Positions 1 through 64,000 of a stretch of DNA of 64,000 nt are shown here, piece by piece. How positions within the stretch are numbered: position 1 is the first letter of the stretch; every line of letters begins with the position of its first letter. Under the pieces are notes generated by a model, which made no database searches, was not told where the DNA came from, and saw only the letters and a list, made by a program, of their open reading frames with translations. Source of the stretch: Clostridia bacterium. GTDB taxonomy: Bacteria; Bacillota; Clostridia; Oscillospirales; CAG-272. A program made the position numbers and the translations under genes. The stretch covers positions 662-64,661 of the forward strand of contig JAFTQV010000057.1 in assembly GCA_017462605.1 (NCBI GenBank), in the 5' to 3' direction.

Positions 1-1628
1 CATTTTCTTGCTGCAAAAACCTTACAAGTGTAACTATTCCTAATAGTGTCACAAGCATCGAAGAATCCGCATTCTCTTGCTGCACAAACCTTACAAGTGT
101 GACAATCGGAAATAGCGTTACAAGTATCGGTAATTCTGCGTTCGAACTTTGCGATAAACTTGTTGAGGTAATAAACAAATCGTCGCTTAATATCTGGATA
201 GAAAGCAAAGATTACGGTTATGTAGGATGTTATGCGAAAGAAGTACATAACGGAGAAAGTAAGATAATAAATAAGGACGGATTTTTATTCTATACCTATA
301 GCGGTACAAACTATCTTCTTGGCTACGAAGGAAATGCAACCGAGATTATATTTCCCGATAACTATAACGGCGAAAAATATGAGATTTATAAAGATGCGCT
401 TTATGGTAACGCAAACATTACGAGTGTAACTGTTCCTGACAGTGTCACAAGCATCGGAGACAGTGCGTTCTATAATTGTTCAAGCCTTACAAACGTAATG
501 ATTCCAAATAGCGTTACAAGTATCGGTTATCATGCATTCTCTTATGATCTATTTTCTTTCACGGGTTACGCATACCTTACGAATGTTACAATCCCGAAGC
601 GTTTTGAAGGAAAGCTGAAAGGTATATTCCCGGACGAGGTGCTTGCAAAGAAAGAAGTCTTCCATTTCAGTGCGGCGCAAGATTTACCCGAGAAAAATAT
701 CCTCGAGATCGTGAATGGCGTTCTCATTAGGGTTCATAATAGAAGTATAACAGAGATTGATATCCCCGAGGGCGTTGTTAAGATAGGAGACCGCGCTCTT
801 GAAGGCTGCAAGCTTTTGACGTCGGTAAAGATCCCCGAAACGGTCAAAGAGATCGGAGACTCGGCTTTTTATAAATGCGTAAAGCTTGAATCGGTATCTA
901 TCCCCGATTCGGTGTATTATATCGGAGTTAATGCATTCGATTCATGTACTGCGCTTCGGGAAGTAAAGCTACCGAGCTCACTCAGTCACGTTGACGGATT
1001 TGGCAACTGCACAAGCTTAAGCCATATAGATATTCCGAAAACCGTACGCAGTATCTGCTCATGGGCTTTTACCGACTGTGTAAAGCTTGATGAGGTAGTA
1101 TTACCGCCCTTACTTGAGGATATCGGAGACTGGGCATTTTACGGCTGCAGAGCTCTTAAAAAGATCGAAATACCGTATACGGTAAAGACAGCGGGCAGAT
1201 GCTCTTTCGAAAAATGCCCGGCATTAAAAAGCATGAAGCTTCCGTATCACCTTAAGGGAAGCCTCGATGAGATGACAGGGCTCAAAGAGTCGGAGCGAGG
1301 TAATATAAGCATCGAATACGTGCCGCTTGATCCGAAAAAATTCAAAACAGCAGGCGGCAGGATCGAAGAATGCCTTGTAAAGGATATTTACTCGGTAGAG
1401 ATCCCCGAGGGTGTCATCGGTATAGAAAGCTATGCATTTAAGGGCTGCGCAAGGATTAAGCACGTAACGGTATCGGATAGCGTTGAAAGTATAGCGGAAA
1501 ACGCATTTGCAGACTGCGCTGCGATCGAAGCGGTAACTATTCCTAAGCGCTTCAAGTCCGAGATCAAGGATATCTTCCCGAAGGAGATCTTTAAGCTCTT
1601 CGGCGGAGCAAAGATAACTTACATATAA
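1..1628 (+). CDS. BspA-type leucine-rich-repeat surface protein (5' end outside window)
   Basis: The frame of ORF 99..1628 stays open back to nt 3 (FSCCKNLTSVTIPNSVTSIEESAF...), so the listed start at 99 (GTG) is internal. Periodic units IPxSVxxIGxxAFxxCxxLxxV recur many times, as in LRR_5/BspA proteins. Confidence 0.8.
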   Translation, partial: FSCCKNLTSVTIPNSVTSIEESAFSCCTNLTSVTIGNSVTSIGNSAFELCDKLVEVINKSSLNIWIESKDYGYVGCYAKEVHNGESKIINKDGFLFYTYSGTNYLLGYEGNATEIIFPDNYNGEKYEIYKDALYGNANITSVTVPDSVTSIGDSAFYNCSSLTNVMIPNSVTSIGYHAFSYDLFSFTGYAYLTNVTIPKRFEGKLKGIFPDEVLAKKEVFHFSAAQDLPEKNILEIVNGVLIRVHNRSITEIDIPEGVVKIGDRALEGCKLLTSVKIPETVKEIGDSAFYKCVKLESVSIPDSVYYIGVNAFDSCTALREVKLPSSLSHVDGFGNCTSLSHIDIPKTVRSICSWAFTDCVKLDEVVLPPLLEDIGDWAFYGCRALKKIEIPYTVKTAGRCSFEKCPALKSMKLPYHLKGSLDEMTGLKESERGNISIEYVPLDPKKFKTAGGRIEECLVKDIYSVEIPEGVIGIESYAFKGCARIKHVTVSDSVESIAENAFADCAAIEAVTIPKRFKSEIKDIFPKEIFKLFGGAKITYI

Positions 1629-1648
1629 AGTAAAAAAGGAGGTCGGCC

Positions 1649-3625
1649 ATGAGAAATAAAGAGAGAGCCAATTTTAAGCTCGTCAGCGAATTTGCGCCAA
1701 CGGGCGATCAGCCCGAGGCCATCAGAGCCTTGGTTCAGGGCATCGAAGCGGGCGAAAGAGCGCAAACTCTCGTCGGTGTAACAGGCTCGGGCAAGACCTT
1801 CACTATGGCAAACGTTATCGCCGAGGTAGGCAGACCCGCTCTCGTCCTCGCGCATAATAAAACGCTTGCCGCTCAGCTTTGTACGGAGTTCCGCGAGTTC
1901 TTCCCCGAAAATGCGGTTGAGTATTTCGTCTCCTACTACGATTACTATCAACCCGAGGCATATATACCCGGAAAGGATATGTATATCGAGAAGGATGCGA
2001 TGATCAATGACGAGATAGATATGCTGCGCCATAGCGCAACGAGCGCTCTCTTCGAGAGAAGAGACGTTATCATCGTCGCCTCGGTCTCCTGCATTTATTC
2101 GCTCGGAGATCCTATGGAATACGAGAGCTTACTTGTTTCGGTAAGACCGGGAGCTTTTCTCTCGCGTGATGAGCTGATAGCAAAGCTCGTTTCGATCAGC
2201 TATGAAAGAAACGACGTCAATTTTATGAGAAATAAATTCAGAGTCAGAGGCGATACGGTAGAGATCTTTCCCGCAAACGCGAAGGAAGAGGCGATACGCG
2301 TTGAGTTCTTCGGCGATGAAATAGAAAGAGTCACCAAGATCAATACGGTGACGGGAGCGGTAAAGGAAGAGCTTTCCTACGCCGCGGTTTTCCCTGCGAC
2401 TCACTATGCCGTTTCAGATGAGAAAAGAGAAGCAGCTCTTCGTGAAATAGAAGCGGAGATGAGAGAAAGAGTTGAGTTCTTCAAGTCTCAGAATAAGCTT
2501 ATCGAGGCTCAGAGAATAGAGGAAAGAACCAAGTACGATATCGAAATGCTCAGAGAGGTCGGCTTCTGCTCGGGAGTTGAGAACTATTCAAGAGTCCTCT
2601 CGGGCAGACCAGAGGGCTCAACTCCCTATACGCTTCTCGATTATCTGCCCGATGATTACGTCCTCTTCGTTGATGAGTCTCACGTAACGCTGCCGCAGGT
2701 AAGAGGAATGAGCGGCGGAGACTTTGCGAGAAAAAAGAACCTCGTAGACTACGGCTTCCGCCTGCCGAGCGCATTTGACAACAGACCTCTTTTCTTCGAT
2801 GAATTTTTAGAAAGAATAGGTCAGGTGGTATTCGTCAGCGCAACTCCGTCCGAATATGAAAAGAGCGAAAGCTCAAGTATAGTCGAGCAGCTCATAAGAC
2901 CCACGGGCCTCGTTGACCCCGAGATAATCGTGCGCGAGATAGAAGGTCAGATAGACGATCTTATCGGCGAGATAAGAGGGGTGACGGCAAGAGGAGAAAA
3001 AACTCTCGTCACCACAATGACCACGAAGATGGCAGAGGATCTGACAGAGTATCTCTCCACTCACGGAATAAAGGTCAAGTATATACACCATAGAGTTGAG
3101 ACCATAGAAAGAATGCAGATCATAAGAGACTTGAGGCGCGGTGAATACGACGTTCTCGTCGGAATAAACCTTCTCCGAGAGGGACTTGATATCCCCGAGG
3201 TATCCCTCGTCGCGATACTTGATGCGGATAAAGAGGGCTTCCTTCGAAGCGAGACGTCACTTATACAGACCGTGGGCAGAGCCGCAAGAAACGTCAACGG
3301 CAGAGTCATCATGTATGCAGACAGTATAACGAGATCAATGAGAGCGGCGATAGACGAGACCGAAAGACGCCGCAGAATACAAATGGAGTATAACGAGAAA
3401 AACGGCATTACTCCGAGGAGCATAACCAAGAAGATAATGGACGTTATCGAGATCGGTAAGAAGGTCAAGGACGAAAACGGTAAGGAAAGAAAGCTTACCC
3501 GCCCCGAAAGAGAAAAGCTTATAGAGAAGCTGACTCAGGAAATGAAGGAAGCGGCAAGGCAGCTTGAATTCGAAAAGGCGGCGTATATCCGAGATAGAAT
3601 TAAGGATCTCAGAACAACGAAATAA
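1649..3625 (+). CDS. uvrB: excinuclease ABC subunit B
   Basis: 658 aa. Walker A GVTGSGKT, helicase motifs, C-terminal UVR motif ([16 protein letters not shown]). SD AAGGAGG lies upstream of the ATG. Confidence 0.97.
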
Positions 3626-3643
3626 ATAGAAAAGTGTAAGAAA

Positions 3644-6469
3644 ATGTCAAGAAATATAGTCATAAAAGGCGCAAAAGTTAATAATCTTAAAAATATTGAC
3701 GTTACTATACCGAGAGACAAGCTCGTCGTACTGACGGGGCTTTCGGGAAGCGGAAAGTCATCGCTCGCGTTTGACACTCTCTATGCCGAGGGGCATAGGC
3801 GCTTCGTTGAGAGCCTTTCAAGCTATGCGAGAATGTTTATAGGTCAGATGGATAAGCCCGAGGTAGATCTTATCGAGGGGCTTTCTCCCGCGATATCGAT
3901 AGATCAGAAGACAACCTCGAAGAACCCGAGATCCACGGTAGGAACGGTAACCGAGATATACGACTATCTCCGTCTGCTTTACGCAAGAGTAGGTCATCCG
4001 CACTGCCCGGTATGCGGTAAGGAGATCACTCAGCAGACGCAGGATCAGATAGTGGATAGAATATTATCGCTCCCCGAGGGGGAAAGAATAGCAGTGCTGT
4101 CTCCTGTTGTCAAAGCGGAGAAGGGAAGGCATGAAAAGGTATTTGAGGCGGCGAGAAAAAGCGGCTTCGCCCGTGTCCGCGTGGACGGAAATATGTACTC
4201 GCTCGACGAGGAGATAACGCTTGATAAAAATAAAAAGCATACAATAGATATAGTTGTAGATAGACTTGTCATCAAGCCCGATATAACCTCGCGCCTTTCG
4301 GATTCCGTTGAGAGCGCGCTTAAGGCATCGGGCGGTAAGGTTACCGTTGTGACAGTTCCCCGTGAGGGCGAGGGTAAAGAGCTTGAATTCTCGCAGAAGT
4401 ATATGTGCGAGGAGCATGGAATAAGCTTCCCGGAGCTTGAGCCGAGAATGTTCTCCTTCAATAACCCTATCGGCGCGTGCCCCGAATGCGCGGGCATTGG
4501 AAATATGCAGAGAATATCCGTCCGCAAGCTTATTCCTCATCCCGAGCTTTCACTCAGAGAAGGAGGCATAGCCGCAAACGGATTTAAGTCTATGACCGAG
4601 GATTCCTGGACGGGTCCCGTGCTTGCCGCGGTCGGCAAGGATTACGGCTTTGACCTTGATACTCCTCTTAAGGAGTATTCAGAGCGCGCCATGGACGTGC
4701 TTATGTACGGAACGAGAGACGGCAAGAAATACAACGTTATCCGCTATTTCGGCGGCGAAGGCAGAGAGCAGAACGCAACCTTTGACGGTATAGTCAATAT
4801 AATCGAAAGACGAATGAAGATGGCAGGCGGAGACTATTATCAGGAGTTCGTTGAAGAGGTCGCGTGCCCGAGATGCCGCGGAAGAAGGCTTTCAGATCTT
4901 GTTTTAGCGGTGACGGTAGGCGGACTCAATATAGATGAATTCTGCTCTATGACGGTCTCTCGCGCGCTTGATTTCGTGGAAAAAATAGAATTTACCGATT
5001 CCGAGGCAACGATAGCCAAGGAAGTCATAAAGGAAGTCAGATCGAGGCTCAACTTCTTGAAGAGTGTAGGACTTGATTATCTGAACCTCAGCCGTACTGC
5101 GGGAACTCTTTCGGGCGGCGAGGCGCAGAGAATAAGGCTTGCCACCCAGATCGGTTCATCGCTGACGGGAGTTCTTTATATCCTTGACGAGCCGAGCATA
5201 GGTCTTCACCAAAGAGATAACGGTAAGCTTATCGGTACTCTTAAAAATCTTCGTGATCTTGGCAACAGCGTGATAGTCGTTGAGCATGACGAGGAGACGA
5301 TGAGGGAGTCCGATTATATAGTGGATATCGGACCCGGAGCGGGTATTCACGGCGGTGAGGTGGTTGCCGTCGGCACACCCGATGAGGTCGCCGCATGCCA
5401 TAGATCGGTGACGGGAGATTATCTTTCGGGCAGAAGAGTTATTGAAGTGCCTAAGACGAGAAGACCCGGCAACGGCAAATTCCTTCGTATTATAGGCGCA
5501 GAGGAGAATAACCTTAAGAAAATTGACGTTGATATACCTCTCGGCTGCTTTATCGCCGTCACGGGAGTATCGGGCAGCGGTAAGTCATCGCTCGTCAACG
5601 CCGTTCTGTACAGAACCCTCGCCAGAGACCTCAACCGCGCGATAACGTATCCGGGTAAGGTCGAGCGCATAGAAGGGCTCTCGGAGCTTGATAAGGTCAT
5701 AGCGATAGATCAGAGCCCGATCGGAAGAACTCCGAGATCAAACCCGGCAACCTATACGGGACTCTTTACCGATATCAGAACTCTTTTCGCCAAAACCAAG
5801 GACGCCAAGGCGAAGGGCTACGAGGCAGGCAGATTTTCCTTCAATATCAAGGGCGGCAGATGCGAGGCTTGCGAGGGAGACGGAGTCAAATGCATTGAGA
5901 TGAACTTCCTGCCCGACGTTTACGTCAAGTGCGACGTGTGCCGCGGAAAGAGATACAACAGAGATACCCTTGAGGTCAAATACAAGGGAAAGAATATTTA
6001 TGACGTGCTTGAAATGTCGGTTGAAGAGGGCATAACCTTTTTTGACGGTATACCGCAGATACAAAGAAAGCTTCAGACACTCTTTGACGTCGGACTCGGC
6101 TATATAAAGATCGGTCAGTCCTCAACCACGCTTTCGGGTGGAGAGGCGCAGAGAGTCAAGCTTGCAACAGAGCTTTCAAAGCGCTCCACCGGCAAAACGG
6201 TGTATATTCTTGACGAGCCCACCACAGGACTTCATACCGAGGACGTCTCAAAGCTGATAGCAATACTTCAAAGACTTGCGGACGGCGGCAATACGGTAAT
6301 AGCGATAGAGCATAATCTTGATCTTATCAAGACGGCAGATCATATTATCGACCTCGGTCCTGAGGGCGGAGAGGGCGGCGGAACAGTCGTTGCCTCGGGA
6401 ACCCCAGAGCAGGTCGCAAAATGCGAAAGATCCTATACGGGAAAATTCCTTCGCGAAAAGCTAATATGA
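3644..6469 (+). CDS. uvrA: excinuclease ABC subunit A
   Basis: 941 aa. Two ABC ATPase modules (GLSGSGKSS and GVSGSGKSS, two LSGGE signatures), zinc-finger CxxC pairs. Confidence 0.97.
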   Translation: MSRNIVIKGAKVNNLKNIDVTIPRDKLVVLTGLSGSGKSSLAFDTLYAEGHRRFVESLSSYARMFIGQMDKPEVDLIEGLSPAISIDQKTTSKNPRSTVGTVTEIYDYLRLLYARVGHPHCPVCGKEITQQTQDQIVDRILSLPEGERIAVLSPVVKAEKGRHEKVFEAARKSGFARVRVDGNMYSLDEEITLDKNKKHTIDIVVDRLVIKPDITSRLSDSVESALKASGGKVTVVTVPREGEGKELEFSQKYMCEEHGISFPELEPRMFSFNNPIGACPECAGIGNMQRISVRKLIPHPELSLREGGIAANGFKSMTEDSWTGPVLAAVGKDYGFDLDTPLKEYSERAMDVLMYGTRDGKKYNVIRYFGGEGREQNATFDGIVNIIERRMKMAGGDYYQEFVEEVACPRCRGRRLSDLVLAVTVGGLNIDEFCSMTVSRALDFVEKIEFTDSEATIAKEVIKEVRSRLNFLKSVGLDYLNLSRTAGTLSGGEAQRIRLATQIGSSLTGVLYILDEPSIGLHQRDNGKLIGTLKNLRDLGNSVIVVEHDEETMRESDYIVDIGPGAGIHGGEVVAVGTPDEVAACHRSVTGDYLSGRRVIEVPKTRRPGNGKFLRIIGAEENNLKKIDVDIPLGCFIAVTGVSGSGKSSLVNAVLYRTLARDLNRAITYPGKVERIEGLSELDKVIAIDQSPIGRTPRSNPATYTGLFTDIRTLFAKTKDAKAKGYEAGRFSFNIKGGRCEACEGDGVKCIEMNFLPDVYVKCDVCRGKRYNRDTLEVKYKGKNIYDVLEMSVEEGITFFDGIPQIQRKLQTLFDVGLGYIKIGQSSTTLSGGEAQRVKLATELSKRSTGKTVYILDEPTTGLHTEDVSKLIAILQRLADGGNTVIAIEHNLDLIKTADHIIDLGPEGGEGGGTVVASGTPEQVAKCERSYTGKFLREKLI

Positions 6470-6477
6470 GGTGAAAT

Positions 6478-7044
6478 ATGTATTACAGCGCGATAAAAAG
6501 ATCGGACATCGCCAACGGAGAGGGTATAAGAACCACTCTTTTCGTTAGCGGATGCCGAAATAAATGCAAAAATTGCTTCAACCCCGAGACATGGAGCTTC
6601 ACACACGGCGAGCCCTTTACCCCTGAGGTGGCAGAGAGCATTCTCGCAACCTTCCGCTCACCCTTTGTGGCGGGAATGACGCTTCTCGGCGGCGAGCCTA
6701 TGGAGCCCGAAAATCAGCGCGAGCTTTTGCCTTTTATAAGAGAGTTCAAGAAACGATATCCCGATAAAACGCTTTGGATATTCACGGGAAATCTCTACGA
6801 GGAGCTGACAGCGGGAGTGGGAAACCACCCGAAATGCACCAATGACACAGCCGAGCTTCTTTCTTATGCTGATATTCTTGTTGACGGAAGATTTGAGGAA
6901 GATAAAAAGAGCCTCGGAATAAGATTCAGAGGCTCAACAAATCAACGTATAATAGATATGAATAAGACGAGAGAGACGGGAGAGATCGTCATCTGGGAAG
7001 GCTGTAAGCTTGATAAAATTTATAAAAGCGAGGATAAAAAGTAA
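6478..7044 (+). CDS. nrdG: anaerobic ribonucleoside-triphosphate reductase activating protein (radical SAM)
   Basis: 188 aa. N-terminal GxGxRxxxFxxGCxxxCxxCxN pattern (GEGIRTTLFVSGCRNKCKNCFN), size typical of NrdG. No nrdD in the window. Confidence 0.8.
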   Translation: MYYSAIKRSDIANGEGIRTTLFVSGCRNKCKNCFNPETWSFTHGEPFTPEVAESILATFRSPFVAGMTLLGGEPMEPENQRELLPFIREFKKRYPDKTLWIFTGNLYEELTAGVGNHPKCTNDTAELLSYADILVDGRFEEDKKSLGIRFRGSTNQRIIDMNKTRETGEIVIWEGCKLDKIYKSEDKK

Positions 7045-7481
7045 TGAAGATGAAGATAAAGAAGCTTAATGAAAGAGCAAGAATACCCACCTATGGCACC
7101 GAGTTTTCGGCAGGCGCGGATCTTTACGCTCTTCTTGACGCACCGCTTACTATCGCTCCGCATACCACGCAGTTTATACATACAGGGCTTGCAATGGAGA
7201 TCCCCGAGGGATATGCAGGGCTTATATTCGCGAGAAGCGGTCTCGCCTCAAAGAAGGGGCTTGCCCCGGCGAATAAGGTCGGCGTTGTTGACCCCGACTA
7301 TCGCGGAGAATTTATGGTAGCCCTTCATAATCACACCGATGAAGAAAAGACGGTCGAGGACGGCGAGAGGATTGCTCAGCTCGTTATCGTTCCGTTTATC
7401 ACGGCGGATTTCGAGCTTTCAGATGAGCTTTCGGATACCGTTCGCGGTGAGGGCGGCTTCGGATCTACGGGTAAAAAGTAA
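7044..7481 (+). CDS. dut: dUTP diphosphatase
   Basis: 145 aa. dUTPase motifs (AGADL, GVVDPDYRGE, RIAQLV, RGEGGFGSTG). The ATG overlaps the nrdG stop by 1 nt. Confidence 0.93.
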   Translation: MKMKIKKLNERARIPTYGTEFSAGADLYALLDAPLTIAPHTTQFIHTGLAMEIPEGYAGLIFARSGLASKKGLAPANKVGVVDPDYRGEFMVALHNHTDEEKTVEDGERIAQLVIVPFITADFELSDELSDTVRGEGGFGSTGKK

Positions 7482-7496
7482 AATTTACAAAATAAA

Positions 7497-7540
7497 ATGC
7501 GCTTATGTCAACCGAGAAGGCCGGGCATAAGCGCTTTTTT
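7497..7540. terminator. bidirectional rho-independent terminator between dut (+) and 7546..7851 (-)
   Basis: Stem ATGCGCTTATG 7497-7507 / CATAAGCGC 7526-7534, followed by T6. An A-run on the other side serves the minus strand. Confidence 0.7.
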
Positions 7541-7545
7541 ATTAA

Positions 7546-7851
7546 TTAATCGTTTACTGATTTATTAGTATTGGCTTTCTTTTTATTTTCAATAGAGTCG
7601 ACCGCATAATTAACGACCTTATTGAGAGCGTAGATAACGAGTATGATAGCACCGATAACGATGAATATACAAAGCATACCCTTCCACATATACTGAAGGG
7701 AGTTGACAAATCTCTGAAAATCAATACTTACACCGATCCCGCTGCTTCCGTTATTTTCAGCCCCGTCTTCCGCAAATGCGAAGAGCGAGAAAACCGAGAG
7801 CGAAAGAGCTATCATAACGATAAGAAGAAGTATTTTAGATGATCTTTTCAT
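7546..7851 (-). CDS. small two-TM membrane protein, possibly OadG-like decarboxylase subunit
   Basis: 101 aa with an N-terminal hydrophobic segment. A second TM (GMLCIFIVIGAIILVIYAL) resembles the OAD-gamma motif. Lies 15 nt downstream of the beta-subunit gene. Confidence 0.45.
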   Translation of the reverse strand: MKRSSKILLLIVMIALSLSVFSLFAFAEDGAENNGSSGIGVSIDFQRFVNSLQYMWKGMLCIFIVIGAIILVIYALNKVVNYAVDSIENKKKANTNKSVND

Positions 7852-7866
7852 TTTCGGTCTCCTTTC

Positions 7867-8982
7867 TTAAATAAGAGGAAGCATAAAGCTCAAGATAAGA
7901 CCGCCTGCGATAACTGATGCGATCTGACCCGAAACGTTAACGCCGATGGACTGCATAAGAAGGAAGTTCTGAGAGTCAGCCTCAAGACCCATCTTATGAA
8001 CGACACGGCCCGACATGGGGAATGCGGAAATACCCGCAGCTCCGATCATGGGGTTGATCTTTTCCTTAAGGAAGAGGTTTAAAAGCTTAGCGAAGAGAAC
8101 GCCGCCCGCGGTATCGAAGATAAATGCGAAAAGACCGAGACCGAGAATGAGGAGAGTGCTCCAGTTGAGGAAGAGGTCTGCCTGCATCTTGGTAGCGATG
8201 GTGATACCGAGGAATATAGTGACGAGGTTTGCAAGAACCTTCTGCGCAGTCTCGGAAAGAGAATCAAGAACTCCGCACTCACGGATAAGGTTACCGAACA
8301 TAAGGAATCCAACGAGGGCAACCGATTCGGGAGCAACGAGACCTGCGATAACTGTGATAACGATGGGGAAGCAGATCTTGACAAGCTTGGATATCTTCTG
8401 AGGCTTATAGGGCATTCTGATCTTTCTTTCCTTCTCGGTAGTCATAAGCTTGATTACCGGAGGCTGAATGATAGGAACAAGAGCCATATATGAATAAGCG
8501 GCAACCATTATAGCACCGGTGATCGCCGAGTCGCTTCCGAGAAGCTTCTGAGCAACGACTATCGCGGTAGGACCGTCTGCCGCGCCGATTATACCGATCG
8601 ATGCAGCCTCGGGAAGCTCGAAGAAGATAGAAGCAAGGCAGAAGGTAAAGAATATACCGAACTGAGCCGCGGCTCCGAATATCATAAGCTTCGGGTTACT
8701 GAGGACAGGGCCAAAGTCGATCATCGCTCCGATACCGATAAAGAGTATGAGAGGGAAAAGCTCGTTGGCAATACCCGCATCAAAAAGGGTGGTGAGAGGA
8801 CCGTGTTCTCCAATAGCGCCGGAAAGCGGAAGGTTAACGAGAATAGTTCCGAATCCGAGAGGGAGAAGAAGGGTAGGCTCCATTTCCTTCTTGATAGCAA
8901 GGAAAATGAGAACGCCGCCGATGATCCACATGACGATGTGCTTCCAGCTTAGCTGGAGAATGGTTGACCAAAGAATATCCAT
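7867..8982 (-). CDS. sodium ion-translocating decarboxylase beta subunit (OadB/GcdB/MmdB family)
   Basis: 371 aa polytopic membrane protein. Family-typical blocks (LLPLGFGTILVN, GAADGPTAI, AAGISAFPMSGRV). Confidence 0.85.
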   Translation of the reverse strand: MDILWSTILQLSWKHIVMWIIGGVLIFLAIKKEMEPTLLLPLGFGTILVNLPLSGAIGEHGPLTTLFDAGIANELFPLILFIGIGAMIDFGPVLSNPKLMIFGAAAQFGIFFTFCLASIFFELPEAASIGIIGAADGPTAIVVAQKLLGSDSAITGAIMVAAYSYMALVPIIQPPVIKLMTTEKERKIRMPYKPQKISKLVKICFPIVITVIAGLVAPESVALVGFLMFGNLIRECGVLDSLSETAQKVLANLVTIFLGITIATKMQADLFLNWSTLLILGLGLFAFIFDTAGGVLFAKLLNLFLKEKINPMIGAAGISAFPMSGRVVHKMGLEADSQNFLLMQSIGVNVSGQIASVIAGGLILSFMLPLI

Positions 8983-9082
8983 TTTTGTCTTCCTTTTTCT
9001 TTCATTTACAAAATTTTCATCCTTACTATTTTATCACAAATAATATAATTATTTGTTAATAAACTGTTAACAATATACTTTA

Positions 9083-10498
9083 TTAATATGCAATCGCATC
9101 AGCGATAGCCTCTCCCAGCTCCGAAATAAAGTATTCCCATATCTTCGGCGCAGATCCCTCGCCTCGGAAGCCGAGAACTATTCCGCCGCCAATGTCGATG
9201 ACAGCGGCGTAGGTAAGTCCTTTATGAGTCGAGCCATGATACTCCTGCTTCCAGCATTTGAAGTGCGCGTCCTTAAGCACGTTAATGAACCGCTCCTTAT
9301 CGGGCGTGAAGCTTATTTCGGCTTCATTGCCCTTCATTGTCACGTAGGCTATGTTGCGATCGGGGTAAAGCTTAAATCTGCTTATCGGAATATCGGGGCT
9401 CTTGATAGCTATCCCGAAGGATTTCAGAAGATCAAGATTATTGTTGAAGGCGCGATCCTCTATGCTTAGCCTCATAGTGGGTGATGAGCCATCCTCAGAG
9501 GCTGTCATACGAAATCTCATATCGTTAATTACGTTCTTTATTACTCTGTCAAAGAATCTGCCGCTGTATGCGAAGGTTTCCTCTCTTATAGCGGCTATAT
9601 ATACACTAAAGTTAGCATAATCGGTCGTTTTTGATATTATATAGAGAATATCAAAGTAATTGATCTTCTTGGTGATATCCTCAAAAAATATAAGGTGATC
9701 AGCGCCGAAAAGAGCAGCTTTTTTATCGAGCCCCGTGATCGGAATACCGAGCGTAAGCCCCACCTTGCCGACTTCCTCAAGCTTTCTTGAAAGGAAGTAA
9801 AGGAGCGGGCAGGTCCTTTCCGAAAGGTATATATCCTCATCGCTTTTTATCATATCGGGTAGTATTATTTTTCGGGTATGACGGTCTATGGCAACAGTAT
9901 TACCGCCCGCCTTCATCTCGCATAAGCTCTCGCTTATTCCGAAGCCTAAAGACATCAGCATACAAAGCTCGTGAAAGCTTACCTTATCTGAAGGATAGCT
10001 TCTCAGATGAATGAATTCCTCGTATTCAACGGGATCTTCAATTTCGATTATGTAGCAGTCATCGTATATTCTGTCAACGTAAAAGCAGATAAGATCGTAA
10101 AAACCGGGGAAGTCCTCTTTGCGTGAGATTCTTATGAATTTTGCGCCCATATATCTTGCGAATTTTATCTGATATTCGATCAGGGCGAAGGCATCGTCTC
10201 TGTTGCCGCCGTCAAGCCCGAATTCAATAGCGTCCATATATGAGTCGTATGCGGAAAAGCCGTATTTATCCTCGGTAAGATATTCTTTTGAGGATGAAAA
10301 ATAGGCGTCGATATAAGATTCGGTGTAAAGCGAAACGTAATAGCAGGGCTTTCCCGATCTGTCATCCTTATCGTGGGTGTAATTATATTCGTTATCGGGA
10401 TAGTCTCTCCACCATCCTTCGTTGGCAAATTCGTCAACTCGCAGATATCTGAAATGATCGGGGGATTCATCTTTAAATACCGCATCGGAATATTTCAA
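9083..10498 (-). CDS. hypothetical cytoplasmic protein, no family recognised
   Basis: Long 471-aa ORF with no TM or signal peptide. It has its own AT-rich upstream region, and no competing gene on the other strand. Confidence 0.7.
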   Translation of the reverse strand: MKYSDAVFKDESPDHFRYLRVDEFANEGWWRDYPDNEYNYTHDKDDRSGKPCYYVSLYTESYIDAYFSSSKEYLTEDKYGFSAYDSYMDAIEFGLDGGNRDDAFALIEYQIKFARYMGAKFIRISRKEDFPGFYDLICFYVDRIYDDCYIIEIEDPVEYEEFIHLRSYPSDKVSFHELCMLMSLGFGISESLCEMKAGGNTVAIDRHTRKIILPDMIKSDEDIYLSERTCPLLYFLSRKLEEVGKVGLTLGIPITGLDKKAALFGADHLIFFEDITKKINYFDILYIISKTTDYANFSVYIAAIREETFAYSGRFFDRVIKNVINDMRFRMTASEDGSSPTMRLSIEDRAFNNNLDLLKSFGIAIKSPDIPISRFKLYPDRNIAYVTMKGNEAEISFTPDKERFINVLKDAHFKCWKQEYHGSTHKGLTYAAVIDIGGGIVLGFRGEGSAPKIWEYFISELGEAIADAIAY

Positions 10499-10598
10499 GG
10501 CGCATATCTCCTTTGACTGATGTTTTAATCATATTCTAACATAACGTCCGCCAAATTTCAAGAGTCGGTAAAAAACTTAAGTCATATGCTGACCGCCA

Positions 10599-10627
10599 TT
10601 GACTTTTTGTTTGGTCTATGGTAAAAT
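10599..10627 (+). promoter_or_regulatory. sigma-A-type promoter for the threonine aldolase gene
   Basis: TTGACT 10599-10604, 17-nt spacer, TGgTAAAAT with -10 at 10622-10627. Confidence 0.45.
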
Positions 10628-10653
10628 TATGAAAAAAGGAAAAGAGGATAGAT

Positions 10654-11679
10654 ATGCTGTCGTTTGAAAGTGATTATACCGTAGGCGCTCACGAAAGAGT
10701 GCTTGAGGCTCTCGTCAGAACGAACTCCGAGGTTCTTTCGGGATACGGCAATGATATACATACGGAAAATGCAAAAAAGCTCATCAAGAAAGCTTGCGGC
10801 GCGCAGAATTCCGAGGTCTTTTTCCTCGTAGGCGGAACTCAGACCAATAAGACTGTCATCGCGACTTGCCTTCGTCAGGGAGAAGCTGTTATTGCTCCCA
10901 AAACGGGGCATATAAGCCTGCACGAGGCAGGCGCTATCGAGTACACAGGACATAAGGTGATAGAGCTTGGGGCGAAGGAAGGAAAGCTTGATGCGGATGA
11001 GGTCGAGATCTATCTTGAAACCTTTTACGGAGACGAGAATAACTCTATGATGGTTCTTCCGAGGATGATATACATATCGCATCCTACCGAATACGGCACG
11101 CTTTATTCTAAAAGCGAGCTTACGCACCTCAGATCGATATGCGATAGATACGGAATGAAGCTCTTCCTTGACGGCGCAAGGCTTGGATACGGGCTAATGA
11201 GCAGAAGGACGGATGTCACACTCCCCGATATAGCCGCTCTTTGTCATGTTTTTTACATAGGCGGCACCAAGGTAGGCGCTCTTTGCGGCGAGGCGGTCGT
11301 TTTCGCTGAGGGCGAGACTCCTGAAAGATTTTTCAGCCTGACGAAGCAGCACGGCGCGATGCTGGCAAAGGGAAGACTTATAGGAGTGCAGTTCGAGGAG
11401 CTTTTCCGAGACGGGCTTTACTTTAAGATAAGCAAAAACGCCATAGACAGAGCAGAAGAGCTTCGTCAGCTTTTTGCTTCGAAAGGATACCGCTTTTTTA
11501 TAGATTCACCGACGAATCAGCAGTTTATCGTATTGAATACGGAGCAAATGGAGAGAATAAAAAAGGGCTGCGCCTTTTCATTCTGGGAAAAACTTGATGC
11601 CGAGCATACCGTCGTCAGGTTTGCGACGGGCTTCCATACCTCGAAGGAGGATATTGAGGCTCTCGGTAAAATAATATAA
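10654..11679 (+). CDS. low-specificity threonine aldolase / beta-eliminating lyase family PLP enzyme
   Basis: 341 aa. N-terminal FESDYTVGAHERVLEAL...GYGND...FLVGGTQTN pattern typical of threonine aldolases. Confidence 0.75.
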   Translation: MLSFESDYTVGAHERVLEALVRTNSEVLSGYGNDIHTENAKKLIKKACGAQNSEVFFLVGGTQTNKTVIATCLRQGEAVIAPKTGHISLHEAGAIEYTGHKVIELGAKEGKLDADEVEIYLETFYGDENNSMMVLPRMIYISHPTEYGTLYSKSELTHLRSICDRYGMKLFLDGARLGYGLMSRRTDVTLPDIAALCHVFYIGGTKVGALCGEAVVFAEGETPERFFSLTKQHGAMLAKGRLIGVQFEELFRDGLYFKISKNAIDRAEELRQLFASKGYRFFIDSPTNQQFIVLNTEQMERIKKGCAFSFWEKLDAEHTVVRFATGFHTSKEDIEALGKII

Positions 11680-11683
11680 AAAT

Positions 11684-11727
11684 GCCGCGGACGACCTCGC
11701 TTTGAGATGAATTGTCCGCGGCTTTTT
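11684..11727 (+). terminator. rho-independent terminator
   Basis: GCCGCGGAC 11684-11692 / GTCCGCGGC 11714-11722, followed by T5. Confidence 0.75.
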
Positions 11728-11746
11728 GTACACTATGAACAATTCA

Positions 11747-11764
11747 TTGTTAAGTTTTTAACTT
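11747..11764. promoter_or_regulatory. candidate Rex-type operator upstream of rnfC
   Basis: TTGTTAA-GTTT-TTAACTT against the recalled clostridial Rex consensus TTGTTAAnnnnTTAACAA (16/18). It abuts the -35 box. Confidence 0.3.
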
Positions 11765-11767
11765 AAC

Positions 11768-11796
11768 TTGACAATTAATACCTAATATAGTATAAT
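11768..11796 (+). promoter_or_regulatory. sigma-A-type promoter of the rnf operon
   Basis: TTGACA 11768-11773, 17-nt spacer, TATAAT 11791-11796. Confidence 0.6.
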
Positions 11797-11827
11797 TTAA
11801 ACGATTAAAATATGAAAGGAAAAAAGT

Positions 11828-13189
11828 ATGCGTTTTTTTCTCCACGGAGTAAAGGTTCCACATAGAAAAAATACCGAAAAGATGGCTGCAGTCAGAATGC
11901 CCGCGCCCGCATCGGTAACCATACCCATGCAGCAGCATATAGGAAAGCCGGCTTTGCCTATTGTTAAGCCGGGTGACGAGGTTTTCGTCGGCACTCTTAT
12001 CGCAGAGCAGGACGGATTTATATCGTCTCCCGTTTATTCAAGTGTCTCGGGAAAGGTAAAGTCGCTTACCGATCTTCTTATGCCCAACGGAGTAAAGTGC
12101 CGCGCTATCGTTATCGAGTCGGACGGCAATATGACTCCCGATCCCTCGGTAGCTCCCCCTACCGTTACCAATAAAGCTGAGCTTGTTGAAGCTATCAGAA
12201 GGAGCGGAACGGTCGGTCTCGGCGGCGCAGGCTTCCCGTCTTACGTAAAATTCAATATTCCCGAGGGCAAGACCGTTGACGAGCTGATAATCAACGGAGC
12301 GGAATGCGAGCCTTACATCACGAGTGATACGAGGACTATGGTCGATAAGAGCGACGATATGCTTCACGGTATCGTGACAATTCTTGATCTTCTGAATATC
12401 CCTCGCGCCGTCATCGGAATAGAGGGCAATAAGAAGGAAGCGATAGCTTCGATGAAGGCTATGGCAGAGAAGGATCCGAGAATAAGTGTCAAGGTGCTTC
12501 TCACCCTTTATCCCCAGGGCGCAGAAAAGGTCATAATTTATCACACCGTCGGTAAGGTAACTCCCGCAGGCAAGCTTCCGCTTGACGTTGGCTGTATTGT
12601 TACCAACTGTACCACGGTTGCCTGCATAGGCAATTATCTTAAGGTCGGTATGCCTCTCGTCTCCAAATGCGTGACGGTGGACGGCGGCGCGCTTAATGGA
12701 AGAGGCAACGTTATAGTTCCTATCGGTACCTCGCTTAAAGAAGTTTTTGAGTTTATCGGCGGATTTTCCGAGTTTCCCCATAAGGTGCTTCTCGGCGGAC
12801 CTATGATGGGTCATGCGGTAGCTTCGCTCGATATACCCGTTATGAAGAATACAAACGCAACTCTTGCCGTCACCGAGGACGAAATAAGAGAGAAGAAGCA
12901 TACGGCTTGTATAAGATGCGGCGCCTGCGTTTCGCATTGCCCGCTTTCTCTTAATCCTCAGGCTTATCTCAAGGCTTACAATGCAGGCAAGACTGAGGTT
13001 TTGGAGAAGCTTCGCGTGGATATTTGTATGGAGTGCGGATGCTGCTCCTTCATCTGCCCGACGGCTCAGCCTCTCGTTGAGACCAATAAGCTTGCAAAGG
13101 GGCTTCTTCGCTCGCTTGCGGCTGAGAAGAAAAAGAAGGAAGAAGAGAAAAAAATGAAGGAGGAAAGTAAGAATGTCAGAGCAGAATAA
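11828..13189 (+). CDS. rnfC: Rnf electron transport complex subunit C
   Basis: 453 aa. NADH/FMN-binding SLBB-type core (GLGGAGFPS), two CxxCxxCxxxCP ferredoxin motifs. First gene of an rnfCDGEAB array. Confidence 0.92.
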   Translation: MRFFLHGVKVPHRKNTEKMAAVRMPAPASVTIPMQQHIGKPALPIVKPGDEVFVGTLIAEQDGFISSPVYSSVSGKVKSLTDLLMPNGVKCRAIVIESDGNMTPDPSVAPPTVTNKAELVEAIRRSGTVGLGGAGFPSYVKFNIPEGKTVDELIINGAECEPYITSDTRTMVDKSDDMLHGIVTILDLLNIPRAVIGIEGNKKEAIASMKAMAEKDPRISVKVLLTLYPQGAEKVIIYHTVGKVTPAGKLPLDVGCIVTNCTTVACIGNYLKVGMPLVSKCVTVDGGALNGRGNVIVPIGTSLKEVFEFIGGFSEFPHKVLLGGPMMGHAVASLDIPVMKNTNATLAVTEDEIREKKHTACIRCGACVSHCPLSLNPQAYLKAYNAGKTEVLEKLRVDICMECGCCSFICPTAQPLVETNKLAKGLLRSLAAEKKKKEEEKKMKEESKNVRAE

Positions 13190-14111
13190 GCTTCACATCA
13201 GCGTTTCCCCTCATATATCCAATCCGAGAACGACGGCGTCTATAATGCTTGACGTTATAATCGCCCTTTTGCCAACGGCGCTTGCGGGAATAATTATTTT
13301 CGGTATACGCGCTCTGGCTGTCATCGCTGTATCCATAGCGGCGGCGGTTGCTTCGGAATCAATTTTTTGCATAATCGTTAAGAAAGAGAACACAGTACCC
13401 GATCTTTCCTCAGTGGTTACGGGATTTATCCTCGCATTGAATCTCCCCGTATCCATTCCGCTCTGGCAGGCTGCGGTAGGCTCGGTATTCGCTATAATCG
13501 TCGTTAAGTGCCTTTTTGGCGGTATCGGTCAGAACTTCGCAAACCCTGCTATGACGGCGAGAATTTTTATGATCACCGCATTTGCGGCAACGGCGTCGGT
13601 GGCTTATCCCACGATAGTTGACACGACCTCGGTCGCAACTCCTCTCGTCGAGCTTGGCTATGGGCTTCTTCCCGAGTCCTTCCTCGGTCTCTTCCTGGGA
13701 ACTGTCGGCGGCGCTATCGGTGAGGTAAGCTCGCTCGCTATCCTTATCGGCTTCGTTTACCTTCTTGTGAGAAAGGTAATAAGACCCTTTGCTCCCATTT
13801 CGTTTGTGCTTACGGTATTCATTTTCTCTCTTATTTTCGAGGGATTTGATCTTACGTATGCGCTTGCATGGACACTTTCCGGCGGACTTCTCTTCGGAGC
13901 TGTCTTTATGGCTACCGACTATTCTACCACCCCGATAACGGACGTTGGCAAGATCATATTCGGTGTCGGCGCAGGTTTTATAACCGTTGTAATAAGGTTT
14001 TTCGGAAGCTATCCCGAGGGAGTTTCTTTCGGTATCCTCTTTATGAATATCCTTACTCCCTATATCGATAAGCTTGTTGTAAATAAACCGTTTGGAGGTA
14101 AGATAAGATGA
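13173..14111 (+). CDS. rnfD: Rnf complex subunit D
   Basis: 312 aa polytopic membrane protein, NqrB/RnfD blocks, flavinylation-type SVATPL site. Confidence 0.92.
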   Translation: MSEQNKLHISVSPHISNPRTTASIMLDVIIALLPTALAGIIIFGIRALAVIAVSIAAAVASESIFCIIVKKENTVPDLSSVVTGFILALNLPVSIPLWQAAVGSVFAIIVVKCLFGGIGQNFANPAMTARIFMITAFAATASVAYPTIVDTTSVATPLVELGYGLLPESFLGLFLGTVGGAIGEVSSLAILIGFVYLLVRKVIRPFAPISFVLTVFIFSLIFEGFDLTYALAWTLSGGLLFGAVFMATDYSTTPITDVGKIIFGVGAGFITVVIRFFGSYPEGVSFGILFMNILTPYIDKLVVNKPFGGKIR

Positions 14112-14659
14112 ATAAGACAGCAAAAAGCATCGTAGTTCTTACCGTTATATCACTTGTAGTCGCGGTTGCTCTTGCGGGAGTCAACGCGTTTACCGCTCCT
14201 ATGATCGAGGCAGCGGAAAAGGAGGCTACCCGTCAGGCGCTTGCCGAGGTATACCCCTCGGAAGCAAATTTCGATCAGCTTGATATTTCGAAATACAGCT
14301 CTTTACCCACCACGGTTACCGAGGCTTATAGCTTTGAGGACGGCGGCTACGTCGTCAAGGTTTCCACTTCGGGCTTCAACGCGGGTCTTGTAGTCATCTG
14401 CGGAATAGATGCGGAAGGCAAGATCACAGGAGCTAAGTGTCTTGCATCGGGTGAGACTGAAAGTATTACGGGTAAGAGAGAATACACCTATGGCGAAAGC
14501 TTCGTTGGAGTCAGCGGCTCCGCCATTGACGGTGTAAATGCGATTTCCGGCGCTACCTATACGAGCAACGGATACAAAAAAGCGCTTAAGGATGCAGTTG
14601 CCGCTACCGAAATTTTCGGCGCTGCAGAGCCTGAAGCAAAAGAAGGAGGAGTGGCATAA
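14108..14659 (+). CDS. rnfG: Rnf complex subunit G (FMN-binding)
   Basis: 183 aa, N-terminal anchor, FMN attachment motif AISGATYTS. Confidence 0.9.
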   Translation: MNKTAKSIVVLTVISLVVAVALAGVNAFTAPMIEAAEKEATRQALAEVYPSEANFDQLDISKYSSLPTTVTEAYSFEDGGYVVKVSTSGFNAGLVVICGIDAEGKITGAKCLASGETESITGKREYTYGESFVGVSGSAIDGVNAISGATYTSNGYKKALKDAVAATEIFGAAEPEAKEGGVA

Positions 14660-15366
14660 TGAAAAAGACAACGAATAATCCGCTATCCCTTCTTATCAAA
14701 GGATTGCTTCTTGAAAACCCCGTATTCGTGCTTGTTCTCGGCACTTGCCCCACCCTCGCGGTAACAACAGGTGTTAAGGGCGCTGTCGGTATGGGCATTG
14801 CAGCTACTCTTGTTCTGATCTGCTCAAATATCGTTATTTCGCTTCTGAAGAAAATAATTCCCGATACTGTCAGAATTCCCAGCTATATTATAGTTATTGC
14901 GGGCTTTGTTACAGTCGTTCAGATGATAATGCAGGCGCTCCCCGCTCTCAAGAGCATATACGAGCTGCTCGGCGTTTATTTGCCATTGATAACGGTAAAC
15001 TGTATAATTCTCGGCAGAGCGGAAATGTTTGCCAATAAGAATACCGTGAAGGATTCCGCTCTTGACGGAGTGGGAATGGGACTTGGATTTACGGCAGCTC
15101 TTATCTCCATGGCTCTTATAAGAGAGGTACTTGGTAAAGCGAGCTTCTTCGATATCCCCCTTACCTTCCTTGAGCCCTATAAGATCTCGTTCTTGGCTCA
15201 GCCCCCCGGAGGATTTTTCGTATTCGGCGTTCTTATCGCTATCGTAAACGTTATCACAAAAGGAAAAGCACCCTTCAAAAAGGACTTCTCCTGCGAGGGA
15301 TGCCCCTCTGCCGCTCTTTGCCACGGTAAGTGCGGCGAAGGCGAAGAAAAGGAGGCTCGTGAGTAA
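14659..15366 (+). CDS. rnfE: Rnf complex subunit E
   Basis: 235 aa. RnfE/NqrD family pattern (ENPVFVLVLGTCPTLAVT, LPLITVNCIILGRAE). Confidence 0.92.
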   Translation: MKKTTNNPLSLLIKGLLLENPVFVLVLGTCPTLAVTTGVKGAVGMGIAATLVLICSNIVISLLKKIIPDTVRIPSYIIVIAGFVTVVQMIMQALPALKSIYELLGVYLPLITVNCIILGRAEMFANKNTVKDSALDGVGMGLGFTAALISMALIREVLGKASFFDIPLTFLEPYKISFLAQPPGGFFVFGVLIAIVNVITKGKAPFKKDFSCEGCPSAALCHGKCGEGEEKEARE

Positions 15367-15965
15367 TGGAACTTTTTAAAAGCTTAATAATCATTCTTAT
15401 GGGCTCGGTTCTCGTAAATAACTACGTACTTACGAGATTCCTTGGAATATGCCCCTTCCTCGGAGTATCCAAAAAGCTCGATCAGGCAACGGGTATGGGA
15501 ATATCCGTAACCTTCGTTATGCTGCTCGCGACTGCCGCGACCTGGCCTATCCAGAAGTTCCTGCTCGATCGCTTTAATCTCGGATATTTGCAAACGGTCG
15601 TATTTATTCTGGTGATCGCGACCCTCGTTCAGTTCATTGAGATAATCCTCAAGAAGTTTATTCCTTCGCTCCATAAGAGCCTCGGAGTTTACCTTCCTCT
15701 TATCACAACGAACTGCGCGGTATTGGGCGTAACGATCAATAATATTAACGATGGCTACAGCTTCCTTGAGTCTATGGTATCGTCTCTTGGCGTCGGACTC
15801 GGCTTCCTGCTTGCAATGGTGCTTTTCTCAGGCGTCAGATCCAAGCTTGAGGATGCCGATATACCCGAGGCATTCAAGGGAATTCCTATCACTCTTGTTG
15901 CCGCTTCTATAGTTTCTCTCGCATTCTTCGGCTTCGGCGGAGTTGTTGAGGGTCTGTTTGCTTAA
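15366..15965 (+). CDS. rnfA: Rnf complex subunit A
   Basis: 199 aa. RnfA/NqrE pattern (NNYVLTRFLGICPFLGVS, LPLITTNCAVLG). Confidence 0.92.
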   Translation: MELFKSLIIILMGSVLVNNYVLTRFLGICPFLGVSKKLDQATGMGISVTFVMLLATAATWPIQKFLLDRFNLGYLQTVVFILVIATLVQFIEIILKKFIPSLHKSLGVYLPLITTNCAVLGVTINNINDGYSFLESMVSSLGVGLGFLLAMVLFSGVRSKLEDADIPEAFKGIPITLVAASIVSLAFFGFGGVVEGLFA

Positions 15966-15978
15966 AGGAGGAGACGGT

Positions 15979-16770
15979 ATGACTGAATTTTTTGTAGCGA
16001 TAGCGATCCTTCTTGTAACAGGACTTATTTGCGCGGTGATCCTTGCTCTTGTCTCAAAATACTTCGGAGTTGAAGAGGATGAGAGGCAGGTCAAGGTAAG
16101 AGAAGCTCTTCCTGGCGCAAACTGCGGCGCTTGCGGATACACGGGCTGCGACGGATATGCGGAAGCATTGGCAAAGGGCGAGGCAGAGCCGCACCTCTGC
16201 GTTCCCGGAGCTAAGGCGGTAGCGGAAAAAATAGCGGAGATACTCGGCGTTGAGGCAGGCAAGGTTTCCGAGATCATGCCTTACGTTCACTGCAACGGAG
16301 TTTTTGGAGCGCTTGAGCGCCCGGTTGAATTCGAGGGGCACCCCTCTTGCGCTATTATGTCTTTGGCTTCGGGCGGACCGACCGCCTGCAAGTTCTCATG
16401 CCTCGGCGGCGGAGACTGCGCCAAGGTATGCCCAACCGATGCGATATGCATCAAGGACGGCGTTGCGAGAATAGACAGACGTAAATGTATCAGCTGCGGA
16501 GCATGCGTCAAGGCTTGCCCGAAGCACATAATCGAAATGATACCCAAGGGAGCTAGGGTTGCGGTAGCATGCTCGAGCTGCGATCCCGGCGCGGTAGCGC
16601 GTAAGAATTGTAAAAATGCATGTATCGGTTGTAAAAAGTGCGAAAAGACCTGCCCTCACGGAGCGATCACGGTTATTGACAATCTTGCAAGGATAGATTA
16701 CTCCAAGTGTACGGGCTGCGGCGCTTGCGCTGAGGTCTGCCCGACGGGTTGCATAAAGGAAAAGCCTTAA
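15979..16770 (+). CDS. rnfB: Rnf complex subunit B (poly-ferredoxin)
   Basis: Start moved to ATG 15979 (MTEFF...) behind AAAGGAGGAG. N-terminal anchor, CGACGYTGC cluster, several CxxCxxCxxxCP motifs. Confidence 0.9.
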   Translation: MTEFFVAIAILLVTGLICAVILALVSKYFGVEEDERQVKVREALPGANCGACGYTGCDGYAEALAKGEAEPHLCVPGAKAVAEKIAEILGVEAGKVSEIMPYVHCNGVFGALERPVEFEGHPSCAIMSLASGGPTACKFSCLGGGDCAKVCPTDAICIKDGVARIDRRKCISCGACVKACPKHIIEMIPKGARVAVACSSCDPGAVARKNCKNACIGCKKCEKTCPHGAITVIDNLARIDYSKCTGCGACAEVCPTGCIKEKP

Positions 16771-16774
16771 ATTA

Positions 16775-17194
16775 ATGAATGAAGAAAAGCTTTGCGCCGA
16801 GGTTGAGAATAATTCTCCTCATTCGGTGAAAAAACGTATAAGAAACGATATAATACTCGTTTTAGCTATCATACTTTTTGCCTCTATCGCTCTTCTCGTT
16901 ATGCTTGCCCTGAGAAGCGAGGGCGGAGCTGCGGTAGTGACGGTTAATGGTAAGCCGTATGCCTCACTTCCGCTTGACAAAGATGCCGAGCTTATCATTC
17001 AAGGAGAAGATGGTGGTTATAATATCCTTGTCATCAAGGACGGCGAGGCGTATATCCGCGAGGCGGACTGCCCCGATAAAATATGCGTAAAGCATAGGCG
17101 CATAAGCTACTCGGGTGAGACTATCGTCTGCCTGCCAAACGGCGTTTCTGTTAAAATAGAAGGATCGGGAGGCGGAGTCGATGCGGTATCATGA
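16775..17194 (+). CDS. NusG domain II-containing membrane-anchored protein
   Basis: 139 aa, TM anchor. ADCPDKICV...GETIVCLPNGVSVKIEG matches the NusG_II pattern. Confidence 0.7.
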   Translation: MNEEKLCAEVENNSPHSVKKRIRNDIILVLAIILFASIALLVMLALRSEGGAAVVTVNGKPYASLPLDKDAELIIQGEDGGYNILVIKDGEAYIREADCPDKICVKHRRISYSGETIVCLPNGVSVKIEGSGGGVDAVS

Positions 17195-17708
17195 AAAGAG
17201 ATTTAACGTAAGACGTCTTGTGCTTCTCGGCACATTTACGGCGATAGCTCTTATTCTTTCCTATATAGAGTTTCTTTTGCCGCCGATATGGAGCGCGGTT
17301 CCGGGTATAAAGCTCGGCCTTGCCAACGTTATGGTGATCTACGTTTTGTACTCTTTATCCTTAAAGGATGCGGCTATGGTATCGCTTGTGAGAGTTTTCC
17401 TTTCGGCAATACTCTTCGGCACAGCGCTGACTCTTGCTTACAGTCTTGCGGGGGCGGTGCTGAGTCTTGCGGCTATGGCAATATTGAAAAAGCTCGGTTT
17501 GTTTTCCGAGGTCGGTGTCAGCATAGCGGGCGCCGTGCTTCACAATCTCGGTCAGATCTTAGTCGCGGTTATCGTGCTTAGAACTGCCGAGATCGGATAT
17601 TATATGATAATCCTGACCTTGACGGGAATTCTTTCGGGGGTTTTTGTCGGGCTCGTCGGCTCGCTTCTGACGAAATATATAAAATTTGATTGGAGTAAAC
17701 AAAAATGA
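17181..17708 (+). CDS. Gx transporter family protein (heptaprenyl diphosphate synthase component I-like)
   Basis: 175 aa, 5 TM. IEFLLPPIWSAVPGIKLGLANV block. Overlaps its neighbours by 14 and 4 nt. Confidence 0.7.
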   Translation: MRYHEKRFNVRRLVLLGTFTAIALILSYIEFLLPPIWSAVPGIKLGLANVMVIYVLYSLSLKDAAMVSLVRVFLSAILFGTALTLAYSLAGAVLSLAAMAILKKLGLFSEVGVSIAGAVLHNLGQILVAVIVLRTAEIGYYMIILTLTGILSGVFVGLVGSLLTKYIKFDWSKQK

Positions 17709-18427
17709 AAAGAATACTTTCGTTTTTACTTCTCACGCTTATTCTTGCCGCAAGCGCGCTTTCCGCGGTCTCCTGCGGAGCAGCTGTTGAGGCAAAGCTC
17801 GGTATCGGAGCGATCGTTTCGGGCGCATCTAAGGACGCAACCGATGATGCAAGCGGCTCGGCAAACGTTTCCGTTACCGCTGCGGCTACACTTTTTGATA
17901 AAAACGGAAAGCTCATTGCCTGCGATATCGACGTTATAGATGCAAAGGTGACCGTCAATGCAGACGGAACGTACTCTATACCCGAGACCTTCAAGACCAA
18001 GCGCGAGCTTGGAGACGATTACGGAATGAAAATGAGCGATGATCAGCTTGAGTGGTATGAGCAGGCTCACCTTTTTGAAAGATTTGCAAAGGGAAAGACC
18101 CTCGAAGAGATCAAAAATCTTATAGATGAGAAGGGCTACGGAAAAAGCAACGTTCAGGCTGCGGGATGCACTATAAATGCCTTTTCCTTTGTACTCGCCA
18201 TTGAAGCCTCGGTGAAGGATCAGAAGACCGTCACCGTACCGAGGGGCGAAGCGCTCACGCTTAAGCTTATCCCCGATATCAATGGTAAGGCTCCTGCCTC
18301 GAGTGAGAACGGCGAATTCAATATGAATATCGGCGCTGAGGCTACCGTTGGCGAAGAAAAGCTCACCGCATCATACGGTAAGGATCACAAGTTTGATGCT
18401 AACGGCAAGTTTATCGTTGCGGAATAA
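17705..18427 (+). CDS. lipoprotein of unknown function
   Basis: 240 aa with a lipobox (LSAVSC). No family recognised, no obvious SGAT flavinylation motif. Confidence 0.65.
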   Translation: MKRILSFLLLTLILAASALSAVSCGAAVEAKLGIGAIVSGASKDATDDASGSANVSVTAAATLFDKNGKLIACDIDVIDAKVTVNADGTYSIPETFKTKRELGDDYGMKMSDDQLEWYEQAHLFERFAKGKTLEEIKNLIDEKGYGKSNVQAAGCTINAFSFVLAIEASVKDQKTVTVPRGEALTLKLIPDINGKAPASSENGEFNMNIGAEATVGEEKLTASYGKDHKFDANGKFIVAE

Positions 18428-18490
18428 AATTTCTATATAGCTATTCCGCTTTGTGATTAGCTAAAATCGGATCGAAAGAAGGAAGAAAAA

Positions 18491-19552
18491 ATGAGAGTGA
18501 AGAAAACGATCTTAGCATTATTTGCTATTGCCGCTCTCCTTTTTTCTTCCTTTTCGCTTTTTGGCTGCGAGGCTTTCGGATACAGGAAGCTTGAGCGGAC
18601 GGAGCATAGATTTTTTGATACGGTCTGCACCCTTGTTGGCTACGAGAAAAGCGAAAAGGAATTCGCTGCGGTAGCGGATAAGGTATTCACTATGCTTGAG
18701 GAGTACCATAAGCTTTACGATATCAGAAATGCTTACAAGGACATAAATAATCTTTATGAAATAAATAAGGTCGTGAACGGCAGCCACAGAAAGCTTACCG
18801 TTGACGAAAGGATCATTGATCTTATTCTTTTTTCAAAGGAAGCATATGCACTGAGCGGCGGCGCAACTAACGTTGCGATGGGTAGCGTTCTTTCGCTCTG
18901 GAGCAAGGCTAGAGAGGAATATGAGGAGCTTGGGAGCTGCAATCTTCCTTCGGAAGCCGCTCTTAAAGCCGCGGCTTTGCATACGGATATTGAAGCGGTC
19001 GAGGTAGATAGAGAGAATAGCACCGTTTATATAAGCGATCCCGGGATAACTCTTGACGTTGGCGCGACCGCAAAGGGATACGCCACGGAAATGATAGCAA
19101 GAGAGCTTGAAAATATGGGTATCTCGGGATATATGCTCAACTTTGGCGGCAACGTTAGAGTAGTTGGAAGCAAGCCATCGGGTGATGATTGGTCTGTTGG
19201 AATTGAGGATCCGAGAGCCGACTCAAAGGATCCGTTTTTAAGGATAATAGAGACTTCAAGCGCCGCAGTCGTAACGAGCGGCTCGTATCACAGATATCTC
19301 GTTTATGATGGCAAGAAGTATCATCACATTATCGATCCCGATACTCTTTATCCTGCGCAATATTATATTTCCGTCAGCGTAATTTCGGATAATTCGGGTA
19401 TGGCAGACGCTCTTTCGACTGCGCTTTTCACTATGCCGATCGGCGAAGCGCTTGACCTTATAAATTCAATTGATGGTGCTGAGGCAATGCTTCTCGATAT
19501 AAACGGAGAGTTGCATTTTTCGCAAGGCTTCGATTCTCTTACAAAAAAATAG
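18491..19552 (+). CDS. apbE: FAD:protein FMN transferase (ApbE), lipoprotein
   Basis: 353 aa, lipobox LFGC, ApbE blocks (DVGATAKGYA, NFGGNVRVVG, HHIIDP). Confidence 0.88.
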   Translation: MRVKKTILALFAIAALLFSSFSLFGCEAFGYRKLERTEHRFFDTVCTLVGYEKSEKEFAAVADKVFTMLEEYHKLYDIRNAYKDINNLYEINKVVNGSHRKLTVDERIIDLILFSKEAYALSGGATNVAMGSVLSLWSKAREEYEELGSCNLPSEAALKAAALHTDIEAVEVDRENSTVYISDPGITLDVGATAKGYATEMIARELENMGISGYMLNFGGNVRVVGSKPSGDDWSVGIEDPRADSKDPFLRIIETSSAAVVTSGSYHRYLVYDGKKYHHIIDPDTLYPAQYYISVSVISDNSGMADALSTALFTMPIGEALDLINSIDGAEAMLLDINGELHFSQGFDSLTKK

Positions 19553-19558
19553 TATTAA

Positions 19559-19604
19559 AAAGCTTTCATTCGGGGATGAGATAAGCCTCACGAAAGCTTT
19601 TTTA
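19559..19604 (+). terminator. rho-independent terminator
   Basis: AAAGCTTTC 19559-19567 / GAAAGCTTT 19592-19600, followed by a T-run. Confidence 0.7.
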
Positions 19605-19614
19605 TTATAAACGG

Positions 19615-19643
19615 TTGATTTTTTTGCTTGTGTGTGCTACAAT
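19615..19643 (+). promoter_or_regulatory. sigma-A-type promoter
   Basis: TTGATT 19615-19620, 17-nt spacer, TGcTACAAT with -10 at 19638-19643. Confidence 0.5.
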
Positions 19644-19717
19644 TAAAAGACGAAAAGTATGTGGATCGCGAATAGCGGTTTTACCATTATTGAATAAAAT
19701 AATAAGGACGGTCGAAG

Positions 19718-20731
19718 ATGAAATCGGTTAAGGAGCGCGAATGGTTTTTTTCACAGGAAAAGGAGCCTGTTAAGGTTGCAAATCCAATTCCTGAGTATAA
19801 TATATACAGACTTAAAACAACGGGTCAGACGATATGCGATATAGAGATAGCTTCGGGGCTCGGCAAAGCACCCGTCACCATAGGCGCTACGGCAGATCTT
19901 CATTTCAATTTCTGCAATATGAAGGACAGAGAGGATGAGGAGCTTCAGTATACCGAGCAGTGTAGGCTGTGGCTTCAGTATCAGAAATCCCTGGTGAGCG
20001 CAGTAAAAGCGCTTGAAGCTGCTGATTTTTGCGATGCATCCATTATCTGCGGCGATATTCTTGATTATCTTTCCGAGGGAGCGATCGATCTCACCAAAAG
20101 GCATATTATTAAAAAATATCCCGAGATAATGATGGCACTCGGCGGTCATGATTATACAAAGCAGATGCAGACCAAGCGCCCCGATAAGCTTCCTCTGGAG
20201 CAAAGGCTTGATATGCTCAGGAGCTTCTGGCCTCACGATATACATTATTATTCAAGGCGTATAGGCGATTCGGTCCTCGCCGTGATCATGGACAACAGTC
20301 AGGGAAAATATCTCCCGGGTCAGGCAGAGAAGCTTAAAGCTGATATGGATATAGCGAGAGAAGAGGGAAGGGTAATTCTCATATTTCAGCATGAGCCGAT
20401 AAGCCTCTTTGATCCGAAGATCAATACTGTTCCCGCGGTTGTAGAAAACGGCGGCGCGGCTAAGATAGCTAATTTTGGTACTATGCAAGAGCTTATAGGC
20501 AATAGCGAGTCGGATGAATCCACTTCGCTTGTGCTTGATCTCATAAAATGCGGCGCTGACGTTATTAAAGGTATAGTAGCAGGGCATTGGCACAGCCAGT
20601 TCTTCGGATATATCAAAGCTGGATACAGCGGCGGCAATGGCGATGTGATCCCTTGCGATATTCCGCAGTATATCATATCGGGAAATCCGTATTTTGAGTC
20701 GGGATTTGTCGCAAGAATAACCGTCAAATAA
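19718..20731 (+). CDS. metallophosphoesterase (calcineurin-like)
   Basis: 337 aa. Ordered MPP motifs DLH, GDILD, GGHD, HEP, GHWH. Confidence 0.8.
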   Translation: MKSVKEREWFFSQEKEPVKVANPIPEYNIYRLKTTGQTICDIEIASGLGKAPVTIGATADLHFNFCNMKDREDEELQYTEQCRLWLQYQKSLVSAVKALEAADFCDASIICGDILDYLSEGAIDLTKRHIIKKYPEIMMALGGHDYTKQMQTKRPDKLPLEQRLDMLRSFWPHDIHYYSRRIGDSVLAVIMDNSQGKYLPGQAEKLKADMDIAREEGRVILIFQHEPISLFDPKINTVPAVVENGGAAKIANFGTMQELIGNSESDESTSLVLDLIKCGADVIKGIVAGHWHSQFFGYIKAGYSGGNGDVIPCDIPQYIISGNPYFESGFVARITVK

Positions 20732-20748
20732 ATAGTTAAGGAGATCTT

Positions 20749-21501
20749 ATGGAGCTTGTTTGGCTGACCGCGCTCGGTGTTGGCGGCGCAACGGTTTTTG
20801 GCGCAGTTATAGGCTTTCTCTTCAAAAATATTTCGCATAGATTCAGTGATATCGTTCTTGCATTTTCGGCGGGAATAATGCTTGCGGCAGCGGTGCTTGG
20901 ACTTATTGTTCCTTCTCTTGAATATGGTGGAAAATTCGCTATATTGATAACAATTGTTGGCATTTTTACGGGTGCGATATGCATGAAGCTTGTTGATATA
21001 CTTGTGCCTCACCTTCACAAAATTGCGGATAATGACATCGAAAACCACGAGCATAACAAGAGCTTGGATAAGGTCCTTCTCTTCGTTATCGCAATAGCTA
21101 TACACAATCTTCCCGAGGGTATATCCGCAGGAGTCGGCTTCGGAACGGGGAATGACTCGGAGGCGATTCTTATCGCTCTCGGTATCGCGCTTCAGAATAT
21201 ACCCGAGGGCATGGTGATTATTTCACCGATGCTTGCTACCGGCATGAAGCCTTGGAAGACCTTCGTCATCGCAGCTCTGACGGGTGTGATAGAGGTAGTC
21301 GGAACTCTTATCGGTTATCTTGCCGTCAGCGTTGCATCCTTCATTCTGCCATTCGCATTAAGCTTTGCGGGAGGAACGATGCTATACGTTATCAGCGACG
21401 AGATGATTCCCGAAACGCATTCTCACGGCTCGGAAAGCGGAGCGACCTTCGCTCTTCTTATTGGTTTTTGCGTGATGCTCGTTTTTGATTTTTTACTTTA
21501 A
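20749..21501 (+). CDS. zupT: ZIP family zinc/metal transporter
   Basis: 250 aa, 8 TM, HNLPEGISAG and LQNIPEGM signature pair. Confidence 0.85.
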   Translation: MELVWLTALGVGGATVFGAVIGFLFKNISHRFSDIVLAFSAGIMLAAAVLGLIVPSLEYGGKFAILITIVGIFTGAICMKLVDILVPHLHKIADNDIENHEHNKSLDKVLLFVIAIAIHNLPEGISAGVGFGTGNDSEAILIALGIALQNIPEGMVIISPMLATGMKPWKTFVIAALTGVIEVVGTLIGYLAVSVASFILPFALSFAGGTMLYVISDEMIPETHSHGSESGATFALLIGFCVMLVFDFLL

Positions 21502-21513
21502 TTTGATAACTTG

Positions 21514-21722
21514 GCGGCAGAAATGCATTTATGCGTCTGCGGCGGGGGAAGCATAGGAATTTATAGAGCTTTGCAGACAGCCTTCCTATGTGCAGCCTTG
21601 TACACAACTGTTAAGAACCACCAATTGCATTGGAGGTTCTAAACAGGTGTTTAAGCCTTTTTCTGCCGCTTCGTTTTAAGAGGCTGTTTCAAATGTATTT
21701 GCATTTGCGCAGCCTCTTTTTT
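21514..21722 (+). ncRNA. candidate structured RNA immediately upstream of the reverse transcriptase (RT-associated ncRNA or cis-regulatory leader)
   Basis: 10/10-bp closing helix 21514-21523/21660-21669. Internal hairpins 21552-59/21583-90 and 21614-25/21629-40. Terminator-like hairpin 21678-86/21710-18 plus T6 abutting the RT SD. Boundaries and transcription are not verified. Confidence 0.45.
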
Positions 21723-21731
21723 GGAGGATTT

Positions 21732-22952
21732 ATGAGTATTCTTGATAAAATATCCGATAAAAATTGCTGGTTGGATTTTCTCGAATATAAAAGAAGCTCG
21801 GGGCATTTTTTTGAGTCTGAAGAAAAAGATCTTGCGGAATATATAGATAATGAAGATTATCTTCCCGTGGCTGAGGCTATTGCTTTGGAAAAGCCCTTTC
21901 CCTTACCTTTACTTCGGGAGATTAATAAAAAAGGAACGGATAAGAAGCGCAGGGTATTTGTTTTTCCCAGGAGAGAGAACTACATTTTAAAGCTGATAGC
22001 ATATCTTTTACATAGCTATGATGCGCTCTTTGCTCCGAATCTCTATTCCTTCAGGCGCGGAATAGGAGTAAAGCAAGCTGTGTATCATATTGTATCCCGC
22101 CCGGGCATAGAGTCTGCTTATACGTATAAGGTCGATATCAGCGACTATTTCAATTCGGTGGATACCGAGGCTGTTATAAGCGTACTCGAAGAATCGATTT
22201 GTGACGATAAGCGTCTTGTCAGCTTTATTTCGGGAATACTCAGAGAACCGCGCGCAAGGTTTGAAGGGGGTATAGTTGAGGTCAGAAAGGGAATAATGGC
22301 GGGCGTGCCATTTTCGGGATTTCTCGCGAATTTATTTCTTAAGGATCTCGATGAATATTTTTTTGGGAATAACATTCTTTACGCAAGGTATTCGGATGAT
22401 ATCATAGTCTTTTCAAGAAGTAAGGAGCAAATATCGGAGTGCGAGCGAAAAATAAAAGAAACGCTTGAAGCCAAAATGCTGAAGGTAAACGAAAAGAAAG
22501 AATTTAGGACAAGCCCCGGTGAAAAATGGGAATTTCTCGGCTTTTCGGTAAGCGGAAAGGAAATAGATATCTCCGAGGTCTCCTTTGAGAAGATAAAAGC
22601 AAAGATGCGGAGAAAGGCAAGGTCGCTTCTCAGGTGGAAGGAAAGAAAAGCCGCCTCAGACAAGGGAGCGGTGAAAACCTTTATCAGGCATTTTAACCGC
22701 AAAATGTATGATAATCCGAGCCTGCATGACGTAACGTGGGCGCTATGGTATTTTCCTGTTATCAACACTTCAAAAACGCTGAAGGCGATAGATGAATATG
22801 CTGTCTCGAGCGCGAGATTTATCGCATCGGGCAACCATTCGAAGAAGTCTTATTCACTTCGCTATGATACCCTTAAGGAGTGGGGATATAGAAATCTCGT
22901 CAACTCGTTTTATAAATTCAAAGAAGGGAAGCCTCTCTTCGATGATGAGTGA
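21732..22952 (+). CDS. free-standing reverse transcriptase, group-II-intron-like (RT plus thumb/maturase-like region, no endonuclease domain)
   Basis: Start set to ATG 21732 (MSILDK) behind GGAGGA 21723-28. RT blocks: KKRRVFVFPRRENYILKLIAYLL (RT1/2), SFRRGIGVKQAV, VDISDYFNSVD (RT3), GVPFSGFLANLFLKDLD (RT4), YARYSDDIIVF (RT5, YxDD), LKVNEKKE (RT6), WEFLGFSV (RT7), then a ~130-aa X/thumb-like tail. Confidence 0.9.
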   Translation: MSILDKISDKNCWLDFLEYKRSSGHFFESEEKDLAEYIDNEDYLPVAEAIALEKPFPLPLLREINKKGTDKKRRVFVFPRRENYILKLIAYLLHSYDALFAPNLYSFRRGIGVKQAVYHIVSRPGIESAYTYKVDISDYFNSVDTEAVISVLEESICDDKRLVSFISGILREPRARFEGGIVEVRKGIMAGVPFSGFLANLFLKDLDEYFFGNNILYARYSDDIIVFSRSKEQISECERKIKETLEAKMLKVNEKKEFRTSPGEKWEFLGFSVSGKEIDISEVSFEKIKAKMRRKARSLLRWKERKAASDKGAVKTFIRHFNRKMYDNPSLHDVTWALWYFPVINTSKTLKAIDEYAVSSARFIASGNHSKKSYSLRYDTLKEWGYRNLVNSFYKFKEGKPLFDDE

Positions 22953-23121
22953 ACGACCTTTTTAGTCGTTAAAGCCTTGGATTTTAGTGCAAAATTACAA
23001 TATTTGAGCCTCTTTTTTTGGAAGGTTTACATAATTTTTTGCTTAATGTTATCTTTGTTCAAAATGTAGAAAAAATAACTTGAATTTTGTTAATATCTAA
23101 CAAGAGACAGCATAAATATCA

Positions 23122-23197
23122 AAAATCGCGATTTTGGGATAGTTCGGGTAAATTATATTTACCGATAGGTTAAACAATCCCTGAAAATCGCGATTTT
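23122..23197. promoter_or_regulatory. pair of identical 14-bp perfect palindromes (putative operator pair)
   Basis: AAAATCGCGATTTT at 23122-23135 and again at 23184-23197, 62 bp apart. A GGTAAAT/ATTTACC hairpin lies between them. Confidence 0.4.
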
Positions 23198-23350
23198 TAA
23201 TGATAAAATGTTGAATTTAATTTACTTTCGTCTTTTTTAACAAAAAATAGGAAATCAATTTTTTTGCCTAAAAATTGAAAAACAGAAAAAAACGCGCGCT
23301 TTGGCAAAAGGTAATTGAAAAGGGTACCCTTTTGGCGGCAAATTCCTTTC

Positions 23351-23379
23351 TTGACTTTTCTTTTATATTATGTTATAAT
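23351..23379 (+). promoter_or_regulatory. sigma-A-type promoter of the carbohydrate ABC locus
   Basis: TTGACT 23351-23356, 17-nt spacer, extended -10 TGtTATAAT (TATAAT 23374-23379). Confidence 0.6.
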
Positions 23380-23446
23380 TTTTTTATCAATATGCCCGAA
23401 TTATGTTTACGCGGGTAATAATGAATTATTTGGAGGAAAAGAATTC

Positions 23447-26400
23447 ATGAAGAAGCCATTGTTTCAGAGAGTGATGTGTTTCATTCTTTCTGTTGCAACC
23501 TTGCTTGGTGCGGGTGGATTCACGGTAGCTGCGGGCGATCTTAAGCCTGATACTACCGCGGCAACGCTGGATGAAATGAAAGCCGTTGTCGGAACGACCA
23601 CCTACGCCGAGTACATCGCAGGCTACAAGGATGCTAAGCCCGGCAAGGGTGTTATCCAGCTTAGCAACGATCGAGTCAGCGGTGCCGTTAAGGTAACGGA
23701 GAGTGAGCAATGCAAGGATGCCAACATCACCGAAAGAGAAGACTACGATTTTGAAAATCATCAGAACGCAGTTTATCTTTCCGCTACCAGTAAAGCGACC
23801 TGGACGTTCGACGTTGCGGACGATGAGATCGGTCTTTACTACATCAAGGTCGTGTACTATAACTGCGATACAAGAGACAGCAGTATCAGTACCATTCAGC
23901 GTAAGCTCTACCTTGACGATAAGATCCCCTTCTCCGAGGCGGGAAGCCTTCAGTTCCAGAAGTATTGGGTAACCAATAATGCTGAAACCGTTGTCACCGA
24001 TACAGATGAAGAGGATAAGGTGTTCGATCCGAGATACGAGACGAGAGCTGACGGATACTACAAGGTATACAGCTACGTCAAGGACGGAAAGAAGTACGAG
24101 ACGACCTATAAGATATCTCAGGATATCAACGGCAACTCGATGGCGCCCGAGCTTGTTCAAAGCTCCGCTTGGCATACATATTACTGCCAGGACTCCACGG
24201 GCTATGAGCACGGATACTTCATGTTCCACATACTCAACGGTAATTCTCACACTCTTACTCTCGAGGCAGAGAGAGAGGATATGATAGTTGAGTCTATCGA
24301 GCTTATTCCCGTTGATACCTCCGTTGTTGATATTCCTTCTTATGAGGATGTCAAGGCAGAGTACGAGGCAAACGGATATAAGCCTGCTGAGGGCGGAAAT
24401 ATCTACGTTATCGAGGCAGAGTTCCCCGATGCGGTATCCGATTCTTCGGTATACGCTACCAACGATAATACCTCTGCTGCAAACTTCCCCTCTACCTCTA
24501 AGGCTCAGCTTTACAACGTAATAGGTGAGAATAGCTATAATACGGTAGGTCAGTGGGCGGCATATAAATTCCGCGTTTCCAAGGACGGACTTTACAACAT
24601 TTCGATGAGATATAAGCAGAGCGCCCTTCAGGGTATGTACGTCTGCCGAGCCGTTAAGCTTTCGGGCGGTAAGTACGGTCTTTCGGACGGAACTCCCACA
24701 GCTCCCTTCCAGGAGGCATACAACGCGCGCTTTGATTATAATAAGGAATGGCAGTCAAACTATCTTTCGGACGGAAGCGGAGAAGCTTTCCAGTTCTATT
24801 TTGAAGAGGGCGTTGAATATACGATCTATCTTGAATGCTCGCTCGGATCGCTAAAGGAGCTTATCCAGCGGGTCGAGGTTTCGCTTGACAAGATCAACGA
24901 GTGCTACCTTAAGATACTTCAGCTCACAGGTAACGATCCCGATGAATACCGTGACTATAAGTTCGATGAGATCATGCCCGACGTTCTTTACGAGTTCCTC
25001 GTCCAGGCGGAGAACCTTGAAAATGTCAAGAATGAGTTCGTTGAGCTTTGCGGAACAACAGGATCTCACGTCACTACTCTTCACACGATAGCGCTCCTTC
25101 TCGATAGAATGGGCTCGAATTACGGTGATGACGTTGCGGCTAATATGAGTACTCTTAAGTCCTACCTCGGTACGCTCGGTACGTGGATCAACAATTCCAA
25201 GACGAGCCCCATGGTGGTGGACAGCCTTACTGTTGCTCCTTCGGACAGCGGAAAAGCAGGTCTCAAGAGAGCGACACCCAACTTCTTCGTTTCGATAGGC
25301 TTTGAGATCGCATCCTTCTTCTGGTCATTCTTCACCGAGTACGATCAGATGGGTCTTACAAGAGTTCCCGATGCTGATTCCAAGAAGATTGACGTATGGC
25401 TTGCTACCGGTCGTGACCAGTCTCAGATCTGGCGCGGACTTATAGACGCTAAGGATGGATTTACAGATAGAACGGGCGTTGCGGTAACGCTTAAGCTCGT
25501 CACGGGAGGAACACTTCTTCCCTCAGTCCTTTCGGGTAAAGGTCCCGACGTATATATGGGACTTGGCTCAACGGACGTTATTAACTACGCGATAAGAGAT
25601 GCCGTTTATGCTGTAAGCGGCAATGAAAAGAGCTTCACAGAAGAGCAGAACAAGATTTTTTCTTCCAATTATTATACATATATTGAGGACGGCAAGTACG
25701 TCACCTCAACTGTCGCTCCCGAAAACTATACGGGAAGCGGAACCTACGTAGAAAACAGTAAGACTCTTACATTCGAGGAGGTTCTCGGAGCAGAGGACGA
25801 TCCCAACTACGTAAAGGCTGCGCTTGATACCCTTCAGCTTCAGGGAATGACCTTCGGTATTCCTCAGACGATGTCGTTTGCGATGATGTTCTACAGAATG
25901 GACGTTCTCGCAGAGCTTGGTCAGGAGGTTCCCGAGTCATGGGGCGAGCTTCTTGCGCTCCTTCCCGTTCTCCAGACCAACAATATGTCGATAGGTGTCA
26001 ACTACATTTCCGCGATCGACTTCATGATTTATCAGAAGGGCGGTAATATGTGGAAGTATCCTGACGATCCCGATTATCAGGGCGCAAAGATCGACCTTGA
26101 TTCGGACGTTGCGCTTGAGGCGTTCGACTACGTCTGCAGACTTTACAGCGACTACTCCTTCCCCGTAAGCTACGATGCGGCAAACCGTTTCAGAACCGGT
26201 GAGATGCCTATCATCATAGGCGACTACGCATCTATCTATAACCAGCTCGTCGTTTATGCGACTGAGATCGCAGGTCTTTGGGAGTTTACTTCGCTCCCCG
26301 GCTCGTTCAGAGAGGACGGAAGCTTCAACTACAACTCTCTTGCAGGTATCGGCGCAACCGTAATGCTTAACGGATGCAAGGATATCCTCAGCTCATGGCA

Positions 26401-26785
26401 GTTTATGCAGTGGGAGACCTCGGCAGACATTCAGGCTGCATACGGTAATAAGATGGTTGCCCTTATCGGACCTTCCGCTAAGTACGAATCGGCTAACGTA
26501 AAGGCGCTTCGCGACCTTTCCTGGACTGCAAGCGAGAAGCTTGCTATCGAGGAGCAGATGGAATGCCTTTATTCGATCGTAAACTATCCCGGCTCTTACA
26601 TCATCAACAGATACACCAAGTTTGCATTCCTTGCGGCTGTAAACGACGGTGCGGATGCTGTTGACGCTCTTACAGGTTATATCGACGATATCAATACCGA
26701 GATATACAGAAAGAGGCAGGAGTTCGGTATGAAGGTTCTTGAGCCCGGTGAAGAGCCCGGCGACGTTGCCGGCGGCGACACCTGA
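23447..26785 (+). CDS. extracellular solute-binding protein (family 1 sugar SBP) fused to two N-terminal CBM-like beta-sandwich modules
   Basis: Start moved to ATG 23447 (MKKPLFQ..., signal/anchor) behind GGAGGA; the 23315 start lies inside the promoter. The C-terminal ~480 aa look like a sugar SBP (KIDVWLATGRDQSQIW..., GPDVYMG). Two CBM6/35-like segments in the N-terminal half. Confidence 0.75.
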   Translation: MKKPLFQRVMCFILSVATLLGAGGFTVAAGDLKPDTTAATLDEMKAVVGTTTYAEYIAGYKDAKPGKGVIQLSNDRVSGAVKVTESEQCKDANITEREDYDFENHQNAVYLSATSKATWTFDVADDEIGLYYIKVVYYNCDTRDSSISTIQRKLYLDDKIPFSEAGSLQFQKYWVTNNAETVVTDTDEEDKVFDPRYETRADGYYKVYSYVKDGKKYETTYKISQDINGNSMAPELVQSSAWHTYYCQDSTGYEHGYFMFHILNGNSHTLTLEAEREDMIVESIELIPVDTSVVDIPSYEDVKAEYEANGYKPAEGGNIYVIEAEFPDAVSDSSVYATNDNTSAANFPSTSKAQLYNVIGENSYNTVGQWAAYKFRVSKDGLYNISMRYKQSALQGMYVCRAVKLSGGKYGLSDGTPTAPFQEAYNARFDYNKEWQSNYLSDGSGEAFQFYFEEGVEYTIYLECSLGSLKELIQRVEVSLDKINECYLKILQLTGNDPDEYRDYKFDEIMPDVLYEFLVQAENLENVKNEFVELCGTTGSHVTTLHTIALLLDRMGSNYGDDVAANMSTLKSYLGTLGTWINNSKTSPMVVDSLTVAPSDSGKAGLKRATPNFFVSIGFEIASFFWSFFTEYDQMGLTRVPDADSKKIDVWLATGRDQSQIWRGLIDAKDGFTDRTGVAVTLKLVTGGTLLPSVLSGKGPDVYMGLGSTDVINYAIRDAVYAVSGNEKSFTEEQNKIFSSNYYTYIEDGKYVTSTVAPENYTGSGTYVENSKTLTFEEVLGAEDDPNYVKAALDTLQLQGMTFGIPQTMSFAMMFYRMDVLAELGQEVPESWGELLALLPVLQTNNMSIGVNYISAIDFMIYQKGGNMWKYPDDPDYQGAKIDLDSDVALEAFDYVCRLYSDYSFPVSYDAANRFRTGEMPIIIGDYASIYNQLVVYATEIAGLWEFTSLPGSFREDGSFNYNSLAGIGATVMLNGCKDILSSWQFMQWETSADIQAAYGNKMVALIGPSAKYESANVKALRDLSWTASEKLAIEEQMECLYSIVNYPGSYIINRYTKFAFLAAVNDGADAVDALTGYIDDINTEIYRKRQEFGMKVLEPGEEPGDVAGGDT

Positions 26786-26818
26786 GAATCGTACAATACG
26801 AGATAAGGAGAAATTTAA

Positions 26819-27775
26819 ATGGCACAGAATAACAATGCAGAGATAAGCCGTCCTGTAAAACGTTCTGAAGTGTCGAAGATAAGATGGACCTGGGAGGAAA
26901 TGAAGAACAATAAGACAGCATACTTCATGCTGGCTCCCTTCTTCCTTCTGTTCATCATATTCACGATCTTACCTGTCGTGCTTTCGATGCTGCTCAGCTT
27001 TACGGACTTCAATATGCTTCAGATGCCTCCTCACTGGATGGGAATGTCCAACTTCACCCGTCTTTTCTTAGGAGACGATATATTCCTTCTTGCTTGTCAG
27101 AACACGCTTATATTCGCGGCGGTAACAGGTCCCGTTTCGTACCTGCTTTCGCTTCTTATTGCGTGGTTCATCAACGAGCTTCCCCCCAAGATCCGCGCGG
27201 TAGTAACTCTTATATTCTACGCGCCCTCGATCTCAGGTCAGGTATACCTTATTTGGAAGACCCTCTTCTCGTCCGACTCTTACGGATGGGTTAACGCAAC
27301 GATGATCGACCTTGGCGTCATCTCGGAGCCGATCCTTTGGTTTGAAAACGCAGACTACGTTATGCCTCTTTGTATAGTAGTTGCGCTCTGGACCTCGCTC
27401 GGTACCGCATTCCTTTCGTTCATTGCGGGCTTCCAGACGATCGACCGCTCGATGTACGAGGCAGCCGCGGTTGACGGAATCAAGAACCGCTGGCAGGAGC
27501 TTTGGTATATCACGCTTCCCACGATGCGTCCTCAGCTTATGTTCGGTGCGGTCCTCGCAATTACAAACTCGTTCGGCTTCGGAGCCGTTGTTGACGCGCT
27601 TTGCGGATTCCCCTCGGTTGATTACGCAGCGCACACGATAATGCACCATCTTAACGACTACGGCGGACAGCGTTATGAAATAGGTTATGCATCTGCGATA
27701 GCGGTATTGCTCTTCATCATAATGTTCTCGTCTAACGTCATCATCAAGAAGGCGCTTTCAAAGGTAGGTGAGTAG
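26819..27775 (+). CDS. carbohydrate ABC transporter permease (MalF/LplB-like)
   Basis: 318 aa, 6 TM, EAA-type loop (YEAAAVDGIKNRWQELWYITLP). Confidence 0.9.
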   Translation: MAQNNNAEISRPVKRSEVSKIRWTWEEMKNNKTAYFMLAPFFLLFIIFTILPVVLSMLLSFTDFNMLQMPPHWMGMSNFTRLFLGDDIFLLACQNTLIFAAVTGPVSYLLSLLIAWFINELPPKIRAVVTLIFYAPSISGQVYLIWKTLFSSDSYGWVNATMIDLGVISEPILWFENADYVMPLCIVVALWTSLGTAFLSFIAGFQTIDRSMYEAAAVDGIKNRWQELWYITLPTMRPQLMFGAVLAITNSFGFGAVVDALCGFPSVDYAAHTIMHHLNDYGGQRYEIGYASAIAVLLFIIMFSSNVIIKKALSKVGE

Positions 27776-27776
27776 T

Positions 27777-28652
27777 ATGTCGAAAAAGTTAAGAACACGC
27801 GGTCACCGTGTCGTCCTCAACCGTTCGGCAGGAGGCGATACCGGTATCACTATCATGCTCACCATCATGGGACTTTTCATGTTCCTTCCTATGTATTACG
27901 TTGTAATTCAGTCCTTGAAGCCTCTTGACGAGCATTTCATGTTCCCCCCGAAGTTCATCGTTATCAATCCTACCCTTGATAACTTTGCCGATCTCTTCAC
28001 CCTTATGGGTGACTCGTGGGTACCCTTCTCGAGATACATATTCAATACGGTATTCATCACCATCTGCGGAACGATAGGTAACCTCATCTTCGCTTCGATG
28101 GCTGCATACTCACTCGCGAAGCTTCGTTTCCCCGGAAGAAATGCGATATTCCAGATAATCGTTATGTCGCTTATGTTCCACTCAACGGTAAACCAGGTAA
28201 CTCACTTCATCATCCTTTCTGCATTCGGATGGATCGATACTTACCTTTCTATTATTGTACCTTCTATGGCAACGACCATCGGTCTTTACCTTATGAAGCA
28301 GTTTATGGAGACCTCAGTACCCGATACGGTGCTTGAATCTGCAAGACTTGACGGCGCAAGCGAATTCAGAACATATCTGACGATAGCGATGCCCATGGTT
28401 AAGCCCGCTTGGCTCACACTTATTATAGAGTGCTTCAAGAGCCTTTGGAACTCGGGATCCTCGATCTACATTCACTCCGAGGAGCTTAAGACCTTCAACT
28501 ACGCAATTCAGCAGATCCTGACGGGCGGTATCGCGCGTTCGGGCGCAGGTGCTGCGGCAACCGTTGTTATGATGATAGTTCCCATAGGAATATTCGTCTT
28601 AAGCCAGAGCCAGATCATAGAGACGATGGGCTCGTCCGGTATGAAGGATTAA
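27777..28652 (+). CDS. carbohydrate ABC transporter permease (MalG/LplC-like)
   Basis: ATG 27777 preferred over GTG 27768. EAA loop (LESARLDGASEFRTYLTIAMP). Confidence 0.9.
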   Translation: MSKKLRTRGHRVVLNRSAGGDTGITIMLTIMGLFMFLPMYYVVIQSLKPLDEHFMFPPKFIVINPTLDNFADLFTLMGDSWVPFSRYIFNTVFITICGTIGNLIFASMAAYSLAKLRFPGRNAIFQIIVMSLMFHSTVNQVTHFIILSAFGWIDTYLSIIVPSMATTIGLYLMKQFMETSVPDTVLESARLDGASEFRTYLTIAMPMVKPAWLTLIIECFKSLWNSGSSIYIHSEELKTFNYAIQQILTGGIARSGAGAAATVVMMIVPIGIFVLSQSQIIETMGSSGMKD

Positions 28653-28664
28653 GGAGGGAAGAAA

Positions 28665-30845
28665 ATGAAAAATAAGCTTTCGAAACTTCTTATTCTCATA
28701 TTGGTTCTCGGAACAGTCTTCGGTTCGGTATCAGCCTTTGCATATGAAGCGTTTGATACGTACACCTACTCGATAGACGGAGAGCCTCTTAAATCTCCCG
28801 CGGCATACCAGCCTGCGGACACGGTAGACTCATCTGAAATGGGACTTACCGAAAAATTCGGCGGACTTCCGCTGAACAGCGCAAACGACATCGTTACCGA
28901 TAACGATTCCAACGTTTATATCGCTGATACCAATAACGACAGAATAGTAGTTCTCAACAAGTATTATTCCGTTGTTGCAGTCCTCAGCACTTATGAGGAC
29001 GAATACGCAAACGAGCAGACACTTTCCAAGCCCGAGGGCATTTACGTAACAGACCCCACAAAGACCTCTAACCGCGAGAGCTACATCTACGTATGCGATA
29101 CCGGTAATAAGAGAGTCGTTGTATTCGATAGAGAATACAATTACGTAAGAACCTATGAGAAGCCCGATTCCGCGCTTCTTACCGAGGGCGCATTCATTCC
29201 TTCATCGATCGCTGTTGATATCTACGGAAGAATATTCATAGTATCAAAGAGCTCGAGCGAGGGTGTTATCGTAATGTCAAGCGAAGGAGACTTCACAGGC
29301 TTCATCGGAGCGCAGAAGGTTACTTATTCGCTCATCCAGATGATCTGGAGAAGATTCCAGTCGAAGGAGCAGCGCGATAGCCAGGCGGCAAACGTATCTG
29401 TTTCTTACAACAATATCACGGTTGACGATTACGGCTTCGTATACGTCACCAACAATAAGATCGATAAGAATCAGCAGTATAAGGCAATCAAGTCAAAGAA
29501 TGCTGACTATTCTCCCGTCAAGAAGCTTAACTCCGCGGGAGATGAGATCATGAAGCGTAACGGATTCTTCGATCCCGGCGGAGAGGTGGCTGTAAACCTT
29601 CTTTCAACGAACGGACTCGGAGTTTCTGATATCATTGACGTTGCGATAGGTAGGGAAGAGTCCTGGTCGATCCTCGATAAATCCCGTTCAAGAATATTCA
29701 CCTATGACCAGAACGGTAACCTTTTGTTTGCATTTGGAGACATGGGTGACTCACTTGGAAACGGTGAGAACTTCGTAGCGATCACTTATCACACTGTTGA
29801 TGACGTTACTTATATACTTGCGCTCGATAATGCGGGCACAGGCTTTAAGATCACGGTTTATTCTCCCACCGATTACTGCGACACGATCATGAACGCTCTT
29901 CGCAATCAGAATGAGCATAACTATTCGGCGTCGATAGTATATTGGCAGGACGTTCTTACTAAGAACAATAACTTTGACTTGGCTTATATCGGTATAGGTA
30001 AAGCTCTTTACAACCAGGGAGAATATGAGGAAGCGATGGAAATGCTCGCCTCTGCTTATGAGACCGAGCAGTATTCGAAGGCATTTGCCGAGATCCGTAA
30101 GGATATCATAGGCACATGGCTCATTCCTATCCTCGTTCTCATCATTGCTCTTGTTGTCGGATTCCTTAAGTTCCTTGGATGGGCTAAGAAGAAGAACAAG
30201 GCAACCTCGCTCAAGGTTGGCAAGAAGACCTACGTCGAGGAGCTTATCTACGTATTCCACCTTTGGTTCCACCCCTTCGATGCGTATTGGGACCTCAAGC
30301 ACGAAAAGAGAGGATCTGTTCGCGCGGGACTTACCATTATGGGTATAACCATTCTCGCATTCTTCTATCAGTCGGTTGGCCGCGGATACATATTCAATCC
30401 GAGAGATGCTTATTCGACGATAATCGTTCAGATACTTTCGATCGCAGTTCCCGTACTTCTCTGGTGCGTTGGTAACTGGTGTCTTACAACACTCTTTGAG
30501 GGTGAAGGAAGCTTCAAGGATATCTTTATTGCGACAACCTATTCCTTAGCGCCCCTTCCTCTTCTCGTAATCATTTCCACCGTGCTTACAAATATTCTGA
30601 CTCAGTCCGAGGGCTCGATAGTAACCCTTCTTGTAACCTTCGGTTATATCTGGGTAGGAATACTTCTGTTCTTCGGAACTCTTGTAACGCATGATTATCC
30701 GCTCGGAAAGAACGTGCTTATAACTATCTGCTCTATCGTGGCAATGGCGGTTATAATGTTCGTCGCAATACTTTTCTCGAGCCTTGTTATCAAGATGGTG
30801 ACCTTCGTTGTAGCGATCTTTACAGAGATCGGCAACAGAGTATAA
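28665..30845 (+). CDS. NHL-repeat beta-propeller / TPR / Yip1-domain membrane protein
   Basis: 726 aa. Signal peptide, NHL-like blades (NVYIADTNNDRIVVLN, YIYVCDTGNKRVVVFD, GRIFIVS, RIFTYDQNGNLLFAFG), a TPR-like segment, then a TM and a 5-TM Yip1-like C-terminus. Confidence 0.65.
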   Translation: MKNKLSKLLILILVLGTVFGSVSAFAYEAFDTYTYSIDGEPLKSPAAYQPADTVDSSEMGLTEKFGGLPLNSANDIVTDNDSNVYIADTNNDRIVVLNKYYSVVAVLSTYEDEYANEQTLSKPEGIYVTDPTKTSNRESYIYVCDTGNKRVVVFDREYNYVRTYEKPDSALLTEGAFIPSSIAVDIYGRIFIVSKSSSEGVIVMSSEGDFTGFIGAQKVTYSLIQMIWRRFQSKEQRDSQAANVSVSYNNITVDDYGFVYVTNNKIDKNQQYKAIKSKNADYSPVKKLNSAGDEIMKRNGFFDPGGEVAVNLLSTNGLGVSDIIDVAIGREESWSILDKSRSRIFTYDQNGNLLFAFGDMGDSLGNGENFVAITYHTVDDVTYILALDNAGTGFKITVYSPTDYCDTIMNALRNQNEHNYSASIVYWQDVLTKNNNFDLAYIGIGKALYNQGEYEEAMEMLASAYETEQYSKAFAEIRKDIIGTWLIPILVLIIALVVGFLKFLGWAKKKNKATSLKVGKKTYVEELIYVFHLWFHPFDAYWDLKHEKRGSVRAGLTIMGITILAFFYQSVGRGYIFNPRDAYSTIIVQILSIAVPVLLWCVGNWCLTTLFEGEGSFKDIFIATTYSLAPLPLLVIISTVLTNILTQSEGSIVTLLVTFGYIWVGILLFFGTLVTHDYPLGKNVLITICSIVAMAVIMFVAILFSSLVIKMVTFVVAIFTEIGNRV

Positions 30846-30866
30846 CAAAGCAGGAGGTAATATAAT

Positions 30867-33800
30867 ATGAAAATTAAAAAGTTAATATCGTCTGCTTTGT
30901 TGGTGGTTCTTATGTTCAGCTTCGTTGTGGCGCTTGTTCCCACAGGCGCATCGGCTGCTTATATCGAGACCTCAGAGGGCTCGGCTAAGCTTTCCGAAAA
31001 AGAGATCGAAGAATATATCGTAAGCATCTATGACCGCAACAGCGAGACGAGATATAAGTTTGAGACCGCCGAGGAAATGCTCAATTACGAAAGAGAGCTT
31101 GGCTATCTCAACAGTGTAACTACTTCCGATAAGACTTACACTATCTACGTTAATAAGTACACCGGTGTACTCTATTACGCAAACAATGTGACGGGTCAGA
31201 TACTTACATCTAACCCCTACAACTACTCAACTACGGATGCGGATCTTGTAAACCAGCTGCTTCTCAGCCAGATCAATATTAAGTTTACCGAGATCGCAAC
31301 CAATAAGAGCACCGAGGACTTCTCCTCGGCATACGAGGCAGCTCTCAGGGGTCAGATTTCCTCAAGCTTCATCAAAAATGGTATAAGAGTTAATTACACG
31401 CTCGGAGATACCACAGCAAGATTCCTTCTCCCCGGAAGAATGAAGGCTGATAAGTTCGAGGAGCAGATACTCAAGCCTATGCTCGAGAATTTCGGCAACC
31501 TTATGAATGAGTACTGCAAGGATATCGATTATGATAAGGCTTGCCCTGAGGTAAAGGCTCTGCTTGATACTTATTCGGAAAAAGGCTTCGGCTTCTACGA
31601 GTACGAAGGCTTCTATAAGTACGATAAGCGTAAAATAGAGCTTAATACCAAGACGTTCTATAATTCCGTTGAATACGGTTATCTCAATCAGTTCGCATAC
31701 ATGAGCTACTTCGATCAGATGAAGACGCTCTTCTCGTATGATAGAAACGATAACCCGGATGGCTTTAGCAAAACCGATAAGGATCTCGAGAGAAGAGCGA
31801 GATACAATGAGCTGAATCAGCTCCTTACCGATTTCCTTCAGCTTACCAACTGGATGACTCTCGTTAATCCTTCGAGCTACTTCGATAAGGAAAACTACAC
31901 CGAGAGCAAGGCGTATCAGAAGATCATCCGTGAGTATTATACTCCTTCGGATAGCAACAGAGATTGCGAGATCTTCGAGACTCTTGATGCGATGTACGTT
32001 TACACGAGAGGTAACGACGTTGCTCTTAAGAGCGAGGCATCCCTTCTTTTCCAGAAGTATGCTAATGATTACACCTTCTCCGAGATGTTTGAGGATGAGG
32101 ACGAGTGCGGATATATAGATCAGAGCCTTAAAAAGCCCGTATTCAGACTTTCCCTTGAATATACCTTCAATTCTGACGGAAGCCTTAACGTAAGACTTCC
32201 CGCAAACTCTATCAGCTTTGACGAAACTCTCTACAACCTTGATAAGATAACTCCCCTCGAGTTCTTCGGCGTTGGAGACATCAAAAATAACGATGGATAC
32301 ATCTTCTATCCCGATGGATGCGGTACACTCCTTAATTTTGACGATCTCAGAAGCATGAAGATAAGAGCAAACCTTGCCTCTGCTGTTTACGGCAGAGACC
32401 AGAGCTACTCAAATATCGAGATAGTTTCTCCCCCTCACGCGCAGATATCAATGCCTGTATACGGCGTTGTTGCTGAGGAGAAGGCAACCGAGTTTACCTC
32501 TACCAAGTATTCAATAGATACTGTTACCAACGGTTATTTCGCAATGCTTGAAGAGGGCGCATCACTTGCTCAGATCGGCTTCCAGACAGGTGGATCCGAG
32601 CATCCCTTCGGCGGAGCATACTGCTTCTATCAGCCCTATCCTTCGGATAAGTTCGCTCTTGATTCGGCTTCGGTAGGTGTATCAAGCGAATATACCATAG
32701 TTTCCGAGTCCAAGTATACCGGCTCTTACGTAACAAGAATCGTAATGCTTGCGGATGAAAGACTTAATCCTACCGATAAGTTCTACGATGCAAGCTACGT
32801 CGGTATGGCTTCTTACTACCGCAACCGCCTCGAGGAAACCGGCGTTATAACCGCTCTCGAGAATACCGATAAGAACCTTCCTCTTTATATAGAGGCTCTC
32901 GGTTCTATGGAAATAATCACCAAGTTCCTCTCATTCCCCATAACCACCAAGGTGGCTCTCACGACCTTCGATGACGTTCTGACTATGTACAATGAGATAG
33001 CAGACGTTGAGAAGATCAACGCAAGCTTTGACAGTATGATCGAGAAATACAAGGAGCTTGCCGAAAATGCAAGAGCAACGTCTCTTGATATGGAGGACGA
33101 GACCCTTGCGGCTAAGTATTTAAGGCAGGCGGAGTCATATGACGAGCTTGTTGCAAAGTACACCGAGCTTAAGGGCAAGGTAGCTTCGATCGACAATGTA
33201 AACTTCCGTCTTACAGGATTTGGCAACGGCGGACTTTACTACACTTACCCCACTAAGGTAAGATGGGATAGCGCTTGCGGCGGAAAGAAGGCTTTCAATA
33301 ATCTTGTTTCCAAGGCTGAGGAGCTTTCCGTCGGAGCAAAGAATCTCGGTATCTACCCCGAGTACGACTTCCTCTACATCAACTACACCGACCTCTTTGA
33401 CGGTATATCCGTTCGCGGCAACGTTTCCCGAATGGTTGATAACCGCTATGCATCAAAGCAGGTTTACGACTCGGTAATGCACGAGTACGTATCAAACTTC
33501 ACTCTTGTTATCAACCCCGAGGCTCTTGAACGCCTTTACGCGAAGTTTATTTCGCAGTACACTAAGTACAACGTTAAGGGAATTTCCGTATCTACTCTCG
33601 GTTCTGACCTCAACTCCAACTTTGACGAGGACGTTCCTGTCAACCGTGACGATGCTGAGAAATACGTTGTTTCTGTTCTTGATAAGCTTAAGAACGGAGA
33701 GAGCGAGGAGAGCAAGAAGTATGATGTAATGCTTGACGTCGGCAACGTTTATTCGGTAGAATACGCGTCTCATATACTTAACGCTTCTATCGATTCGAGC

Positions 33801-34676
33801 CACTTCAGATTTGCATCGAGCCCCATTCCTTTCGTTGGAATGATCCTTCACGGATACGTTAATTACGCAGGTACTCCCTTCAACTATTCGGGTGCTCCTG
33901 AGTATGATATGCTTCGTTCGATCGAATCGGGCGCTGCGGCATACTACATTCTCTGCTATCAGAATTCCGGTTACATGAAGGACGATATCGAGCTTAACGA
34001 TTACTACGGTATCGACTATTCGACCTGGTATGACGATATGGTTATCACTCACACCGAGCTTTCGAATGCGATTGGCGATCTTCAGAATTACAAGATCGTT
34101 GATCATAAGTTCATAATCGGCGAGAGAGTCATTGAGGAAAAAGAGCAGATAGAGAATAATAACCGTCTTGAGAAGGAATTTATCACAGTCCTTAAGGAGC
34201 ATATAGAGAATATGATCGACGAGGGCTATGCTGAGATGAGCGCTGCAGGAAAGCCTTACGCAACTCCTCTTGTTCTTTCGATCGATGAGGACGCTCTTCT
34301 TAAATACTTCGCTGAAAACAGACTTTACACAACCGTTGAAGCGCTTGACGCTGACTTTACTGCAGAGGTCAAGAAGATCGCTTCCGATTACGAGAACGCA
34401 TACAAGTCGGATTCCGCCGATGCGTACATCGTTACCGTAAACACTATTGATTATGAGACTCAGTATTCCTTCCATACCGATTCTATCGCTACGGATAAGG
34501 ATTACGTTCACACCGACTTCACAAGTGACGTAGGTAATATCGTACTTGTAACCTACAAGAACGGTGATGACGTTGTTCAGTTCATACTCAATTACAATAT
34601 TTACACCGTAAAGGTCGACCTTGGAAACGGCAACGTTTACGAGCTTGACAAATACAAGTACGTAAGAATAGGATAA
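30867..34676 (+). CDS. large secreted protein of unknown function (tentatively DUF5696-like)
   Basis: 1269 aa with signal peptide (MKIKKLISSALLVVLMFSFVVALVPTGASA) and a strong SD. The family assignment is a recollection only and is not verifiable here. Confidence 0.6.
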   Translation: MKIKKLISSALLVVLMFSFVVALVPTGASAAYIETSEGSAKLSEKEIEEYIVSIYDRNSETRYKFETAEEMLNYERELGYLNSVTTSDKTYTIYVNKYTGVLYYANNVTGQILTSNPYNYSTTDADLVNQLLLSQINIKFTEIATNKSTEDFSSAYEAALRGQISSSFIKNGIRVNYTLGDTTARFLLPGRMKADKFEEQILKPMLENFGNLMNEYCKDIDYDKACPEVKALLDTYSEKGFGFYEYEGFYKYDKRKIELNTKTFYNSVEYGYLNQFAYMSYFDQMKTLFSYDRNDNPDGFSKTDKDLERRARYNELNQLLTDFLQLTNWMTLVNPSSYFDKENYTESKAYQKIIREYYTPSDSNRDCEIFETLDAMYVYTRGNDVALKSEASLLFQKYANDYTFSEMFEDEDECGYIDQSLKKPVFRLSLEYTFNSDGSLNVRLPANSISFDETLYNLDKITPLEFFGVGDIKNNDGYIFYPDGCGTLLNFDDLRSMKIRANLASAVYGRDQSYSNIEIVSPPHAQISMPVYGVVAEEKATEFTSTKYSIDTVTNGYFAMLEEGASLAQIGFQTGGSEHPFGGAYCFYQPYPSDKFALDSASVGVSSEYTIVSESKYTGSYVTRIVMLADERLNPTDKFYDASYVGMASYYRNRLEETGVITALENTDKNLPLYIEALGSMEIITKFLSFPITTKVALTTFDDVLTMYNEIADVEKINASFDSMIEKYKELAENARATSLDMEDETLAAKYLRQAESYDELVAKYTELKGKVASIDNVNFRLTGFGNGGLYYTYPTKVRWDSACGGKKAFNNLVSKAEELSVGAKNLGIYPEYDFLYINYTDLFDGISVRGNVSRMVDNRYASKQVYDSVMHEYVSNFTLVINPEALERLYAKFISQYTKYNVKGISVSTLGSDLNSNFDEDVPVNRDDAEKYVVSVLDKLKNGESEESKKYDVMLDVGNVYSVEYASHILNASIDSSHFRFASSPIPFVGMILHGYVNYAGTPFNYSGAPEYDMLRSIESGAAAYYILCYQNSGYMKDDIELNDYYGIDYSTWYDDMVITHTELSNAIGDLQNYKIVDHKFIIGERVIEEKEQIENNNRLEKEFITVLKEHIENMIDEGYAEMSAAGKPYATPLVLSIDEDALLKYFAENRLYTTVEALDADFTAEVKKIASDYENAYKSDSADAYIVTVNTIDYETQYSFHTDSIATDKDYVHTDFTSDVGNIVLVTYKNGDDVVQFILNYNIYTVKVDLGNGNVYELDKYKYVRIG

Positions 34677-34688
34677 GGAGGTAGAGAA

Positions 34689-35738
34689 ATGACAGATATT
34701 ATAAATAGTCTCGCTGATGCGGTAGAAGAACCCGAAGTACAGCCTAATGACGATTCCGTAGCGGTTCCCGAAATAGCAGCATCCGAGCTTGATAACAATG
34801 GTTTCATTAAAAAGAACACCAAAAAAGTATCTCTTGACGCTAAGAAAGCGCGCGCAGGATATATCTTCGTGCTTCCTTTCCTTATCGGTCTTGTACTCGT
34901 TTATTTCCCGCTGCTTATCGATTCGCTATGGCTCAGCCTTACAGTCCCCGCCGAGACACCCATCGGCGGAGACTCCTCGAGAAAGTATTACGCATTTGCA
35001 GGACTTACTAACTATTTCGACGCGTTTGACACGCCGAACTTTGTTACAGGTCTTGCGGCAGGACTCCAGGAGATCGTATTCCAGGTTCCCGCTATCATAG
35101 TATTCTCGCTCTTCATAGCTGTTGTTCTTAACCAGAAAATGCTTGGTAGAGCAGTATTCCGCGCGATCTTCTTCCTTCCCGTTATCGTTTCAACGGGTAT
35201 CATGGAGGTCATTAACGCAAACGGTGACTTCTCGGATATCTCCCAGAGCGGTATTGATGACGGATCAGGCGGCGGCGGAGCGAATGATCTTATTTCCGTG
35301 CTTGATATTCAGGCGCTCTTTGCGAATATGAATATCCCAGGCGGAGAAGAGCTTGTCGGATACGTTGTTCAGATAGTTAATGAGATCTATGATATTATTA
35401 ACTATTCGGGCGTTCAGATGCTTATATTCCTTGCAGGTCTTCAGTCAATCTCCCCCTCGATCTACGAGGCGTGTAAGATAGACGGTGCGACAGGCTGGGA
35501 AACCTTCTGGAAGGTAACCTTCCCGATGATCTCGCCCATCATTCTCGTAAACGCATTCTATACGGTAATTGACGCGTTGACCAGACCTCAGAACCCTATG
35601 GTTCTTACCATAGAGCAGGTCTCAGACCCCAACGATTCCTCTGCGATGTATTGGATATACTTCCTTATTATAATACTCATCGTTGCGGCTATCGCAGGTA
35701 TCTGCTCAACGTTCGTCTTCTACCAGAGAAGAGATTAA
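34689..35738 (+). CDS. carbohydrate ABC transporter permease (second MalF-like) with acidic N-terminal extension
   Basis: 349 aa, EAA loop (YEACKIDGATGWETFWKVTFP), ~55-aa acidic cytoplasmic N-terminus. Confidence 0.88.
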   Translation: MTDIINSLADAVEEPEVQPNDDSVAVPEIAASELDNNGFIKKNTKKVSLDAKKARAGYIFVLPFLIGLVLVYFPLLIDSLWLSLTVPAETPIGGDSSRKYYAFAGLTNYFDAFDTPNFVTGLAAGLQEIVFQVPAIIVFSLFIAVVLNQKMLGRAVFRAIFFLPVIVSTGIMEVINANGDFSDISQSGIDDGSGGGGANDLISVLDIQALFANMNIPGGEELVGYVVQIVNEIYDIINYSGVQMLIFLAGLQSISPSIYEACKIDGATGWETFWKVTFPMISPIILVNAFYTVIDALTRPQNPMVLTIEQVSDPNDSSAMYWIYFLIIILIVAAIAGICSTFVFYQRRD

Positions 35739-35750
35739 GGAGGGCTTGAC

Positions 35751-36803
35751 ATGGAAAACACAACTGTTGTTACTAAAGAAACTAAAAACAGGATCCACGT
35801 TGATTACGAAGGCAAGCTCACTTTTAAGGAAAGGCTTCTCAGTAAGCTTAAGGCATCAAATACCTGGATACTGATCGTAGTTAATATTTTCAGATTTATC
35901 CTTATGCTTGGCGTCTCCTTCGTTATCCTTTATCCTTTCTTTGCTAAGATAGCAGGATCGTTTATGTCAATGGATGACATTGTTGACCCCACGGTATCGC
36001 TTATTCCTAAGAATTTCACTCTTTCTACCTACCGTGCGATCATCACCGAGAATCACTATTTTGAGGCTGTGGGAAATACTCTTATGATATCCCTCATCTG
36101 CGCTCTTATCCAGACCCTTATTTCCTGCCTTATAGGATACGGACTTTCCAAGTTCAAATTCAAGGGCAACGGTGTAATAATGGGACTTGTAGTGCTTACG
36201 ATGGTTATTCCTCACAGAACACTCAGCTCGGCAATGAGAGGCTTGCTTAATAACTACGATATCTTCACTATAAAGACGATGAGCTACAAAGGTCCGATCG
36301 AGCTTATCTTTGGATCTCCCATAGATCTCTCTGAGACCTTCTGGCCGCTTGTTCTTCTTTCGATCTTCGGAATAGCTCTTAAGAACGGCTTGTATATCTA
36401 TCTTATGAGGCAGTTCTTCAAGGGAGTTCCCGATGAGCTTGAAGAGTCCGCGTACGTTGACGGTTCGGGAGTATTCCGTACCTTCTTCCAGATCATTATA
36501 CCTCTTTCCGTGCCCATGATGATCACGATATTCCTTTTCTCCTTCTCATGGCAGTGGACGGACGTATTCTACGTTAACCTCTTCTTTAACGGCGCATCTG
36601 ACTTCTATCTTATGAGAGATGTTCACGGTATGGCGCCGCCCTCACTCCTTCAGTATCAGTACTCCTACGCAGGCTGGGGAATATATAAGGTAGTTATAGA
36701 GAATACCGCAGGTATGCTTATCATAGCTCCGCTTATTATTCTTTTCCTCTTCTGTCAGAAGTATCTCGTACAAGGAATTGAGCGTTCCGGTATCGTTGGC
36801 TAA
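35751..36803 (+). CDS. carbohydrate ABC transporter permease (second MalG-like)
   Basis: 350 aa, EAA loop (EESAYVDGSGVFRTFFQIIIP). Confidence 0.88.
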   Translation: MENTTVVTKETKNRIHVDYEGKLTFKERLLSKLKASNTWILIVVNIFRFILMLGVSFVILYPFFAKIAGSFMSMDDIVDPTVSLIPKNFTLSTYRAIITENHYFEAVGNTLMISLICALIQTLISCLIGYGLSKFKFKGNGVIMGLVVLTMVIPHRTLSSAMRGLLNNYDIFTIKTMSYKGPIELIFGSPIDLSETFWPLVLLSIFGIALKNGLYIYLMRQFFKGVPDELEESAYVDGSGVFRTFFQIIIPLSVPMMITIFLFSFSWQWTDVFYVNLFFNGASDFYLMRDVHGMAPPSLLQYQYSYAGWGIYKVVIENTAGMLIIAPLIILFLFCQKYLVQGIERSGIVG

Positions 36804-36914
36804 TTTTTGACTGTCAAATTCGGGCGATAACGCTCGCTCTCTCCCATTCGCCGTATGTAAATACGGCTTCAGGTCGGGATCAAGTGTTCTCATCCCGAAT
36901 TTGAAGAGTCAAAA
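36804..36914. repeat. 111-nt imperfect inverted-repeat element directly after the operon stop codon
   Basis: TTTTTGACTgtCAAATTCGGG 36804-36823 pairs with CCCGAATTTGaagAGTCAAAA 36894-36914 (17 bp with one internal loop). It encloses hairpins CCGTAT/ATACGG 36851-66 and CGGGAT/ATCCCG 36875-97. Confidence 0.4.
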
Positions 36915-36930
36915 CCGGCATAAGTATTAA

Positions 36931-36965
36931 AAAGAGGCTGAGTCATTAACTTAGCCTCTTTTCTG
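36931..36965 (+). terminator. rho-independent terminator of the ABC locus
   Basis: AAGAGGCTGAG / CTTAGCCTCTT stem followed by TTTCTGTT. Confidence 0.6.
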
Positions 36966-37155
36966 TTGGTCTTACTATAAATTTATGGAATTAATTTTTA
37001 ATTTGTGCAGATAGAATCAAAATAAACAAGCGTTTGATGTGCAAAATGAACAAAAATCGATACTTCGCAATAATCGATTTGTTTAATATTATCAATGATT
37101 TGACATATATGCCAAATAGAAAGAGGGGTATGAAAAAATGTCATATCAAAAAGTA

Positions 37156-37184
37156 TTGACAAATTGAATTTGAAGCAGTATAAT
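37156..37184 (+). promoter_or_regulatory. sigma-A-type promoter of the liv operon leader
   Basis: TTGACA 37156-37161, 17-nt spacer, TATAAT 37179-37184. Confidence 0.65.
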
Positions 37185-37232
37185 AGGAACATCTTTCAGA
37201 GATACATAAAAAAATTCGAAAGGAGAAAGCTA

Positions 37233-37424
37233 ATGAAAACTGTAAGCTCGGTAAACTGTGGAATGAATTCATACGCCTCGGCTGCAACTTCTGTGAGCGG
37301 TCTCCTTCTATGCGGAATTTCGTCGGCTGATGCTGCGATTTCCGCTTTTTCTATTATTTCCCTAATTCGCCGTGAGGCGATAATACTAATTGATCAAAAT
37401 AGAAGACTAAGTACCCCCGCATAG
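37233..37424 (+). CDS. candidate 63-aa Ile/Leu-rich leader peptide
   Basis: ATG 37233 behind AAAGGAGAAAG. The last 31 codons hold 7 Ile and 3 Leu (AISAFSIISLIRREAIILID). The stop TAG 37422-24 lies immediately after antiterminator arm A. Confidence 0.4.
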   Translation: MKTVSSVNCGMNSYASAATSVSGLLLCGISSADAAISAFSIISLIRREAIILIDQNRRLSTPA

Positions 37425-37489
37425 TAGCTTTTTATATTTAAGCCTATGTTATATTTGAAGCGGAGTACTTTTAGTACCCCGTATTTTTT
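37409..37489 (+). promoter_or_regulatory. candidate transcription attenuator (antiterminator/terminator alternative)
   Basis: A = AAGTACCCCCGC 37409-20, B = GCGGAGTACTT 37460-70, C = AGTACCCCG 37473-81, then TATTTTTT. B can pair with either A or C, and B:C plus the U-run forms a terminator. Confidence 0.45.
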
Positions 37490-37534
37490 ATTCAAGATTA
37501 TTAAAATTTGTTATATACAAAGGAGAAAAACAAA

Positions 37535-38662
37535 ATGAGTTCCACATTTAAAAAAGTAGTATCAGCCGTTATGGCGGTAGCATTGGTAGCGGTATGCGCG
37601 CTTTCTATGGTATCCTGCCAGAAGTCACTTTTTGAAGAAAACACCTTCAAGATCGGCGCGACAGGTCCGCTTACAGGCGAAGCGGCATCTTACGGTAACT
37701 CCGTAAAGCAGGGTGCTATGCTTGCAGTTAAGCACCTTAATGAAAAAGGCGACGTTAAGTTCTCGTTCGCAATTCTTGATGATAAAGCGGGCGTTGAAGA
37801 TGCAGGTACAAACTATGATACTCTCGCTGATGCGGGAATGCAGATGGCACTCGGCGGAGTAACCTCAGGTTCGGGCGAAGCATTCGCTACTAAGGCAAAC
37901 AGCGATAAGGTATTTACTATGACTCCTTCCGGATCGGCAGATCCTGTTATCAAGGATAAGAAGTTCTCTTTCCGTCTTTGCTTCGGAGATCCCGACCAGG
38001 GCGCTCTTGCTGCAGCAGAGATCAAAGCGGCAGGCTACACCAACGTTGGCGCTATCTACGATGAGTCCGATTCTTACTCAGCCGGTATTTATGCGGCATT
38101 TAAGACCGCTATGGCAGATCTTGGCATTCAGTACAACGAGCAGAAGTTTGATAAGGATAATAATAAGGACTTCTCCTCTCAGGCTAATGCTCTTAAGGAT
38201 TGCGACGTAGTATTCATGCCCTTCTACTACACCGAGGCGGCTCTCTTCATTTCTGCAGCTGTTGAAAAGGGAAGCAAGGCAGTATTCTTCGGATGCGACG
38301 GATTTGACGGTATTGCAGATAAGGTTGAGAATGTAACCAACACTATCAAGTACATTACTCCCTTCGATGCAAACAGCACCGAAGCAAACGTTAAGGCATT
38401 CGTTGATGCATACAAGGCTGAGTACAATCAGGTTCCCGATCAGTTCGCAGCAGATGCATACGACGTTGTTATGGTACTTGCGGCTGCACTTAAGAAGGCA
38501 GGCGTTACTGATTACAACACAGCGGCAAGCGTTATAGGTGAAAAGATATACGAGGCAGTAACCTCCGCTGACTTCTCCTATGACGGTCTTACCGGTAGCG
38601 ATATGACCTGGGATACCGAAGGCAAATGCTCCAAGGCTCCCAAGATCGTTACTCTTCAGTAA
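37535..38662 (+). CDS. livJ: branched-chain amino acid ABC transporter substrate-binding lipoprotein
   Basis: Start ATG 37535 (MSSTFKK...) behind AAAGGAG. Lipobox (MVSC). Type-1 periplasmic binding fold typical of LivJ/LivK homologues. Confidence 0.88.
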   Translation: MSSTFKKVVSAVMAVALVAVCALSMVSCQKSLFEENTFKIGATGPLTGEAASYGNSVKQGAMLAVKHLNEKGDVKFSFAILDDKAGVEDAGTNYDTLADAGMQMALGGVTSGSGEAFATKANSDKVFTMTPSGSADPVIKDKKFSFRLCFGDPDQGALAAAEIKAAGYTNVGAIYDESDSYSAGIYAAFKTAMADLGIQYNEQKFDKDNNKDFSSQANALKDCDVVFMPFYYTEAALFISAAVEKGSKAVFFGCDGFDGIADKVENVTNTIKYITPFDANSTEANVKAFVDAYKAEYNQVPDQFAADAYDVVMVLAAALKKAGVTDYNTAASVIGEKIYEAVTSADFSYDGLTGSDMTWDTEGKCSKAPKIVTLQ

Positions 38663-38800
38663 TAATATTATTCAGGACAGATCTCGTGCGGCAATGCCGC
38701 ACGGGTCTATCTTGCGTTTATAGGATAAATTCAAATTTGCCAGATTTGCCGTGAAACAAGGTGAAATGTAAATTTGAATTGTCAAAGAAAGGGAAAACAC

Positions 38801-39676
38801 ATGTTTTTTAGTACTCTAATAGATGGACTGAGTCTTGGAGCGATCTACGCTCTTATAGCTCTTGGCTATACTATGGTATACGGAATAGCTAAGATGCTTA
38901 ATTTTGCTCACGGAGATATAATAATGGTTGGAGCGCTTACCGTATATTATTCACTTTCCGTGGAAAATACGGTCTTATCGATCATTCTTGCAGTCCTTCT
39001 TCCTGTAGTAATATGCACAGTTCTCGGCATTGTAGTTGAGAAGACCGCGTATAAGCCATTAAGGGGCGCGTCTCCGCTTGCCGTATTGATCACTGCTATT
39101 GGCATAAGCTACTTGCTTCAGGGTATTGCTCAGCTTAAATTCGTTTTCGGCGTCACTCCCGAAACCGTAACTAACTTTAAGATACCCGGAAGTATTTTCG
39201 GTATAAACTGGTCAACTATCGTAACCCTTGTCGTTGCGGCTATACTTATGATAGCTCTTACCGTATTCGTCAAGAAATCCAAGATAGGTCGCGCGATGGT
39301 AGCCGTCTCAGAGGATAGAGCGGCCGCTCAGCTGATGGGAATAAACGTTAATGCGATAATATCGCTTACATTTGCGATAGGCTCAGCTCTTGCCGCTGCG
39401 GCTTCGATATTTTATCTTATGCAGATCCCTCAGGTCTCCTCGACCCTTGGCTCTATGCCCGGTATAAAAGCATTTACGGCAGCGGTCATCGGCGGTATAG
39501 GTTCTATTCCCGGTGCTATGCTCGGAGGAATATTGCTCGGAATAATTGAAAAGATAGCTCTCAGCATTCCCGCTCTTGCGCCTTATACCGTGGCGATCGA
39601 ATTTTCGTTGCTTATCTTAATTCTTCTTGTCAAGCCCTCGGGACTTCTCGGTAAGAAGCGTAATGAGAAGGTTTAA
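38801..39676 (+). CDS. livH: branched-chain amino acid ABC transporter permease
   Basis: Start ATG 38801 (MFFSTLIDGLSLGAIYALIALGYTMVYG), the canonical LivH N-terminus. Confidence 0.92.
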   Translation: MFFSTLIDGLSLGAIYALIALGYTMVYGIAKMLNFAHGDIIMVGALTVYYSLSVENTVLSIILAVLLPVVICTVLGIVVEKTAYKPLRGASPLAVLITAIGISYLLQGIAQLKFVFGVTPETVTNFKIPGSIFGINWSTIVTLVVAAILMIALTVFVKKSKIGRAMVAVSEDRAAAQLMGINVNAIISLTFAIGSALAAAASIFYLMQIPQVSSTLGSMPGIKAFTAAVIGGIGSIPGAMLGGILLGIIEKIALSIPALAPYTVAIEFSLLILILLVKPSGLLGKKRNEKV

Positions 39677-39683
39677 GGAGGGT

Positions 39684-40853
39684 ATGATGAAAGAATATTT
39701 ATTAAATATCAAAAATGCGTTCAAGCTTAAGCATTATATCAACTATATAGTGTTGCTCGCCGTATTTGCGCTCTTTACCGCGCTTTATTATGCAGGCGCC
39801 TTGAATCGCTCAACCCCTTCGCTTTTTAATCAGATACTGTATAGTGTGATACTTGCCGTATCACTTAACCTCGTTGTAGGCTTCCTTGGAGAGCTTTCTC
39901 TCGGACACGCAGGCTTTATGTGTATAGGAGCTTATCTTGGAACCTTTATTTCCAATATGCTTATCGGCGCAGGAATGAATACGGTCCTTGCTCTCGCTAT
40001 TTCAATGGTAGCAGGAGCGGCAGTCGCTGCAGCATTTGGACTTCTCGTTGGTCTGCCCGCGCTGAGACTCAGAGGAGACTATCTTGCTATCGTAACTCTT
40101 GCTTTCGGTGAGATCATTCGTAATATCTGCAGAAACCTTCCGTTTTTCGGCGGCGCGCAGGGACTCGGATCTGTGATCTATTCCGAAAACCTTACCAATA
40201 AAAAATCGCTCCCTATGTTTATTCCCACCTTTATATGCCTTATGCTTATGCTCGTCGTTATTCAGAACCTGATCCGTTCAAAGCACGGCAGAGCTATAAC
40301 AGCGATAAGGGATAACGAGATAGCAGCAAAGGCAATGGGTGTCAACGTAACCTATTACAAGCTTCTTGTTTTCGTGCTTTCAGCGGCATTCGCGGGATTT
40401 GCGGGCGTCATTTACGGCGCGGGCGTATCTCCCGTTGAGTATTCCACGTTTGACTATAACTACTCTATTGAGATACTCGTTATGGTCGTGCTTGGCGGTA
40501 TGGGCTCGATAAACGGTTCTATCATATCAGCGGCTCTGATCACGGTGATCAACTTCTATCTAAAGGCTTATCTCACAGGCGATATGGCGGCGATTAAAAC
40601 CCTTATTTACGCGCTTATACTGATAGTTATGGTCGTATATAAGAACGCTCCGGCGCTGAAGTCTTTCAGAGAAAAGTATACTTTTAAAAAGCTGATCGAT
40701 AAGATAGTAAATAGGAAAAAGGCTGTTGATTACGTTACCGACGATACTGCTCGCTGGGACGTAGTACCGACAAAGATAGAGATGAACGAGGTTCTTTCGA
40801 CTGATCTGGTCGTAACGGAAAGCGTTGTCTCACCCGATAAGGAGGTTAAATAA
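39684..40853 (+). CDS. livM: branched-chain amino acid ABC transporter permease
   Basis: Start ATG 39684 behind AAGGAGGG. LivM blocks (GELSLGHAGFMCIGAY, LRGDYLAIVTLAFGEI). Confidence 0.92.
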   Translation: MMKEYLLNIKNAFKLKHYINYIVLLAVFALFTALYYAGALNRSTPSLFNQILYSVILAVSLNLVVGFLGELSLGHAGFMCIGAYLGTFISNMLIGAGMNTVLALAISMVAGAAVAAAFGLLVGLPALRLRGDYLAIVTLAFGEIIRNICRNLPFFGGAQGLGSVIYSENLTNKKSLPMFIPTFICLMLMLVVIQNLIRSKHGRAITAIRDNEIAAKAMGVNVTYYKLLVFVLSAAFAGFAGVIYGAGVSPVEYSTFDYNYSIEILVMVVLGGMGSINGSIISAALITVINFYLKAYLTGDMAAIKTLIYALILIVMVVYKNAPALKSFREKYTFKKLIDKIVNRKKAVDYVTDDTARWDVVPTKIEMNEVLSTDLVVTESVVSPDKEVK

Positions 40854-41623
40854 TGTCTGATTTTGCATTAAAGACTACCGATCTCGGAATATCATTTGGC
40901 GGACTTAAGGCAGTCCAGAACGTTAATCTTGAGATCAAGGAAAAAGAGATTTACGGACTTATAGGACCTAACGGCGCAGGTAAAACGACCGTATTCAATA
41001 TGCTCACGGGAGTATATCTTCCCACTACGGGCACGTTTTATCTTAACGGAAAAGAGCTTAAGGGATTTTCGCAGGAGAGGATAAACCATGAAGGTATCGC
41101 GAGAACCTTCCAGAATATCAGGCTTTTCAATAATATGACCGTCATAAGAAACGTCATGGTCGGTCTGCACAATTCACCCGAATTCAAATGCAATCCCTTT
41201 GTCAGTATGTTCAGGCTTCCGGGGCACTTCGATGCCGAAAAAAGAATGCGCCAAAGGGCTAAGGAAATACTTGATATATTCGGTTTGCTTGAAGAAAGAA
41301 ACCAGCTCGCCTGCAATCTTCCGTACGGAAAGCAGAGAAAGCTTGAGATAGCGAGAGCGCTTGCAACAAATCCTAAGCTTCTTCTCCTTGATGAGCCTGC
41401 GGCAGGCATGAACCCCCAGGAAACCGCAGAGCTTATGGACACAATAAGATTTGTTCGAGATAAATTCGATGTGACGATACTTCTCATCGAGCATGATATG
41501 AGCCTTGTCAGCGGAATTTGCGATAGACTTACCGTTCTTAACTTCGGCGAGGTTCTTGCCGAGGGTGAGGTAAGCGACGTACTCAATAACCCCGAAGTCG
41601 TCAAAGCGTACCTCGGAGACTAA
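40853..41623 (+). CDS. livG: branched-chain amino acid ABC transporter ATP-binding protein
   Basis: 256 aa. GPNGAGKTT, LPYGKQRKLEIARAL, LLLLDEPAAG. Confidence 0.93.
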   Translation: MSDFALKTTDLGISFGGLKAVQNVNLEIKEKEIYGLIGPNGAGKTTVFNMLTGVYLPTTGTFYLNGKELKGFSQERINHEGIARTFQNIRLFNNMTVIRNVMVGLHNSPEFKCNPFVSMFRLPGHFDAEKRMRQRAKEILDIFGLLEERNQLACNLPYGKQRKLEIARALATNPKLLLLDEPAAGMNPQETAELMDTIRFVRDKFDVTILLIEHDMSLVSGICDRLTVLNFGEVLAEGEVSDVLNNPEVVKAYLGD

Positions 41624-41638
41624 AATGGAGAGTTTAAT

Positions 41639-42357
41639 ATGTCATTACTTGAAGTAAATAATCTTGAAGTCAGCTACGGACTTATTAAAGCCGTCAAGGG
41701 CGTCTCCTTCGAGGTCAAGGAAGGGGAGATCGTTGCGCTCATAGGAGCAAACGGCGCGGGCAAAACAACTATAATGCACGCTCTCAACGGTATTATTCCC
41801 AAAGCGGGCGGCGCCGTTACGTTTGACGGCGCGGATATTACCGCAACACCCGCCCATAAGCTTGTATCTCTCGGTATGGCGCAGGTTCCCGAGGGAAGAA
41901 GAATATTCCAGGAGCTTACCGTTTTCGAAAACCTGAGAATGGGATATTTCATCAAAACGATAAAGCTGAGTTTGAGGCTAAGATCGAAGAAATGTATAGC
42001 CATTTCCCGATCCTCAAGGAGCGATCGAAGCAGATAGCTGGCACACTTTCCGGCGGAGAGCAGCAGATGCTCGCTATGAGCCGCGCTCTTATGTCAAGCC
42101 CCAAGCTTTTGCTTCTTGACGAACCGAGCATGGGACTTTCTCCGCTTTACGTTAATATCATCTTTGATATGATAAAGACCGTAAATGCCAACGGAACGAC
42201 GGTTCTCCTCGTTGAGCAGAACGCAAAAAAAGCTCTTGCGATAGCCAACAGAGCATACGTGCTTGATCTTGGCAGAATGACCAAGACGGGAACGGGTGCC
42301 GAGCTTCTCGAGGACGAGGACGTAAGAAAAGCGTACCTCGGCGGAGCAGGAAACTGA
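41639..42357 (+). pseudogene. livF: livF ATP-binding subunit interrupted by a -1 frameshift in an A4 run
   Basis: ORF 41639..42037 (Walker A GANGAGKTT) and ORF 41992..42357 (LSGGEQQ, LLLLDEPS) are the two halves of one LivF. The frames join if AAAA 41954-57 is read as AAAAA (..GYFIKNDKAEFEAKIEEMYSHFP..). Confidence 0.85.
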
Positions 42358-42369
42358 TCAATACAAATA

Positions 42370-42413
42370 AAAAGAACGAAATCAGCGATATCAGCTGATC
42401 TCGTTCTTTTTTA
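42370..42413. terminator. bidirectional rho-independent terminator between livF (+) and the aro operon (-)
   Basis: AAGAACGAAATCAGC 42372-86 / GCTGATCTCGTTCTT 42394-408, flanked by an A-run and a T-run. Confidence 0.75.
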
Positions 42414-42435
42414 TTTGTGTAAGTATTATTTCGTC

Positions 42436-43467
42436 TTAGAGCAACTGTGCAAGATCATAGATCATTCTCTCGGTTTTCTCAAATCCGAGGCAAGGGTCGG
42501 TTATAGATTTACCGTATACCTCGTCGCAGGATATCTTCTGCGCGCCGTCCTCAAGATAGCTTTCTATCATAAGGCCCTTGACGAGCTTCTTAACCTCGGG
42601 ATCGTAATTTCTGCTTTTTGCGATCTCAAGAGCAATTCTCGGCTGCTCAAGATACTTTTTACCCGAATTTGCGTGGTTAGTATCAATAATGCAAGCGGGA
42701 TTGACAAGACCCGAATTCTTATAAGCCTCAGCGAGTCCCGTAATGTCCTCGTAGTGATAGTTGGGGTGCGACTGACCGTGCTTGTCCACGTAGCCTCTGA
42801 GGATAGCATGCGCATAAGGGTTGCCCGCGGTCTCTACTTCCCAGCCTCGGTAGCAGAAAACGTGCGATGACTGAGCCGCTTTTATAGAATTCATCATAAT
42901 ACTGATATCTCCGCCCGTCGGATTTTTCATACCAACGGGGATAGCAAGACCGCTTGCGGTAAGTCTGTGCTGCTGGTCCTCAACGCTTCTTGCACCAACC
43001 GCAATGTAAGCAAGCACGTCTGAAAGGTATCTGTGATTTTCGGGATAAAGCATCTCGTCCGCGCAGCCGAATCCCGTCTCGCTGATAGCTCTCATATGGA
43101 GCTTTCTTATTGCGACTATGCCCTTAAGCATATCGGGAGCGGCATTGGGATCGGGCTGATGAAGCATGCCCTTGTAGCCTTCGCCGGTGGTTCTCGGCTT
43201 ATTGGTATATATTCTCGGAACGATGAATATTTTATCCGAAACCTTGTCCGCAACCTTTCTTAAGCGGTAAATATAATCAAGAACCGCATCCTCACGGTCT
43301 GCAGAGCAAGGACCGATAACGAGAATGAATTTATCGCTTCTTCCCGAAAAGATATCGCCAAGCTCTTTTATCGTCGCGTCTCTTGCCTTTTTTATTTTCT
43401 CTGTAACGGGGAATTGCTCCTTTATCTCCATTGGTATAGGGAGCTTACGGTAAAACTTCATATTCAT
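42436..43467 (-). CDS. aroF: 3-deoxy-7-phosphoheptulonate (DAHP) synthase, class I
   Basis: 343 aa. IGPCS, KPRTT..GYKGM and HANS-type blocks of class I-alpha DAHP synthases. Confidence 0.88.
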   Translation of the reverse strand: MNMKFYRKLPIPMEIKEQFPVTEKIKKARDATIKELGDIFSGRSDKFILVIGPCSADREDAVLDYIYRLRKVADKVSDKIFIVPRIYTNKPRTTGEGYKGMLHQPDPNAAPDMLKGIVAIRKLHMRAISETGFGCADEMLYPENHRYLSDVLAYIAVGARSVEDQQHRLTASGLAIPVGMKNPTGGDISIMMNSIKAAQSSHVFCYRGWEVETAGNPYAHAILRGYVDKHGQSHPNYHYEDITGLAEAYKNSGLVNPACIIDTNHANSGKKYLEQPRIALEIAKSRNYDPEVKKLVKGLMIESYLEDGAQKISCDEVYGKSITDPCLGFEKTERMIYDLAQLL

Positions 43468-43487
43468 AATAGTATTTCTCCGGTAAA

Positions 43488-44357
43488 TTATTTCGTGGGT
43501 TTATCAAAAAGCTCTCGCCTATTTGATGCTAAACGCATTTTGCTTCTCATTGCCTCGGCATCGCCTCGTTCGAGCATCTCTCTGAATTCGTTGAATTTTT
43601 TTGAGAAGCTATCCATTTCAGCGAGCAACGCCTCACGGTTCTGCATAAATAATTCGCTCCACATCAGGTCGTTGATCTTCGCTATTCGAGTTAGATCTCT
43701 GAATGAGTCTCCCGTGTATTTTTCAAGGCCATCGCTCGAGTTTGAGGTCATAAGAGTGACGGCTATGCAGTGCGTAAGCTGAGAGAGAAAAGCTATCATC
43801 TCGTCATGCTCCTCAATGGAAAGCTCTGATATCTTAGCAAATCCAAGCTCCTCTCCGAGCTTGGAGCATATAGCGATCGCGTTCTCGGTATTCTTATCGG
43901 TGGGGACGACGATATAGTTTGCGCCCCTGAATACTTCGGCGTTGCTGTATTCAACTCCGCTTTTTTCGCGGCCCGCCATCGGGTGAGCGGAGATAAATTC
44001 AACGTCGGGGCGGAGAATTGCCTGAATTTCGCGCACTATACCGCTTTTTACACCGGTAACGTCCGTGATTATCGTACCGGGAGAAAAAAGATGCTGATTA
44101 TCTTCGACCCATTCGCGGAAAACGTGCGGATAGAGAGCGAATACTATAAGCTCCGATTCAGCGATAAGCGCTTCGTCTATCTCGCTCGTTCCGTATTCTA
44201 TCATTCCGTGGGCGATCGCGTAGTCAACGTCCTTCGGCTCCTTGGTTATGCATCTGACGTGCTTATATCCACGGTAGGTAAGAGCCTTTGCATAGCCGCC
44301 GCCAATAACTCCGAGACCAACTATCAGTATTTTAGTATCAAAATTAAGTTCAGTCAT
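43488..44357 (-). CDS. tyrA: prephenate dehydrogenase
   Basis: 289 aa. N-terminal Rossmann motif IVGLGVIGG, HPMAG catalytic block. Confidence 0.85.
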   Translation of the reverse strand: MTELNFDTKILIVGLGVIGGGYAKALTYRGYKHVRCITKEPKDVDYAIAHGMIEYGTSEIDEALIAESELIVFALYPHVFREWVEDNQHLFSPGTIITDVTGVKSGIVREIQAILRPDVEFISAHPMAGREKSGVEYSNAEVFRGANYIVVPTDKNTENAIAICSKLGEELGFAKISELSIEEHDEMIAFLSQLTHCIAVTLMTSNSSDGLEKYTGDSFRDLTRIAKINDLMWSELFMQNREALLAEMDSFSKKFNEFREMLERGDAEAMRSKMRLASNRRELFDKPTK

Positions 44358-45564
44358 ATTTTTTCACCTCAACTCCAAGGCGCTCAAGGTCGCCGAAGAA
44401 ATCGGGATAGCTCTTAGCCACCGCTTCAGCGCCGATGATCTCGCCGCCGAATTCGGTCAGAAGAATGGCAAGCGCCATAACTATTCTGTGATCGTTATGC
44501 GAATCGATAGGCGAAGACGGAGCGTGAAGCGGTGCGGGGCGAACGGTGATCCTGTTCTCTTCCACGGTAATATCCGCTCCGAGCTTTGCAAGCTCACACT
44601 TCATCGCGTCAGCTCTGTCGCATTCCTTGAGAACGAGACGTCTTGTGCCCTCAAATACCGCTCCGTTGTGATATGCCGCGAGAGCCATGAGTATAGGCGC
44701 AAGATCGGGGCAGTCTTCAACGTTGATAAGGGGCATTTTTTCTTTTTTAAGCCTCGGGAAATATTCAAGATATACTCGGTCTCCCTGAGCGGAGTCGGGA
44801 TCGAGACCGAGGACGGTAACGTCGCCGCCAACGTAATTCAAAGCTTCAAGAAACGCCGCTCCGGAGTAGTCTCCTTCGACTCGAGACGAGCAATTCCTAT
44901 AGCTCTGATTGCCCGGGATCCTTATTGTATATTCATCGGTAAATTCGGCGAAAATACCGAATTTTTTCACAGCCGCAAGTGTCAGATCAATATACGATCT
45001 GCTCTCAAATGGAGGTACTATCTTAAGAATGCTATCGCCGTCAAGAACGGGCAGAGCAAAGATAAGACCGGTTATAAACTGGCTGCTGACGTCACCTCTG
45101 ACCGTGTATTCGCCTGCTTCCAGAGGACCGTCTACGTAAAGAATATCCGAAAGTCTCTTGAAAAGCATATTTTTTCCGTCGTAGATCTCTTCGTATACCG
45201 AAAGCGGTCTTTCGAGGAGCTTTTTTGCGCCCGAAAAGCATACTCTCGCGCCAGAAAGAGTGGCAACTGGTATCATAAAGCGAAGGGTGCTTCCGCTCTC
45301 GCGGCAATAAAGCGAGCCGCGCGGCGCGGTCTTTTTCATATTTGTTCCTTCAACCGTATATACCCCTTCGGATGCGTGAATATTTACTCCGAGAGCATTA
45401 AGGCAATCCACGGTCGCGAGAACGTCCTCGGAAGGAGTGACTCCCGATATAACGCTCACGCCCTCAGCCATTCCTGCCGAGATCAGAAGTCTGTGCGCCA
45501 TGCTCTTTGAGCCGGGCGCCATTACCTCTCCCTTTGCCGCGCTTATACTTATTCTGACCTTCAT
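44350..45564 (-). CDS. aroA: 3-phosphoshikimate 1-carboxyvinyltransferase (EPSP synthase)
   Basis: 404 aa. PGSKSMAHR, LKECDR and DHRIVMA blocks. Confidence 0.92.
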   Translation of the reverse strand: MKVRISISAAKGEVMAPGSKSMAHRLLISAGMAEGVSVISGVTPSEDVLATVDCLNALGVNIHASEGVYTVEGTNMKKTAPRGSLYCRESGSTLRFMIPVATLSGARVCFSGAKKLLERPLSVYEEIYDGKNMLFKRLSDILYVDGPLEAGEYTVRGDVSSQFITGLIFALPVLDGDSILKIVPPFESRSYIDLTLAAVKKFGIFAEFTDEYTIRIPGNQSYRNCSSRVEGDYSGAAFLEALNYVGGDVTVLGLDPDSAQGDRVYLEYFPRLKKEKMPLINVEDCPDLAPILMALAAYHNGAVFEGTRRLVLKECDRADAMKCELAKLGADITVEENRITVRPAPLHAPSSPIDSHNDHRIVMALAILLTEFGGEIIGAEAVAKSYPDFFGDLERLGVEVKKYD

Positions 45565-45995
45565 TTTTTGCCTCCGATAAGAAAATCGCAGGCATCGATA
45601 TAGCCTTGAAATCCGCGCCCTGTAATAGTCTTGGCGGCAGCGAGTCTTACGTAGCTTATCTGCCTGAAATCCTCGCGCTCCTCTACCTTTGAGATATGCA
45701 CCTCAACGGTCGGAATTTTCACAGAGAGCAGAGCATCAAGCAAGGCTATGCTCGTATGCGTATAAGCGCCGGGATTAATGACGATGCCGTCCGCCTTTTC
45801 AAAGTATGCCTCTTGTATCTTATCAACCAGGTCTCCCTCGTGATTGGACTGATAGAAAACGGCGTCGACGCCCAGCGCCGTCAGATGTTCGGATATTTTT
45901 TTGACAAGAGCATCGTAGCTCTCGGAGCCGTATTTATCAGGCTCCCTTACCCCCAGCATATTGAGGTTCGGTCCGTTAATGATATAAAGCTTCAT
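45561..45995 (-). CDS. aroQ: type II 3-dehydroquinate dehydratase
   Basis: 144 aa. INGPNLNMLGVREP, INPGAYTHTSIAL, EVHISK. Confidence 0.92.
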   Translation of the reverse strand: MKLYIINGPNLNMLGVREPDKYGSESYDALVKKISEHLTALGVDAVFYQSNHEGDLVDKIQEAYFEKADGIVINPGAYTHTSIALLDALLSVKIPTVEVHISKVEEREDFRQISYVRLAAAKTITGRGFQGYIDACDFLIGGKK

Positions 45996-47236
45996 TTTCT
46001 CTCCAGATGTTTACTAAGTATCAGCTCGGCAACCTCTTCTTTTGAGCAGTCCGCATTGATTATAACGTCTGCCGAGCTTTTATATATTTCATACCTCTCG
46101 CGGTATCTCTTTTCGATTGCCGCAAAATCCTGCGCAAGCGGTCTGTCCTTTGTCGGTATAAGAGCGGAAAGCGGTCTGTCTATAAAATAGATCCTGCCGT
46201 TCTGCCTGAGCATTCTCATATTCTCCTTCTTCAAGGGTACACCGCCGCCTGTCGCGATGATTATACCGCTCTCGGGGGAAACGAGATCTACCGCCTCGGA
46301 TTCAAGCAATCTGAAATGCTCCTCGCCAAAGCGAAGGAATATATCGGAAATAGGCGTTGCTGCGGTTTTGACCACCTCATCGTCAGTATCAACGAGCCTT
46401 CTTCCGAGCCTTTTTGCAAGTATCCTTCCAACGGTGGATTTGCCCGAGCCGGGCATTCCGATGAGTACGATATTTTCCTTCGCGCTCTCTATTCTGTCAA
46501 ATATTTCGTCGCAAAGCGCTTCGGGGTACTTCGTATCAAGAAAGTATTCCGATGCCTTGACTCCCTGGGCAACAAGCATATAAAGTCCGCCCGCAGCCTT
46601 TACTCCGAGAGATCTTGCCTCTGATATAAGCTCTGTGGATAGGGGATTATATATTGCGTCTATCACTCCAATCAGCTTTGGAAACCTTGATAATTCGATA
46701 GGCTTCGCATGTATATTCGGATACATACCAACGGGAGTAGTATTTATAATTATTTCCGAATCCGTGTGGTATTTGTAAATATCGGTATACAAAACAGAAG
46801 AATTATCTGCTTTTCTCGAGGCTTTTACTATTTCTCTCGCGCCATATGACTTCGCCACGGCATATGCGGTTTTTGAAGTTCCGCCCGTGCCGAGTATCAG
46901 CACCTTTTTACCCTCAAACGAAATGCCATACCTTTTCGCGAGAGCGGACAGACCGTAAAAATCGGTATTATATCCGTAAAGCTTACCGCAGCGGTTAACT
47001 ACCGTGTTGGTCGCGCCGATAGAGAGGCATGCGTCATCAACGTGATCGAGATACGGCATTACCATTTCCTTGTAGGGAATAGTAACGTTTATGGCATTGA
47101 AATCACGCGCTCTCATAAAGGAATCAAGACCGTCGCGCGGAATTTCTTTTATCTCATATTCATAATCGGCGATCTCGCCGTGTATTTCTTTGGAAAAGCT
47201 ATGACCGAGCTTTTCTCCTATGCAACCGTACTTCAT
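45992..47236 (-). CDS. bifunctional shikimate dehydrogenase / shikimate kinase fusion
   Basis: 414 aa. N-terminal AroE (GEKLGHSFSKEIH, GTGGTSK). C-terminal ~170 aa AroK (IGMPGSGKSTVGRILA, DTDD, GGG). Confidence 0.85.
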   Translation of the reverse strand: MKYGCIGEKLGHSFSKEIHGEIADYEYEIKEIPRDGLDSFMRARDFNAINVTIPYKEMVMPYLDHVDDACLSIGATNTVVNRCGKLYGYNTDFYGLSALAKRYGISFEGKKVLILGTGGTSKTAYAVAKSYGAREIVKASRKADNSSVLYTDIYKYHTDSEIIINTTPVGMYPNIHAKPIELSRFPKLIGVIDAIYNPLSTELISEARSLGVKAAGGLYMLVAQGVKASEYFLDTKYPEALCDEIFDRIESAKENIVLIGMPGSGKSTVGRILAKRLGRRLVDTDDEVVKTAATPISDIFLRFGEEHFRLLESEAVDLVSPESGIIIATGGGVPLKKENMRMLRQNGRIYFIDRPLSALIPTKDRPLAQDFAAIEKRYRERYEIYKSSADVIINADCSKEEVAELILSKHLERK

Positions 47237-47237
47237 A

Positions 47238-48329
47238 TCAAGATCTCAACCAGTCTGTTCCGAAGCGTGTAACGAGAAGATCAGCGATCGCAATAGCAGA
47301 AACGGCGTCTACTACTGCGCGCGCCCTGTGTATGATCGCGGGGTCATGCCTTCCTTTGATCTCGATCTCGCAGTTTTCCATAGTCCGAAGATCCACCGTC
47401 CTCTGCGCTTTGGCGATAGAAGGCGTCGGCTTTACAGCAAGGGTGAAAAGAATGGGCATACCGTTGGTAATACCGCCGTTGATACCGCCGTTTGAATTCT
47501 TTTCAAGCGTCACTTTACCGTCTTTTATACGTAAAGGGTCATTTGCTTCGCTGCCGAGCATACCGCATAGATCAAATCCCTCGCCGAATTCTATCCCCTT
47601 TACGCCCGGAATGGAAAGGCATGCGTGAGCTAAAACACCCTCAACGGTATCAAACCAAGGCTCTCCGACACCTGCGGGGACGCCAAAGATTACCGTTTCA
47701 AGCTCTCCGCCAACGCTGTCCGAATTGCTTTTTGCCGAAAGGATCTCATTCTTCATAAGCGTTTCGGCTTCCCTGGAAAGAGCGGGGAAGCTCTTCTCGG
47801 CAAGGATAGCTATATCCTTGCTGTAATCGAAAAAGCCTCTGTCAGCAATACCGTGAAGCGATTTTATATGAGTACCGATAAGTATCCCTTTTTTCTCAAG
47901 AGCAGATCTTATTATGGCGCCTGTGGCAACAAGCGGAGCCGTAATTCTTCCCGAAAAGTGACCGCCGCCCGACTTATCCTGAAAGCCGTGATATTTTTCC
48001 TCTGCCGCATAGTCGGCGTGCGAGGGGCGAGGCGTATTCTCGTAAGGAGAATATGCGTTTGAATTCTTATTTTCGTTTTTAATTATCAATGCGATCGGCG
48101 TTCCTTCGGTAAAACCGTTTTTTATGCCGGAGAGGAATTCGACCTTATCCCCTTCACGCCTCGGCGTTGAGATATCAGCCTCTCCCTGTCTTTGGAGAAG
48201 CGATTTTTCGATAAGATCATAATCGACCTCTATACCGGGAGCAATGCCGTCTATTACCGCGCCGATAGCCGCGCCGTGGCTTTCGCCGAAAAGGGTGACG
48301 GTTATATTATTGCCATAAATATTTTTCAT
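47238..48329 (-). CDS. aroC: chorismate synthase
   Basis: 363 aa. FGESHG, RPSHAD, GRHDP blocks. Confidence 0.93.
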   Translation of the reverse strand: MKNIYGNNITVTLFGESHGAAIGAVIDGIAPGIEVDYDLIEKSLLQRQGEADISTPRREGDKVEFLSGIKNGFTEGTPIALIIKNENKNSNAYSPYENTPRPSHADYAAEEKYHGFQDKSGGGHFSGRITAPLVATGAIIRSALEKKGILIGTHIKSLHGIADRGFFDYSKDIAILAEKSFPALSREAETLMKNEILSAKSNSDSVGGELETVIFGVPAGVGEPWFDTVEGVLAHACLSIPGVKGIEFGEGFDLCGMLGSEANDPLRIKDGKVTLEKNSNGGINGGITNGMPILFTLAVKPTPSIAKAQRTVDLRTMENCEIEIKGRHDPAIIHRARAVVDAVSAIAIADLLVTRFGTDWLRS

Positions 48330-48331
48330 AA

Positions 48332-49360
48332 TTAAATAGCCTCGCTATTCATACTGTTTTTGAGTCTTTCGTATAGCTCGGAGAATGAAGCGCTTTCAAG
48401 ACGGTAAGAGCCGGGGGTATCAACGAAGACCGCATCGCAGAAATCTCCGTTGCCTTTTTTATCGTGCTTTGCATATTCGATCACAGCATCGGGATCGATA
48501 TCGCTAAGATCGGTCGGCAGCTTCATATCCTTTAATATCGGAATAAGCTTTCTCGCAACCTCGGAAGAGCACATCGGCAGCATTCCGAGAGCTACGCATT
48601 CGCCGTGAAGATATCCTCCGAGCGCTTCAATGCCATGACCGAGAGTGTGACCGAAATTCAATATCTTTCGAAGAGATGACTCGCGCTCGTCCTGCTCAAC
48701 AACATTCTTCTTTATCATGAGCGCTCTGTAAATAACGTTGGTCAGATCCTTTTTCCATAGTTCATTTTCAAGATCCAGAAAAAGGTCCTTATCGGATGTC
48801 AAAGACATTTTGACTACCTCGGCAAGACCTGCGGAAAGCTGGCGCGCATCAAGTGTAGAAAGAACGTCTGTGTCTATAAGCACCGCCTTCGGCTGGTAGA
48901 AGGCTCCGAGGATGTTTTTTACTCCAAGGAAATCAATGGCGCATTTGCCGCCTATTGATGAATCCACCTGGGAGAGAAGGGTAGTAGGTACGTTATAAAA
49001 CCTCACTCCGCGCATATATGTAGCCGCCGCAAAGCCTGCCATATCTCCGACGACTCCGCCGCCAACTGCTACTACCGCATCCTTTCGCTGCAATCCGAAT
49101 GCAAGCAATTCTTTACAAATATAGCTATAAGTATCAATGTTTTTGTTTTCTTCACCGTATGGAACGGTGATTATCTTTGCCTCGCGGCAGCGCGCAGCGA
49201 CAGCTTCGCTGTACGCCTTTGGTACTCCGCTGTCCGTAACAATAGCGGCGCGGCAGTCAAGATCGAAAAACTTATCCGAAGAAGAGAGCAGATCCGAGCC
49301 AAGGTATATATTGTATCCCGAATCGCCAAGCTCCATTTTTAAAGTGTGTTTAACAGTCAT
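48332..49360 (-). CDS. aroB: 3-dehydroquinate synthase
   Basis: 342 aa. GGGVVGDMAGFAA, NFGHTLGHGIE blocks. Confidence 0.92.
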   Translation of the reverse strand: MTVKHTLKMELGDSGYNIYLGSDLLSSSDKFFDLDCRAAIVTDSGVPKAYSEAVAARCREAKIITVPYGEENKNIDTYSYICKELLAFGLQRKDAVVAVGGGVVGDMAGFAAATYMRGVRFYNVPTTLLSQVDSSIGGKCAIDFLGVKNILGAFYQPKAVLIDTDVLSTLDARQLSAGLAEVVKMSLTSDKDLFLDLENELWKKDLTNVIYRALMIKKNVVEQDERESSLRKILNFGHTLGHGIEALGGYLHGECVALGMLPMCSSEVARKLIPILKDMKLPTDLSDIDPDAVIEYAKHDKKGNGDFCDAVFVDTPGSYRLESASFSELYERLKNSMNSEAI

Positions 49361-49424
49361 AAAACTCCATTCTGCCTCCTAATGGCGGCTATTCAAAGCT
49401 TAATGATTTTGCAACTAATTGCCT

Positions 49425-50510
49425 TTACTGACGTTTATACGTTCCGACGAGCTTAACGTCATGGCAGTATTCGTCAAGATCCTCGAGCATGCGCCGTCCT
49501 TCCTTGGAGTTGACGTTGCCCTCGGCTTCAATATAGAAGTAGTATTGCCACATAAGCTCCTTCATAGGTCTCGATCTCATAGTGCGCATATTGAAGTTGT
49601 GCTTTCCTATGATGTCAAGAGCCTTTGCGAGCGCTCCCGCCTCGTTTTTAACGGTGAAGAGCAGAATGCTGTGTATACCGCTCTCATCGGGCTCGTGCTT
49701 GTGAGCGCTTCTCGAGAAGACCGCAAAGCGGGTAGTGTTGCTCTTAGATTCATTGATATTCTTTTCCAGAACCTTAAGTCCGAAAAGCTCTGCTGCGGTC
49801 TCGCTTGCTATTGCCGCTATGCTTTTGTCCTTAAGTGCCGCAACGCGCTCGGCGGCAAGTGCCGTATTCTCAAACTCTTCCTCGGAAAATCCGTGCGCTC
49901 TTATATAAGGCTTGCATTGTGAAAGCGCCTGAGGGTGGCTCACGACCTGCTTGATGTCGCTCATAGAAGCTCCCTCTATTCCGAGCAAGCAATGCGCGAT
50001 GTCAATATCAACGACACCGTTGACAATGAGCGGACCGGAGAACATAAGATCGGTCACCGCGCCTACCTCGCCGCCAACGCTGTTTTCGATAGGAAGCACG
50101 ACGGCGTCGCACTCTCCCGTAACGCAAGCGCGGTAAGCACTCTCGAAATTCGGGTATGAGATCTTTCTTGCCGTGGGGAATAGCTTGCACGCGGCGATAT
50201 AAGCAAATGCGCCTGCCGCTCCCGAGTAAGCTACGCGCAGACCGTTCATCAACGTGTCCTGATAGCTTCTTGATATAGCCATAGTACTTTCAAGGAAATT
50301 GACGTAAAATGGGCGAAGCTTCTCGTCCTGCATAAGAGCTGCGTTTCTCTCCACGACCTCGCGCTCTCTTTCTGCATCGAGTATGGGAAGACCGTGCGCT
50401 GTTTTATACTCCGCAACTTCCCTTGAGCAAGCCATTCTTTCGGCAAAAAGCTCTCTTATCCTTGCATCTATATCGTTAATTGACTTTCTGACGTCCTTAA
50501 GATCTCTCAT
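49425..50510 (-). CDS. pheA: bifunctional chorismate mutase / prephenate dehydratase
   Basis: N-terminal CM_2 helix pattern (RKSINDIDARIRELFAERM), PDT core (TRF, ESRP-like MRSRP) and an ACT domain. The start is uncertain: ATG 50510 chosen, ATG 50522 or TTG 50534 are possible. Confidence 0.85.
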   Translation of the reverse strand: MRDLKDVRKSINDIDARIRELFAERMACSREVAEYKTAHGLPILDAEREREVVERNAALMQDEKLRPFYVNFLESTMAISRSYQDTLMNGLRVAYSGAAGAFAYIAACKLFPTARKISYPNFESAYRACVTGECDAVVLPIENSVGGEVGAVTDLMFSGPLIVNGVVDIDIAHCLLGIEGASMSDIKQVVSHPQALSQCKPYIRAHGFSEEEFENTALAAERVAALKDKSIAAIASETAAELFGLKVLEKNINESKSNTTRFAVFSRSAHKHEPDESGIHSILLFTVKNEAGALAKALDIIGKHNFNMRTMRSRPMKELMWQYYFYIEAEGNVNSKEGRRMLEDLDEYCHDVKLVGTYKRQ

Positions 50511-50680
50511 ATTAATTTCCATTCCGTCGCTCAAAGGCGACTGTACAAATATTTAATTATTTTTCGTAACCGCTTGCGGCTATTCGGATCAAGGCTCCGA
50601 ATAGCGAAAATTTGCGCGGGAATTAACCGAAGGAGCGATTATTGCAAAGTAATTATTCACGCTGATCTCCAATCTGATAC

Positions 50681-51868
50681 TTAAGCCCTGAATTCATCGC
50701 TGAGCTTTTTAAATGCGCCAAGCGATCTTTCTATCATTTTGGGATCCTGGCAATATGCGATCCTCACGTATCCCGGCGCTCCGAAATCGTCTCCCGGGAC
50801 GAGTAGAAGACCGTATTTTTTTGCTCTTTCGGAAAACTCCTTGGCATCGGGGCAAAGCGATCTTACGAAAAGATAAAATGCGCCCTCGGGCTTCTCCGTT
50901 TCGTATCCGTAAGACGTAAGAGCCTCGAGAAGCATTTTTCTGTTCGAGTCGTAAATATCTATATCTGCGCTCTTTCCGAGACAATCGCTGACGAGCCTTT
51001 GAAGAAGGGAAGGCGCGCAAACGTATCCAAGAGATCTGCCCGCTCCGCATACCGCGCGGAAGACCTCTTTTGCATTTTCGGCCTTGGGAGAAACGAATAC
51101 GTAGCCGATCCTCTCTCCGGGGATGGAAAGCGACTTCGAAAAAGAGTAGCAAACAATAGTATTATCGTAATAATTCGGGATATAAGGTACGTTTACTCCG
51201 TCATAAACAAGCTCTCTGTAAGGTTCGTCTGCAATTATATAAATAGGGTGACCTGCCTCTTTGCTCTTTTTCTTCAAAAGATCTGCAAGAGCTTTTATCT
51301 CGGCTTCCGTATATACCTTGCCCGAGGGATTGTTCGGCGAGTTGATTATTACCGCGGCGCAAGCTTTGCCTATTGCTTCACCGAGCGCCTCGGTGTCAAG
51401 TCCGAAGCCTCCGTCCTTCGCGCTTACCGTCACAAGCCTTCCGCCTGCCTCTTCTGCGAATACGCGGTATTCGGGGAAGTACGGTACCGGGGTGATAACC
51501 TCTTCTCCTTCGGTAACGATCGCGCCGAGCGCTGCGCTAAGCGCCGCTGCAGCTCCTGCGGTCATATATACGTTTTTCGCCTCGGCTTCCGCTCCGAACG
51601 TATCCCTGATATAGTGGGCTATGTTTTTTCTGACATCAATATCGCCCTCTGCCGAGGTGTATGCATGAAGCTTCGTGCCGTCGTATTCGCGGATCAGCTT
51701 TTCTATTCCCTCGTTGACGCATAGAGGGGGCGCAACGCTTGGGTTTCCGAGTGAATAATCAAAAACGTTTTCACTACCGATCTCACTGCTAAGCTTTTTT
51801 CCAAACTCAAAAAGCTCTCTTATCGTAGATCTGTTGGTACCCAGCTTCAGATATTTTTCGTTTATCAC
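50681..51868 (-). CDS. class I/II PLP-dependent aminotransferase (aspartate/aromatic type)
   Basis: 395 aa, GTG start behind GGGGGTGA. NPSGKVYT and SFSKSLSIPGERIGY (PLP lysine) blocks. Confidence 0.85.
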   Translation of the reverse strand: MINEKYLKLGTNRSTIRELFEFGKKLSSEIGSENVFDYSLGNPSVAPPLCVNEGIEKLIREYDGTKLHAYTSAEGDIDVRKNIAHYIRDTFGAEAEAKNVYMTAGAAAALSAALGAIVTEGEEVITPVPYFPEYRVFAEEAGGRLVTVSAKDGGFGLDTEALGEAIGKACAAVIINSPNNPSGKVYTEAEIKALADLLKKKSKEAGHPIYIIADEPYRELVYDGVNVPYIPNYYDNTIVCYSFSKSLSIPGERIGYVFVSPKAENAKEVFRAVCGAGRSLGYVCAPSLLQRLVSDCLGKSADIDIYDSNRKMLLEALTSYGYETEKPEGAFYLFVRSLCPDAKEFSERAKKYGLLLVPGDDFGAPGYVRIAYCQDPKMIERSLGAFKKLSDEFRA

Positions 51869-51909
51869 TGTTTTTCACCCCCACGTGCGCATAAAAAATA
51901 ATATCTTAA

Positions 51910-51938
51910 ATTATACTACTATATTTTAAAAATGTCAA
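51910..51938 (-). promoter_or_regulatory. sigma-A-type promoter of the aromatic amino acid operon
   Basis: On the minus strand: TTGACA (51938-51933), 17-nt spacer, TATAAT (51915-51910). Confidence 0.6.
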
Positions 51939-51941
51939 GAA

Positions 51942-51989
51942 ATATATTTTAAATTTAATCAACCCATATATTTTAAAATTTATCAACCC
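51942..51989. repeat. two tandem 24-bp direct repeats in the divergent promoter region
   Basis: ATATATTTTAAATTTAATCAACCC 51942-65 and ATATATTTTAAAATTTATCAACCC 51966-89. Confidence 0.5.
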
Positions 51990-52146
51990 TATTATGATCC
52001 TTCAAGTCTTTCATATGGCAAAAAATATCAGCGGTTTTCGATAAAAAGAAAGCCGATAAGAGAATTTGCGCAGGATAATTGAGTATTTGATGCTAAATTG
52101 GGCGTTTTACTGTCAAAAAAACATTTTATCTTTGCAAATTTCCTTG

Positions 52147-52176
52147 TTGAACTTTTTACGCGCTCTTTGTTAAAAT
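52147..52176 (+). promoter_or_regulatory. possible promoter of the 1588-aa surface protein gene
   Basis: TTGAAC 52147-52, 18-nt spacer, TGtTAAAAT (52171-76). Confidence 0.35.
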
Positions 52177-52218
52177 ATCAAAAACGGAAAACAATTCCAA
52201 ACAATAAGGAGCACTAAA

Positions 52219-55200
52219 ATGAAAAGAATTTTAAAGACTTTTGTATTTCCTTTGCTGGCGGCAGTTCTTTTTACGCTGATCAGCTTCGCATCTATGGCGA
52301 GCGAGACGTCTTCGCTTAAATACACGGTAAAGGGGGATGAAGAAGGCTTTACCGCAGTATCGGGCGAGAGCGAGATCTCGACTCAAAGTCTTGGCGAGCT
52401 GATATCCATGATAGAGGCAGACGGAATAGATATAGTCTTCGACAACGTTTCGGCAGAGGAGAGTATCACATTCAAAAGATCGTGCGTGATCTCGGGAAGC
52501 CTTACGCTTACAGGCGGAATCATATGCGAAAGCGAGTCGCTCGCATTTAACTCGGCGGATATAAAGGTTTCGGGTGCGGATATCGAGATCAGAAGCGGAA
52601 GCGTAAATTTTATAAAATCTTCCGTTTCTCTTTCCGATGCAGCTATCACCTTAGACAGATCGCCCTCGGCATCTTTGTTCGCTGAAAGCTCCGAGATCAA
52701 GGCTAAAACAAATAGAGGAGCTATACTGATAAACGTTGGCTCTGTATACCTTACCGATACCGACGTTAAGAATGAATATTCCTACGCGATAGAGAATTAT
52801 TCTGGACTCTATTTGGGCGGCGAAAGCGATATCACGGGATATGAATACGGAATCTATACAGAAAGAACGGCGCATCTTACGGCAGGCGGGAAATATTATA
52901 GAGGCGAGGCATCGGTCATTTTTTCATCTGTGTTTGAAAGGGGCGGCTTTTATAAAGCCTTCCTCGATGCCGACGCCATAAGTATCGCAGGCGTAAGCGT
53001 ATCTGACTCGACCACGGATAGCTTCGATCTTACTTACCTCGAGTCGAGTGATAAGTGCAGCGAAAAAAACGTCGCGGCAGTATCGCTCCCATATAGATTC
53101 AGCTTTTATACGGGCGGCGAGCTTTATTCCGAAAGCAGCTTTTTCGGGGATGAGACAACTGCCGCTCCGATTGCTCCGACACTTCTTGGCTACACCTTCA
53201 AGGGCTGGAAGGAGAGCGGGAGCGCGGATAGCTTTTTGTTTGGTGATACGCCTAAAGCAGATACCGTGCTTTTTGCATCCTTTTCTCTCGATAGCCCCAC
53301 TTATTCAATAAGCGATACCGAGTTTACTTATGACGGTAAAAAGCATTTTCTATCTCTTGGAGACATATCGCATCCGCTTCTTGCCGAAGGCTCCGTCAGC
53401 TATGAATGGTACAAAAATGAAGAGAGTATAAATGATACATCTCCATCAGTCGAGCTTGTATCTGTTTCGGACTCAGGAGCTTATAATTGCAAACTAACAT
53501 TTGCATATAAAGGTGATTATGTTACTGTAACGACAAAAACCGTAAATGTCAAAATAGATAAAATGAAGGTGGCAAAGCCTCAAATAACTCCTCTTAAATA
53601 CACAGGCTATCCTATACTGCCCGAAAGTCTTGACACCGATTATTACACTGCGGAATACGAAGAGGGAACAGACGTAGGATCATATCCCGTGACCCTGAAG
53701 CTTACCGATCCCGAAAACTGTATATTTGAAAGCGGAGAGGAGCTTTATGAGTATTGCGTATACGATATAGTCAAGGCTGAAAACAGATTTTTGAAAGAGC
53801 CTGCCATATCGGATTATTACGAGGGGTATTTGCCGACCCTTAGCTTCACCTCACTTTTTGGCGAATGCACTCTTTACTATTCGAGCGACGGAATAAGATT
53901 TGATAAAGCGCCGCCGACAGAAGCAGGCAGCTATTATCTTGAGGTCGTTGTGGATGAGACGGATAATTACTACGAGCTGAGGAGCGAGATCATTCCGTTT
54001 TCCGTCCTTCCCGATTTCGTCAAAAGCCTTGAAATAAAGGAAAAGCCGAATAAGACCGATTATCTCGCGTTTGATACTGTTGATCTCGAAGGCATTTTGC
54101 TATACGCCGTGTATGAGAGCGGAAAAAGAGAAGAGGTCTCTCGTTCCGATATATCCGTCTATTACGGAAGCGGAGACTGTATTCTTGCGCAGGACAGCTG
54201 CGTTTATCTCTCGTATCTCGGAGCGAGCGTTCCGCTTTACGTTACGGCGTCAAGGCGCGATTACGACCTCTCGGGGCTCGTTTTTGAAGACGCGGAAGTT
54301 CTGTACAACGGAAAACGGCAGACGATATCGGTGGGCGGCGCCATATCGGGTCTTGACGGAATACCGCTTGAATATGAGATCAGAGGCGGCGGAATAGAAG
54401 TTGGAGAATATGAAATAAGAATAGTATTCAAGGTCTCAAGTCCGAACTACAATAAGCCTTCCGATGAGGTAAGACTGCTTAAAATATCTCCGCGCCCCGT
54501 AAAGGTCACGTATACCGAGCTTGAATTCATCTATGACGGATCGCCAAAGCTTCCGAAGGCGGAGTTTACGGCAGAGAACGGAGCATCCGTAACAGTGCCT
54601 CTTTCGGGAGCGGCTACCGATGCAGGGGAATACACGGCAAATTGCATCTTGAACGACCCGAACTACAGGGTTGAAAACCCCGAGATAATCTTTACCGTCT
54701 TTAAAGCTCCGATAGATCTTTCGGGTGTAGCTTGGTCGAACGCCGTCTTGACGTACACAGGAGAGCTACAAGGCGTCAGAATAACCGAGCTTCCAAAAGG
54801 AGTCAGAGTATCGGGGTATCTTAACGCATCCTTTCGGGATGCAGGCAAGTATTGCGCCGAGGCGGTCCTTGAATATGACGAGAATAATTATCTTCCGCCG
54901 GACCGATTAACGTATGAGTGGCAGATCACACCTGCCGAATATGATAATAGCGGATTTTATTTTTCTGACGCAAGCTTCGTTTATGACGGCAAGACGCATT
55001 ACCCCGAGCTTCACGGAAGCATGCCGAAGGGGCTTGACGGCTCGTCGCCTTCATATGAGTTTTCCTTGGGAGCAACTCACGTCAGCGAGGGCAGAGTAGA
55101 GGTGACAGTCACCTTTTCCTCGGGCAGTAAAAACTACCTCGCGCCGCCCGCGGTCAAGGCTTTTGTCACGGTAACGCCTAAGGTCATAGCCGTCACCTGG

Positions 55201-56985
55201 GGAAGCTGCTCCTTCGTATACGACGGCTCTCCGAAAACACCCGAGGCAAAATCGAGAGATATAGCAGTAAATGTCACGGGCGAGGGAATAGATGCGGGGA
55301 CGTATACCGCGACCGCATCAGCTGAAAGCACGGATTACAGAATAGCAAACCCAAGCTGTGAGTTCACCGTTACAAAAGCGGAGAATAAATGGGTGGAAAT
55401 ACCAAGCGTATCCGATATTTTCGAGGGCGGCGAAATCAATTTTAAAGCGTCTCCGATATCGGGCGAGGCTGTATATACTCTGTATTCCGATGAAGAGCTG
55501 ACGAATAAAATGGATTACCCCGAGTCGGTGGGCGAATATTACCTTGTAGCATACGTTCCCGAGAGCAAAAACTATCTGCAGCTCGTGTCCGAAGCAATGA
55601 GCTTTTCGGTCATTCCGATCGAGGCGGTTTCTCTTTCGGTCTCGCTCGCGGACAAGCCTTTCTTTGCTCTTGATACAATAAAAGACGGCGACATTGAGGC
55701 TCATATAGTCAATAACGACGGAAGCGCCGTGAAAATCGAGTTTTCTTCGATAGAGATAACGTATCAAAGCGGTGATGCGCTGAAATACGGCGATAATAAA
55801 GTGACCTTTCGCCACGGCGGATTTGAAGCGACCGCCGATATCGTGGTAGCTCTCCGCGAGTACGATATGTCAGGCGCGGTCTGGGTGGATCTTGTCCATA
55901 CCTATGACGGAGAAGAAAAGAGCCCGAAGGTCGAAGGACTTCCCGAAGGGGTAACTCTTATTGGATTTACCTTAAGCGGCGCGGTCAACTCGGGAAGCTA
56001 TAAGGTATCAGCTATTTTTTCTTATGACGAGGAAAACTATATGCCGCCCGAGCTTGCTGAGGCTGAGCTTGTGATAAAGAAAAAAGAGATATCCTTACCT
56101 ACTATACCCGATAGCATTTACACAGGTAAGGATATCACCCCGAGCATTAAAGAGGATCCGCTTTATACCTTTACGGCAGAGCCGAAGAGGCGCGCGGGAG
56201 AATATTTCGTTAAATTCACCCCGAAAGATCCCGAAAACTATACGTTCGGAGAAAACGATACCGCAAGCTACCGTATATTGCCTGCGCCGATCACCGTCAC
56301 CGTAGGAAAGGGCGGGAGCTATACCGCCACCGAGGGCGAGCTTTTCGGCGCGGATTCCCTTTTTGAGGAATACTATTCCGAGGGCGGCTATCTTTATCTC
56401 TCATCTTCCAATACCGACTACAAAATAACCGTAATTCCCTATAAAGAGGAAAGCGGAATATTTCCTCTTCTCATTATAATACTCTTCGTGCTTCTTATGG
56501 CGCTTGCCGTATATATATTCGTGGGCAAAAGGGATATCCTTTTCGCATCGGTAAAGCTCTCGGGAAGAAAAGAGAGAGAGCCCGAGCCGAAGCCTTCGGC
56601 GCCCGCCCCCAAGACGCCCGAGCTTAAGACCCTGCTTGAGGTAAACGAATCATCCGCAAACCGACTGATCTCGGATATGCTTGCGAAAAGCCTCGTTAAG
56701 GAAGAGAGAAAAAAGATAGTCACCTCGGGCGCAAAGCGTTACGCAGTCAACGTTGGAAGAATATCAGAGGCGTTTGAGTCGGGAGATAAGATCGATATAA
56801 ACACTTTGAAAGCCAAGGGCATCGTCCCTAAGGACGCCTGCTATCTTAAGATCCTCGGCGCGGGAGTTCTCGATAAGCCTCTTCACCTCATGGCTAATTC
56901 ATTCAGCCTCGGAGCTGTCAAAATGATTGCTCTGACGGGCGGCGTTGCCGAGCGGGTATATACCGAAAGAGCAAAAAAGAATTAA
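52219..56985 (+). CDS. giant cell-surface protein: beta-helix-like N-terminus, Listeria-Bacteroides repeat, many MBG/YDG-type Ig-like repeats, C-terminal TM and uL15-like cytoplasmic tail
   Basis: 1588 aa with signal peptide. LLGYTFKGW repeat. Recurrent F(V/I/T)YDG(K/S)xxxP units. TM GIFPLLIIILFVLLMALAVYIFVG. The tail KRYAVNVG...KILGAGVLDKPL...ANSFSLGA...LTGGVAE resembles the uL15 C-terminus. Confidence 0.8.
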   Translation: MKRILKTFVFPLLAAVLFTLISFASMASETSSLKYTVKGDEEGFTAVSGESEISTQSLGELISMIEADGIDIVFDNVSAEESITFKRSCVISGSLTLTGGIICESESLAFNSADIKVSGADIEIRSGSVNFIKSSVSLSDAAITLDRSPSASLFAESSEIKAKTNRGAILINVGSVYLTDTDVKNEYSYAIENYSGLYLGGESDITGYEYGIYTERTAHLTAGGKYYRGEASVIFSSVFERGGFYKAFLDADAISIAGVSVSDSTTDSFDLTYLESSDKCSEKNVAAVSLPYRFSFYTGGELYSESSFFGDETTAAPIAPTLLGYTFKGWKESGSADSFLFGDTPKADTVLFASFSLDSPTYSISDTEFTYDGKKHFLSLGDISHPLLAEGSVSYEWYKNEESINDTSPSVELVSVSDSGAYNCKLTFAYKGDYVTVTTKTVNVKIDKMKVAKPQITPLKYTGYPILPESLDTDYYTAEYEEGTDVGSYPVTLKLTDPENCIFESGEELYEYCVYDIVKAENRFLKEPAISDYYEGYLPTLSFTSLFGECTLYYSSDGIRFDKAPPTEAGSYYLEVVVDETDNYYELRSEIIPFSVLPDFVKSLEIKEKPNKTDYLAFDTVDLEGILLYAVYESGKREEVSRSDISVYYGSGDCILAQDSCVYLSYLGASVPLYVTASRRDYDLSGLVFEDAEVLYNGKRQTISVGGAISGLDGIPLEYEIRGGGIEVGEYEIRIVFKVSSPNYNKPSDEVRLLKISPRPVKVTYTELEFIYDGSPKLPKAEFTAENGASVTVPLSGAATDAGEYTANCILNDPNYRVENPEIIFTVFKAPIDLSGVAWSNAVLTYTGELQGVRITELPKGVRVSGYLNASFRDAGKYCAEAVLEYDENNYLPPDRLTYEWQITPAEYDNSGFYFSDASFVYDGKTHYPELHGSMPKGLDGSSPSYEFSLGATHVSEGRVEVTVTFSSGSKNYLAPPAVKAFVTVTPKVIAVTWGSCSFVYDGSPKTPEAKSRDIAVNVTGEGIDAGTYTATASAESTDYRIANPSCEFTVTKAENKWVEIPSVSDIFEGGEINFKASPISGEAVYTLYSDEELTNKMDYPESVGEYYLVAYVPESKNYLQLVSEAMSFSVIPIEAVSLSVSLADKPFFALDTIKDGDIEAHIVNNDGSAVKIEFSSIEITYQSGDALKYGDNKVTFRHGGFEATADIVVALREYDMSGAVWVDLVHTYDGEEKSPKVEGLPEGVTLIGFTLSGAVNSGSYKVSAIFSYDEENYMPPELAEAELVIKKKEISLPTIPDSIYTGKDITPSIKEDPLYTFTAEPKRRAGEYFVKFTPKDPENYTFGENDTASYRILPAPITVTVGKGGSYTATEGELFGADSLFEEYYSEGGYLYLSSSNTDYKITVIPYKEESGIFPLLIIILFVLLMALAVYIFVGKRDILFASVKLSGRKEREPEPKPSAPAPKTPELKTLLEVNESSANRLISDMLAKSLVKEERKKIVTSGAKRYAVNVGRISEAFESGDKIDINTLKAKGIVPKDACYLKILGAGVLDKPLHLMANSFSLGAVKMIALTGGVAERVYTERAKKN

Positions 56986-57066
56986 AATATAGTATTATTT
57001 TCTATTGAAAAAAGCCTCTTTCTGTGCTAAAATATAAAAAAGCAAAGAATCAGGAGAGCTTTAAGT

Positions 57067-57741
57067 ATGCTGCTTTCGGTCAGTATAATATATAAAGACA
57101 AGCATATATGCGTAATAAAAAAGCCCGTGGGAATGCCATCGCAAAGCGATCCCACGGGCGATACCGATGCGCTTACCGATACGAAGGAAGCGCTTGAAAA
57201 AGCATCCGATAGCTCCGCGCTCTGGCTTATCCATAGACTGGATAGAAACGTTGCGGGGCTTCTTGTATTTGCAAGGACGCGTGCCGCCGCAGCCGAGCTT
57301 TCAAGGCTCGTATCAGAGGGAGAAATGAATAAAAGGTATCTTGCCGTATGCGAGGGCAAGGGCGCTGAGGGTGAGCTATGCGATTATCTATTCAAGGATT
57401 CGATATCAAATAAATCCTTCGTCGTATCGGGAGCAAGGCGGGGCGCGAAGAAAGCGATAACCTATTCGTCTCTTTTAGGTGAGAGGGAAGAGAGATCGCT
57501 TTTGGAGCTTGATCTGAAAACGGGCAGATTTCATCAGATAAGATGCCAGCTTGCAAGCAGGAAAAATCCGCTCGTCGGCGATAAGAAATACGGAAGCCGC
57601 GATGCAGGAGCGAGGACGCCGGCGCTTTTTGCGTATCGACTTGGATTTACCGTTTTCGGTAAGAAATACGAATTTTGCGAAATGCCCGATAGCGGAGAAT
57701 ATCCGTGGTCGACTTTTAAAGAGGAGCTTGAAAAAATATGA
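57067..57741 (+). CDS. RluA-family pseudouridine synthase
   Basis: 224 aa. HRLDRNVAGLLVFART catalytic motif. Confidence 0.85.
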   Translation: MLLSVSIIYKDKHICVIKKPVGMPSQSDPTGDTDALTDTKEALEKASDSSALWLIHRLDRNVAGLLVFARTRAAAAELSRLVSEGEMNKRYLAVCEGKGAEGELCDYLFKDSISNKSFVVSGARRGAKKAITYSSLLGEREERSLLELDLKTGRFHQIRCQLASRKNPLVGDKKYGSRDAGARTPALFAYRLGFTVFGKKYEFCEMPDSGEYPWSTFKEELEKI

Positions 57742-58886
57742 AAACCGAGAAGCTGTATTATAAAAGCGCTTATATAAAGGAATTCACGGCAAAGGTCGTT
57801 TCGTGCGAGAAAAAGGGAGATGTATACGAGATAGTCCTCGATAAGACCGCCTTTTTCCCGGAAGAGGGCGGTCAGTACGCCGATAGCGGATATATAGACG
57901 GCATAAGAGTTCTTGACGTAAAGGAAAGGGCAGGCGTGATATACCACACCGCCGAAATGAGCATAGAGACAGATAAAGAGGTCGCATGCTCTCTTGACTT
58001 TGAGGAAAGGCTTGAAAAAATGCGCATCCAGTCCGCGGAGCATATTCTATCGGGCATCCTTCACACGCTTTACGGCATTGAAAATACAGGCTTTCACCTT
58101 GGTAAAGAGGACGTGACCTTCGATACCTCGCGCCCTATAAGTCGGGAAATGCTGAAAAACATCGAGAGGCTTGCAAATCTCGCGGTTATGAGAAATATGC
58201 CGATCACGGCTGAATTTCCGAGCGCCGAAGAGCTTAAAAATATGACCTACCGCTCAAAGCTTGACTTGACCGAGGACGTCAGAATAGTGACGATAGGAGA
58301 CGTTGACGCCTGCGCCTGCTGCGCGCCGCATGTGGCATACACGGGTGAGATAGGCGTGATAAAGCTTATAGACGCCGTCACTCATAGGGGCGGCAGCAGA
58401 ATAAGAATGCTCGCGGGCGAAAGAGCGCTTGACTATATCTCGTGTCTTTCCGACGAGGCGTCGCGCGTGTCCGTTATGCTCTCAGCGCCGGTGCTTGGCA
58501 TATCGAGCGAGACCGAGACGCTTCTCGGAGCGAAGGACGAGCTGAAATATAAGCTTTCCGAAGCCAATAAAAAAATAGCAAGGCTTCTTGCGGAGAGCCT
58601 TGCCGATAATATTAGTGTTGTTCTTACTCCTTTTTCGGATAAGGAATCCCTGCGCTTCTTCGTCAACGAGGTGACGGCGAGAAGAGAGGGAGACCTCGTC
58701 GCTCTTTTTGGAGAAGAGGGAAGATATACCTATCTTATACATTCCGAAAGAGAGAATTTCAAGGAATTCATTAAAGCAGCGAATGCAGCCCTTTCGGGTA
58801 AGGGCGGCGGCAAAGCGCCTGCCGCTGAGGGAATGTTCTCGGCGACCTTAGAGGAGATAAAAGCATACTTCGCTTCAACTCAATGA
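57738..58886 (+). CDS. alaX: alanyl-tRNA editing protein (AlaX-L type)
   Basis: 382 aa. Zinc motifs HxxxH (HILSGILH) and CxxxH (CCAPH), DHHA1-like C-terminus. 4-nt overlap with the upstream gene. Confidence 0.82.
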   Translation: MKTEKLYYKSAYIKEFTAKVVSCEKKGDVYEIVLDKTAFFPEEGGQYADSGYIDGIRVLDVKERAGVIYHTAEMSIETDKEVACSLDFEERLEKMRIQSAEHILSGILHTLYGIENTGFHLGKEDVTFDTSRPISREMLKNIERLANLAVMRNMPITAEFPSAEELKNMTYRSKLDLTEDVRIVTIGDVDACACCAPHVAYTGEIGVIKLIDAVTHRGGSRIRMLAGERALDYISCLSDEASRVSVMLSAPVLGISSETETLLGAKDELKYKLSEANKKIARLLAESLADNISVVLTPFSDKESLRFFVNEVTARREGDLVALFGEEGRYTYLIHSERENFKEFIKAANAALSGKGGGKAPAAEGMFSATLEEIKAYFASTQ

Positions 58887-58909
58887 GGTAAGAGCGCGAG
58901 ATATTGATA

Positions 58910-59410
58910 TTATACCTCGCCCGTATCGAAATTGACGATGATACTCTTTTTCTTAGGCATAAGCTTAGTCAGTTTAATTCCTGCCGCGGCGAGCATTCTT
59001 CTTGAATTCGCATCGGAAACGGTGTCCTTGTATTTATCCGAAAGGAAAATGACCTCGCGCACTCCTGCCTGAATTATTGCCTTTGCGCATTCGTGGCAGG
59101 GGAAGAGCGCAACGTAAAGTCGGGAGCCGAAGAGCGATTTTCCGCGCGTGTTCAGTATTGCGTTAAGCTCAGCGTGAACGACGAAGGGGTATTTTGTCTC
59201 GCCCTCGTCCGCGTTTCTGTTCCAAGGGAAGACGTCATCCGAGCAGCCCTGAGGAAATCCGTTGTAGCCGGTGGAAAGTATTCTGTTGTCCTCGTCAACG
59301 ATGCAGCAGCCAACCTGCGTGCTTGGGTCCTTTGAGCGCTGAGCGGCAAGAAGCGCAACTCCCATAAAGTATTCATCCCAGCTTATGTAATCATCTCTTT
59401 TTCCGACCAT
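58910..59410 (-). CDS. comEB: dCMP deaminase (ComEB-like)
   Basis: Start set to ATG 59410 (MVGKRDDYISWDEYFMGVA) behind AAGGAG. HAELNA and PCHECAK zinc motifs. Confidence 0.88.
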   Translation of the reverse strand: MVGKRDDYISWDEYFMGVALLAAQRSKDPSTQVGCCIVDEDNRILSTGYNGFPQGCSDDVFPWNRNADEGETKYPFVVHAELNAILNTRGKSLFGSRLYVALFPCHECAKAIIQAGVREVIFLSDKYKDTVSDANSRRMLAAAGIKLTKLMPKKKSIIVNFDTGEV

Positions 59411-59493
59411 GGCGAGACTCCTTTTTGTTTTTTGATTATTGTAGCACAAAATACAGATATTGTCAATAAAATTCTTAAGAGAAGGAATATTCA

Positions 59494-60393
59494 ATGTACC
59501 GAGAATGCAGACTCTGCCACCGCAACTGCGGAGTAGACAGAACCGTCGGCGAGCGCGGCATATGCAAAATGACGAGTGAAATATACGTTGCGAGGATAGC
59601 GCCTCATATGTGGGAAGAGCCGCCGATCTCCGGTAAAAGAGGATCGGGGACTGTATTCTTTTCGGGCTGCTCGCTCGGCTGCATATACTGCCAGAATAAA
59701 GAAATATCCCGAGGCGAGTGTGGCAGCATATATACAGAAGACGAGCTTGCGGATGCCATGATAAGGCTTGCGGGAGAAGGCGTGCATAATATAAATTTTG
59801 TAACCCCTACTCATTATGCGCCATCGGTCAAAAAATCGGTGAAAATAGCGAGAAATAAAGGTCTTATGCTACCAATAGTTTACAATACAGGCTCATATGA
59901 AACGCCTGAGACCGTCAGAATGCTGAAAGACACCGTTGATATATGGCTGCCGGATTTGAAGTATTATAAGTCCTCTACCGCAGAAAAATATTCATCCGCT
60001 CCCGATCTTGCGAATGCGGCAAGAGAGGCGATAGACGAAATGGTGAAGCTATGCCCCGAGCCTATCATTGATAGCGAGGGAATAATGCAAAAGGGCGTGA
60101 TCGTCCGCATACTTCTTTTGCCAATGCATATTGCCGAGGCGAAGCTTAACTTAAAGTATCTTTATGAAAAATACGGCGACTCAATTTACATAAGCTTAAT
60201 GTCTCAGTATACCCCAAGTGAGGGGTTGCCACCGCCGCTTGACAGAAGGGTGACGCGAGCTGAATATGAGGAGCTTATTGAATATGCCGAAAGGCTCGGC
60301 GTTAAAAACGCATTTATTCAGGAGCATTCAAGCGCGTCCGAAAGCTTTATACCCGACTTCAATATCTATTCTGATAGAAAAGGAAAAAAATGA
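59494..60393 (+). CDS. radical SAM protein, PflX-like (pyruvate formate-lyase activase homologue)
   Basis: 299 aa. N-terminal CxxC pair plus radical SAM CSLGCIYCQN. Confidence 0.8.
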   Translation: MYRECRLCHRNCGVDRTVGERGICKMTSEIYVARIAPHMWEEPPISGKRGSGTVFFSGCSLGCIYCQNKEISRGECGSIYTEDELADAMIRLAGEGVHNINFVTPTHYAPSVKKSVKIARNKGLMLPIVYNTGSYETPETVRMLKDTVDIWLPDLKYYKSSTAEKYSSAPDLANAAREAIDEMVKLCPEPIIDSEGIMQKGVIVRILLLPMHIAEAKLNLKYLYEKYGDSIYISLMSQYTPSEGLPPPLDRRVTRAEYEELIEYAERLGVKNAFIQEHSSASESFIPDFNIYSDRKGKK

Positions 60394-60394
60394 C

Positions 60395-61360
60395 ATGACC
60401 GAAAGCACGAAAATTATCTTTGAAAAATATGAAATAAGGAAGACGAAGCGCCAGAAGACAGCCTTTATCGACCACGTGACGGGATTCGCCGATAGCCTTG
60501 GCTATGAAGCTCACGTTGAGAAGGGAGAATTCGGAGCAAGAAATATAATCGTCGGCGATCCTGCAAGCGCAAAGGCTGTATTCACTGCGCACTATGATAC
60601 CTGCCCGAGATTGCCTTTTCCGAACCTGATAACACCAAGGAATATCTTCCTTTATATTCTGTATCAGATCGTCATAACTATCGCTATTTTCGCCGTCCCG
60701 ATAATAATAGGAGTCTTGCTTTATACTCTTCTGACCTCACTCGGCGTTAATGAGGAGATAGCGGATCTGATCTCGGATAAGATAATCGCGCCCTTGATCC
60801 TTATAGAATGTCTTCTCATCATGTTTGGACCCGCAAATAAGCATACTGCGAATGATAATACCTCGGGCGTCACCCTTCTTCTTGATATCATGACCGATCT
60901 TCCGATAGAGGATAGAGGCGCCGTTGCCTTCATTTTCTTCGATCTTGAAGAGGTTGGGCTCATAGGCTCGTCCTCGTATGGCGGCAAGCACAAAGCGGAT
61001 ATGAAGACCAAGCTCGTAATAAACTTCGACTGCGTCTCAGACGGAAAGACATTCCTCTTTGCTCTCAATAAAAAAGCAGAGGCAAAGAGAAGCCTTCTCG
61101 AGAGCGCGTATGCTCCCGAGGGCGAATACGAATGCGAGTTTCATTCGAAGGGCGTTATATATCCCTCTGATCAGATGTCATTTCCTCTCGGAGTCGGCGT
61201 TTCGGCTCTGCTTCGCACTAAAAAGGGTCTGCTTTATATGAATAAGATCCATACCCCGAAGGATACTGTCTATGATGAAGCAAATGTTTTATTCTTAAAG
61301 GAGCGCTCGATAAAACTCGCTAAGATGCTTTCGGAAGAAGAGCCTGCCAAAGCGGAATAA
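60395..61360 (+). CDS. M28-family metallopeptidase with internal TM segments
   Basis: Start ATG 60395 (MTESTK), 1 nt after the upstream TGA. Metal ligand pattern HYDT, NDNTSG, DLEEVG, FDCVSDG. Confidence 0.7.
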   Translation: MTESTKIIFEKYEIRKTKRQKTAFIDHVTGFADSLGYEAHVEKGEFGARNIIVGDPASAKAVFTAHYDTCPRLPFPNLITPRNIFLYILYQIVITIAIFAVPIIIGVLLYTLLTSLGVNEEIADLISDKIIAPLILIECLLIMFGPANKHTANDNTSGVTLLLDIMTDLPIEDRGAVAFIFFDLEEVGLIGSSSYGGKHKADMKTKLVINFDCVSDGKTFLFALNKKAEAKRSLLESAYAPEGEYECEFHSKGVIYPSDQMSFPLGVGVSALLRTKKGLLYMNKIHTPKDTVYDEANVLFLKERSIKLAKMLSEEEPAKAE

Positions 61361-61403
61361 AACGGAAAAATAGATATTTAGCTTTGAAAATGACGAAAAA
61401 TAC

Positions 61404-61432
61404 TTTACAAAATCGGAATTTTGTGCTAAAAT
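61404..61432 (+). promoter_or_regulatory. sigma-A-type promoter of the AraC-family gene
   Basis: TTTACA 61404-09, 17-nt spacer, TGcTAAAAT (61427-32). Confidence 0.5.
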
Positions 61433-61461
61433 AATTGAAAATACATTTTTTGGAGACTCAA

Positions 61462-62298
61462 ATGAATACGGATAATAAATTTCCCTTTGAGATGTACTCT
61501 CTTTCGGGCATGGGAACGCTCGTTGCCGCAAGATACAGCGAGAGCAAAATGGAGCTCGTCGAGGTTACGGCAGGTAAGGTAAGAATTCAGATCGGCACGG
61601 AGATGATAGAAGCCTCGGTCGGAAGCTTTGTCTATATTCCTCACGGCCTCGTCTTTAAGGTCGAAGCGGAGGAAGGCTACGCCGCAGTCCGCGGAATGAA
61701 GTTTGACCTCTCGATAATTGAATCCAATATGGTCAACTACGAGGCGGAGATCCTCTATATGTTCTATATCCAGTCGGAAAATAAGATAAAGCTCTTCACG
61801 TCCGAGCATCCCGTTCATAAGGTGCTTTCACGCTGCATGAGCGACTCCTACGAGGAGTACGTATCAAAGGACGTTTGCTATAAGCTCCCCATAAGAGCGA
61901 ATATTTATCTTTGCATGACCGCGCTTTTGCGCCATTATTGCGGAAATAAGGATGACTCCGAGCGCCTCGAGTATCACAACGTTCTGAGGCTTCGCCCCGT
62001 CATCAACTATATTTCCGAGCATTGCGCCGAAAAAATATACATAGAGCAGCTCTCCGAGATCATCATGGTCTCCCCCGATTATTTTACAAAAATGTTCAGA
62101 GACAGTATAGGAAAGACGCCGATAGGCTATATCAACGGTATTAAGGTAAACCGCTCGATGCAGCTTCTCATCGGAAGTGATAAATCGGTAGCCGAAATAG
62201 CGGATGAGATCGGCTTTTACAATGCAAATTATTTCCATAAGATATTCAAGCAATATATGGGCGTCAGCCCCTTGGCATATAGAAAAGCGAATAAATAG
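61462..62298 (+). CDS. AraC family transcriptional regulator (cupin plus HTH)
   Basis: Start ATG 61462 (MNTDNKF). C-terminal double HTH (YFTKMFRDSIGKTPIGY..., NANYFHKIFKQYMGVSPLAYRK). Confidence 0.85.
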   Translation: MNTDNKFPFEMYSLSGMGTLVAARYSESKMELVEVTAGKVRIQIGTEMIEASVGSFVYIPHGLVFKVEAEEGYAAVRGMKFDLSIIESNMVNYEAEILYMFYIQSENKIKLFTSEHPVHKVLSRCMSDSYEEYVSKDVCYKLPIRANIYLCMTALLRHYCGNKDDSERLEYHNVLRLRPVINYISEHCAEKIYIEQLSEIIMVSPDYFTKMFRDSIGKTPIGYINGIKVNRSMQLLIGSDKSVAEIADEIGFYNANYFHKIFKQYMGVSPLAYRKANK

Positions 62299-62319
62299 CC
62301 TCTATAAGTTAAAAACCTA

Positions 62320-62376
62320 TTGACATGTGGCTGAATTTGGTGTATAATTTAGTCACAGAGCATATAATATTATATG
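62320..62376 (+). promoter_or_regulatory. promoter plus 16-bp perfect palindrome (likely TA autoregulatory operator)
   Basis: TTGACA 62320-25, 17-nt spacer, TATAAT 62343-48. CATATAATATTATATG 62361-76 is a perfect palindrome between the -10 and the SD. Confidence 0.55.
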
Positions 62377-62388
62377 GAGGAACTAAAT

Positions 62389-62646
62389 ATGACGATTATT
62401 CCTATGCGTGATTTGAAAGATACAACCGAGATAGAGCGTCGCTGTGCAGAAGCGGGTGGCCCTGTATTTGTTACAAAAAATGGTTATGGCAGACTCGTTG
62501 TAATGGATATTGAATACTACGAAAAACTTATGGGTAAAATATATGAAGCCAAACTTGTAAATGAAGGACTTTCCGATATCGAAAACAATAAAACTGTTGA
62601 CGGTGACACTGTAAGAGCAAGGATGACCGAAAAGTATGGAGTTTGA
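62389..62646 (+). CDS. type II antitoxin, Phd/YefM family
   Basis: Start ATG 62389 (MTIIPMRDLKD...VFVTKNGYGRLVVMDIEYYEKL) behind GGAGGA. Overlaps the toxin gene by 11 nt. Confidence 0.8.
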   Translation: MTIIPMRDLKDTTEIERRCAEAGGPVFVTKNGYGRLVVMDIEYYEKLMGKIYEAKLVNEGLSDIENNKTVDGDTVRARMTEKYGV

Positions 62647-62962
62647 ATACTTATATCGATTTACAGAAAGAGCTGCGATAGATCTCGATGAGATTCTTAA
62701 ATATATTTCACTTGATTTAGGAAACCCAATTGCAGCCGGAAATTTCGGTAAAAAAGTTTTTGAAAAAATCGATATGATAAGGTTATTTCCGGATTCGTGT
62801 GAACGTGTAGATAATGAATTTTTAACCGATAAATCTTTGCGTAAATTATTGGTTGATAATTATATTATTTATTATAAGCCGAATTATATCCAAAAAATTA
62901 TAATTATAGTGCGTATTATTTACGGAAAACGCAATCTTGACGATGTATTAAAAAATATATAA
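62636..62962 (+). CDS. type II toxin, RelE/ParE family
   Basis: 108 aa. ParE-like pattern (AAIDLDEILKYI..., LLVDNYIIYYK..., IVRIIYGKRNL). Confidence 0.78.
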   Translation: MEFEYLYRFTERAAIDLDEILKYISLDLGNPIAAGNFGKKVFEKIDMIRLFPDSCERVDNEFLTDKSLRKLLVDNYIIYYKPNYIQKIIIIVRIIYGKRNLDDVLKNI

Positions 62963-62968
62963 CCTCAT

Positions 62969-63020
62969 CCCCATCAAGCCTTCTTTGTGCAGACAAATTG
63001 ACCTTGATGGGGCATTTTTT
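62969..63020 (+). terminator. rho-independent terminator
   Basis: CCCCATCAAG 62969-78 / CTTGATGGGG 63003-12, then CATTTTTT. Confidence 0.75.
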
Positions 63021-63105
63021 GTTTGTATATTTTCACCAAAAAAGTTTGGTTATTCTGAGACTTTACAATATATTTTAAATATGATAAAATAAAGTATAAT
63101 ATTTT

Positions 63106-63150
63106 ATGGGGATATCCCCATTATCTCTGCACACAAGGTGTGCAGAGATA
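63106..63150. promoter_or_regulatory. two adjacent perfect palindromes in the leader of the downstream gene
   Basis: ATGGGGATATCCCCAT 63106-21 (16-bp palindrome), immediately followed by TATCTCTGCACAC-aag-GTGTGCAGAGATA 63122-50 (13-bp arms). TATAAT at 63095-100. Confidence 0.5.
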
Positions 63151-63202
63151 AAAAGATTTTATTTTAAAATATTAAAAATCTTTCATAAAGGAGAAAAAGA
63201 AA

Positions 63203-64000
63203 ATGAAGAAATTGACCAAAGTCTTAGTTCTTCTCTTGACCGTTGCACTTCTTTGCACAGGTCTCGTATTCGCGATCAACGCAGATACCTCGGTAGCAAG
63301 CGTTAATTCCACCGATTACGATACTCTTGCGGATGCAATAGCCGCAGCAGAAGACGGCGCGACGGTAAAGCTAACGGCTGATGCTACCGTTGCGGACACC
63401 GTAACGATCGCAAAGAACGTTACGATAGACCTTTCGGGTCACACTCTTAATTCTACAGGAAGCCTCGCTTTTGAGGTAACCGAGTCGGTTAAGTTTGAGA
63501 TCGTCGGAGCAGGTAATATCAACGTAAAAGGAATGCTTTACAAAACCGCATCGGGGAAAGCTCCTGAAGTAAATCTTGCGGGTAAGGGCGAAGGAATAAC
63601 CCTCACTCAGGATAAGGCAACGGGCGATCCCTATATCACCTATACTTATGACGGAACGTTCCTTTACAAGAATCTTGAAGTTACCACCAATTATTCGGAA
63701 GCCGATGGTAATAGCGTATACGTCTCATTCTTCCATAGCGATACAACGGCAGACAATGCGCAGATAACCTTAAACGGCGTAGAGTTTCATGCTCCTGTGG
63801 CTGTTCCCAATGACCCCGGAACGTTTATTCTCGGCGCATGCGGAACTCAGTCTAAGCTCATTATCAAGAACTCCGCTCTTTATACTACCGCATCGGGACT
63901 CTATCTCGGTCATCTCGTTGCTCCCGATAACATAACCGCAGACGGCGTTGGAATCGAGACCACGATAGCTGAGATCGAAAGCTCAATTATTTCCGCTGTT
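63203..64000 (+). CDS. secreted beta-helix/adhesin-like protein (3' end outside window)
   Basis: Not in the ORF track because there is no stop in the window. ATG 63203 behind AAAGGAGAAAAAG, signal peptide MKKLTKVLVLLLTVALLCTGLVFA, frame open to nt 64000. Motifs such as GATVKLTADATV and NVTIDLSGHTLN are typical of right-handed beta-helix surface proteins. Confidence 0.7.
   Translation, partial: MKKLTKVLVLLLTVALLCTGLVFAINADTSVASVNSTDYDTLADAIAAAEDGATVKLTADATVADTVTIAKNVTIDLSGHTLNSTGSLAFEVTESVKFEIVGAGNINVKGMLYKTASGKAPEVNLAGKGEGITLTQDKATGDPYITYTYDGTFLYKNLEVTTNYSEADGNSVYVSFFHSDTTADNAQITLNGVEFHAPVAVPNDPGTFILGACGTQSKLIIKNSALYTTASGLYLGHLVAPDNITADGVGIETTIAEIESSIISAV

Follow-up and report, generated by a model that had tools for sequence, protein, structure and literature searches.

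A conserved RT-5 family RNA is the probable cis-encoded partner of a UG26 reverse transcriptase in a Clostridia bacterium

Class 2 UG reverse transcriptases (RTs) rely on structured ncRNAs that are encoded in cis, and their products have each been unexpected, ranging from a synthetic gene (DRT2) and poly-dA (DRT9) to telomere-like repeats (DRT10) and short hairpins (UG27). In DRT10 (UG17) and DRT9 (UG28) a Class 2 UG RT without any extra domain is combined with a structured, cis-encoded RNA of ∼135–170 nt whose 5' and 3' ends are paired (PMC12632851; PMC12483538; 10.64898/2026.06.29.735271). This RNA has a short single-stranded loop near its 3' end, between a stem-loop and the closing stem, with a U-rich tract at the loop, and nearby lies an effector gene, which may be optional or obligatory. 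The RNA units of UG27 measure ∼135–167 nt, and each combines a pseudoknot with a main hairpin and a basal helix (10.64898/2026.09.22.753630). For UG26, the defence-island signal was rated inconclusive (Mestre et al. 2022, PMC9226505). The RNA motif RT-5, catalogued since 2017, was defined by its location adjoining an RT gene (Weinberg et al. 2017, PMC5737381). A literature search covering UG26, RT-5/RF03026, DRT11-13 and COG2852 found no functional study or experiment. The locus described here ties UG26 to RT-5 as its defined RNA, and it is by the features listed above that the pair resembles DRT10 and DRT9, and its RNA that of UG27.

The locus lies within a 64-kb stretch of Clostridia bacterium DNA (the whole stretch that was analysed, hereafter the window), in which a preliminary description had noted a structured RNA between zupT and an RT gene. 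The RT is a UG26 enzyme of Class 2 of the UG/Abi ('DRT-like') RTs. The PADLOC RT_UG26 profile matched it with 532 bits (E 1.3e-160), residues 1–398 aligning with profile positions 1–397 of 398, and the next specific group was UG27 at 107 bits (E 3e-31). DRT10 and DRT9 thus belong to other RT groups, the UG17 and Drt9 models giving E values of 2e-30 and 1e-24, respectively. Pfam recognized RVT_1 alone in the 406 aa and no additional known domain, and an AlphaFold2 model (pLDDT 91) depicts a single compact RT. In its predicted fold the enzyme resembles group II intron RTs (TMq 0.70–0.77) more than DRT9, which is the closest of the defence RTs with solved structures (TMq 0.61–0.64). A group II intron was nevertheless rejected, given that no intron RNA was matched in positions 20500–27500 at E ≤ 10 and that the group II RT/maturase model scored 106 bits against a cut-off of 300, leaving a likeness in the protein fold only. 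The C-terminal motif of the RT is LVN-x-[YF][YF]-x-[FY]-KK, in which the residue equivalent to Y394 is a tyrosine in 24 of 27 sequences and one homologue lacks any Tyr; Y378 is invariant.

The RNA itself is a member of the RT-5 family. In the Rfam scan proposed along with the preliminary description, RF03026 ('RT-5 RNA') matched positions 21531–21662 over the whole of its model (1–104 of 104) with 52.7 bits, compared with a gathering score of 45.7 (E 2.5e-8), on the same strand as the RT and with 70 nt from the end of the match to the RT start codon. The same scan, at E ≤ 10, matched no retron RNA family and no riboswitch or aptamer family. The earlier view that ordinary features do not explain this RNA therefore gives way to a catalogued family that scores above its curated cut-off. 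Our own covariance model (R1), which includes the closing helix P1, matched positions 21506–21677 with 99 bits and found no other match in the window. Both P1 and the 5' half of P2 extend past the Rfam match; the consensus structure of Rfam either leaves the positions of P1 unpaired or lacks them, and its paired part does not take in P2 either. Inside the match, yet unpaired in its structure line, are both strands of the pseudoknot and the bases of two tertiary pairs, and the separate terminator hairpin also lies beyond the match in this lineage. Relative to the Rfam model the window copy carries a 30-nt insert in the second hairpin (P4). The structural model given in Table 1 is thus fuller than that of Rfam, to which it adds the closing helix P1, the 5' hairpin P2, the pseudoknot of 6 bp and both tertiary pairs.

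Table 1. Features of the RT-5 RNA and UG26 RT gene, with positions in the window
Feature	Position	Strand	Remarks
Whole RNA element	21513..21722	+	RT-5-type ncRNA core 21513–21670, then linker and terminator
P1 5' arm, GGCGGCAGAAA	21513..21523	+	Partner strand 21660–21670; read from sequence
P2, small 5' hairpin GCA/UGC, loop UUUA	21525..21534	+	3 pairs, covariation
Pseudoknot 5' strand, GUCUGC	21535..21540	+	Partner strand 21573–21578
G21541, lone long-range Watson-Crick pair with C21593 in P3 internal loop	21541	+	
P3, three-part long hairpin	21542..21600	+	Paired core of RF03026
A21550–U21572 pair in P3	21550/21572	+	Alignment columns 69–109
P3b	21551–59/21583–91	+	
P3c	21568–70/21579–81	+	
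Pseudoknot 3' strand, GCAGAC, in P3 apical loop	21573–78	+	
J3/4 junction, GUAC	21600..21603	+	G and U invariant
P4 hairpin	21604..21650	+	Base 21604–12/21642–50; proposed template-boundary stem
12-bp hairpin at P4 tip	21614..21640	+	Lineage-specific insertion
J4/1 loop, UUAAGCCUU	21651..21659	+	Candidate template
P1 3' arm, UUUCUGCCGCU	21660..21670	+	First two U's nearly invariant
Intrinsic-terminator-like hairpin and U6	21678..21722	+	Stem −19.4 kcal/mol, then TTTTTT
RT gene ribosome-binding site, GGAGGA	21723..21728	+	Read from sequence
UG26 RT gene	21732..22952	+	406 aa, YSDD active site; PADLOC RT_UG26

All of the helices and strand pairings listed in the preliminary description were located where it had placed them. 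P1 forms 10 of 10 base pairs between GCGGCAGAAA (21514–21523) and TTTCTGCCGC (21660–21669), to which G21513–U21670 adds one more, and in P3 CATAGGAA (21552–59) faces TTCCTATG (21583–90). The two pseudoknot strands (GTCTGC and GCAGAC in the DNA) are present, as are those of the 12-bp hairpin, AGAACCACCAAT (21614–25) and ATTGGAGGTTCT (21629–40), and a second copy of CAGCCT at 21593–98. The arms of the terminator are AAGAGGCTG (21678–86) and CAGCCTCTT (21710–18), with the T run extending to 21722 and the RT start ATG at 21732. Minimum free energy folding of the + strand from 21500 to 21735 recovered P1 and the terminator together with the CATAGGAA and 12-bp hairpins, with an energy of −84.2 kcal/mol compared with −63.1 ± 4.5 kcal/mol for shuffles (z −4.7; 0 of 200 as good). 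The − strand, despite its better z-score of −6.7, was rejected as the functional strand. One G–U pair is invariant in 74 of 74 homologous elements and many others are frequent, and these are possible only on the + strand, to which the RNA is therefore assigned.

In the covariation set of 74 distinct homologous elements, 93.2% of cells were paired over the whole structure, compared with 72.0% in shuffles, and the covariation score was 0.628 compared with 0.224 (0 of 500 shuffles as good), with slid controls at 0.09–0.12. Covariation was found in every helix, in the pseudoknot and in the two tertiary pairs. Given that pairing and covariation lie well above both the shuffles and the slid controls, the CATAGGAA hairpin is real and conserved, as are P1 and the pseudoknot, and the proposal of a structured RNA element in front of the RT gene is upheld by the homologues as well as by the folding energy. 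P1 comprises 11 consensus pairs that are 94–98% paired, with double-sided changes in 10 of the 11 among the 74 sequences. Its two innermost pairs are A–U in 72 of 74, the U's at the start of the 3' arm (columns 319 and 320) standing opposite near-invariant A's, whereas the remaining nine pairs vary freely. The three pairs of P2 are 99.5% paired and all show double changes; at one locus (L037) an insert hairpin is nested within P2. For the pseudoknot, the six pairs are 99.8% paired with double changes in five (GC/AU and CG/UA), and most of the 13 + 3 pairs of P3 also show double changes. A mutual-information scan detected the lone pair 21541–21593 (columns 59–133), which is GC in 56 sequences, AU in 7, CG in 7, UA in 3 and other in 1, and the A21550–U21572 pair is AU in 65 and GC in 8. 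In the J3/4 junction, column 141 is G in 73 of 73 and column 146 is U in 72 of 72 sequences. All five consensus pairs of P4 show double changes (87% paired), and the length of this hairpin varies widely between loci, from the ∼16 nt seen in most of them to over 100 nt. The 12-bp hairpin of the preliminary description is real in this sequence but is not a conserved part of the RNA, being an insertion in the P4 loop that most homologues lack. Finally, J4/1 is the only unpaired stretch of any size in the multiloop. It contains an A that is invariant and U's that are nearly so, and of 64 distinct loci 54 have a J4/1 of 10 nt, the window having one of 9 nt.

The RNA and the RT occur together. When searching from the protein with our own model, we found one copy of the RNA just upstream of the RT gene, on the same strand, in 78 of the 79 RT loci with upstream DNA (81 loci in all, two of the three misses having no such DNA), and the Rfam model was positive in 40 of 40 RT loci. 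In a Solobacterium MAG (L071), whose RT is 44% identical, no RT-5 was detectable even with filters off. When searching from the RNA, all 41 testable metagenome matches had a UG26-like RT 5–110 nt downstream on the same strand. RT-5 RNA thus accompanies the UG26 RT and, within the sampled loci, nothing else. This joint occurrence supports the functional tie between RNA and RT that had been suspected and, together with the assignment of the enzyme to Class 2, the suggested likeness to the ncRNAs of DRT-type RTs. Relatives in which zupT is 82–83% identical have the same flanking genes and neither the RNA nor the RT, so gain or loss affects the two together, as a single unit.

In 43 of 81 and in 24 of 37 loci the upstream gene is a partner gene that encodes the PADLOC 'RTasCOG2852' domain (a Vsr-like nuclease), and the fusion of one version of it to TIR and TPR domains is a pointer to defence. 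In the window zupT stands in place of this nuclease gene, and a tblastn search of the window, with eight versions of the partner gene and one SAP/DUF6434 ORF as its nine neighbouring-gene queries, gave no match below E 0.09. The 1156-aa ORF downstream of the RT was rejected as an effector; it is ordinary context, since together with zupT it keeps the same gene order in relatives without the RT. The window is not a defence island.

Together these data make it probable, at roughly 80%, that the element is the cis-encoded ncRNA partner of the UG26 RT, as a member of RT-5, and that the two constitute one accessory, probably antiviral, module. By analogy we infer RNA binding, cDNA synthesis and defence, the RNA probably serving the RT as both scaffold and template. 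The RT would bind the folded RNA and copy a short internal template repeatedly, in the manner of DRT9, DRT10, DRT3a and DRT2. Judged by Class 2 DRT architecture (10.64898/2026.06.29.735271), this template is most likely the J4/1 loop with its fixed length of 9–10 nt, for which P4 would form the 5' boundary stem and P1 the 3' anchor. Realignment would take place at two sites, the conserved UU with which the loop begins and the near-invariant UU that opens the 3' arm of P1. The predicted product is either a unit of about 9–10 nt repeated in tandem (in the window roughly AAGGCTTAA) or a polymer rich in A, and its synthesis would perhaps be primed by the aromatic C-terminal tail of the RT itself, in which the candidate tyrosine Y394 is not universal. 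Against the realignment model, the candidate U's of the P1 arm are base-paired in our drawing of the structure. A DRT10-type A-B-A' repeat in J4/1 showed no excess over composition, such repeats of at least 3 nt being present in 78% of loops compared with 75% of composition-matched shuffles; we kept it only as a positionally conserved UU...UU, the conserved elements being the UU at the loop start and a run of 2–7 U's at the junction of loop and P1. In showing no such enrichment the UG26 loops differ from DRT10, as does RT-5, a different RNA family, in its pseudoknot, of which a term search of the DRT10 structure paper found no mention there. A further difference from both DRT10 and DRT9 is that the UG26 effector, when present, is a Vsr-like nuclease instead of a SLATT protein. 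In about half of the loci this Vsr/YcjD-like nuclease would act as effector, and the system of the window has no such gene.

A terminator-like end follows the RNA in 65 of 74 loci, either as a separate hairpin or as P1 with a U run, and from there to the RT start codon is usually a few to some tens of nucleotides. In 49 of the 74 there is no separate terminator hairpin, a U tract comes directly after P1, and only 9–40 nt lie between P1 and the RT start, so that a separate RT promoter lacks room. In the window the terminator of the preliminary description is real in shape, with its stable stem and U6. Loci without the upstream partner gene have strong sigma-70-like promoters ending 4–12 nt before P1, and transcription there would hence start at P1. 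In the window, however, the RNA begins 12 nt past the zupT stop codon, a promoter scan found no promoter for it and the best site found by hand overlaps P1; its transcription would come from zupT. The scenario of a mere zupT 3' UTR, raised in the preliminary description as a possible refutation, thus holds in part, in that the RNA is probably transcribed as the zupT 3' UTR and is the partner RNA of the RT all the same. Most transcripts would stop at the terminator to give free ncRNA, and a minority would read through into the RT mRNA, leaving the ncRNA in excess over the enzyme. With probable transcript ends defined and one candidate template named, the system is directly testable.

Of the other explanations, the one that fares best is a UG27-like mode, in which the RT would copy a whole hairpin, most plausibly P4, starting in J4/1 and stopping at the GUA of J3/4, and so release one short hairpin-forming ssDNA per round with no repeat. 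UG27 is the group nearest to this RT by HMM score after UG26 itself, and UG27 cDNAs, 50–100 nt in length, are derived from a central hairpin with short conserved motifs as bounds (10.64898/2026.09.22.753630). In RT-5, P4 is the only hairpin variable in sequence and length, with conserved nucleotides on both sides, and there is a tendency for the sequence of the P4 5' arm to recur in the 3' half of J4/1 (cognate −0.80 versus non-cognate +0.28 kcal/mol, p < 0.0002). We consider this mode improbable, given that UG27 needs two accessory proteins and arrays of diverse RNA units and is borne by gut phages, whereas UG26 loci have one sequence-conserved unit and neither protein, lie on chromosomes and hardly ever occur on viral contigs. 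The UG27 cDNAs are also delimited by motifs (AUC...UANAG and UUYA) other than those found here, and the short P4 of most loci would make a very short product.

The position of the RNA in the 5' leader of the RT gene, with a terminator that abuts the ribosome-binding site, would also suit a cis-regulatory leader (riboswitch or attenuator), in which sensing of a ligand or of the RT controls read-through of 21678–21722 and the RNA has no template role. The preliminary description had pointed to a riboswitch expression platform with an antiterminator, and in the window AGGCUG of the terminator can indeed pair with CAGCCU at 21593–98 (−13.1 kcal/mol). We rejected this pairing as a conserved feature, since in the 15 loci whose separate terminators are strong, pairing of the 5' arm of the terminator with the 3' strand of P3a is barely better in cognate than in non-cognate combinations (−8.5 versus −7.6 kcal/mol, permutation p 0.037); it also competes with a covarying helix, and it is irrelevant in the 49 of 74 loci that have no separate terminator to switch. 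The lack of any matching aptamer family, the restriction of the RNA to UG26 RTs, unlike metabolite riboswitches, and the loci with their own promoter, where the transcript would begin at P1 and end right after it as a free-standing RNA, all argue against a leader, which we regard as quite unlikely. Feedback of RT binding on termination could nevertheless coexist with the scaffold and template role preferred here.

Even less probable is a retron msr-msd, in which P1 would correspond to the a1/a2 repeats and a branching G would prime msDNA covalently joined to the RNA. The order of RNA and then RT gene is that of retrons, as is a structured insert flanked by inverted repeats, which had prompted the comparison with a1/a2 arms in the preliminary description, and a role in retrons was speculated for many RT motifs (Weinberg et al. 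2017, PMC5737381). The likeness does not extend to the enzyme: the retron_St85_RT model scored 73 bits against a cut-off of 235 (532 bits for UG26), the best PADLOC retron-type model reached 76 bits, and retron RT structures are further from the RT model by fold than DRT9 is (TMq 0.42–0.48). Nor does it extend to the RNA, which matched no retron family in the Rfam scan and has no long sequence-variable stem resembling an msd, P3 being sequence-conserved and pseudoknotted. DRT2, too, belongs to Class 2 and has a lone RT preceded by a pseudoknotted RNA (PMC12039810; PMC11100668), and P1 joins both ends of the present RNA. Rolling-circle copying as in DRT2, by which most of the RNA would be turned into a concatemer encoding a repetitive 'neo' protein, is nevertheless hardly credible here, with a P1-enclosed length unbiased modulo 3 (remainders 0, 1 and 2 in 25, 23 and 26 of 74), a stop-free circular frame on either strand in only 22 of 74 sequences, an enclosed region of ∼100 nt of conserved structure, and Drt2 models at 65 bits against a cut-off of 390.

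The annotation that fits this region is hence that of an RT-5 RNA/UG26 RT module; labels such as riboswitch, retron or remnant of a group II intron should not be used for it. It is possible, if on balance still doubtful, that UG26 and RT-5 constitute a distinct RNA-templated DNA-synthesis system, in which a pseudoknotted RNA, closed by its enclosing helix, would offer a fixed, stem-bounded loop of 10 nt as a reusable template and so give a short tandem-repeat or A/T-rich product that acts alone or activates the Vsr-like nuclease, and which would provide, besides DRT10, a second bacterial model for the origin of telomerase-like repeat addition. The last suggestion stems from a parts list that the RNA has in common with the telomerase RNA core: an enclosing helix, a pseudoknot and a short single strand beside a possible 5'-limit stem, all within one closed domain. 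The order of these parts differs between the two RNAs, and the comparison is one of resemblance only, made with a template role for J4/1 that is itself proposed by analogy. It is our own, and was prompted by the link between DRT10 and telomerase drawn in PMC12632851.

The RNA between zupT and the reverse transcriptase (RT) gene most likely, as judged from sequence, serves a DRT-type RT as its partner RNA, the UG and DRT names denoting groups of defence-type RTs. A direct read of the window located every sequence quoted in the preliminary description: P1, the CATAGGAA/TTCCTATG hairpin, the GTCTGC/GCAGAC pseudoknot candidate, the 12-bp hairpin, the terminator hairpin with its T run, GGAGGA, the ATG and the second CAGCCT. 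That description regarded the RNA as unexplained, offering a retron-like RNA, a DRT-type RNA or a riboswitch; of these, only the DRT-type partner RNA stands. An Rfam scan of 20500-27500 at E ≤ 10 gave a single meaningful match, RF03026 "RT-5 RNA", at 21531-21662 (+), which places the element in a known family. The match covers the whole model at 52.7 bits (gathering score 45.7) and carries a 30-nt insert within the second hairpin. RT-5 was published in 2017 among nineteen "RT" motifs, for which a role in retrons was guessed and no other function given (PMC5737381). Compared with the structure described here, the RF03026 match lacks P1 and half of P2 (the 5' side), and its structure line shows the pseudoknot and tertiary-pair positions as unpaired.

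The RT itself argues against a retron. Its ORF (ATG 21732 to 22952, 406 aa), in which Pfam finds RVT_1 only, aligns with PADLOC RT_UG26 over its full length (E 1.3e-160); UG27, UG17/DRT10, UG4 and UG28/DRT9 come next among the specific groups, at about E 1e-25 to 1e-31, and NCBIfam models for retron, group II intron, Drt2 and Drt3 RTs all score far under their cut-offs. Homologues number more than 3000, and a Clostridia MAG encodes a protein identical to the one in the window. A structure model (pLDDT 91) has its closest solved folds in group II intron RTs (TMq 0.70-0.77) and then DRT9 (0.61-0.64), with DRT2 and retron RTs more distant than DRT9. The conserved, aromatic C-terminal tail might act as a protein primer, though no single tyrosine in it is universal. 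Mestre et al. 2022 (PMC9226505) list 35 members of UG26, which belongs to Class 2 of the UG/Abi RTs; no ncRNA was described for the group, its defence prediction was inconclusive, and 9 of the 35 had a COG2852 (YcjD/Vsr-like) neighbour. Our literature search found no study of UG26 function.

The link between RNA and RT was followed in both directions. Scanning species-representative genomes gave 450 RT relatives, from which 80 loci with 42-61% identity were kept, the majority from Clostridia of the rumen and gut. An RT-5 match lies directly upstream of the RT, on its strand, in 40/40 loci tested, and a custom covariance model, RT-5 extended by the outer helix and 5' hairpin, detected a single element ahead of the RT in 78 of the 81 sources and one copy only in the 64-kb window. 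Of the three misses, two lack stored DNA upstream of the RT. The third, L071 (Solobacterium sp. MAG; RT 3001-4200), yielded no RT-5-like RNA upstream even with filters off, an outcome shared by no other UG26-like RT locus that has DNA upstream; its RNA may have diverged, or the system may be degenerate. Conversely, scanning metagenomes with an RNA-derived sequence pattern returned 80 loci, 47 of which match the model. A same-strand UG26-like RT begins 5-110 nt past the RNA in all 41 of the 47 that have at least 200 nt downstream, these RTs being 33-47% identical. The family is essentially missing from viral contigs. The proposed tie between this RNA and the RT is thus borne out (78/81 and 41/41). 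Relative to the literature searched, the RT-5/UG26 link, exclusive in both directions in these samples, is new, as are the closing helix, 5' hairpin, pseudoknot and tertiary pairs, the arrangement of terminators and promoters, the joint gain and loss of RNA and RT, and the putative template.

Covariation in the regions upstream of RT homologues, which the preliminary description proposed as a check on its helices, supports P1 and the pseudoknot. In a model-guided alignment of 74 distinct sequences, standard pairs occupy 93.2% of cells against 72.0% in shuffles, and the covariation score is 0.628 against 0.224 for shuffles (0/500 equal it). Fitting the alignment to the model biases these figures towards the structure. 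The signal appears real because slid controls, with partners shifted by 1-3 columns, score only 0.09-0.12 and many double changes are of the transversion type. Both tertiary pairs emerged from a mutual-information scan.

Conserved elements of the RNA, with pairing support from 74 distinct sequences
Element	Window position	Strand	Support
P1 (closing helix)	21513-23 / 21660-70	+	11 pairs, 94-98% paired, double changes in 10
P2 (5' hairpin)	21525-27 / 21532-34	+	3 pairs, double changes in all
Pseudoknot	21535-40 / 21573-78	+	6 pairs, 99.8% paired, double changes in 5
P3 (long hairpin)	21542-21600	+	16 pairs, double changes in 13
P4 (variable hairpin)	base 21604-12 / 21642-50	+	5 consensus pairs, double changes in all
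Tertiary pair	G21541-C21593	+	GC 56, AU 7, CG 7, UA 3
Tertiary pair	A21550-U21572	+	AU 65, GC 8

The plus strand of 21500-21735 folds at -84.2 kcal/mol, compared with -63.1 ± 4.5 in dinucleotide shuffles (z -4.7); P1, P3b, the 12-bp hairpin and the terminator all appear in its minimum-energy structure. The minus strand has a lower z-score still, as is expected where a region is helix-rich; a G-U pair invariant in 74/74 sequences, together with frequent G-U pairs elsewhere, identifies the plus strand as the functional one. The 12-bp hairpin (21614-40) is an insertion in the tip of P4, which is short in most relatives; a few carry different, larger inserts. Elements of 180-220 nt with large P4 insertions occur at L066 2803-2984, L073 2763-2984, L067 2806-2986 and L063 296-477, the last two, from Bacteroidaceae MAGs, scoring lowest.

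The terminator reported ahead of the RT is present as a separate hairpin (-19.4 kcal/mol, U6), and it is a family trait by function, not by sequence, given a terminator-like end of either form in 65 of 74 distinct loci. In 49 of the 74 a U tract directly adjoins the 3' arm of P1, most with the RT start codon 9-40 nt on, and 21 have a separate hairpin, GC-rich and ending in a U run, after the RNA. In the relatives L003, L004, L006-L009, L011 and L014, whose RTs share only ~50-60% identity, the separate terminator hairpin 30-60 nt past P1 shows sequence conservation (GGGURCGGGC...GYCCGURCCC), as does the UUGAUUAUA linker ahead of it; besides terminating transcription, this hairpin may function as a fifth stem of the RNA. 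Where no partner gene lies upstream, strong sigma-70-like promoters end 4-12 nt ahead of P1 (in L078, TTGACA-17-TATAAT), so that transcription would begin at P1. Upstream of P1 in the window, a promoter scan and manual inspection found no comparable site; P1 starts 12 nt past the zupT stop codon, as in the syntenic relative L002. A mere zupT 3' UTR had been put forward as the contrary case; the window RNA is probably the zupT transcript's tail, yet would still be the RT's partner RNA, with most transcripts stopping at 21722 and the RT translated from read-through. Another hairpin resembling a terminator, its T tail weak, lies at 21436-21455 inside the zupT coding sequence near its 3' end and probably arose by chance.

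Clustering all neighbouring ORFs revealed one recurrent partner, a same-strand gene ending just ahead of the RNA in 43/81 loci and in 24 of the 37 RNA-first loci, and absent anywhere in the 64-kb window. The C-terminal domain of its product matches PADLOC "RTasCOG2852"; the N-terminal parts differ among loci, with zinc ribbons in some. A Vsr/COG2852-like partner of ~890 aa (L004 109-2793, also L003 and L006) combines an N-terminal zinc ribbon, TPR repeats, a TIR (Pfam TIR_2, E 1.5e-10) and a nuclease-like C-terminus, a TIR/TPR effector architecture not mentioned for UG26 in Mestre 2022 (PMC9226505). In a Ruminiclostridium-like subgroup (L027, L044, L048, L054, L064), an ORF of 217 aa (SAP_new25 + DUF6434) sits between RNA and RT, which are about 650 nt apart, and the RNA has its own strong promoter.

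Class 2 UG RTs studied so far require a cis-encoded structured RNA and reuse a short internal template framed by two stems, the basal one formed by the paired RNA ends (PMC12632851; PMC12483538; 10.64898/2026.06.29.735271). RT-5 likewise has paired ends (P1) and a loop between two stems. This loop, J4/1, joins P4 to the 3' arm of P1 and is the single sizeable unpaired stretch in the multiloop, 10 nt long in 54/64 distinct loci, with the consensus kUU(A/U)AAnnnY, in which one A is invariant, the U's are nearly so and three positions are free. The innermost two P1 pairs are A-U in 72/74 sequences while the other nine vary freely, which a sequence-specific role of the U's, such as realignment of nascent DNA, would explain. 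From these features and the Class 2 precedent, we propose J4/1 as the template, with P4 as its putative 5' boundary and UU...UU as candidate realignment sites. Against this proposal, a formal test for A-B-A' repeats in J4/1 found no enrichment beyond base composition. In roughly half of the loci there is also a tendency for the 3' half of J4/1 to repeat the 5' arm of P4, which would equally suit a UG27-like mode, in our view improbable, in which the RT copies through P4. A DRT2-like coding template was ruled out by a reading-frame test.

Relatives with a ZupT 82-83% identical to that encoded upstream of the window RNA (L082 5757-6384, L083 and L084) have the same flanking genes and neither RNA nor RT, which makes the two one accessory unit. 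Their order is metallophosphoesterase, zupT, an AT-rich spacer of 550-630 nt and a large gene; homology to the window ends near 21456-21498 and restarts at 23348, and the spacer is unrelated to window 21502-23347, whose place it takes. The 1156-aa downstream ORF, present in these relatives, was therefore rejected as an effector and is ordinary context. Called from TTG 23315 (23315-26785), it most likely starts at ATG 23448, which is preceded by GGAGGA and a near-consensus promoter (TTGACT-17-TATAAT, 23351-23379); its homologues at the same place have 1220-1233 aa. Pfam finds no domain in it, its match to a GanS-like solute-binding protein is the only one and is weak, and genes for ABC permeases lie downstream. 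A direct repeat of ~22 nt surrounds the RT ORF (AGCCTCTTTTTTGGAGGATTTA, 21711-21732; AGCCTCTTTTTTTGGAAGGTTTA, 23007-23029; one indel, two mismatches). The first copy comprises the terminator 3' arm and ribosome-binding site; the second lacks a matching 5' arm and so forms no hairpin. The repeat may be a scar of the joining of RT gene and RNA, or of a duplication. In the spacer ahead of the large gene's promoter, the 14-nt palindrome AAAATCGCGATTTT occurs in two perfect copies 62 nt apart (23122-23135 and 23184-23197), as might be expected of operators bound by a dimeric regulator.

What the first reader, a model, noticed from the sequence alone, without database searches (positions are those of the whole stretch)
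21732..22952. Orphan group-II-intron-like reverse transcriptase with no intron, no effector and no CRISPR/DGR/retron partners
The 406-aa protein has all RT blocks, including YSDD, and a maturase/thumb-like tail (FIRHFNRKMY...WALWYFP...). It has no endonuclease domain and carries a ~90-aa N-terminal extension (KNCWLDFLEYKRSSGHF...). It is not inside an intron: only 230 nt separate it from zupT, there is no GUGYG 5' end, and no domain V-like GAGCCGUAU...ACGGUUC sequence lies downstream. Retron signatures (VTG in RT7, NAxxH) and the DGR SQ motif in RT4 are absent. No Cas1, Avd or recognisable retron effector genes are adjacent. A single RT gene preceded by a structured RNA is the layout of the single-gene defence RTs (DRT2/UG2, DRT9/UG28) and of domesticated G2L RTs. 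The gene also looks more AT-rich than its neighbours by eye, which hints at horizontal acquisition. I cannot assign the class from sequence alone.
Basis: partly seen in the sequence, partly recalled or inferred. Interest (0 to 1): 0.82.

Follow-up and report, generated by a model that had tools for sequence, protein, structure and literature searches.

The report
UG26 reverse transcriptase with RT-5 RNA
This is a free-standing bacterial reverse transcriptase of the catalogued but functionally unstudied UG26 class, paired with a conserved pseudoknotted small RNA (Rfam RT-5) that it most likely copies into DNA; it is a new member of a known family, not a new kind of system.

Summary
The class can be assigned. 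The protein matches PADLOC's RT_UG26 profile end to end (E=1.3e-160), which places it in UG/Abi Class 2. The 230-nt upstream spacer holds an Rfam RT-5 RNA (RF03026), followed by an intrinsic terminator. No group II intron RNA, retron, DGR or CRISPR partner is present.

A covariance model found the RNA in 78 of 82 related loci, always on the RT strand and at a median of 30 nt from the RT start. Covariation supports two features outside the Rfam consensus structure: a 12-bp closing stem and a 7-bp pseudoknot. In 50 of 67 informative loci a ~173-aa COG2852-like accessory gene precedes the RNA. The window lacks it.

The locus is syntenic with a Ruminococcus MAG across 10 flanking genes, which are housekeeping genes. 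The family is absent from the phage, plasmid and viral collections. Recent horizontal transfer and a defence-island setting are therefore not supported.

Mechanism is inferred, not shown. The RNA probably serves as scaffold and template for cDNA synthesis, as in the sister groups UG27, DRT9 and DRT10. The template could not be pinned down.

The parts
21513..21670 (+). Complete RT-5-type ncRNA, the cognate RNA of UG26 RTs (158 nt). The Rfam RT-5 match itself covers 21531-21662.
   Evidence: Rfam RF03026, 52.7 bits against a gathering score of 45.7. Own covariance model R1, 84.4 bits, E=2.5e-22. MFE -60.2 kcal/mol, z=-3.87.
21513..21523 (+). P0 closing stem, 5' strand (GGCGGCAGAAA). It pairs with 21660-21670.
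   Evidence: Across 75 distinct RNAs, 11 of 12 pairs show compensatory changes and 96.6% of cells are paired.
21524..21535 (+). Small basal hairpin Pa (UGCAUUUAUGCG). Its GC...GC core is nearly invariant, and other loci have longer versions of the hairpin.
   Evidence: Alignment A4: GCAGG-UCAUC-CCUGC in L042, GCC-UUCG-GGC in L039, ACAAG...CUUGU in L080. The two core pairs are 99% paired.
21535..21541 (+). Pseudoknot 5' strand (GUCUGCG). It pairs with the P1 apical loop at 21572-21578 (UGCAGAC).
   Evidence: 6 of 7 pairs show compensatory changes and 98.8% of cells are paired. The pseudoknot was not part of the model used to make the alignment.
21542..21601 (+). P1 composite hairpin. It has a variable asymmetric internal loop, and its apical loop (21572-21578) forms the pseudoknot. 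It ends at the invariant GU (21600-21601).
   Evidence: 10 of 13 lower pairs and 4 of 4 upper pairs covary. GU is 100% conserved.
21602..21649 (+). P2 hairpin. It is variable in sequence and length, and at 45 nt is unusually long here (family median 17-18 nt).
   Evidence: 6 of 6 pairs covary. Lengths. Fold.
21650..21659 (+). Conserved single-stranded junction UUUAAGCCUU between P2 and P0. U21650, U21651, A21653 and A21654 are 85-100% conserved. It is the best candidate site for initiation or templating.
   Evidence: Conservation. Junction length is nearly constant at 9-12 nt. Excess of direct repeats is weak: 3.46 against 3.24 in cross-locus permutations.
21660..21670 (+). P0 closing stem, 3' strand (UUUCUGCCGCU).
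21678..21722 (+). Intrinsic terminator between the RNA and the RT gene: stem AAGAGGCUG.../...CAGCCUCUU followed by a U run.
   Evidence: -23.3 kcal/mol, z=-4.34. 48 of 71 family RNAs have a U-rich tract directly after P0, or a further hairpin followed by a U run.
21723..21727 (+). Ribosome-binding site GGAGG, 4 nt before the ATG.
   Evidence: Read directly from the sequence.
21732..22952 (+). UG26-class reverse transcriptase, 406 aa. N-terminal helical extension (1-~60), fingers/palm with YSDD (220-223), thumb, and a C-terminal helical tail with conserved tyrosines.
   Evidence: PADLOC RT_UG26, E=1.3e-160, profile positions 1-397 of 398. Pfam RVT_1. AF2 pLDDT 91.1, pTM 0.86. D135, YSDD, K256, W336 and Y378 are invariant in 82 of 82 family RTs.

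Best explanation
The locus is a two-part member of the UG26 class of UG/Abi Class 2 reverse transcriptases: a ~160-nt structured non-coding RNA (Rfam RT-5) followed by the RT gene.

Shown here:
- The RT is a full-length, catalytically intact UG26 protein.
- The RNA is its family-wide partner.
- The RNA folds as a closing stem P0, a basal mini-hairpin, an H-type pseudoknot between the 5' segment and the P1 apical loop, a variable hairpin P2, and a conserved single-stranded UUnAA junction.

Inferred:
- The RNA is made as a discrete small transcript that mostly ends at the terminator at 21678-21722. Read-through then yields small amounts of RT mRNA.
- The RT binds this RNA and uses part of it as the template for cDNA synthesis. 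P0 and the pseudoknot would act as scaffold.
- Synthesis probably starts in the conserved junction just 3' of P2. From there it either copies the variable P2 hairpin into a short discrete ssDNA, as in the nearest sister group UG27, or copies the junction repeatedly into a short tandem repeat, as in DRT10 and DRT9.
- Priming by a hydroxyl residue of the RT itself is plausible, as in DRT9 and DRT10. Y378 is invariant and there is a Tyr-rich C-terminal tail.
- The cDNA, not a partner protein, would be the active product here, because this copy lacks the accessory gene that most family members carry.

The biological role is open. It may be phage defence or a housekeeping nucleic-acid function.
For: Identity:
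- PADLOC RT_UG26, E=1.3e-160 over the whole profile. The next best profiles are UG27 (3e-31) and UG17 (2e-30).
- A UG27 RT has UG26 as its second-best profile.
- YSDD and the other catalytic residues are invariant in 82 of 82 RTs.

RNA partnership:
- RT-5 was found at Rfam's gathering score in 19 of 20 loci scanned.
- Model R1 found it in 78 of 82 loci, always on the RT strand and once per locus. The median gap to the RT start is 30 nt.

Structure:
- 93.6% of cells are paired, against 72% in shuffles and 39-47% in slid controls.
- P0 has compensatory changes at 11 of 12 pairs, and the pseudoknot at 6 of 7.

Separate transcript:
- A -10-like box lies within 22 nt upstream of P0 in 29 of 71 RNAs, against a background of 10.7%. 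A U-rich tract follows P0 in 48 of 71.
- The window has a strong terminator.
- In three loci the RNA lies about 4 kb from the RT, with genes on the opposite strand in between.

Template role, by analogy:
- DRT2, DRT9 and DRT10 all copy their ncRNA (bioRxiv 10.1101/2025.10.16.682844; PMC12483538).
- UG27 also has a YSDD active site and ~150-nt pseudoknotted RNA units. It copies a variable hairpin bracketed by short conserved motifs into ssDNA of 50-100 nt (bioRxiv 10.64898/2026.09.22.753630).
- In RT-5, P2 is the variable hairpin. It is bracketed by the invariant GU and the conserved UUnAA.
Against: - There is no direct evidence of cDNA, RNA expression or RT-RNA binding.
- The template could not be identified. 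The unpaired regions hold no conserved U-tract. There is no never-ending ORF and no preference for lengths that are multiples of 3. The P1 internal loop has no excess of direct repeats. The P2-P0 junction has only a weak excess.
- P2 is only about 18 nt in most family members, which is short for a UG27-type product.
- UG27 needs two accessory proteins to make cDNA. Most UG26 loci have an accessory gene that this window lacks, so this copy could be impaired or could work differently.
- Four related RT loci have no RT-5 RNA within 5 kb.
- The RT-5 model finds nothing in a UG27 locus, so the two RNAs are not detectably homologous.
Confidence: 0.62

Rival explanations
1. The RT is a domesticated housekeeping enzyme, in the way G2L4-type group-II-like RTs act in DNA repair. 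On this view the upstream RNA is mainly a cis-regulatory leader or attenuator that controls RT expression, not a template.
For: The fold is close to G2L4 (TM 0.67) and GsI-IIC (TM 0.70). The gene is chromosomal and syntenic across diverged genomes. Its neighbours are housekeeping genes: among 149 nearest neighbours there are few PADLOC defence hits, all to generic or candidate families, and no integrase, transposase or other MGE family is among the 25 commonest Pfam families. The family is absent from phage, plasmid and viral collections. The RNA and terminator sit directly in front of the RT start codon.
Against: A pseudoknotted, 130-160-nt multi-helix RNA conserved over RTs only 40-60% identical is far more elaborate than an attenuator. 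In three loci it is about 4 kb from the RT, with opposite-strand genes between, so it cannot be a leader there. By profile the RT belongs to UG/Abi Class 2, not to G2L. All characterised Class 2 members use their RNA as the template.
Confidence: 0.17
2. The locus works like a retron. P0 would play the part of the a1/a2 duplex. A guanosine just 3' of the P0 5' strand (the invariant G of the YGC motif) would prime from its 2'-OH. The RT would then copy from the P2-P0 junction inwards to make a branched RNA-DNA molecule.
For: A closing stem joins the 5' and 3' ends of the RNA, and a nearly invariant G follows at the second position after it. The conserved junction lies directly 5' of the P0 3' strand, which is where msd synthesis would start.
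Against: The RT fails the retron profiles: NCBIfam retron_St85_RT scores 73 bits against a cut-off of 235, and the PADLOC retron RT profiles score far below UG26. The retron motifs VTG and NAxxH are absent. No retron effector is adjacent. The invariant GC...GC is explained by the small hairpin Pa.
Confidence: 0.06
3. It is a mobile or decayed group II intron ORF (RT/maturase).
For: The fold is group-II-like and the tail resembles a thumb/X domain. The best NCBIfam hit is group_II_RT_mat. One relative is named 'group II intron reverse transcriptase domain-containing protein' by its source.
Against: The TIGR04416 score is 106 bits against a cut-off of 300. No intron RNA family is found, even at E<=10. 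There is no GUGYG and no domain V. The gene is flanked on its 5' side by a different, conserved RNA in 78 loci. There is one copy per locus, at a syntenic site.
Confidence: 0.02
4. This particular copy is a degenerating remnant of a three-part UG26 system that has lost its accessory gene and no longer works.
For: 50 of 67 informative loci have the accessory gene and the window does not. The window's RNA scores lower than most (84 bits against up to 129) and has an expanded P2. Both UG27 accessory proteins are needed for cDNA synthesis.
Against: Every family-invariant residue is intact in the window's RT. The ortholog in L001 also lacks the accessory gene, yet it keeps an intact RT and RNA at 59% identity, so the pair has been maintained without it for a long time. 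Accessory-less loci fall into about nine clades, all with intact RTs. All helices of the window's RNA are preserved.
Confidence: 0.1

Closest known systems
UG26 (UG/Abi Class 2 reverse transcriptases; Mestre et al. 2022, PMC9226505)
   Same: The window's RT matches the UG26 profile over its full length. It is a ~400-aa RT with no fused domain. The family is sometimes accompanied by a COG2852/YcjD-like protein (PADLOC RTasCOG2852).
   Different: The 2022 description had 35 members, the accessory gene in 9 of 35, no ncRNA, and an 'inconclusive' defence prediction. Here the family has about 265 clusters at 50% identity and an RT-5 ncRNA in 78 of 82 loci. The accessory gene is present in 50 of 67 loci. 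The window's copy lacks it.
RT-5 RNA motif (Rfam RF03026; Weinberg et al. 2017, PMC5737381)
   Same: The window's RNA matches the whole model above the gathering score. The motif was defined by its location next to RT genes.
   Different: The Rfam consensus structure printed by cmscan covers only P1 and P2 and has no closing stem; a covariance model cannot represent a pseudoknot, so whether Rfam's seed or the 2017 paper annotates one could not be checked. This analysis adds a 12-bp closing stem P0, a basal mini-hairpin and a 7-bp pseudoknot, all supported by covariation. It also ties the motif specifically to UG26 RTs. The 2017 paper speculated about retrons or DGRs. No paper in the searchable library mentions RT-5 by name.
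UG27 RT systems of gut phages (bioRxiv 10.64898/2026.09.22.753630)
   Same: UG26 and UG27 are each other's nearest PADLOC profile. Both have a YSDD active site. Both have a structured RNA of about 130-170 nt with a basal hairpin, a pseudoknot, and a variable hairpin bracketed by short conserved motifs.
   Different: UG27 is phage-borne, has arrays of many RNA units, and needs two accessory proteins (sORF and bORF). UG26 is chromosomal, has one RNA per locus, and has a different, optional accessory protein. The RT-5 model finds nothing in a UG27 locus.
DRT10 (UG17) and DRT9 (UG28)
   Same: These are Class 2 RT-ncRNA systems that make repetitive cDNA from a short template in a loop just 3' of a stable stem-loop, with protein priming. 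DRT9 is the closest solved DRT structure (TM 0.61-0.63) and is likewise RT plus ncRNA only.
   Different: UG26 loci have no SLATT gene among the recurrent neighbours. Unpaired regions hold no conserved poly-U tract. An A-B-A' repeat is at best weakly supported in one junction. The UG17 and Drt9 profiles match only part of the protein, at E of 1e-24 to 1e-30.
Group II intron RTs and G2L RTs (GsI-IIC, G2L4)
   Same: They are the best structural matches over the whole chain, TM 0.67-0.72. They share the RT0-like N-terminal extension and a thumb.
   Different: There is no intron RNA. The protein scores below the group II equivalog cut-off. Identity is 15-19%. It has a dedicated non-intron RNA partner.

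Membership tests
UG26 (UG/Abi Class 2 RT) | Full-length, best-scoring match to the UG26 RT profile | tested here: met
   PADLOC RT_UG26, E=1.3e-160, 532 bits, residues 1-398 on profile positions 1-397 of 398. The next UG profile scores 3e-31.
UG26 (UG/Abi Class 2 RT) | Stand-alone RT with no fused known domain (the Class 2 definition) and an intact YxDD catalytic site | tested here: met
   Pfam finds only RVT_1. YSDD is at 220-223 and is invariant in 82 of 82 relatives.
UG26 (UG/Abi Class 2 RT) | Placement inside the UG26 clade of a reference RT phylogeny | not tested
   No reference tree or reference sequence set was available. The assignment rests on profile scores only.
UG26 (UG/Abi Class 2 RT) | Co-located COG2852/YcjD-like accessory protein (optional: 9 of 35 in Mestre 2022) | tested here: not met
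   tblastn with 35 accessory proteins found no hit anywhere in the 64-kb window at E<=1e-4. The ZIP-family gene ends 11 nt before the RNA. The accessory gene is present in 50 of 67 informative family loci.
RT-5 RNA (Rfam RF03026) | Covariance-model score at or above the curated gathering score, over the whole model | tested here: met
   52.7 bits against 45.7, model positions 1-104 of 104.
RT-5 RNA (Rfam RF03026) | Location next to a reverse transcriptase gene | tested here: met
   The extended RNA (P0 3' strand) ends at 21670, 61 nt before the RT start at 21732, on the same strand; the Rfam RT-5 match itself ends at 21662.
Mobile group II intron | Intron RNA domains (5' GUGYG, domains I-VI, domain V) flanking the ORF | tested here: not met
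   No Rfam intron family is found, even at E<=10. No GUGYG or domain V-like string is present.
Mobile group II intron | RT/maturase reaching the TIGR04416 equivalog cut-off | tested here: not met
   106 bits against a cut-off of 300.
Retron | Retron-type RT (profile match; VTG and NAxxH motifs) | tested here: not met
   retron_St85_RT scores 73 bits against a cut-off of 235. The motifs are absent.
Retron | msr/msd RNA with an a1/a2 duplex and a branching G that primes msDNA | not testable with these tools
   The closing stem P0 and an adjacent invariant G exist. Branching can only be shown biochemically.
Diversity-generating retroelement | TR/VR repeat pair with adenine-specific differences; Avd; SQ motif in RT4 | tested here: not met
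   The window holds no second copy of the RNA region and no A-variable copy. There is no SQ motif.
DRT2 (UG2) | Rolling-circle template that encodes a stop-free, never-ending ORF | tested here: not met
   The length enclosed by P0 is uniform modulo 3 (25, 23 and 24 RNAs). No RNA whose length is not a multiple of 3 is open in all frames. NCBIfam Drt2 scores 65 bits against a cut-off of 390.
DRT9 (UG28) | Universally conserved poly-uridine template tract in the ncRNA | tested here: not met
   Runs of 5 or more U are absent from the P1-P2 junction, the P2 loop and the P2-P0 junction, and occur in only 2-3 of 72 RNAs in the Pa linker and the P1 internal loop. The Drt9 profile gives only a partial match at 1e-24.
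DRT10 (UG17) | A-B-A' repeat template just 3' of a stable stem-loop; SLATT effector | tested here: inconclusive
   The P2-P0 junction lies directly 3' of hairpin P2 and shows UUU...UUU. The excess over cross-locus permutation is small: 3.46 against 3.24. The P1 loop shows none. No SLATT-like recurrent neighbour was found.
UG27 system | Array of several ncRNA units plus sORF and bORF accessory proteins, carried by phages | tested here: not met
   There is one RNA per locus. The accessory protein is different. No relatives occur in the viral or phage collections.

The most novel reading that the evidence does not exclude
UG26 with RT-5 may be a chromosomally fixed, vertically inherited RT-RNA particle. 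Its pseudoknotted RNA (closing stem, then pseudoknot, then hairpin, then conserved single-stranded junction) would direct a mode of cDNA synthesis not yet described. One possibility is a short A/T-rich tandem repeat, or a mini-hairpin DNA, started at the conserved UUnAA junction. It might serve a non-defence cellular role in gut and rumen Clostridia. That would make it a bacterial housekeeping counterpart of the DRT10/telomerase-type enzymes.
Probability: 0.25. Interest if true: 0.8.

Novelty: new member of a known kind. Interest (0 to 1): 0.45.

Why it matters
Each Class 2 UG reverse transcriptase studied so far has shown an unexpected way of making DNA. DRT2 synthesises a gene, DRT9 makes poly-dA, DRT10 makes telomerase-like repeats, and UG27 makes short hairpin cDNAs. 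UG26 has not been studied experimentally.

This analysis adds four things. It links UG26 to a defined RNA, Rfam RT-5. It extends that RNA's structure with a closing stem and a pseudoknot. It shows that the usual system has three parts, while a two-part form persists stably in some lineages. It also shows that the family sits among housekeeping genes and not in defence islands or mobile elements.

Together these results give a compact construct of about 1.5 kb to test. They also raise the question of whether every such RT serves in defence.

Tried and rejected
1. Group II intron. Rfam at gathering score and at E<=10 found no intron RNA, and the protein is below the equivalog cut-off. Rejected.

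2. My first reading of the linker between P0 and the pseudoknot was a telomerase/DRT10-like A-B-A' direct repeat. The 78-sequence alignment showed it to be an inverted repeat, a small hairpin. Withdrawn.

3. DRT2-like never-ending ORF. The length shows no constraint modulo 3, and no RNA whose length is not a multiple of 3 has an open circular frame. Linear open frames are more frequent than in shuffles, 53-56 of 72 against 33-38. I attribute that to related sequences and the clustering of stop triplets, not to coding.

4. DRT9-like U-tract. Absent.

5. A-B-A' repeat in the P1 internal loop. No excess.

6. DGR-like or target-matching second copy of the RNA in the window. None.

7. Recent horizontal transfer or a mobile element. 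Rejected on synteny with L001, housekeeping neighbours, and no family members in IMG/VR, INPHARED or PLSDB.

8. Homology between RT-5 and the UG27 RNA. Model R1 finds nothing in a UG27 locus. Only one locus was tested.

9. Function of the accessory protein. No Pfam, NCBIfam or PDB sequence hit. No invariant acidic residue.

10. A 794-aa ORF abutting the RT in three loci looked like a possible partner. It is an HD-GYP membrane protein specific to one sublineage. The equal-length ORF downstream is unrelated.

11. The single genome-contig scan returned only one locus, because the peptide patterns taken from a single sequence were too specific.

12. The supplement of Weinberg 2017 is not held, so I could not check whether a pseudoknot was already drawn for RT-5.
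Full report
OBSERVATION. The ORF at 21732-22952 (+) exists and encodes 406 aa. The motifs VTG, NAxxH and SQ, and CxxC-type endonuclease motifs, are absent. Pfam sees only RVT_1, residues 64-272, so the N-terminal extension is about 60 aa, not about 90. The upstream gene is a ZIP zinc transporter, and the spacer is exactly 230 nt. Rfam detects no group II intron family in the window, either at gathering score or within 20.5-24.5 kb at E<=10. There is no GUGYG or domain V-like string.

CLASS OF THE PROTEIN. The class can be assigned. PADLOC's RT_UG26 profile matches end to end: E=1.3e-160, 532 bits, residues 1-398 on profile positions 1-397 of 398. The next specific profiles are far weaker: UG27 3e-31, UG17 2e-30, UG4 2e-28, Drt9 1e-24. 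All curated NCBIfam models fall below their cut-offs: group II RT/maturase 106 against 300, retron St85 73 against 235, Drt2 65 against 390, Drt3a 73 against 200. A bona fide UG27 RT from a gut phage has UG26 as its second-best profile, so the two are reciprocal nearest neighbours by profile. UG26 was defined by Mestre et al. 2022 (PMC9226505). They described a Class 2 UG/Abi group of 35 members, 9 of them next to a COG2852/YcjD-like protein, with no ncRNA described and an 'inconclusive' defence prediction. An AlphaFold2 model (pLDDT 91, pTM 0.86) resembles compact group-II-type RTs most closely: GsI-IIC TM 0.70-0.72 and G2L4 0.67. DRT9 follows at 0.61-0.63. The family is large. More than 120 clusters at 90% identity are 49-67% identical to the query, and the ones that carry names are from Clostridia or Oscillospiraceae MAGs. 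About 265 clusters at 50% identity have E<=1e-30. All RT blocks, including YSDD, are invariant.

THE UPSTREAM RNA. Rfam places an RT-5 RNA (RF03026) at 21531-21662. It scores 52.7 bits against a gathering score of 45.7 and matches the whole model. RT-5 is one of the 'RT' motifs that Weinberg et al. 2017 found next to RT genes. They speculated that these belong to retrons or DGRs. In 20 related loci Rfam found RT-5 in 19. Inspection of the flanks suggested more structure than the Rfam model holds. I built a covariance model from 20 trimmed copies and searched 82 related loci. It gave 78 hits, one per locus, all on the RT strand. The median distance to the RT start is 30 nt.

On the resulting 75 distinct sequences, 93.6% of cells are paired. 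The figure is 72% in column shuffles and 39-47% when partners are slid.
- The outer stem P0 has compensatory changes at 11 of 12 pairs.
- P1 has them at 10 of 13 lower pairs and 4 of 4 upper pairs.
- P2 has them at 6 of 6 pairs.
- A 7-bp pseudoknot joins the conserved 5' GCGCCUGCG to the apical loop of P1. It has compensatory changes at 6 of 7 pairs and is 98.8% paired. It was not part of the model used for alignment, so this support is independent.

Window coordinates are: P0 21513-21523 with 21660-21670; mini-hairpin 21524-21535; pseudoknot 21535-21541 with 21572-21578; P1 21542-21601; P2 21602-21649; junction 21650-21659. The window's copy folds accordingly (z=-3.9). The conserved unpaired nucleotides are an invariant GU between P1 and P2 (21600-21601) and U-U-n-A-A in the P2-P0 junction (21650-21654).

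TRANSCRIPTION UNIT. A strong intrinsic terminator lies at 21678-21722 (-23.3 kcal/mol, z=-4.3), between the RNA and the RBS and ATG. Across the family, 48 of 71 RNAs are followed by a U-rich tract. In addition, 29 of 71 have a -10-like box within 22 nt upstream of P0, against a background of 10.7%. In three loci the RNA lies 4.1-4.4 kb from the RT, with unrelated genes on the opposite strand in between. The RNA is therefore best read as a discrete, trans-capable small RNA, with the RT expressed by read-through. This is an inference. The same arrangement is reported for DRT2 and DRT9 (PMC9226505).

NEIGHBOURHOOD. Clustering the flanking ORFs of all loci gave one recurrent partner: a ~173-aa protein directly upstream of the RNA on the same strand. 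It matches PADLOC 'RTasCOG2852', with a best E of 7e-58. It is present in 50 of 67 loci with enough flank. It is absent from 17, including the window and L001. It has no Pfam, NCBIfam or PDB sequence match and no invariant acidic residue, so it may not be an active nuclease. Accessory-less loci fall into about nine clades, and all keep the RT catalytic residues.

The window and a Ruminococcus MAG (L001, RT 59% identical) share 10 collinear flanking genes that are 40-97% identical. The RT has thus been inherited vertically at this site. The GC dip is small: 0.417 against 0.463. The window's neighbours are an Rnf-type Fe-S protein, a NusG_II protein, ApbE, a ZIP transporter and ABC permeases, and none has a real defence hit. 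Of the 149 nearest non-accessory neighbours across the family, only a handful hit PADLOC models, and all of those are generic or candidate families. The commonest Pfam families are metabolic. No family member occurs in IMG/VR, in 50,697 phage records or in 72,556 plasmid records; the best hits there are 28% identical or less and belong to other RT classes.

MECHANISM. Nothing here shows activity directly. What follows is inference from relatives. Class 2 UG RTs studied so far all copy their ncRNA.
- DRT2 does this by rolling circle.
- DRT9 copies a conserved U-tract and primes from C-terminal tyrosines (PMC12483538).
- DRT10 copies an A-B-A' template just 3' of a stem-loop and primes from a serine (bioRxiv 10.1101/2025.10.16.682844).
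- UG27, the nearest profile to UG26 and also a YSDD enzyme, copies a variable hairpin bracketed by short conserved motifs into ssDNA of 50-100 nt. It needs two accessory proteins (bioRxiv 10.64898/2026.09.22.753630).

I tested each signature on RT-5.
- There is no never-ending ORF. The length enclosed by P0 is uniform modulo 3, and no RNA whose length is not a multiple of 3 is open.
- Linear open frames show a modest excess over shuffles. Without any codon periodicity in the indels, I do not read this as coding.
- There is no conserved U-tract.
- The P1 internal loop has no excess of direct repeats: 2.92 against 2.96.
- The P2-P0 junction lies directly 3' of the stable P2 hairpin and reads UUUAA-N4-UU(U). 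It has a small excess of direct repeats (3.46 against 3.24 in cross-locus permutation) and an equally small excess of inverted repeats.

My early idea of an A-B-A' template in the P0-pseudoknot linker was wrong. That segment is a hairpin.

The most defensible model is that the RT starts in the conserved junction. It then either runs through the variable P2 hairpin, as UG27 does, or reiterates on the junction, as DRT10 and DRT9 do. P2 is 45 nt here, 39 nt in L001 and about 18 nt elsewhere. I put about 0.6 on 'the RNA is the template', and I split that between the two modes without a clear favourite.

VERDICT. It needs three corrections. The class is UG26. The RNA is the known Rfam RT-5. The locus is an old chromosomal resident and not a recent acquisition. 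It is also a reduced, accessory-less version of a system that usually has three parts. As a kind it is known, so I rate it a new member of a known kind.

Four points are new relative to the papers I could search: the UG26-RT-5 link, the closing stem and pseudoknot, the high frequency of the accessory gene, and the lack of any defence-island or mobile-element context. Function and mechanism remain unknown and can be tested with a 1.5-kb construct.

UNEXPLAINED. Four related RT loci have no RT-5 RNA within 5 kb, even with unfiltered search. The role of the accessory protein is not known. Nor is it known how the two-part form does without it.

Noticed in passing
L034:771-899, L041:805-932, L046:514-641 (RTs at about 5001); L045, L047, L055, L077: In one RT sub-clade the RT-5 RNA is unlinked from the RT. 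In three loci it lies 4.1-4.4 kb upstream, with opposite-strand GH43, LytTR and DUF7010 genes between. In four loci it is absent within 5 kb even with unfiltered search. All these RTs keep their catalytic residues.
   Followed up: partly
e.g. L036:4304-4825, L009:2837-3337, L075:4279-4809 (alignment A5): The UG26 accessory protein (PADLOC RTasCOG2852, about 173 aa) has a low-complexity N-terminal half. It has no invariant acidic residue; the only invariant or nearly invariant residues beyond the start methionine are N158, V163, R166 and a few aromatics. It has no Pfam, NCBIfam or PDB sequence match. It may be a non-catalytic Vsr-fold protein.
   Followed up: partly
window 21602-21649; L001, about 5866-5905: The P2 hairpin of the RNA is 45 nt in the window and 39 nt in L001, against a family median of 17-18 nt. 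The two differ in sequence, but both form long hairpins. This is a clade-specific expansion of the most variable helix.
   Followed up: partly
window 22953-23460: The 362-nt spacer after the RT is 27.6% GC. A near-consensus promoter (TTGACT-17-TATAAT, 23351-23379) lies inside the mechanically called 1156-aa ORF, which has a TTG start at 23315. The ATG further downstream that opens MKKPLFQRV, shortly after a GGAGG, is the likelier start.
   Followed up: no
P0207, P0223, P0191: A few family members are much longer. P0207 is 1274 aa with the UG26-like RT at residues 880-1271. P0223 is 723 aa and P0191 is 619 aa. This suggests occasional N-terminal fusions in a class defined as having none.
   Followed up: no
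L083:5830-6996 (MT835776.1, human gut phage): This RT is a clear UG27 (E=2.5e-212), with UG26 as its second-best profile (1e-35). The RT-5 model finds no related RNA in the locus.
   Followed up: yes
L037:4706-4778: A tRNA gene lies 87 nt downstream of the UG26 RT in this locus (Rfam tRNA, 66 bits).
   Followed up: no
window 21711-21722 and 23007-23018: The 12-mer GCCTCTTTTTTG, the 3' half of the terminator plus its U run, recurs just downstream of the RT stop. There it is followed by GGAAGG. This may be a second terminator remnant or chance.
   Followed up: no

Follow-up and report, generated by a model that had tools for sequence, protein, structure and literature searches.

BCAA transporters of Firmicutes are commonly placed under T-boxes or riboswitches (PMC2494555), and the liv operon described here, from a gut Clostridium, raises the question of how its expression could be set through a long leader that carries an Ile-rich open reading frame and stands between the promoter and the first gene. 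The window (the whole 64,000-nucleotide stretch of contig JAFTQV010000057.1 analysed here) holds livJHMGF genes with Pfam matches to Peripla_BP_6, BPD_transp_2 (×2) and ABC_tran plus BCA_ABC_TP_C (×2), identifying the regulated operon as a Liv-type BCAA ABC importer. According to the original prediction, made from the letters of the sequence, the leader is an attenuator that senses the charging of tRNA-Ile and tRNA-Leu and lets transcription read through into liv accordingly. Our in silico checks support this reading, mainly through comparison with relatives, and we give it a probability of about 0.7: the leader would be a ribosome-mediated transcription attenuator tying expression of the importer chiefly to tRNA-Ile charging and, less strongly, to that of tRNA-Leu. 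Most likely, the Ile-rich ORF and two competing hairpins switch the importer on when Ile runs short. The promoter region and the operon comprise the following features:

37125–37147, unstranded: 23-bp palindrome GGGGTATGAAAAAATGTCATATC, centred at about −54 from the inferred transcription start
37156–37184, + strand: sigma-70-type promoter, TTGACA (37156–37161), 17-nt spacer and TATAAT (37179–37184), matching at 12/12 positions
37535–42357, + strand: livJHMGF operon (Pfam matches)
37535–38662, + strand: livJ, LivJ-type (Pfam)
about 38774–39676, + strand: livH, LivH-type (Pfam)
about 39627–40853, + strand: livM, LivM-type (Pfam)
40853–41623, + strand: livG, LivG-type (Pfam)
41639–42357, + strand: livF, LivF-type, divided between two ORFs (Pfam)

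The promoter is a full consensus match, as had been claimed, and the transcription start that it implies, at about 37191, would give a leader of ~344 nt up to the livJ ATG (37535), close to the ~340 nt first proposed. Relatives keep this promoter in both position and sequence. The palindrome upstream of it, present as a single copy in the window with the operator pattern GGGTATGA-N7-TCATACCC, is kept as GGGTATGAnAAAnnTnTCATACC in related loci L001–L009, L011, L031 and L056 regardless of leader type, and is probably a transcription-factor operator of the liv promoter. To our knowledge, it resembles none of the CodY, ArgR, Lrp or CRP consensus sequences. No regulator was found among the three flanking genes scanned with Pfam.

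Between the promoter and livJ lies an open frame with its own ribosome-binding signals, which also harbours two RNA elements of its own:

37219–37225, + strand: SD AAAGGAG of the leader ORF, 7 nt 5' of the ATG at 37233
37233–37424, + strand: leader ORF of 63 codons plus TAG (37422–37424) (translation; open frame)
37296–37308, + strand: anti-SD stretch AGCGGUCUCCUUC, complementary to the leader SD (duplex −12.4 kcal/mol, z = −2.4)
37312–37345, + strand: hairpin T1 within the ORF (codons 27–38), folding at −17.2 kcal/mol
37338–37391, + strand: Ile codon tract, 7 Ile and 2 Leu in 18 codons (translation)
37346–37359, + strand: U-rich run UUUUUCUAUUAUUU 3' of T1, encoding Phe-Ser-Ile-Ile (sequence)

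The peptide of the window, MKTVSSVNCGMNSYASAATSVSGLLLCGISSADAAISAFSIISLIRREAIILIDQNRRLSTPA, has seven Ile (I36, 41, 42, 45, 50, 51 and 53) and three Leu in its last 31 codons, and these, together with the SD, the start codon, the length of the ORF and an LLL run, bear out what had been described. An eighth Ile, I29 (37317–37319), falls within the 5' arm of T1. From T1 onward Ile accounts for 8/37 residues, against a background of 4.4% (P = 1.6e-4); the part before T1 is not BCAA-poor in the window (6/25 residues), unlike in its relatives. Frame 0 is open, with nine and four stops in frames +1 and +2, respectively. A homology search with the 63-aa product returned only a variant 98% identical at the peptide level, present on two metagenome contigs, and the peptide of the leader ORF is without any Pfam match; an exact-sequence look-up found relatives' ORFs recorded at most as ‘hypothetical protein’.

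The absence of a T-box consensus, also noted originally, was upheld at the level of models. The T-box family (RF00230) gave no match at the gathering threshold, whether in the window or in the 20 related loci scanned, and none even at E up to 10 within 37000–37650. In neither set did any curated Rfam cis-regulatory family (Leu/Phe, His, Thr and Trp leaders, ppGpp and other riboswitches) reach its gathering score, and the best Rfam match in the leader, preQ1-II with 21.1 bits where 47 are needed for gathering (E = 0.65), is noise. As to the accompanying premise, that BCAA genes of Firmicutes are usually T-box- or CodY-controlled, the proposed attenuator is less of a surprise than was stated: in this phylum, BCAA leader peptides have already been documented for S. 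aureus ilvD (PMC5794164) and Listeria Rli60 (PMC5864092), and also in L. lactis and Streptococcus (reviewed in PMC6123439).

Downstream of the Ile tract, three segments compete for pairing around the end of the ORF:

37409–37420, + strand: segment A AAGTACCCCCGC, putative antiterminator 5' strand, just 5' of the stop codon (best complement of the T2 5' arm)
37420–37448, + strand: AU-rich spacer hairpin enclosed by A:B, its 5' arm holding the stop codon (folding)
37460–37482, + strand: T2 stem-loop, −9.3 kcal/mol, formed by segment B GCGGAGTACTT (37460–37470), loop 37470–37472 and segment C AGTACCCCG(T) (37473–37482)
37483–37492, + strand: T2 U-tract AUUUUUUAUU, beginning ATTTTTT (37483–37489) (sequence)

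Segments A (adjoining the stop codon), B and C and the U-run before livJHMGF agree base for base with the original description, and T2 is a predicted intrinsic terminator between the leader ORF and livJ. A simple terminator scan of the window detected neither T1 nor T2, because both hairpins contain mismatches. Segment A occupies positions −14 to −1 from the stop codon, and nothing else in the whole T1–T2 interval complements the T2 5' arm as well; taken alone in the window, this complementarity is borderline (shuffle p = 0.065). In strain variants, A37413G keeps the A:B pair as G-U, and in T2 only loop bases differ. By eye, hairpins similar to that of the spacer occur between stop codon and T2 in L005 and L007.

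Folding suggests how these segments would interact with a ribosome. The A:B duplex has −12.9 kcal/mol versus −9.3 kcal/mol for the B:C hairpin, and in nascent RNA up to 37472 A:B is part of the MFE structure both without a ribosome and with a ribosome stalled at 37383 or 37389, but does not form with a ribosome placed at the stop codon, where A is masked. The claim that A:B prevents the terminator thus stands for the nascent RNA, but A:B is not thermodynamically dominant once C has been made: in the window the terminator then has −17.2 and the antiterminator −13.0 kcal/mol, and at equilibrium the terminator is favoured at any ribosome position (P(term) 0.6–0.9). Similarly, folding with ribosomes at 37383 and 37389 agreed with the claim that a stalled ribosome leaves A free, with a gap of ~8–17 nt, not ~18. 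An equilibrium ribosome-mask scan produced the expected switch for L010, L004 and L005 and none for the window, so we dropped a purely thermodynamic switch. As the antiterminator is weaker than the terminator in the window, the switch must be kinetic, and the barrier from antiterminator to terminator is predicted at ~8.9 kcal/mol (findpath). The validated Rli60 attenuator of Listeria is alike in this respect, its antiterminator (−10.3 kcal/mol) being weaker than its terminator (−17.1 kcal/mol; PMC5864092). As modelled, then, the leader combines an ORF with SD, BCAA codons, a terminator and a mutually exclusive antiterminator that depends on the position of the ribosome.

Support for this reading comes mainly from related loci, where the leader ORF upstream of orthologous livJ genes is conserved as a class. 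Automatic classification of 110 loci was imperfect (L010, L012, L034 and L045 were missed, and L065 was wrongly picked), and counts are therefore stated as ‘at least’. Long leaders of 62–106 codons number at least 13 when non-redundant (15 in all) in Clostridia MAGs and metagenomes and sit 5' of livJ orthologues with 51–76% amino-acid identity; a shorter classical form of 27–31 codons (~9 leaders) precedes livJ genes that are more distant and occurs in MAGs that carry the labels Phascolarctobacterium, Christensenellaceae and others. Frame 0 is stop-free in 15/15 leaders, with 0–10 stops in other frames, and most of the 15 long-type leaders have an SD and ATG, L045 being without an obvious SD before the chosen ATG and L012 not assessable for SD, as its upstream region ends at the contig end. 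Ile, Leu and Val together make up 206/454 residues after T1 (45%, P = 7e-46) and 38/412 before it (9%, P = 8.5e-6), compared with 16.7% in LivJ. The peptides themselves share just 16–44% identity across the family (dN/dS 0.5–0.6) and, apart from T1, relatives have no conserved sequence or aptamer-like core; judged from these comparisons, it is the design rather than the sequence that is conserved among long leaders.

The terminator shares in this conservation, being found at the equivalent position in all 23 leaders analysed (15 long and 8 short). In 9/13 long leaders the footprint of a terminating ribosome takes in some or all of the sequence that best complements the T2 5' arm, where 4.4 would be expected (P = 0.008), and combined shuffle p values for this complement are 7e-6 for 13 long leaders (Fisher) and 2e-5 for short leaders. 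No evident antiterminator is seen close to the stop codon in three of the 13 long leaders (L042, L045 and L051), and in a fourth, L058, the best complement falls slightly 5' of the footprint. L010 and L012, with perfect 10–12-bp 2:3 pairing and BCAA codons in segment 1, act as attenuators in the ribosome-mask scan; in short-type leaders (e.g. MTMTFVSLIVVAIIIVGLIIMQEPRFCHSK), which have no separate T1, A = GAGCCUCG faces T2 CGAGGCUC with z of −3 to −5. Five close relatives with the same promoter and synteny (L001–L003, L006 and L009) have neither ORF nor terminator, and the leader module is hence dispensable.

T1 with its U-run and the anti-SD were absent from the parts originally listed. In the MFE fold of the leader, SD and anti-SD pair with each other, and the best SD complement within the pre-T1 coding region lies 13–33 nt before T1 in 10/13 leaders; the LLL run (37302–37310) exists because the anti-SD core, CUC CUU CU(A), gives those codons. 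T1 is the most conserved RNA element of the long-type leaders, with equivalents in 16 of them: 14 by scan (−11.9 to −20.8 kcal/mol), L034, and L004, where it is weak (−5.0 kcal/mol) and was found by hand. Its 3' arm is registered to codons (GCN-GUG/AUU/AUG-UCN) and compensatory pair changes are present, a covariation read from a codon-anchored pair table, as MAFFT with RNAalifold aligned the hairpins poorly and yielded no pairs. Behind T1, the 14 scanned leaders and L034 carry a U-run, which is interrupted in L004 (CUAUUAUUCU), while in L010 T1 resembles a canonical intrinsic terminator (GACACUGCUCUGGCAGUGUC then UUUUUU). We conclude that T1 and its U-run (37312–37359) are probably a terminator-like or pause signal, a checkpoint within the ORF. 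Two further ideas about this region were rejected: pairing of the T1 3' arm with T2 as an antiterminator amounts to only 5–6 bp in the window and to nothing in relatives, and a TTNTTT NusG pause motif after T1 occurs in the window (TTATTT, 37354–37359) and L010 and is, by eye, absent from L004, L005 and L007.

From these elements we infer a mechanism in which the leader ORF is translated, ribosomes stall within it, T1 acts as a pause and A:B persists kinetically. Transcription would start at ~37191 and a ribosome would load at the SD and ATG (37219/37233). Once ~70 nt of coding RNA had been made, the anti-SD (37296–37308) could close the SD, which would restrict translation to a single pioneering ribosome, and polymerase would be held or terminated at T1 and its U-run (37312–37359) until this ribosome melted T1, synchronising the two just 5' of the Ile tract. 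With Ile-tRNA plentiful, the ribosome would reach the TAG at 37422 and cover A and the 5' arm of the spacer hairpin with its footprint (~37407–37434); with A masked, B:C would pair and transcription would end at T2. With Ile-tRNA scarce, the ribosome would stall between 37317 and 37391 and leave A free to pair with B on emergence, so that C would find no partner in time and polymerase would read through into livJHMGF.

Bacillota are classed as having runaway transcription (PMC13323073), and the timing of ribosome and polymerase is therefore problematic unless T1 truly pauses polymerase. We offer, tentatively and at somewhat less than even odds, the view that long-type liv leaders are an undescribed two-checkpoint attenuator suited to a phylum whose polymerase usually moves ahead of the ribosomes. 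One ribosome would be let in by a BCAA-free runway together with the anti-SD; at the first checkpoint, T1 would hold or abort polymerase until that ribosome came, in effect asking whether the leader is being translated; at the second, progress of the ribosome through the Ile/Leu/Val tract would decide T2, asking whether BCAA-tRNAs are charged. Such a family would be widespread in gut and rumen Clostridia, unannotated and modular, gained and lost between close relatives.

Comparison with characterised systems places the leader close to the ilvGMEDA, ilvBN and leuABCD attenuators of E. coli and Salmonella, in which, likewise, an ORF near the promoter is rich in BCAA codons, the first structural gene is preceded by an intrinsic terminator, and a ribosome at the stop codon masks the 5' strand of the antiterminator; their classical 1:2/2:3/3:4 scheme is reproduced exactly by L010, L012 and the short-type leaders. 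Those leaders have 28–32 codons (PMC6123439), however, against 63 here (62–106 in the family), and there is no sequence homology. The regulatory codons here lie 3' of a separate T1 and not inside segment 1, the N-terminal runway is BCAA-poor in the family and contains an anti-SD, and the target, in a Clostridium host, is an importer rather than a biosynthetic operon. Within the same phylum, Listeria monocytogenes Rli60 (ilv-leu) and S. aureus ilvD are ribosome-mediated attenuators responding to BCAA, and Rli60 shares with the window an antiterminator weaker than the terminator. The S. aureus terminator is located 52 nt past the stop codon, compared with 35 nt in the window. In contrast to the window, the Rli60 and ilvD leader peptides are short (13 and 26 residues), have biosynthesis genes as targets and are paired with CodY sites, where the window has a different, palindromic putative operator; a T1-like element is not described for either.

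The nearest parallels to T1 are the hairpins of tlrB/yxjB and vmlR and the E. coli trp 1:2 hairpin, at which a pause lets the ribosome load or catch up, so that its position can decide the fate of the downstream terminator; in B. subtilis tlrB the pause hairpin synchronises polymerase with translation of the leader peptide (PMC6851288). Hairpin pauses of the tlrB/vmlR kind can be mistaken for terminators in Term-seq. These systems sense antibiotics (tlrB, vmlR) or Trp (the trp leader), with a pause that follows a very short ORF or falls at its end, whereas the putative T1 pause would fall in the middle of a long ORF, codon-registered and ahead of the sensor codons. With T-boxes, the leader would have in common that uncharged tRNA leads to terminator read-through, and T-box targets include LIVCS/BrnQ and some ABC transporters with Ile specifiers (PMC2494555), but the window is without Stem I, specifier loop and T-box sequence, and charging would be read via the ribosome and not through direct tRNA binding.

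Three other explanations deserve weighing. The length of the ORF, two to five times that of the cited leader peptides (13–32 aa) and greater still in parts of the family (62–106 codons), could mean that its product is a small functional protein, hydrophobic or amphipathic, for instance a transporter-associated membrane micro-protein, with T2 as a leaky terminator or RNA-stability element. Gene finders have called some of these ORFs hypothetical proteins, and L045, L057 and L058 have TM-like stretches (maximum Kyte-Doolittle 19-residue window 2.5–3.2, uncharged runs up to 33 residues). Known BCAA leader peptides are equally hydrophobic, however, E. coli ilvL with 2.85 on the same scale matching the TM-like relatives, and the peptides of the window, L004 and L005 have a charged residue every few positions (longest uncharged runs of 7–13 residues, values of 1.7–2.0). 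The window peptide itself goes no further than 12 residues without a charge and has a maximum of 1.83, where some relatives reach 3.2. Peptide identity of 16–44% with dN/dS of 0.5–0.6, the lack of a Pfam match and the existence of orthologous operons without the ORF further argue against a protein function, which would also leave the stop-codon-linked antiterminator, the BCAA-poor N-terminal part and the covariation of T1 unexplained; we regard this explanation as improbable. An undescribed riboswitch or the target of an antiterminator protein, working independently of translation with the ORF as an incidental feature, seems more improbable still. It would fit a leader that is more structured than shuffled controls (z = −2.6), a covarying T1, a 5' domain closed by SD:anti-SD pairing and the frequency of T-boxes and riboswitches among BCAA transporters of Firmicutes (PMC2494555), but not the failure of every Rfam model, the T-box included even at E up to 10, nor the lack of a conserved aptamer-like core in relatives, nor a T1 locked to the reading frame, nor long leaders that keep an open frame, SD and ATG (SD not evident in L045) and frame-specific BCAA enrichment.

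It is likewise improbable, to about the same degree as a protein function, that what the element senses is translation capacity or coupling in general and not BCAA in particular, with T1 as the decisive terminator and T2 and A:B secondary. The enrichment of BCAA codons after T1, the match to a BCAA importer and the antiterminator linked to the stop codon would then have no explanation, and short-type relatives work without a separate T1. What speaks for such a role is that no other structure is as strong or as well conserved as T1 with its U-run (−11.9 to −20.8 kcal/mol in the 14 scanned leaders), that T1 of L010 looks like a canonical intrinsic terminator and that T2 of the window is weak (−9.3 kcal/mol). 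Ribosome-mediated attenuation in response to Ile shortage remains our preferred reading of the leader.

Classical attenuation is a known principle, including for BCAA biosynthesis genes of Firmicutes; a version this long and composed of several parts, and its deployment on a transporter in Clostridia, appear to be undescribed. The sequences compared here indicate that ribosome-mediated attenuation may control a BCAA ABC importer at this locus and at least 20 related ones, across Oscillospiraceae- and Ruminococcus-like bacteria. For Clostridia of gut and rumen, taking up BCAA is a core part of physiology; these organisms are largely uncultured, and their regulation is inferred from Bacillus paradigms such as CodY and the T-box. 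ORFs of 60–106 codons in this position would be better annotated as leader peptides than as hypothetical proteins, and the leaders could be used as Ile- or BCAA-responsive parts in anaerobe engineering. T1 with its U-run and the anti-SD offer a possible answer to how attenuation could work in Bacillota, which are classed as transcribing ahead of translation.

The leader between the liv promoter and livJ reads as a ribosome-mediated, Ile-responsive attenuator of the operon, with a probability of about 0.7 on computational evidence. The original prediction of a leader-peptide attenuator was supported at that level and its observation confirmed, as the promoter, SD and ATG, 63-codon ORF, Ile/Leu content and segments A, B and C all read exactly as it had stated. 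The elements are as follows:

37125-47, palindrome GGGGTATGAAAAAATGTCATATC, 23 bp, 8 nt 5' of the -35 box, consensus GGGTATGAnAAAnnTnTCATACC
37156-37184 (+), sigma-70 promoter: TTGACA 37156-61, 17-nt spacer, TATAAT 37179-84, matching 12/12 consensus positions
37219-25 (+), leader SD AAAGGAG, 7 nt 5' of ATG 37233
37233 to TAG 37422-24 (+), leader ORF, 63 codons, peptide MKTVSSVNCGMNSYASAATSVSGLLLCGISSADAAISAFSIISLIRREAIILIDQNRRLSTPA
37296-37308 (+), anti-SD AGCGGUCUCCUUC inside the leader ORF, complement of the leader SD, pairing with 37219-37229
37312-45 (+), hairpin T1 inside the leader ORF, -17.2 kcal/mol, followed by UUUUUCUAUUAUUU
37409-20 (+), segment A AAGTACCCCCGC, adjoining the leader stop codon
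37460-70 (+), segment B GCGGAGTACTT, 5' arm of terminator T2
37473-82 (+), segment C AGTACCCCGT, 3' arm of T2, followed by AUUUUUU

With a predicted TSS at ~37191, the leader extends ~344 nt up to the livJ ATG at 37535, and the final 31 codons of its ORF include seven Ile (37338-37391) and three Leu. The genes 3' of it encode a Liv-type ABC importer (Peripla_BP_6, two BPD_transp_2 and two ABC_tran domains with a BCAA-specific C-terminal motif); the closest LivJ relatives (57-76% identity) all come from Clostridia, Eubacteriales, Oscillospiraceae or Ruminococcus MAGs of animal guts, which justifies calling the operon Firmicute. Within the operon, livF (41639-42357) is divided into overlapping ORFs at 41639-42037 and 41992-42357, either of which matches one half of ABC_tran; an assembly error, a frameshift or pseudogene formation could account for this. 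The DAHP synthase and prephenate dehydrogenase genes (42436-44357, - strand; aromatic amino-acid biosynthesis) converge on the operon end.

Known RNA families gave no match to the leader in Rfam 15 at gathering thresholds and only noise at E up to 10 (top, preQ1-II, 21 bits, where the threshold is 47), and the leaders of 20 related loci were likewise without any match. The absence of a T-box noted earlier was thus borne out in the window and its relatives. The sole Rfam match in the 64-kb window is an RT-5 RNA (RF03026) at 21531-21662 (+), scoring 52.7 bits against a gathering score of 45.7; at the related locus L051, a 6S RNA gene (RF00013, 57.1 bits) occupies 560-752, ~200 nt 5' of the liv leader ORF.

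Using LivJ as query against GTDB genomes and JGI/ENA metagenomes, we recovered 110 loci, whose livJ upstream regions fall into three kinds. Long-type leaders (ORFs of 62-106 codons) comprise the window and L004, L005, L007, L010/L012, L034, L039, L041, L049, L042, L045/L047, L051/L052, L057 and L058/L059, with 13 non-redundant leaders analysed in detail; conservation of the ORF upstream of liv, proposed as a check, was thus found, at low peptide identity. Short-type leaders precede livJ genes that are more distantly related (36-44% identity), in MAGs carrying labels such as Phascolarctobacterium, Christensenellaceae and Anaeroplasmataceae; their ORFs of 27-31 codons (e.g. MTMTFVSLIVVAIIIVGLIIMQEPRFCHSK) share a C-terminal (K/Q)EPRFC(H/R)xK motif, with the leader ~140-265 nt 5' of livJ at L013-L018, L021, L022 and L024. 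By sequence, they appear to be a second, classical family of BCAA leader peptides in gut Firmicute MAGs. The third kind, leaders of ~85 nt, has neither ORF nor terminator, and some of these loci (L001-L003, L006, L009, L031, L056) are very close relatives with a common promoter, upstream palindrome and synteny, which suggests that the attenuator is a module gained or lost among close relatives. At least 12 liv promoters of related loci keep the 23-bp palindrome, with or without attenuator; it is probably a transcription-factor operator, its conservation pointing to an additional transcription factor acting on liv. A half-site-like CCCATAC lies directly 3' of the -10 box in short-leader relatives.

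T2, a hairpin with U-tract, lies between ORF and livJ in every leader analysed (B:C, -9.3 kcal/mol in the window). In each leader, we screened the whole T1-T2 interval for the stretch most complementary to the 5' arm and loop of T2. In the window this stretch is UAAGUACCCCCGCA, occupying positions -14 to -1 relative to the stop codon (-12.9 kcal/mol; p = 0.065 against dinucleotide shuffles). Taken one at a time, most leaders yield modest p-values; combined by Fisher's method, these reach 7e-6 for the 13 long leaders and 2e-5 for 6 short ones. In 9 of the 13 long leaders (4.4 expected, P = 0.008), the stretch overlaps what a terminating ribosome would cover. L010/L012 provide a textbook case: segment 1, GUACUUUUG, contains Ile-Val-Leu-Leu-Lys codons, segment 2, GAAAAGUAAA(AC), forms 10-12 perfect pairs with segment 3, (GU)UUUACUUUUC, within T2, and in a ribosome-mask partition-function scan the terminator is off only with the ribosome on the last BCAA codons. 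The proposed logic whereby A resembles C recurs in short-type leaders, where the antiterminator strand is the conserved 'EPRF' codons (GAGCCUCGUUUUU; EPR codons, GAGCCUCG), which nearly copy the terminator 3' arm and U-tract.

In nascent RNA ending at 37472, with B made and C not yet, A:B is the MFE without a ribosome or with one stalled at Ile 37383 or Ile 37389, and no longer so with the ribosome on the stop codon; the predicted masking of A at the stop, and its release on stalling at Ile, are therefore seen in folding of the window. The companion claim that A:B prevents termination held in part: A:B folds first, but once C is present the terminator is favoured at equilibrium (-17.2 versus -13.0 kcal/mol), with P(terminator) 0.6-0.9 at every ribosome position. 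As modelled, the window's switch is kinetic, with a barrier from antiterminator to terminator of ~8.9 kcal/mol (findpath), which by rough estimate would keep A:B in place for tenths of a second up to seconds, about as long as polymerase would need to clear the U-tract. The experimentally validated Listeria Rli60 has the same ordering, its terminator (-17.1 kcal/mol) being more stable than its antiterminator (-10.3 kcal/mol; PMC5864092). Two metagenome strain variants have only three differences from the window between promoter and livJ start: A37413G in segment A, which leaves a G-U in place of the A-U pair with U37466, and two in the loop of T2.

In sequence comparisons, the leader ORF looks like one that is both coding and regulatory. 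Frame 0 lacks stop codons in 15/15 long-type leaders (other frames, 0-10), most of which have a credible SD, and two closely related pairs give dN/dS values of 0.52 and 0.62; gene finders that predict these ORFs label them 'hypothetical protein' (e.g. MBE6634693.1). A functional micro-protein is a rival reading, and some relatives encode TM-like peptides. The E. coli ilvL leader peptide is likewise TM-like. We consider a micro-protein improbable: peptides are only 16-44% identical to that of the window, and those of the window, L004 and L005 are not transmembrane-like, having charged residues every few positions among hydrophobic ones. What is conserved is the design. Ile, Leu and Val make up 9.2% of residues before T1 (38/412; below LivJ's 16.7%, P = 8.5e-6) and 45.4% after it (206/454; P = 7e-46), supplied as Ile in AT-rich genomes, including the window, and as Val and Leu in GC-rich ones (L042, L057). 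The pre-T1 parts of the 13 non-redundant ORFs (window 37233-37311) are BCAA-poor and exceptionally high in Cys (7.3%), Ala (18%) and Ser (15%). An RNA switch working independently of translation is still less probable given this coding behaviour.

T1 invites a further alternative, a sensor of general translation or coupling centred on this hairpin. An equivalent hairpin and U-run occur in all 14 leaders scanned (-11.9 to -20.8 kcal/mol); L034 also has such a hairpin and U-run, the L004 version is short and weak (-5.0 kcal/mol), and that of L010 resembles a canonical intrinsic terminator. Its 3' arm is frame-locked (GCN, GUG/AUU/AUG/GUA, UCN/CUC, UUU UUC), with compensatory changes at the positions that pair (CG/UA, AU/CG/UA, AU/GC, GC/AU). 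The anti-SD:SD duplex (-12.4 kcal/mol, z = -2.4) is present in the MFE, and comparable SD complements lie 13-33 nt 5' of T1 in 10/13 long leaders (z down to -4.4); the anti-SD core, CUC CUU CUA, encodes the peptide's 'LLL run', so these three codons more likely matter at the level of the RNA than for sensing Leu. A perfect 8-nt complementarity also links CUAUGCGG (37307-37314, T1 5' flank and arm) to CCGCAUAG (37417-37424, segment A 3' end and stop), a pairing that appears in the fold with the T1 3' arm masked and, by eye, has no clear counterpart in L005 or L007. A sensor of this general kind is about as doubtful as the micro-protein, and like it and the translation-independent switch leaves major conserved features unexplained. 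Within the attenuator reading, we infer that the T1 hairpin pauses polymerase, or terminates conditionally, until the pioneering ribosome relieves it. T1 would thereby synchronise polymerase and ribosome just 5' of the sensor codons and abort untranslated transcripts. The trp leader 1:2 hairpin is such a pause hairpin and one basis for this reading. Another is B. subtilis tlrB, whose leader-peptide-dependent control requires one (PMC6851288), and the pause reading is attractive because transcription in Bacillota is classified as runaway (PMC13323073). Translation of the leader would be confined to a single round.

Ribosome-mediated attenuation of BCAA genes is classical in Proteobacteria. The premise that Firmicutes are without such attenuators is outdated, since biosynthetic operons have them in S. 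aureus (ilvD, 26-aa leader peptide; PMC5794164) and Listeria (Rli60, 13 aa; PMC5864092); BCAA attenuators are predicted for biosynthetic operons in L. lactis and Streptococcus (review, PMC6123439), and His leaders are reported in bacilli (PMC2965389). Firmicute BCAA transporters have been described as T-box-controlled (PMC2494555), and our full-text literature search returned no account of a clostridial liv ABC importer under leader-peptide control, nor of leaders with a long tripartite ORF, for which Rfam also has no model. The window leader thus combines a classical mechanism with unrecognised extra modules. Under Ile starvation, uncharged tRNA would stall the ribosome, permitting read-through and more importer, a coherent physiology in which Ile shortage raises importer synthesis. 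Attenuators of this family occur widely in gut Clostridia but are unannotated, and they are relevant to specialists in RNA regulation and to the debate on transcription-translation coupling.
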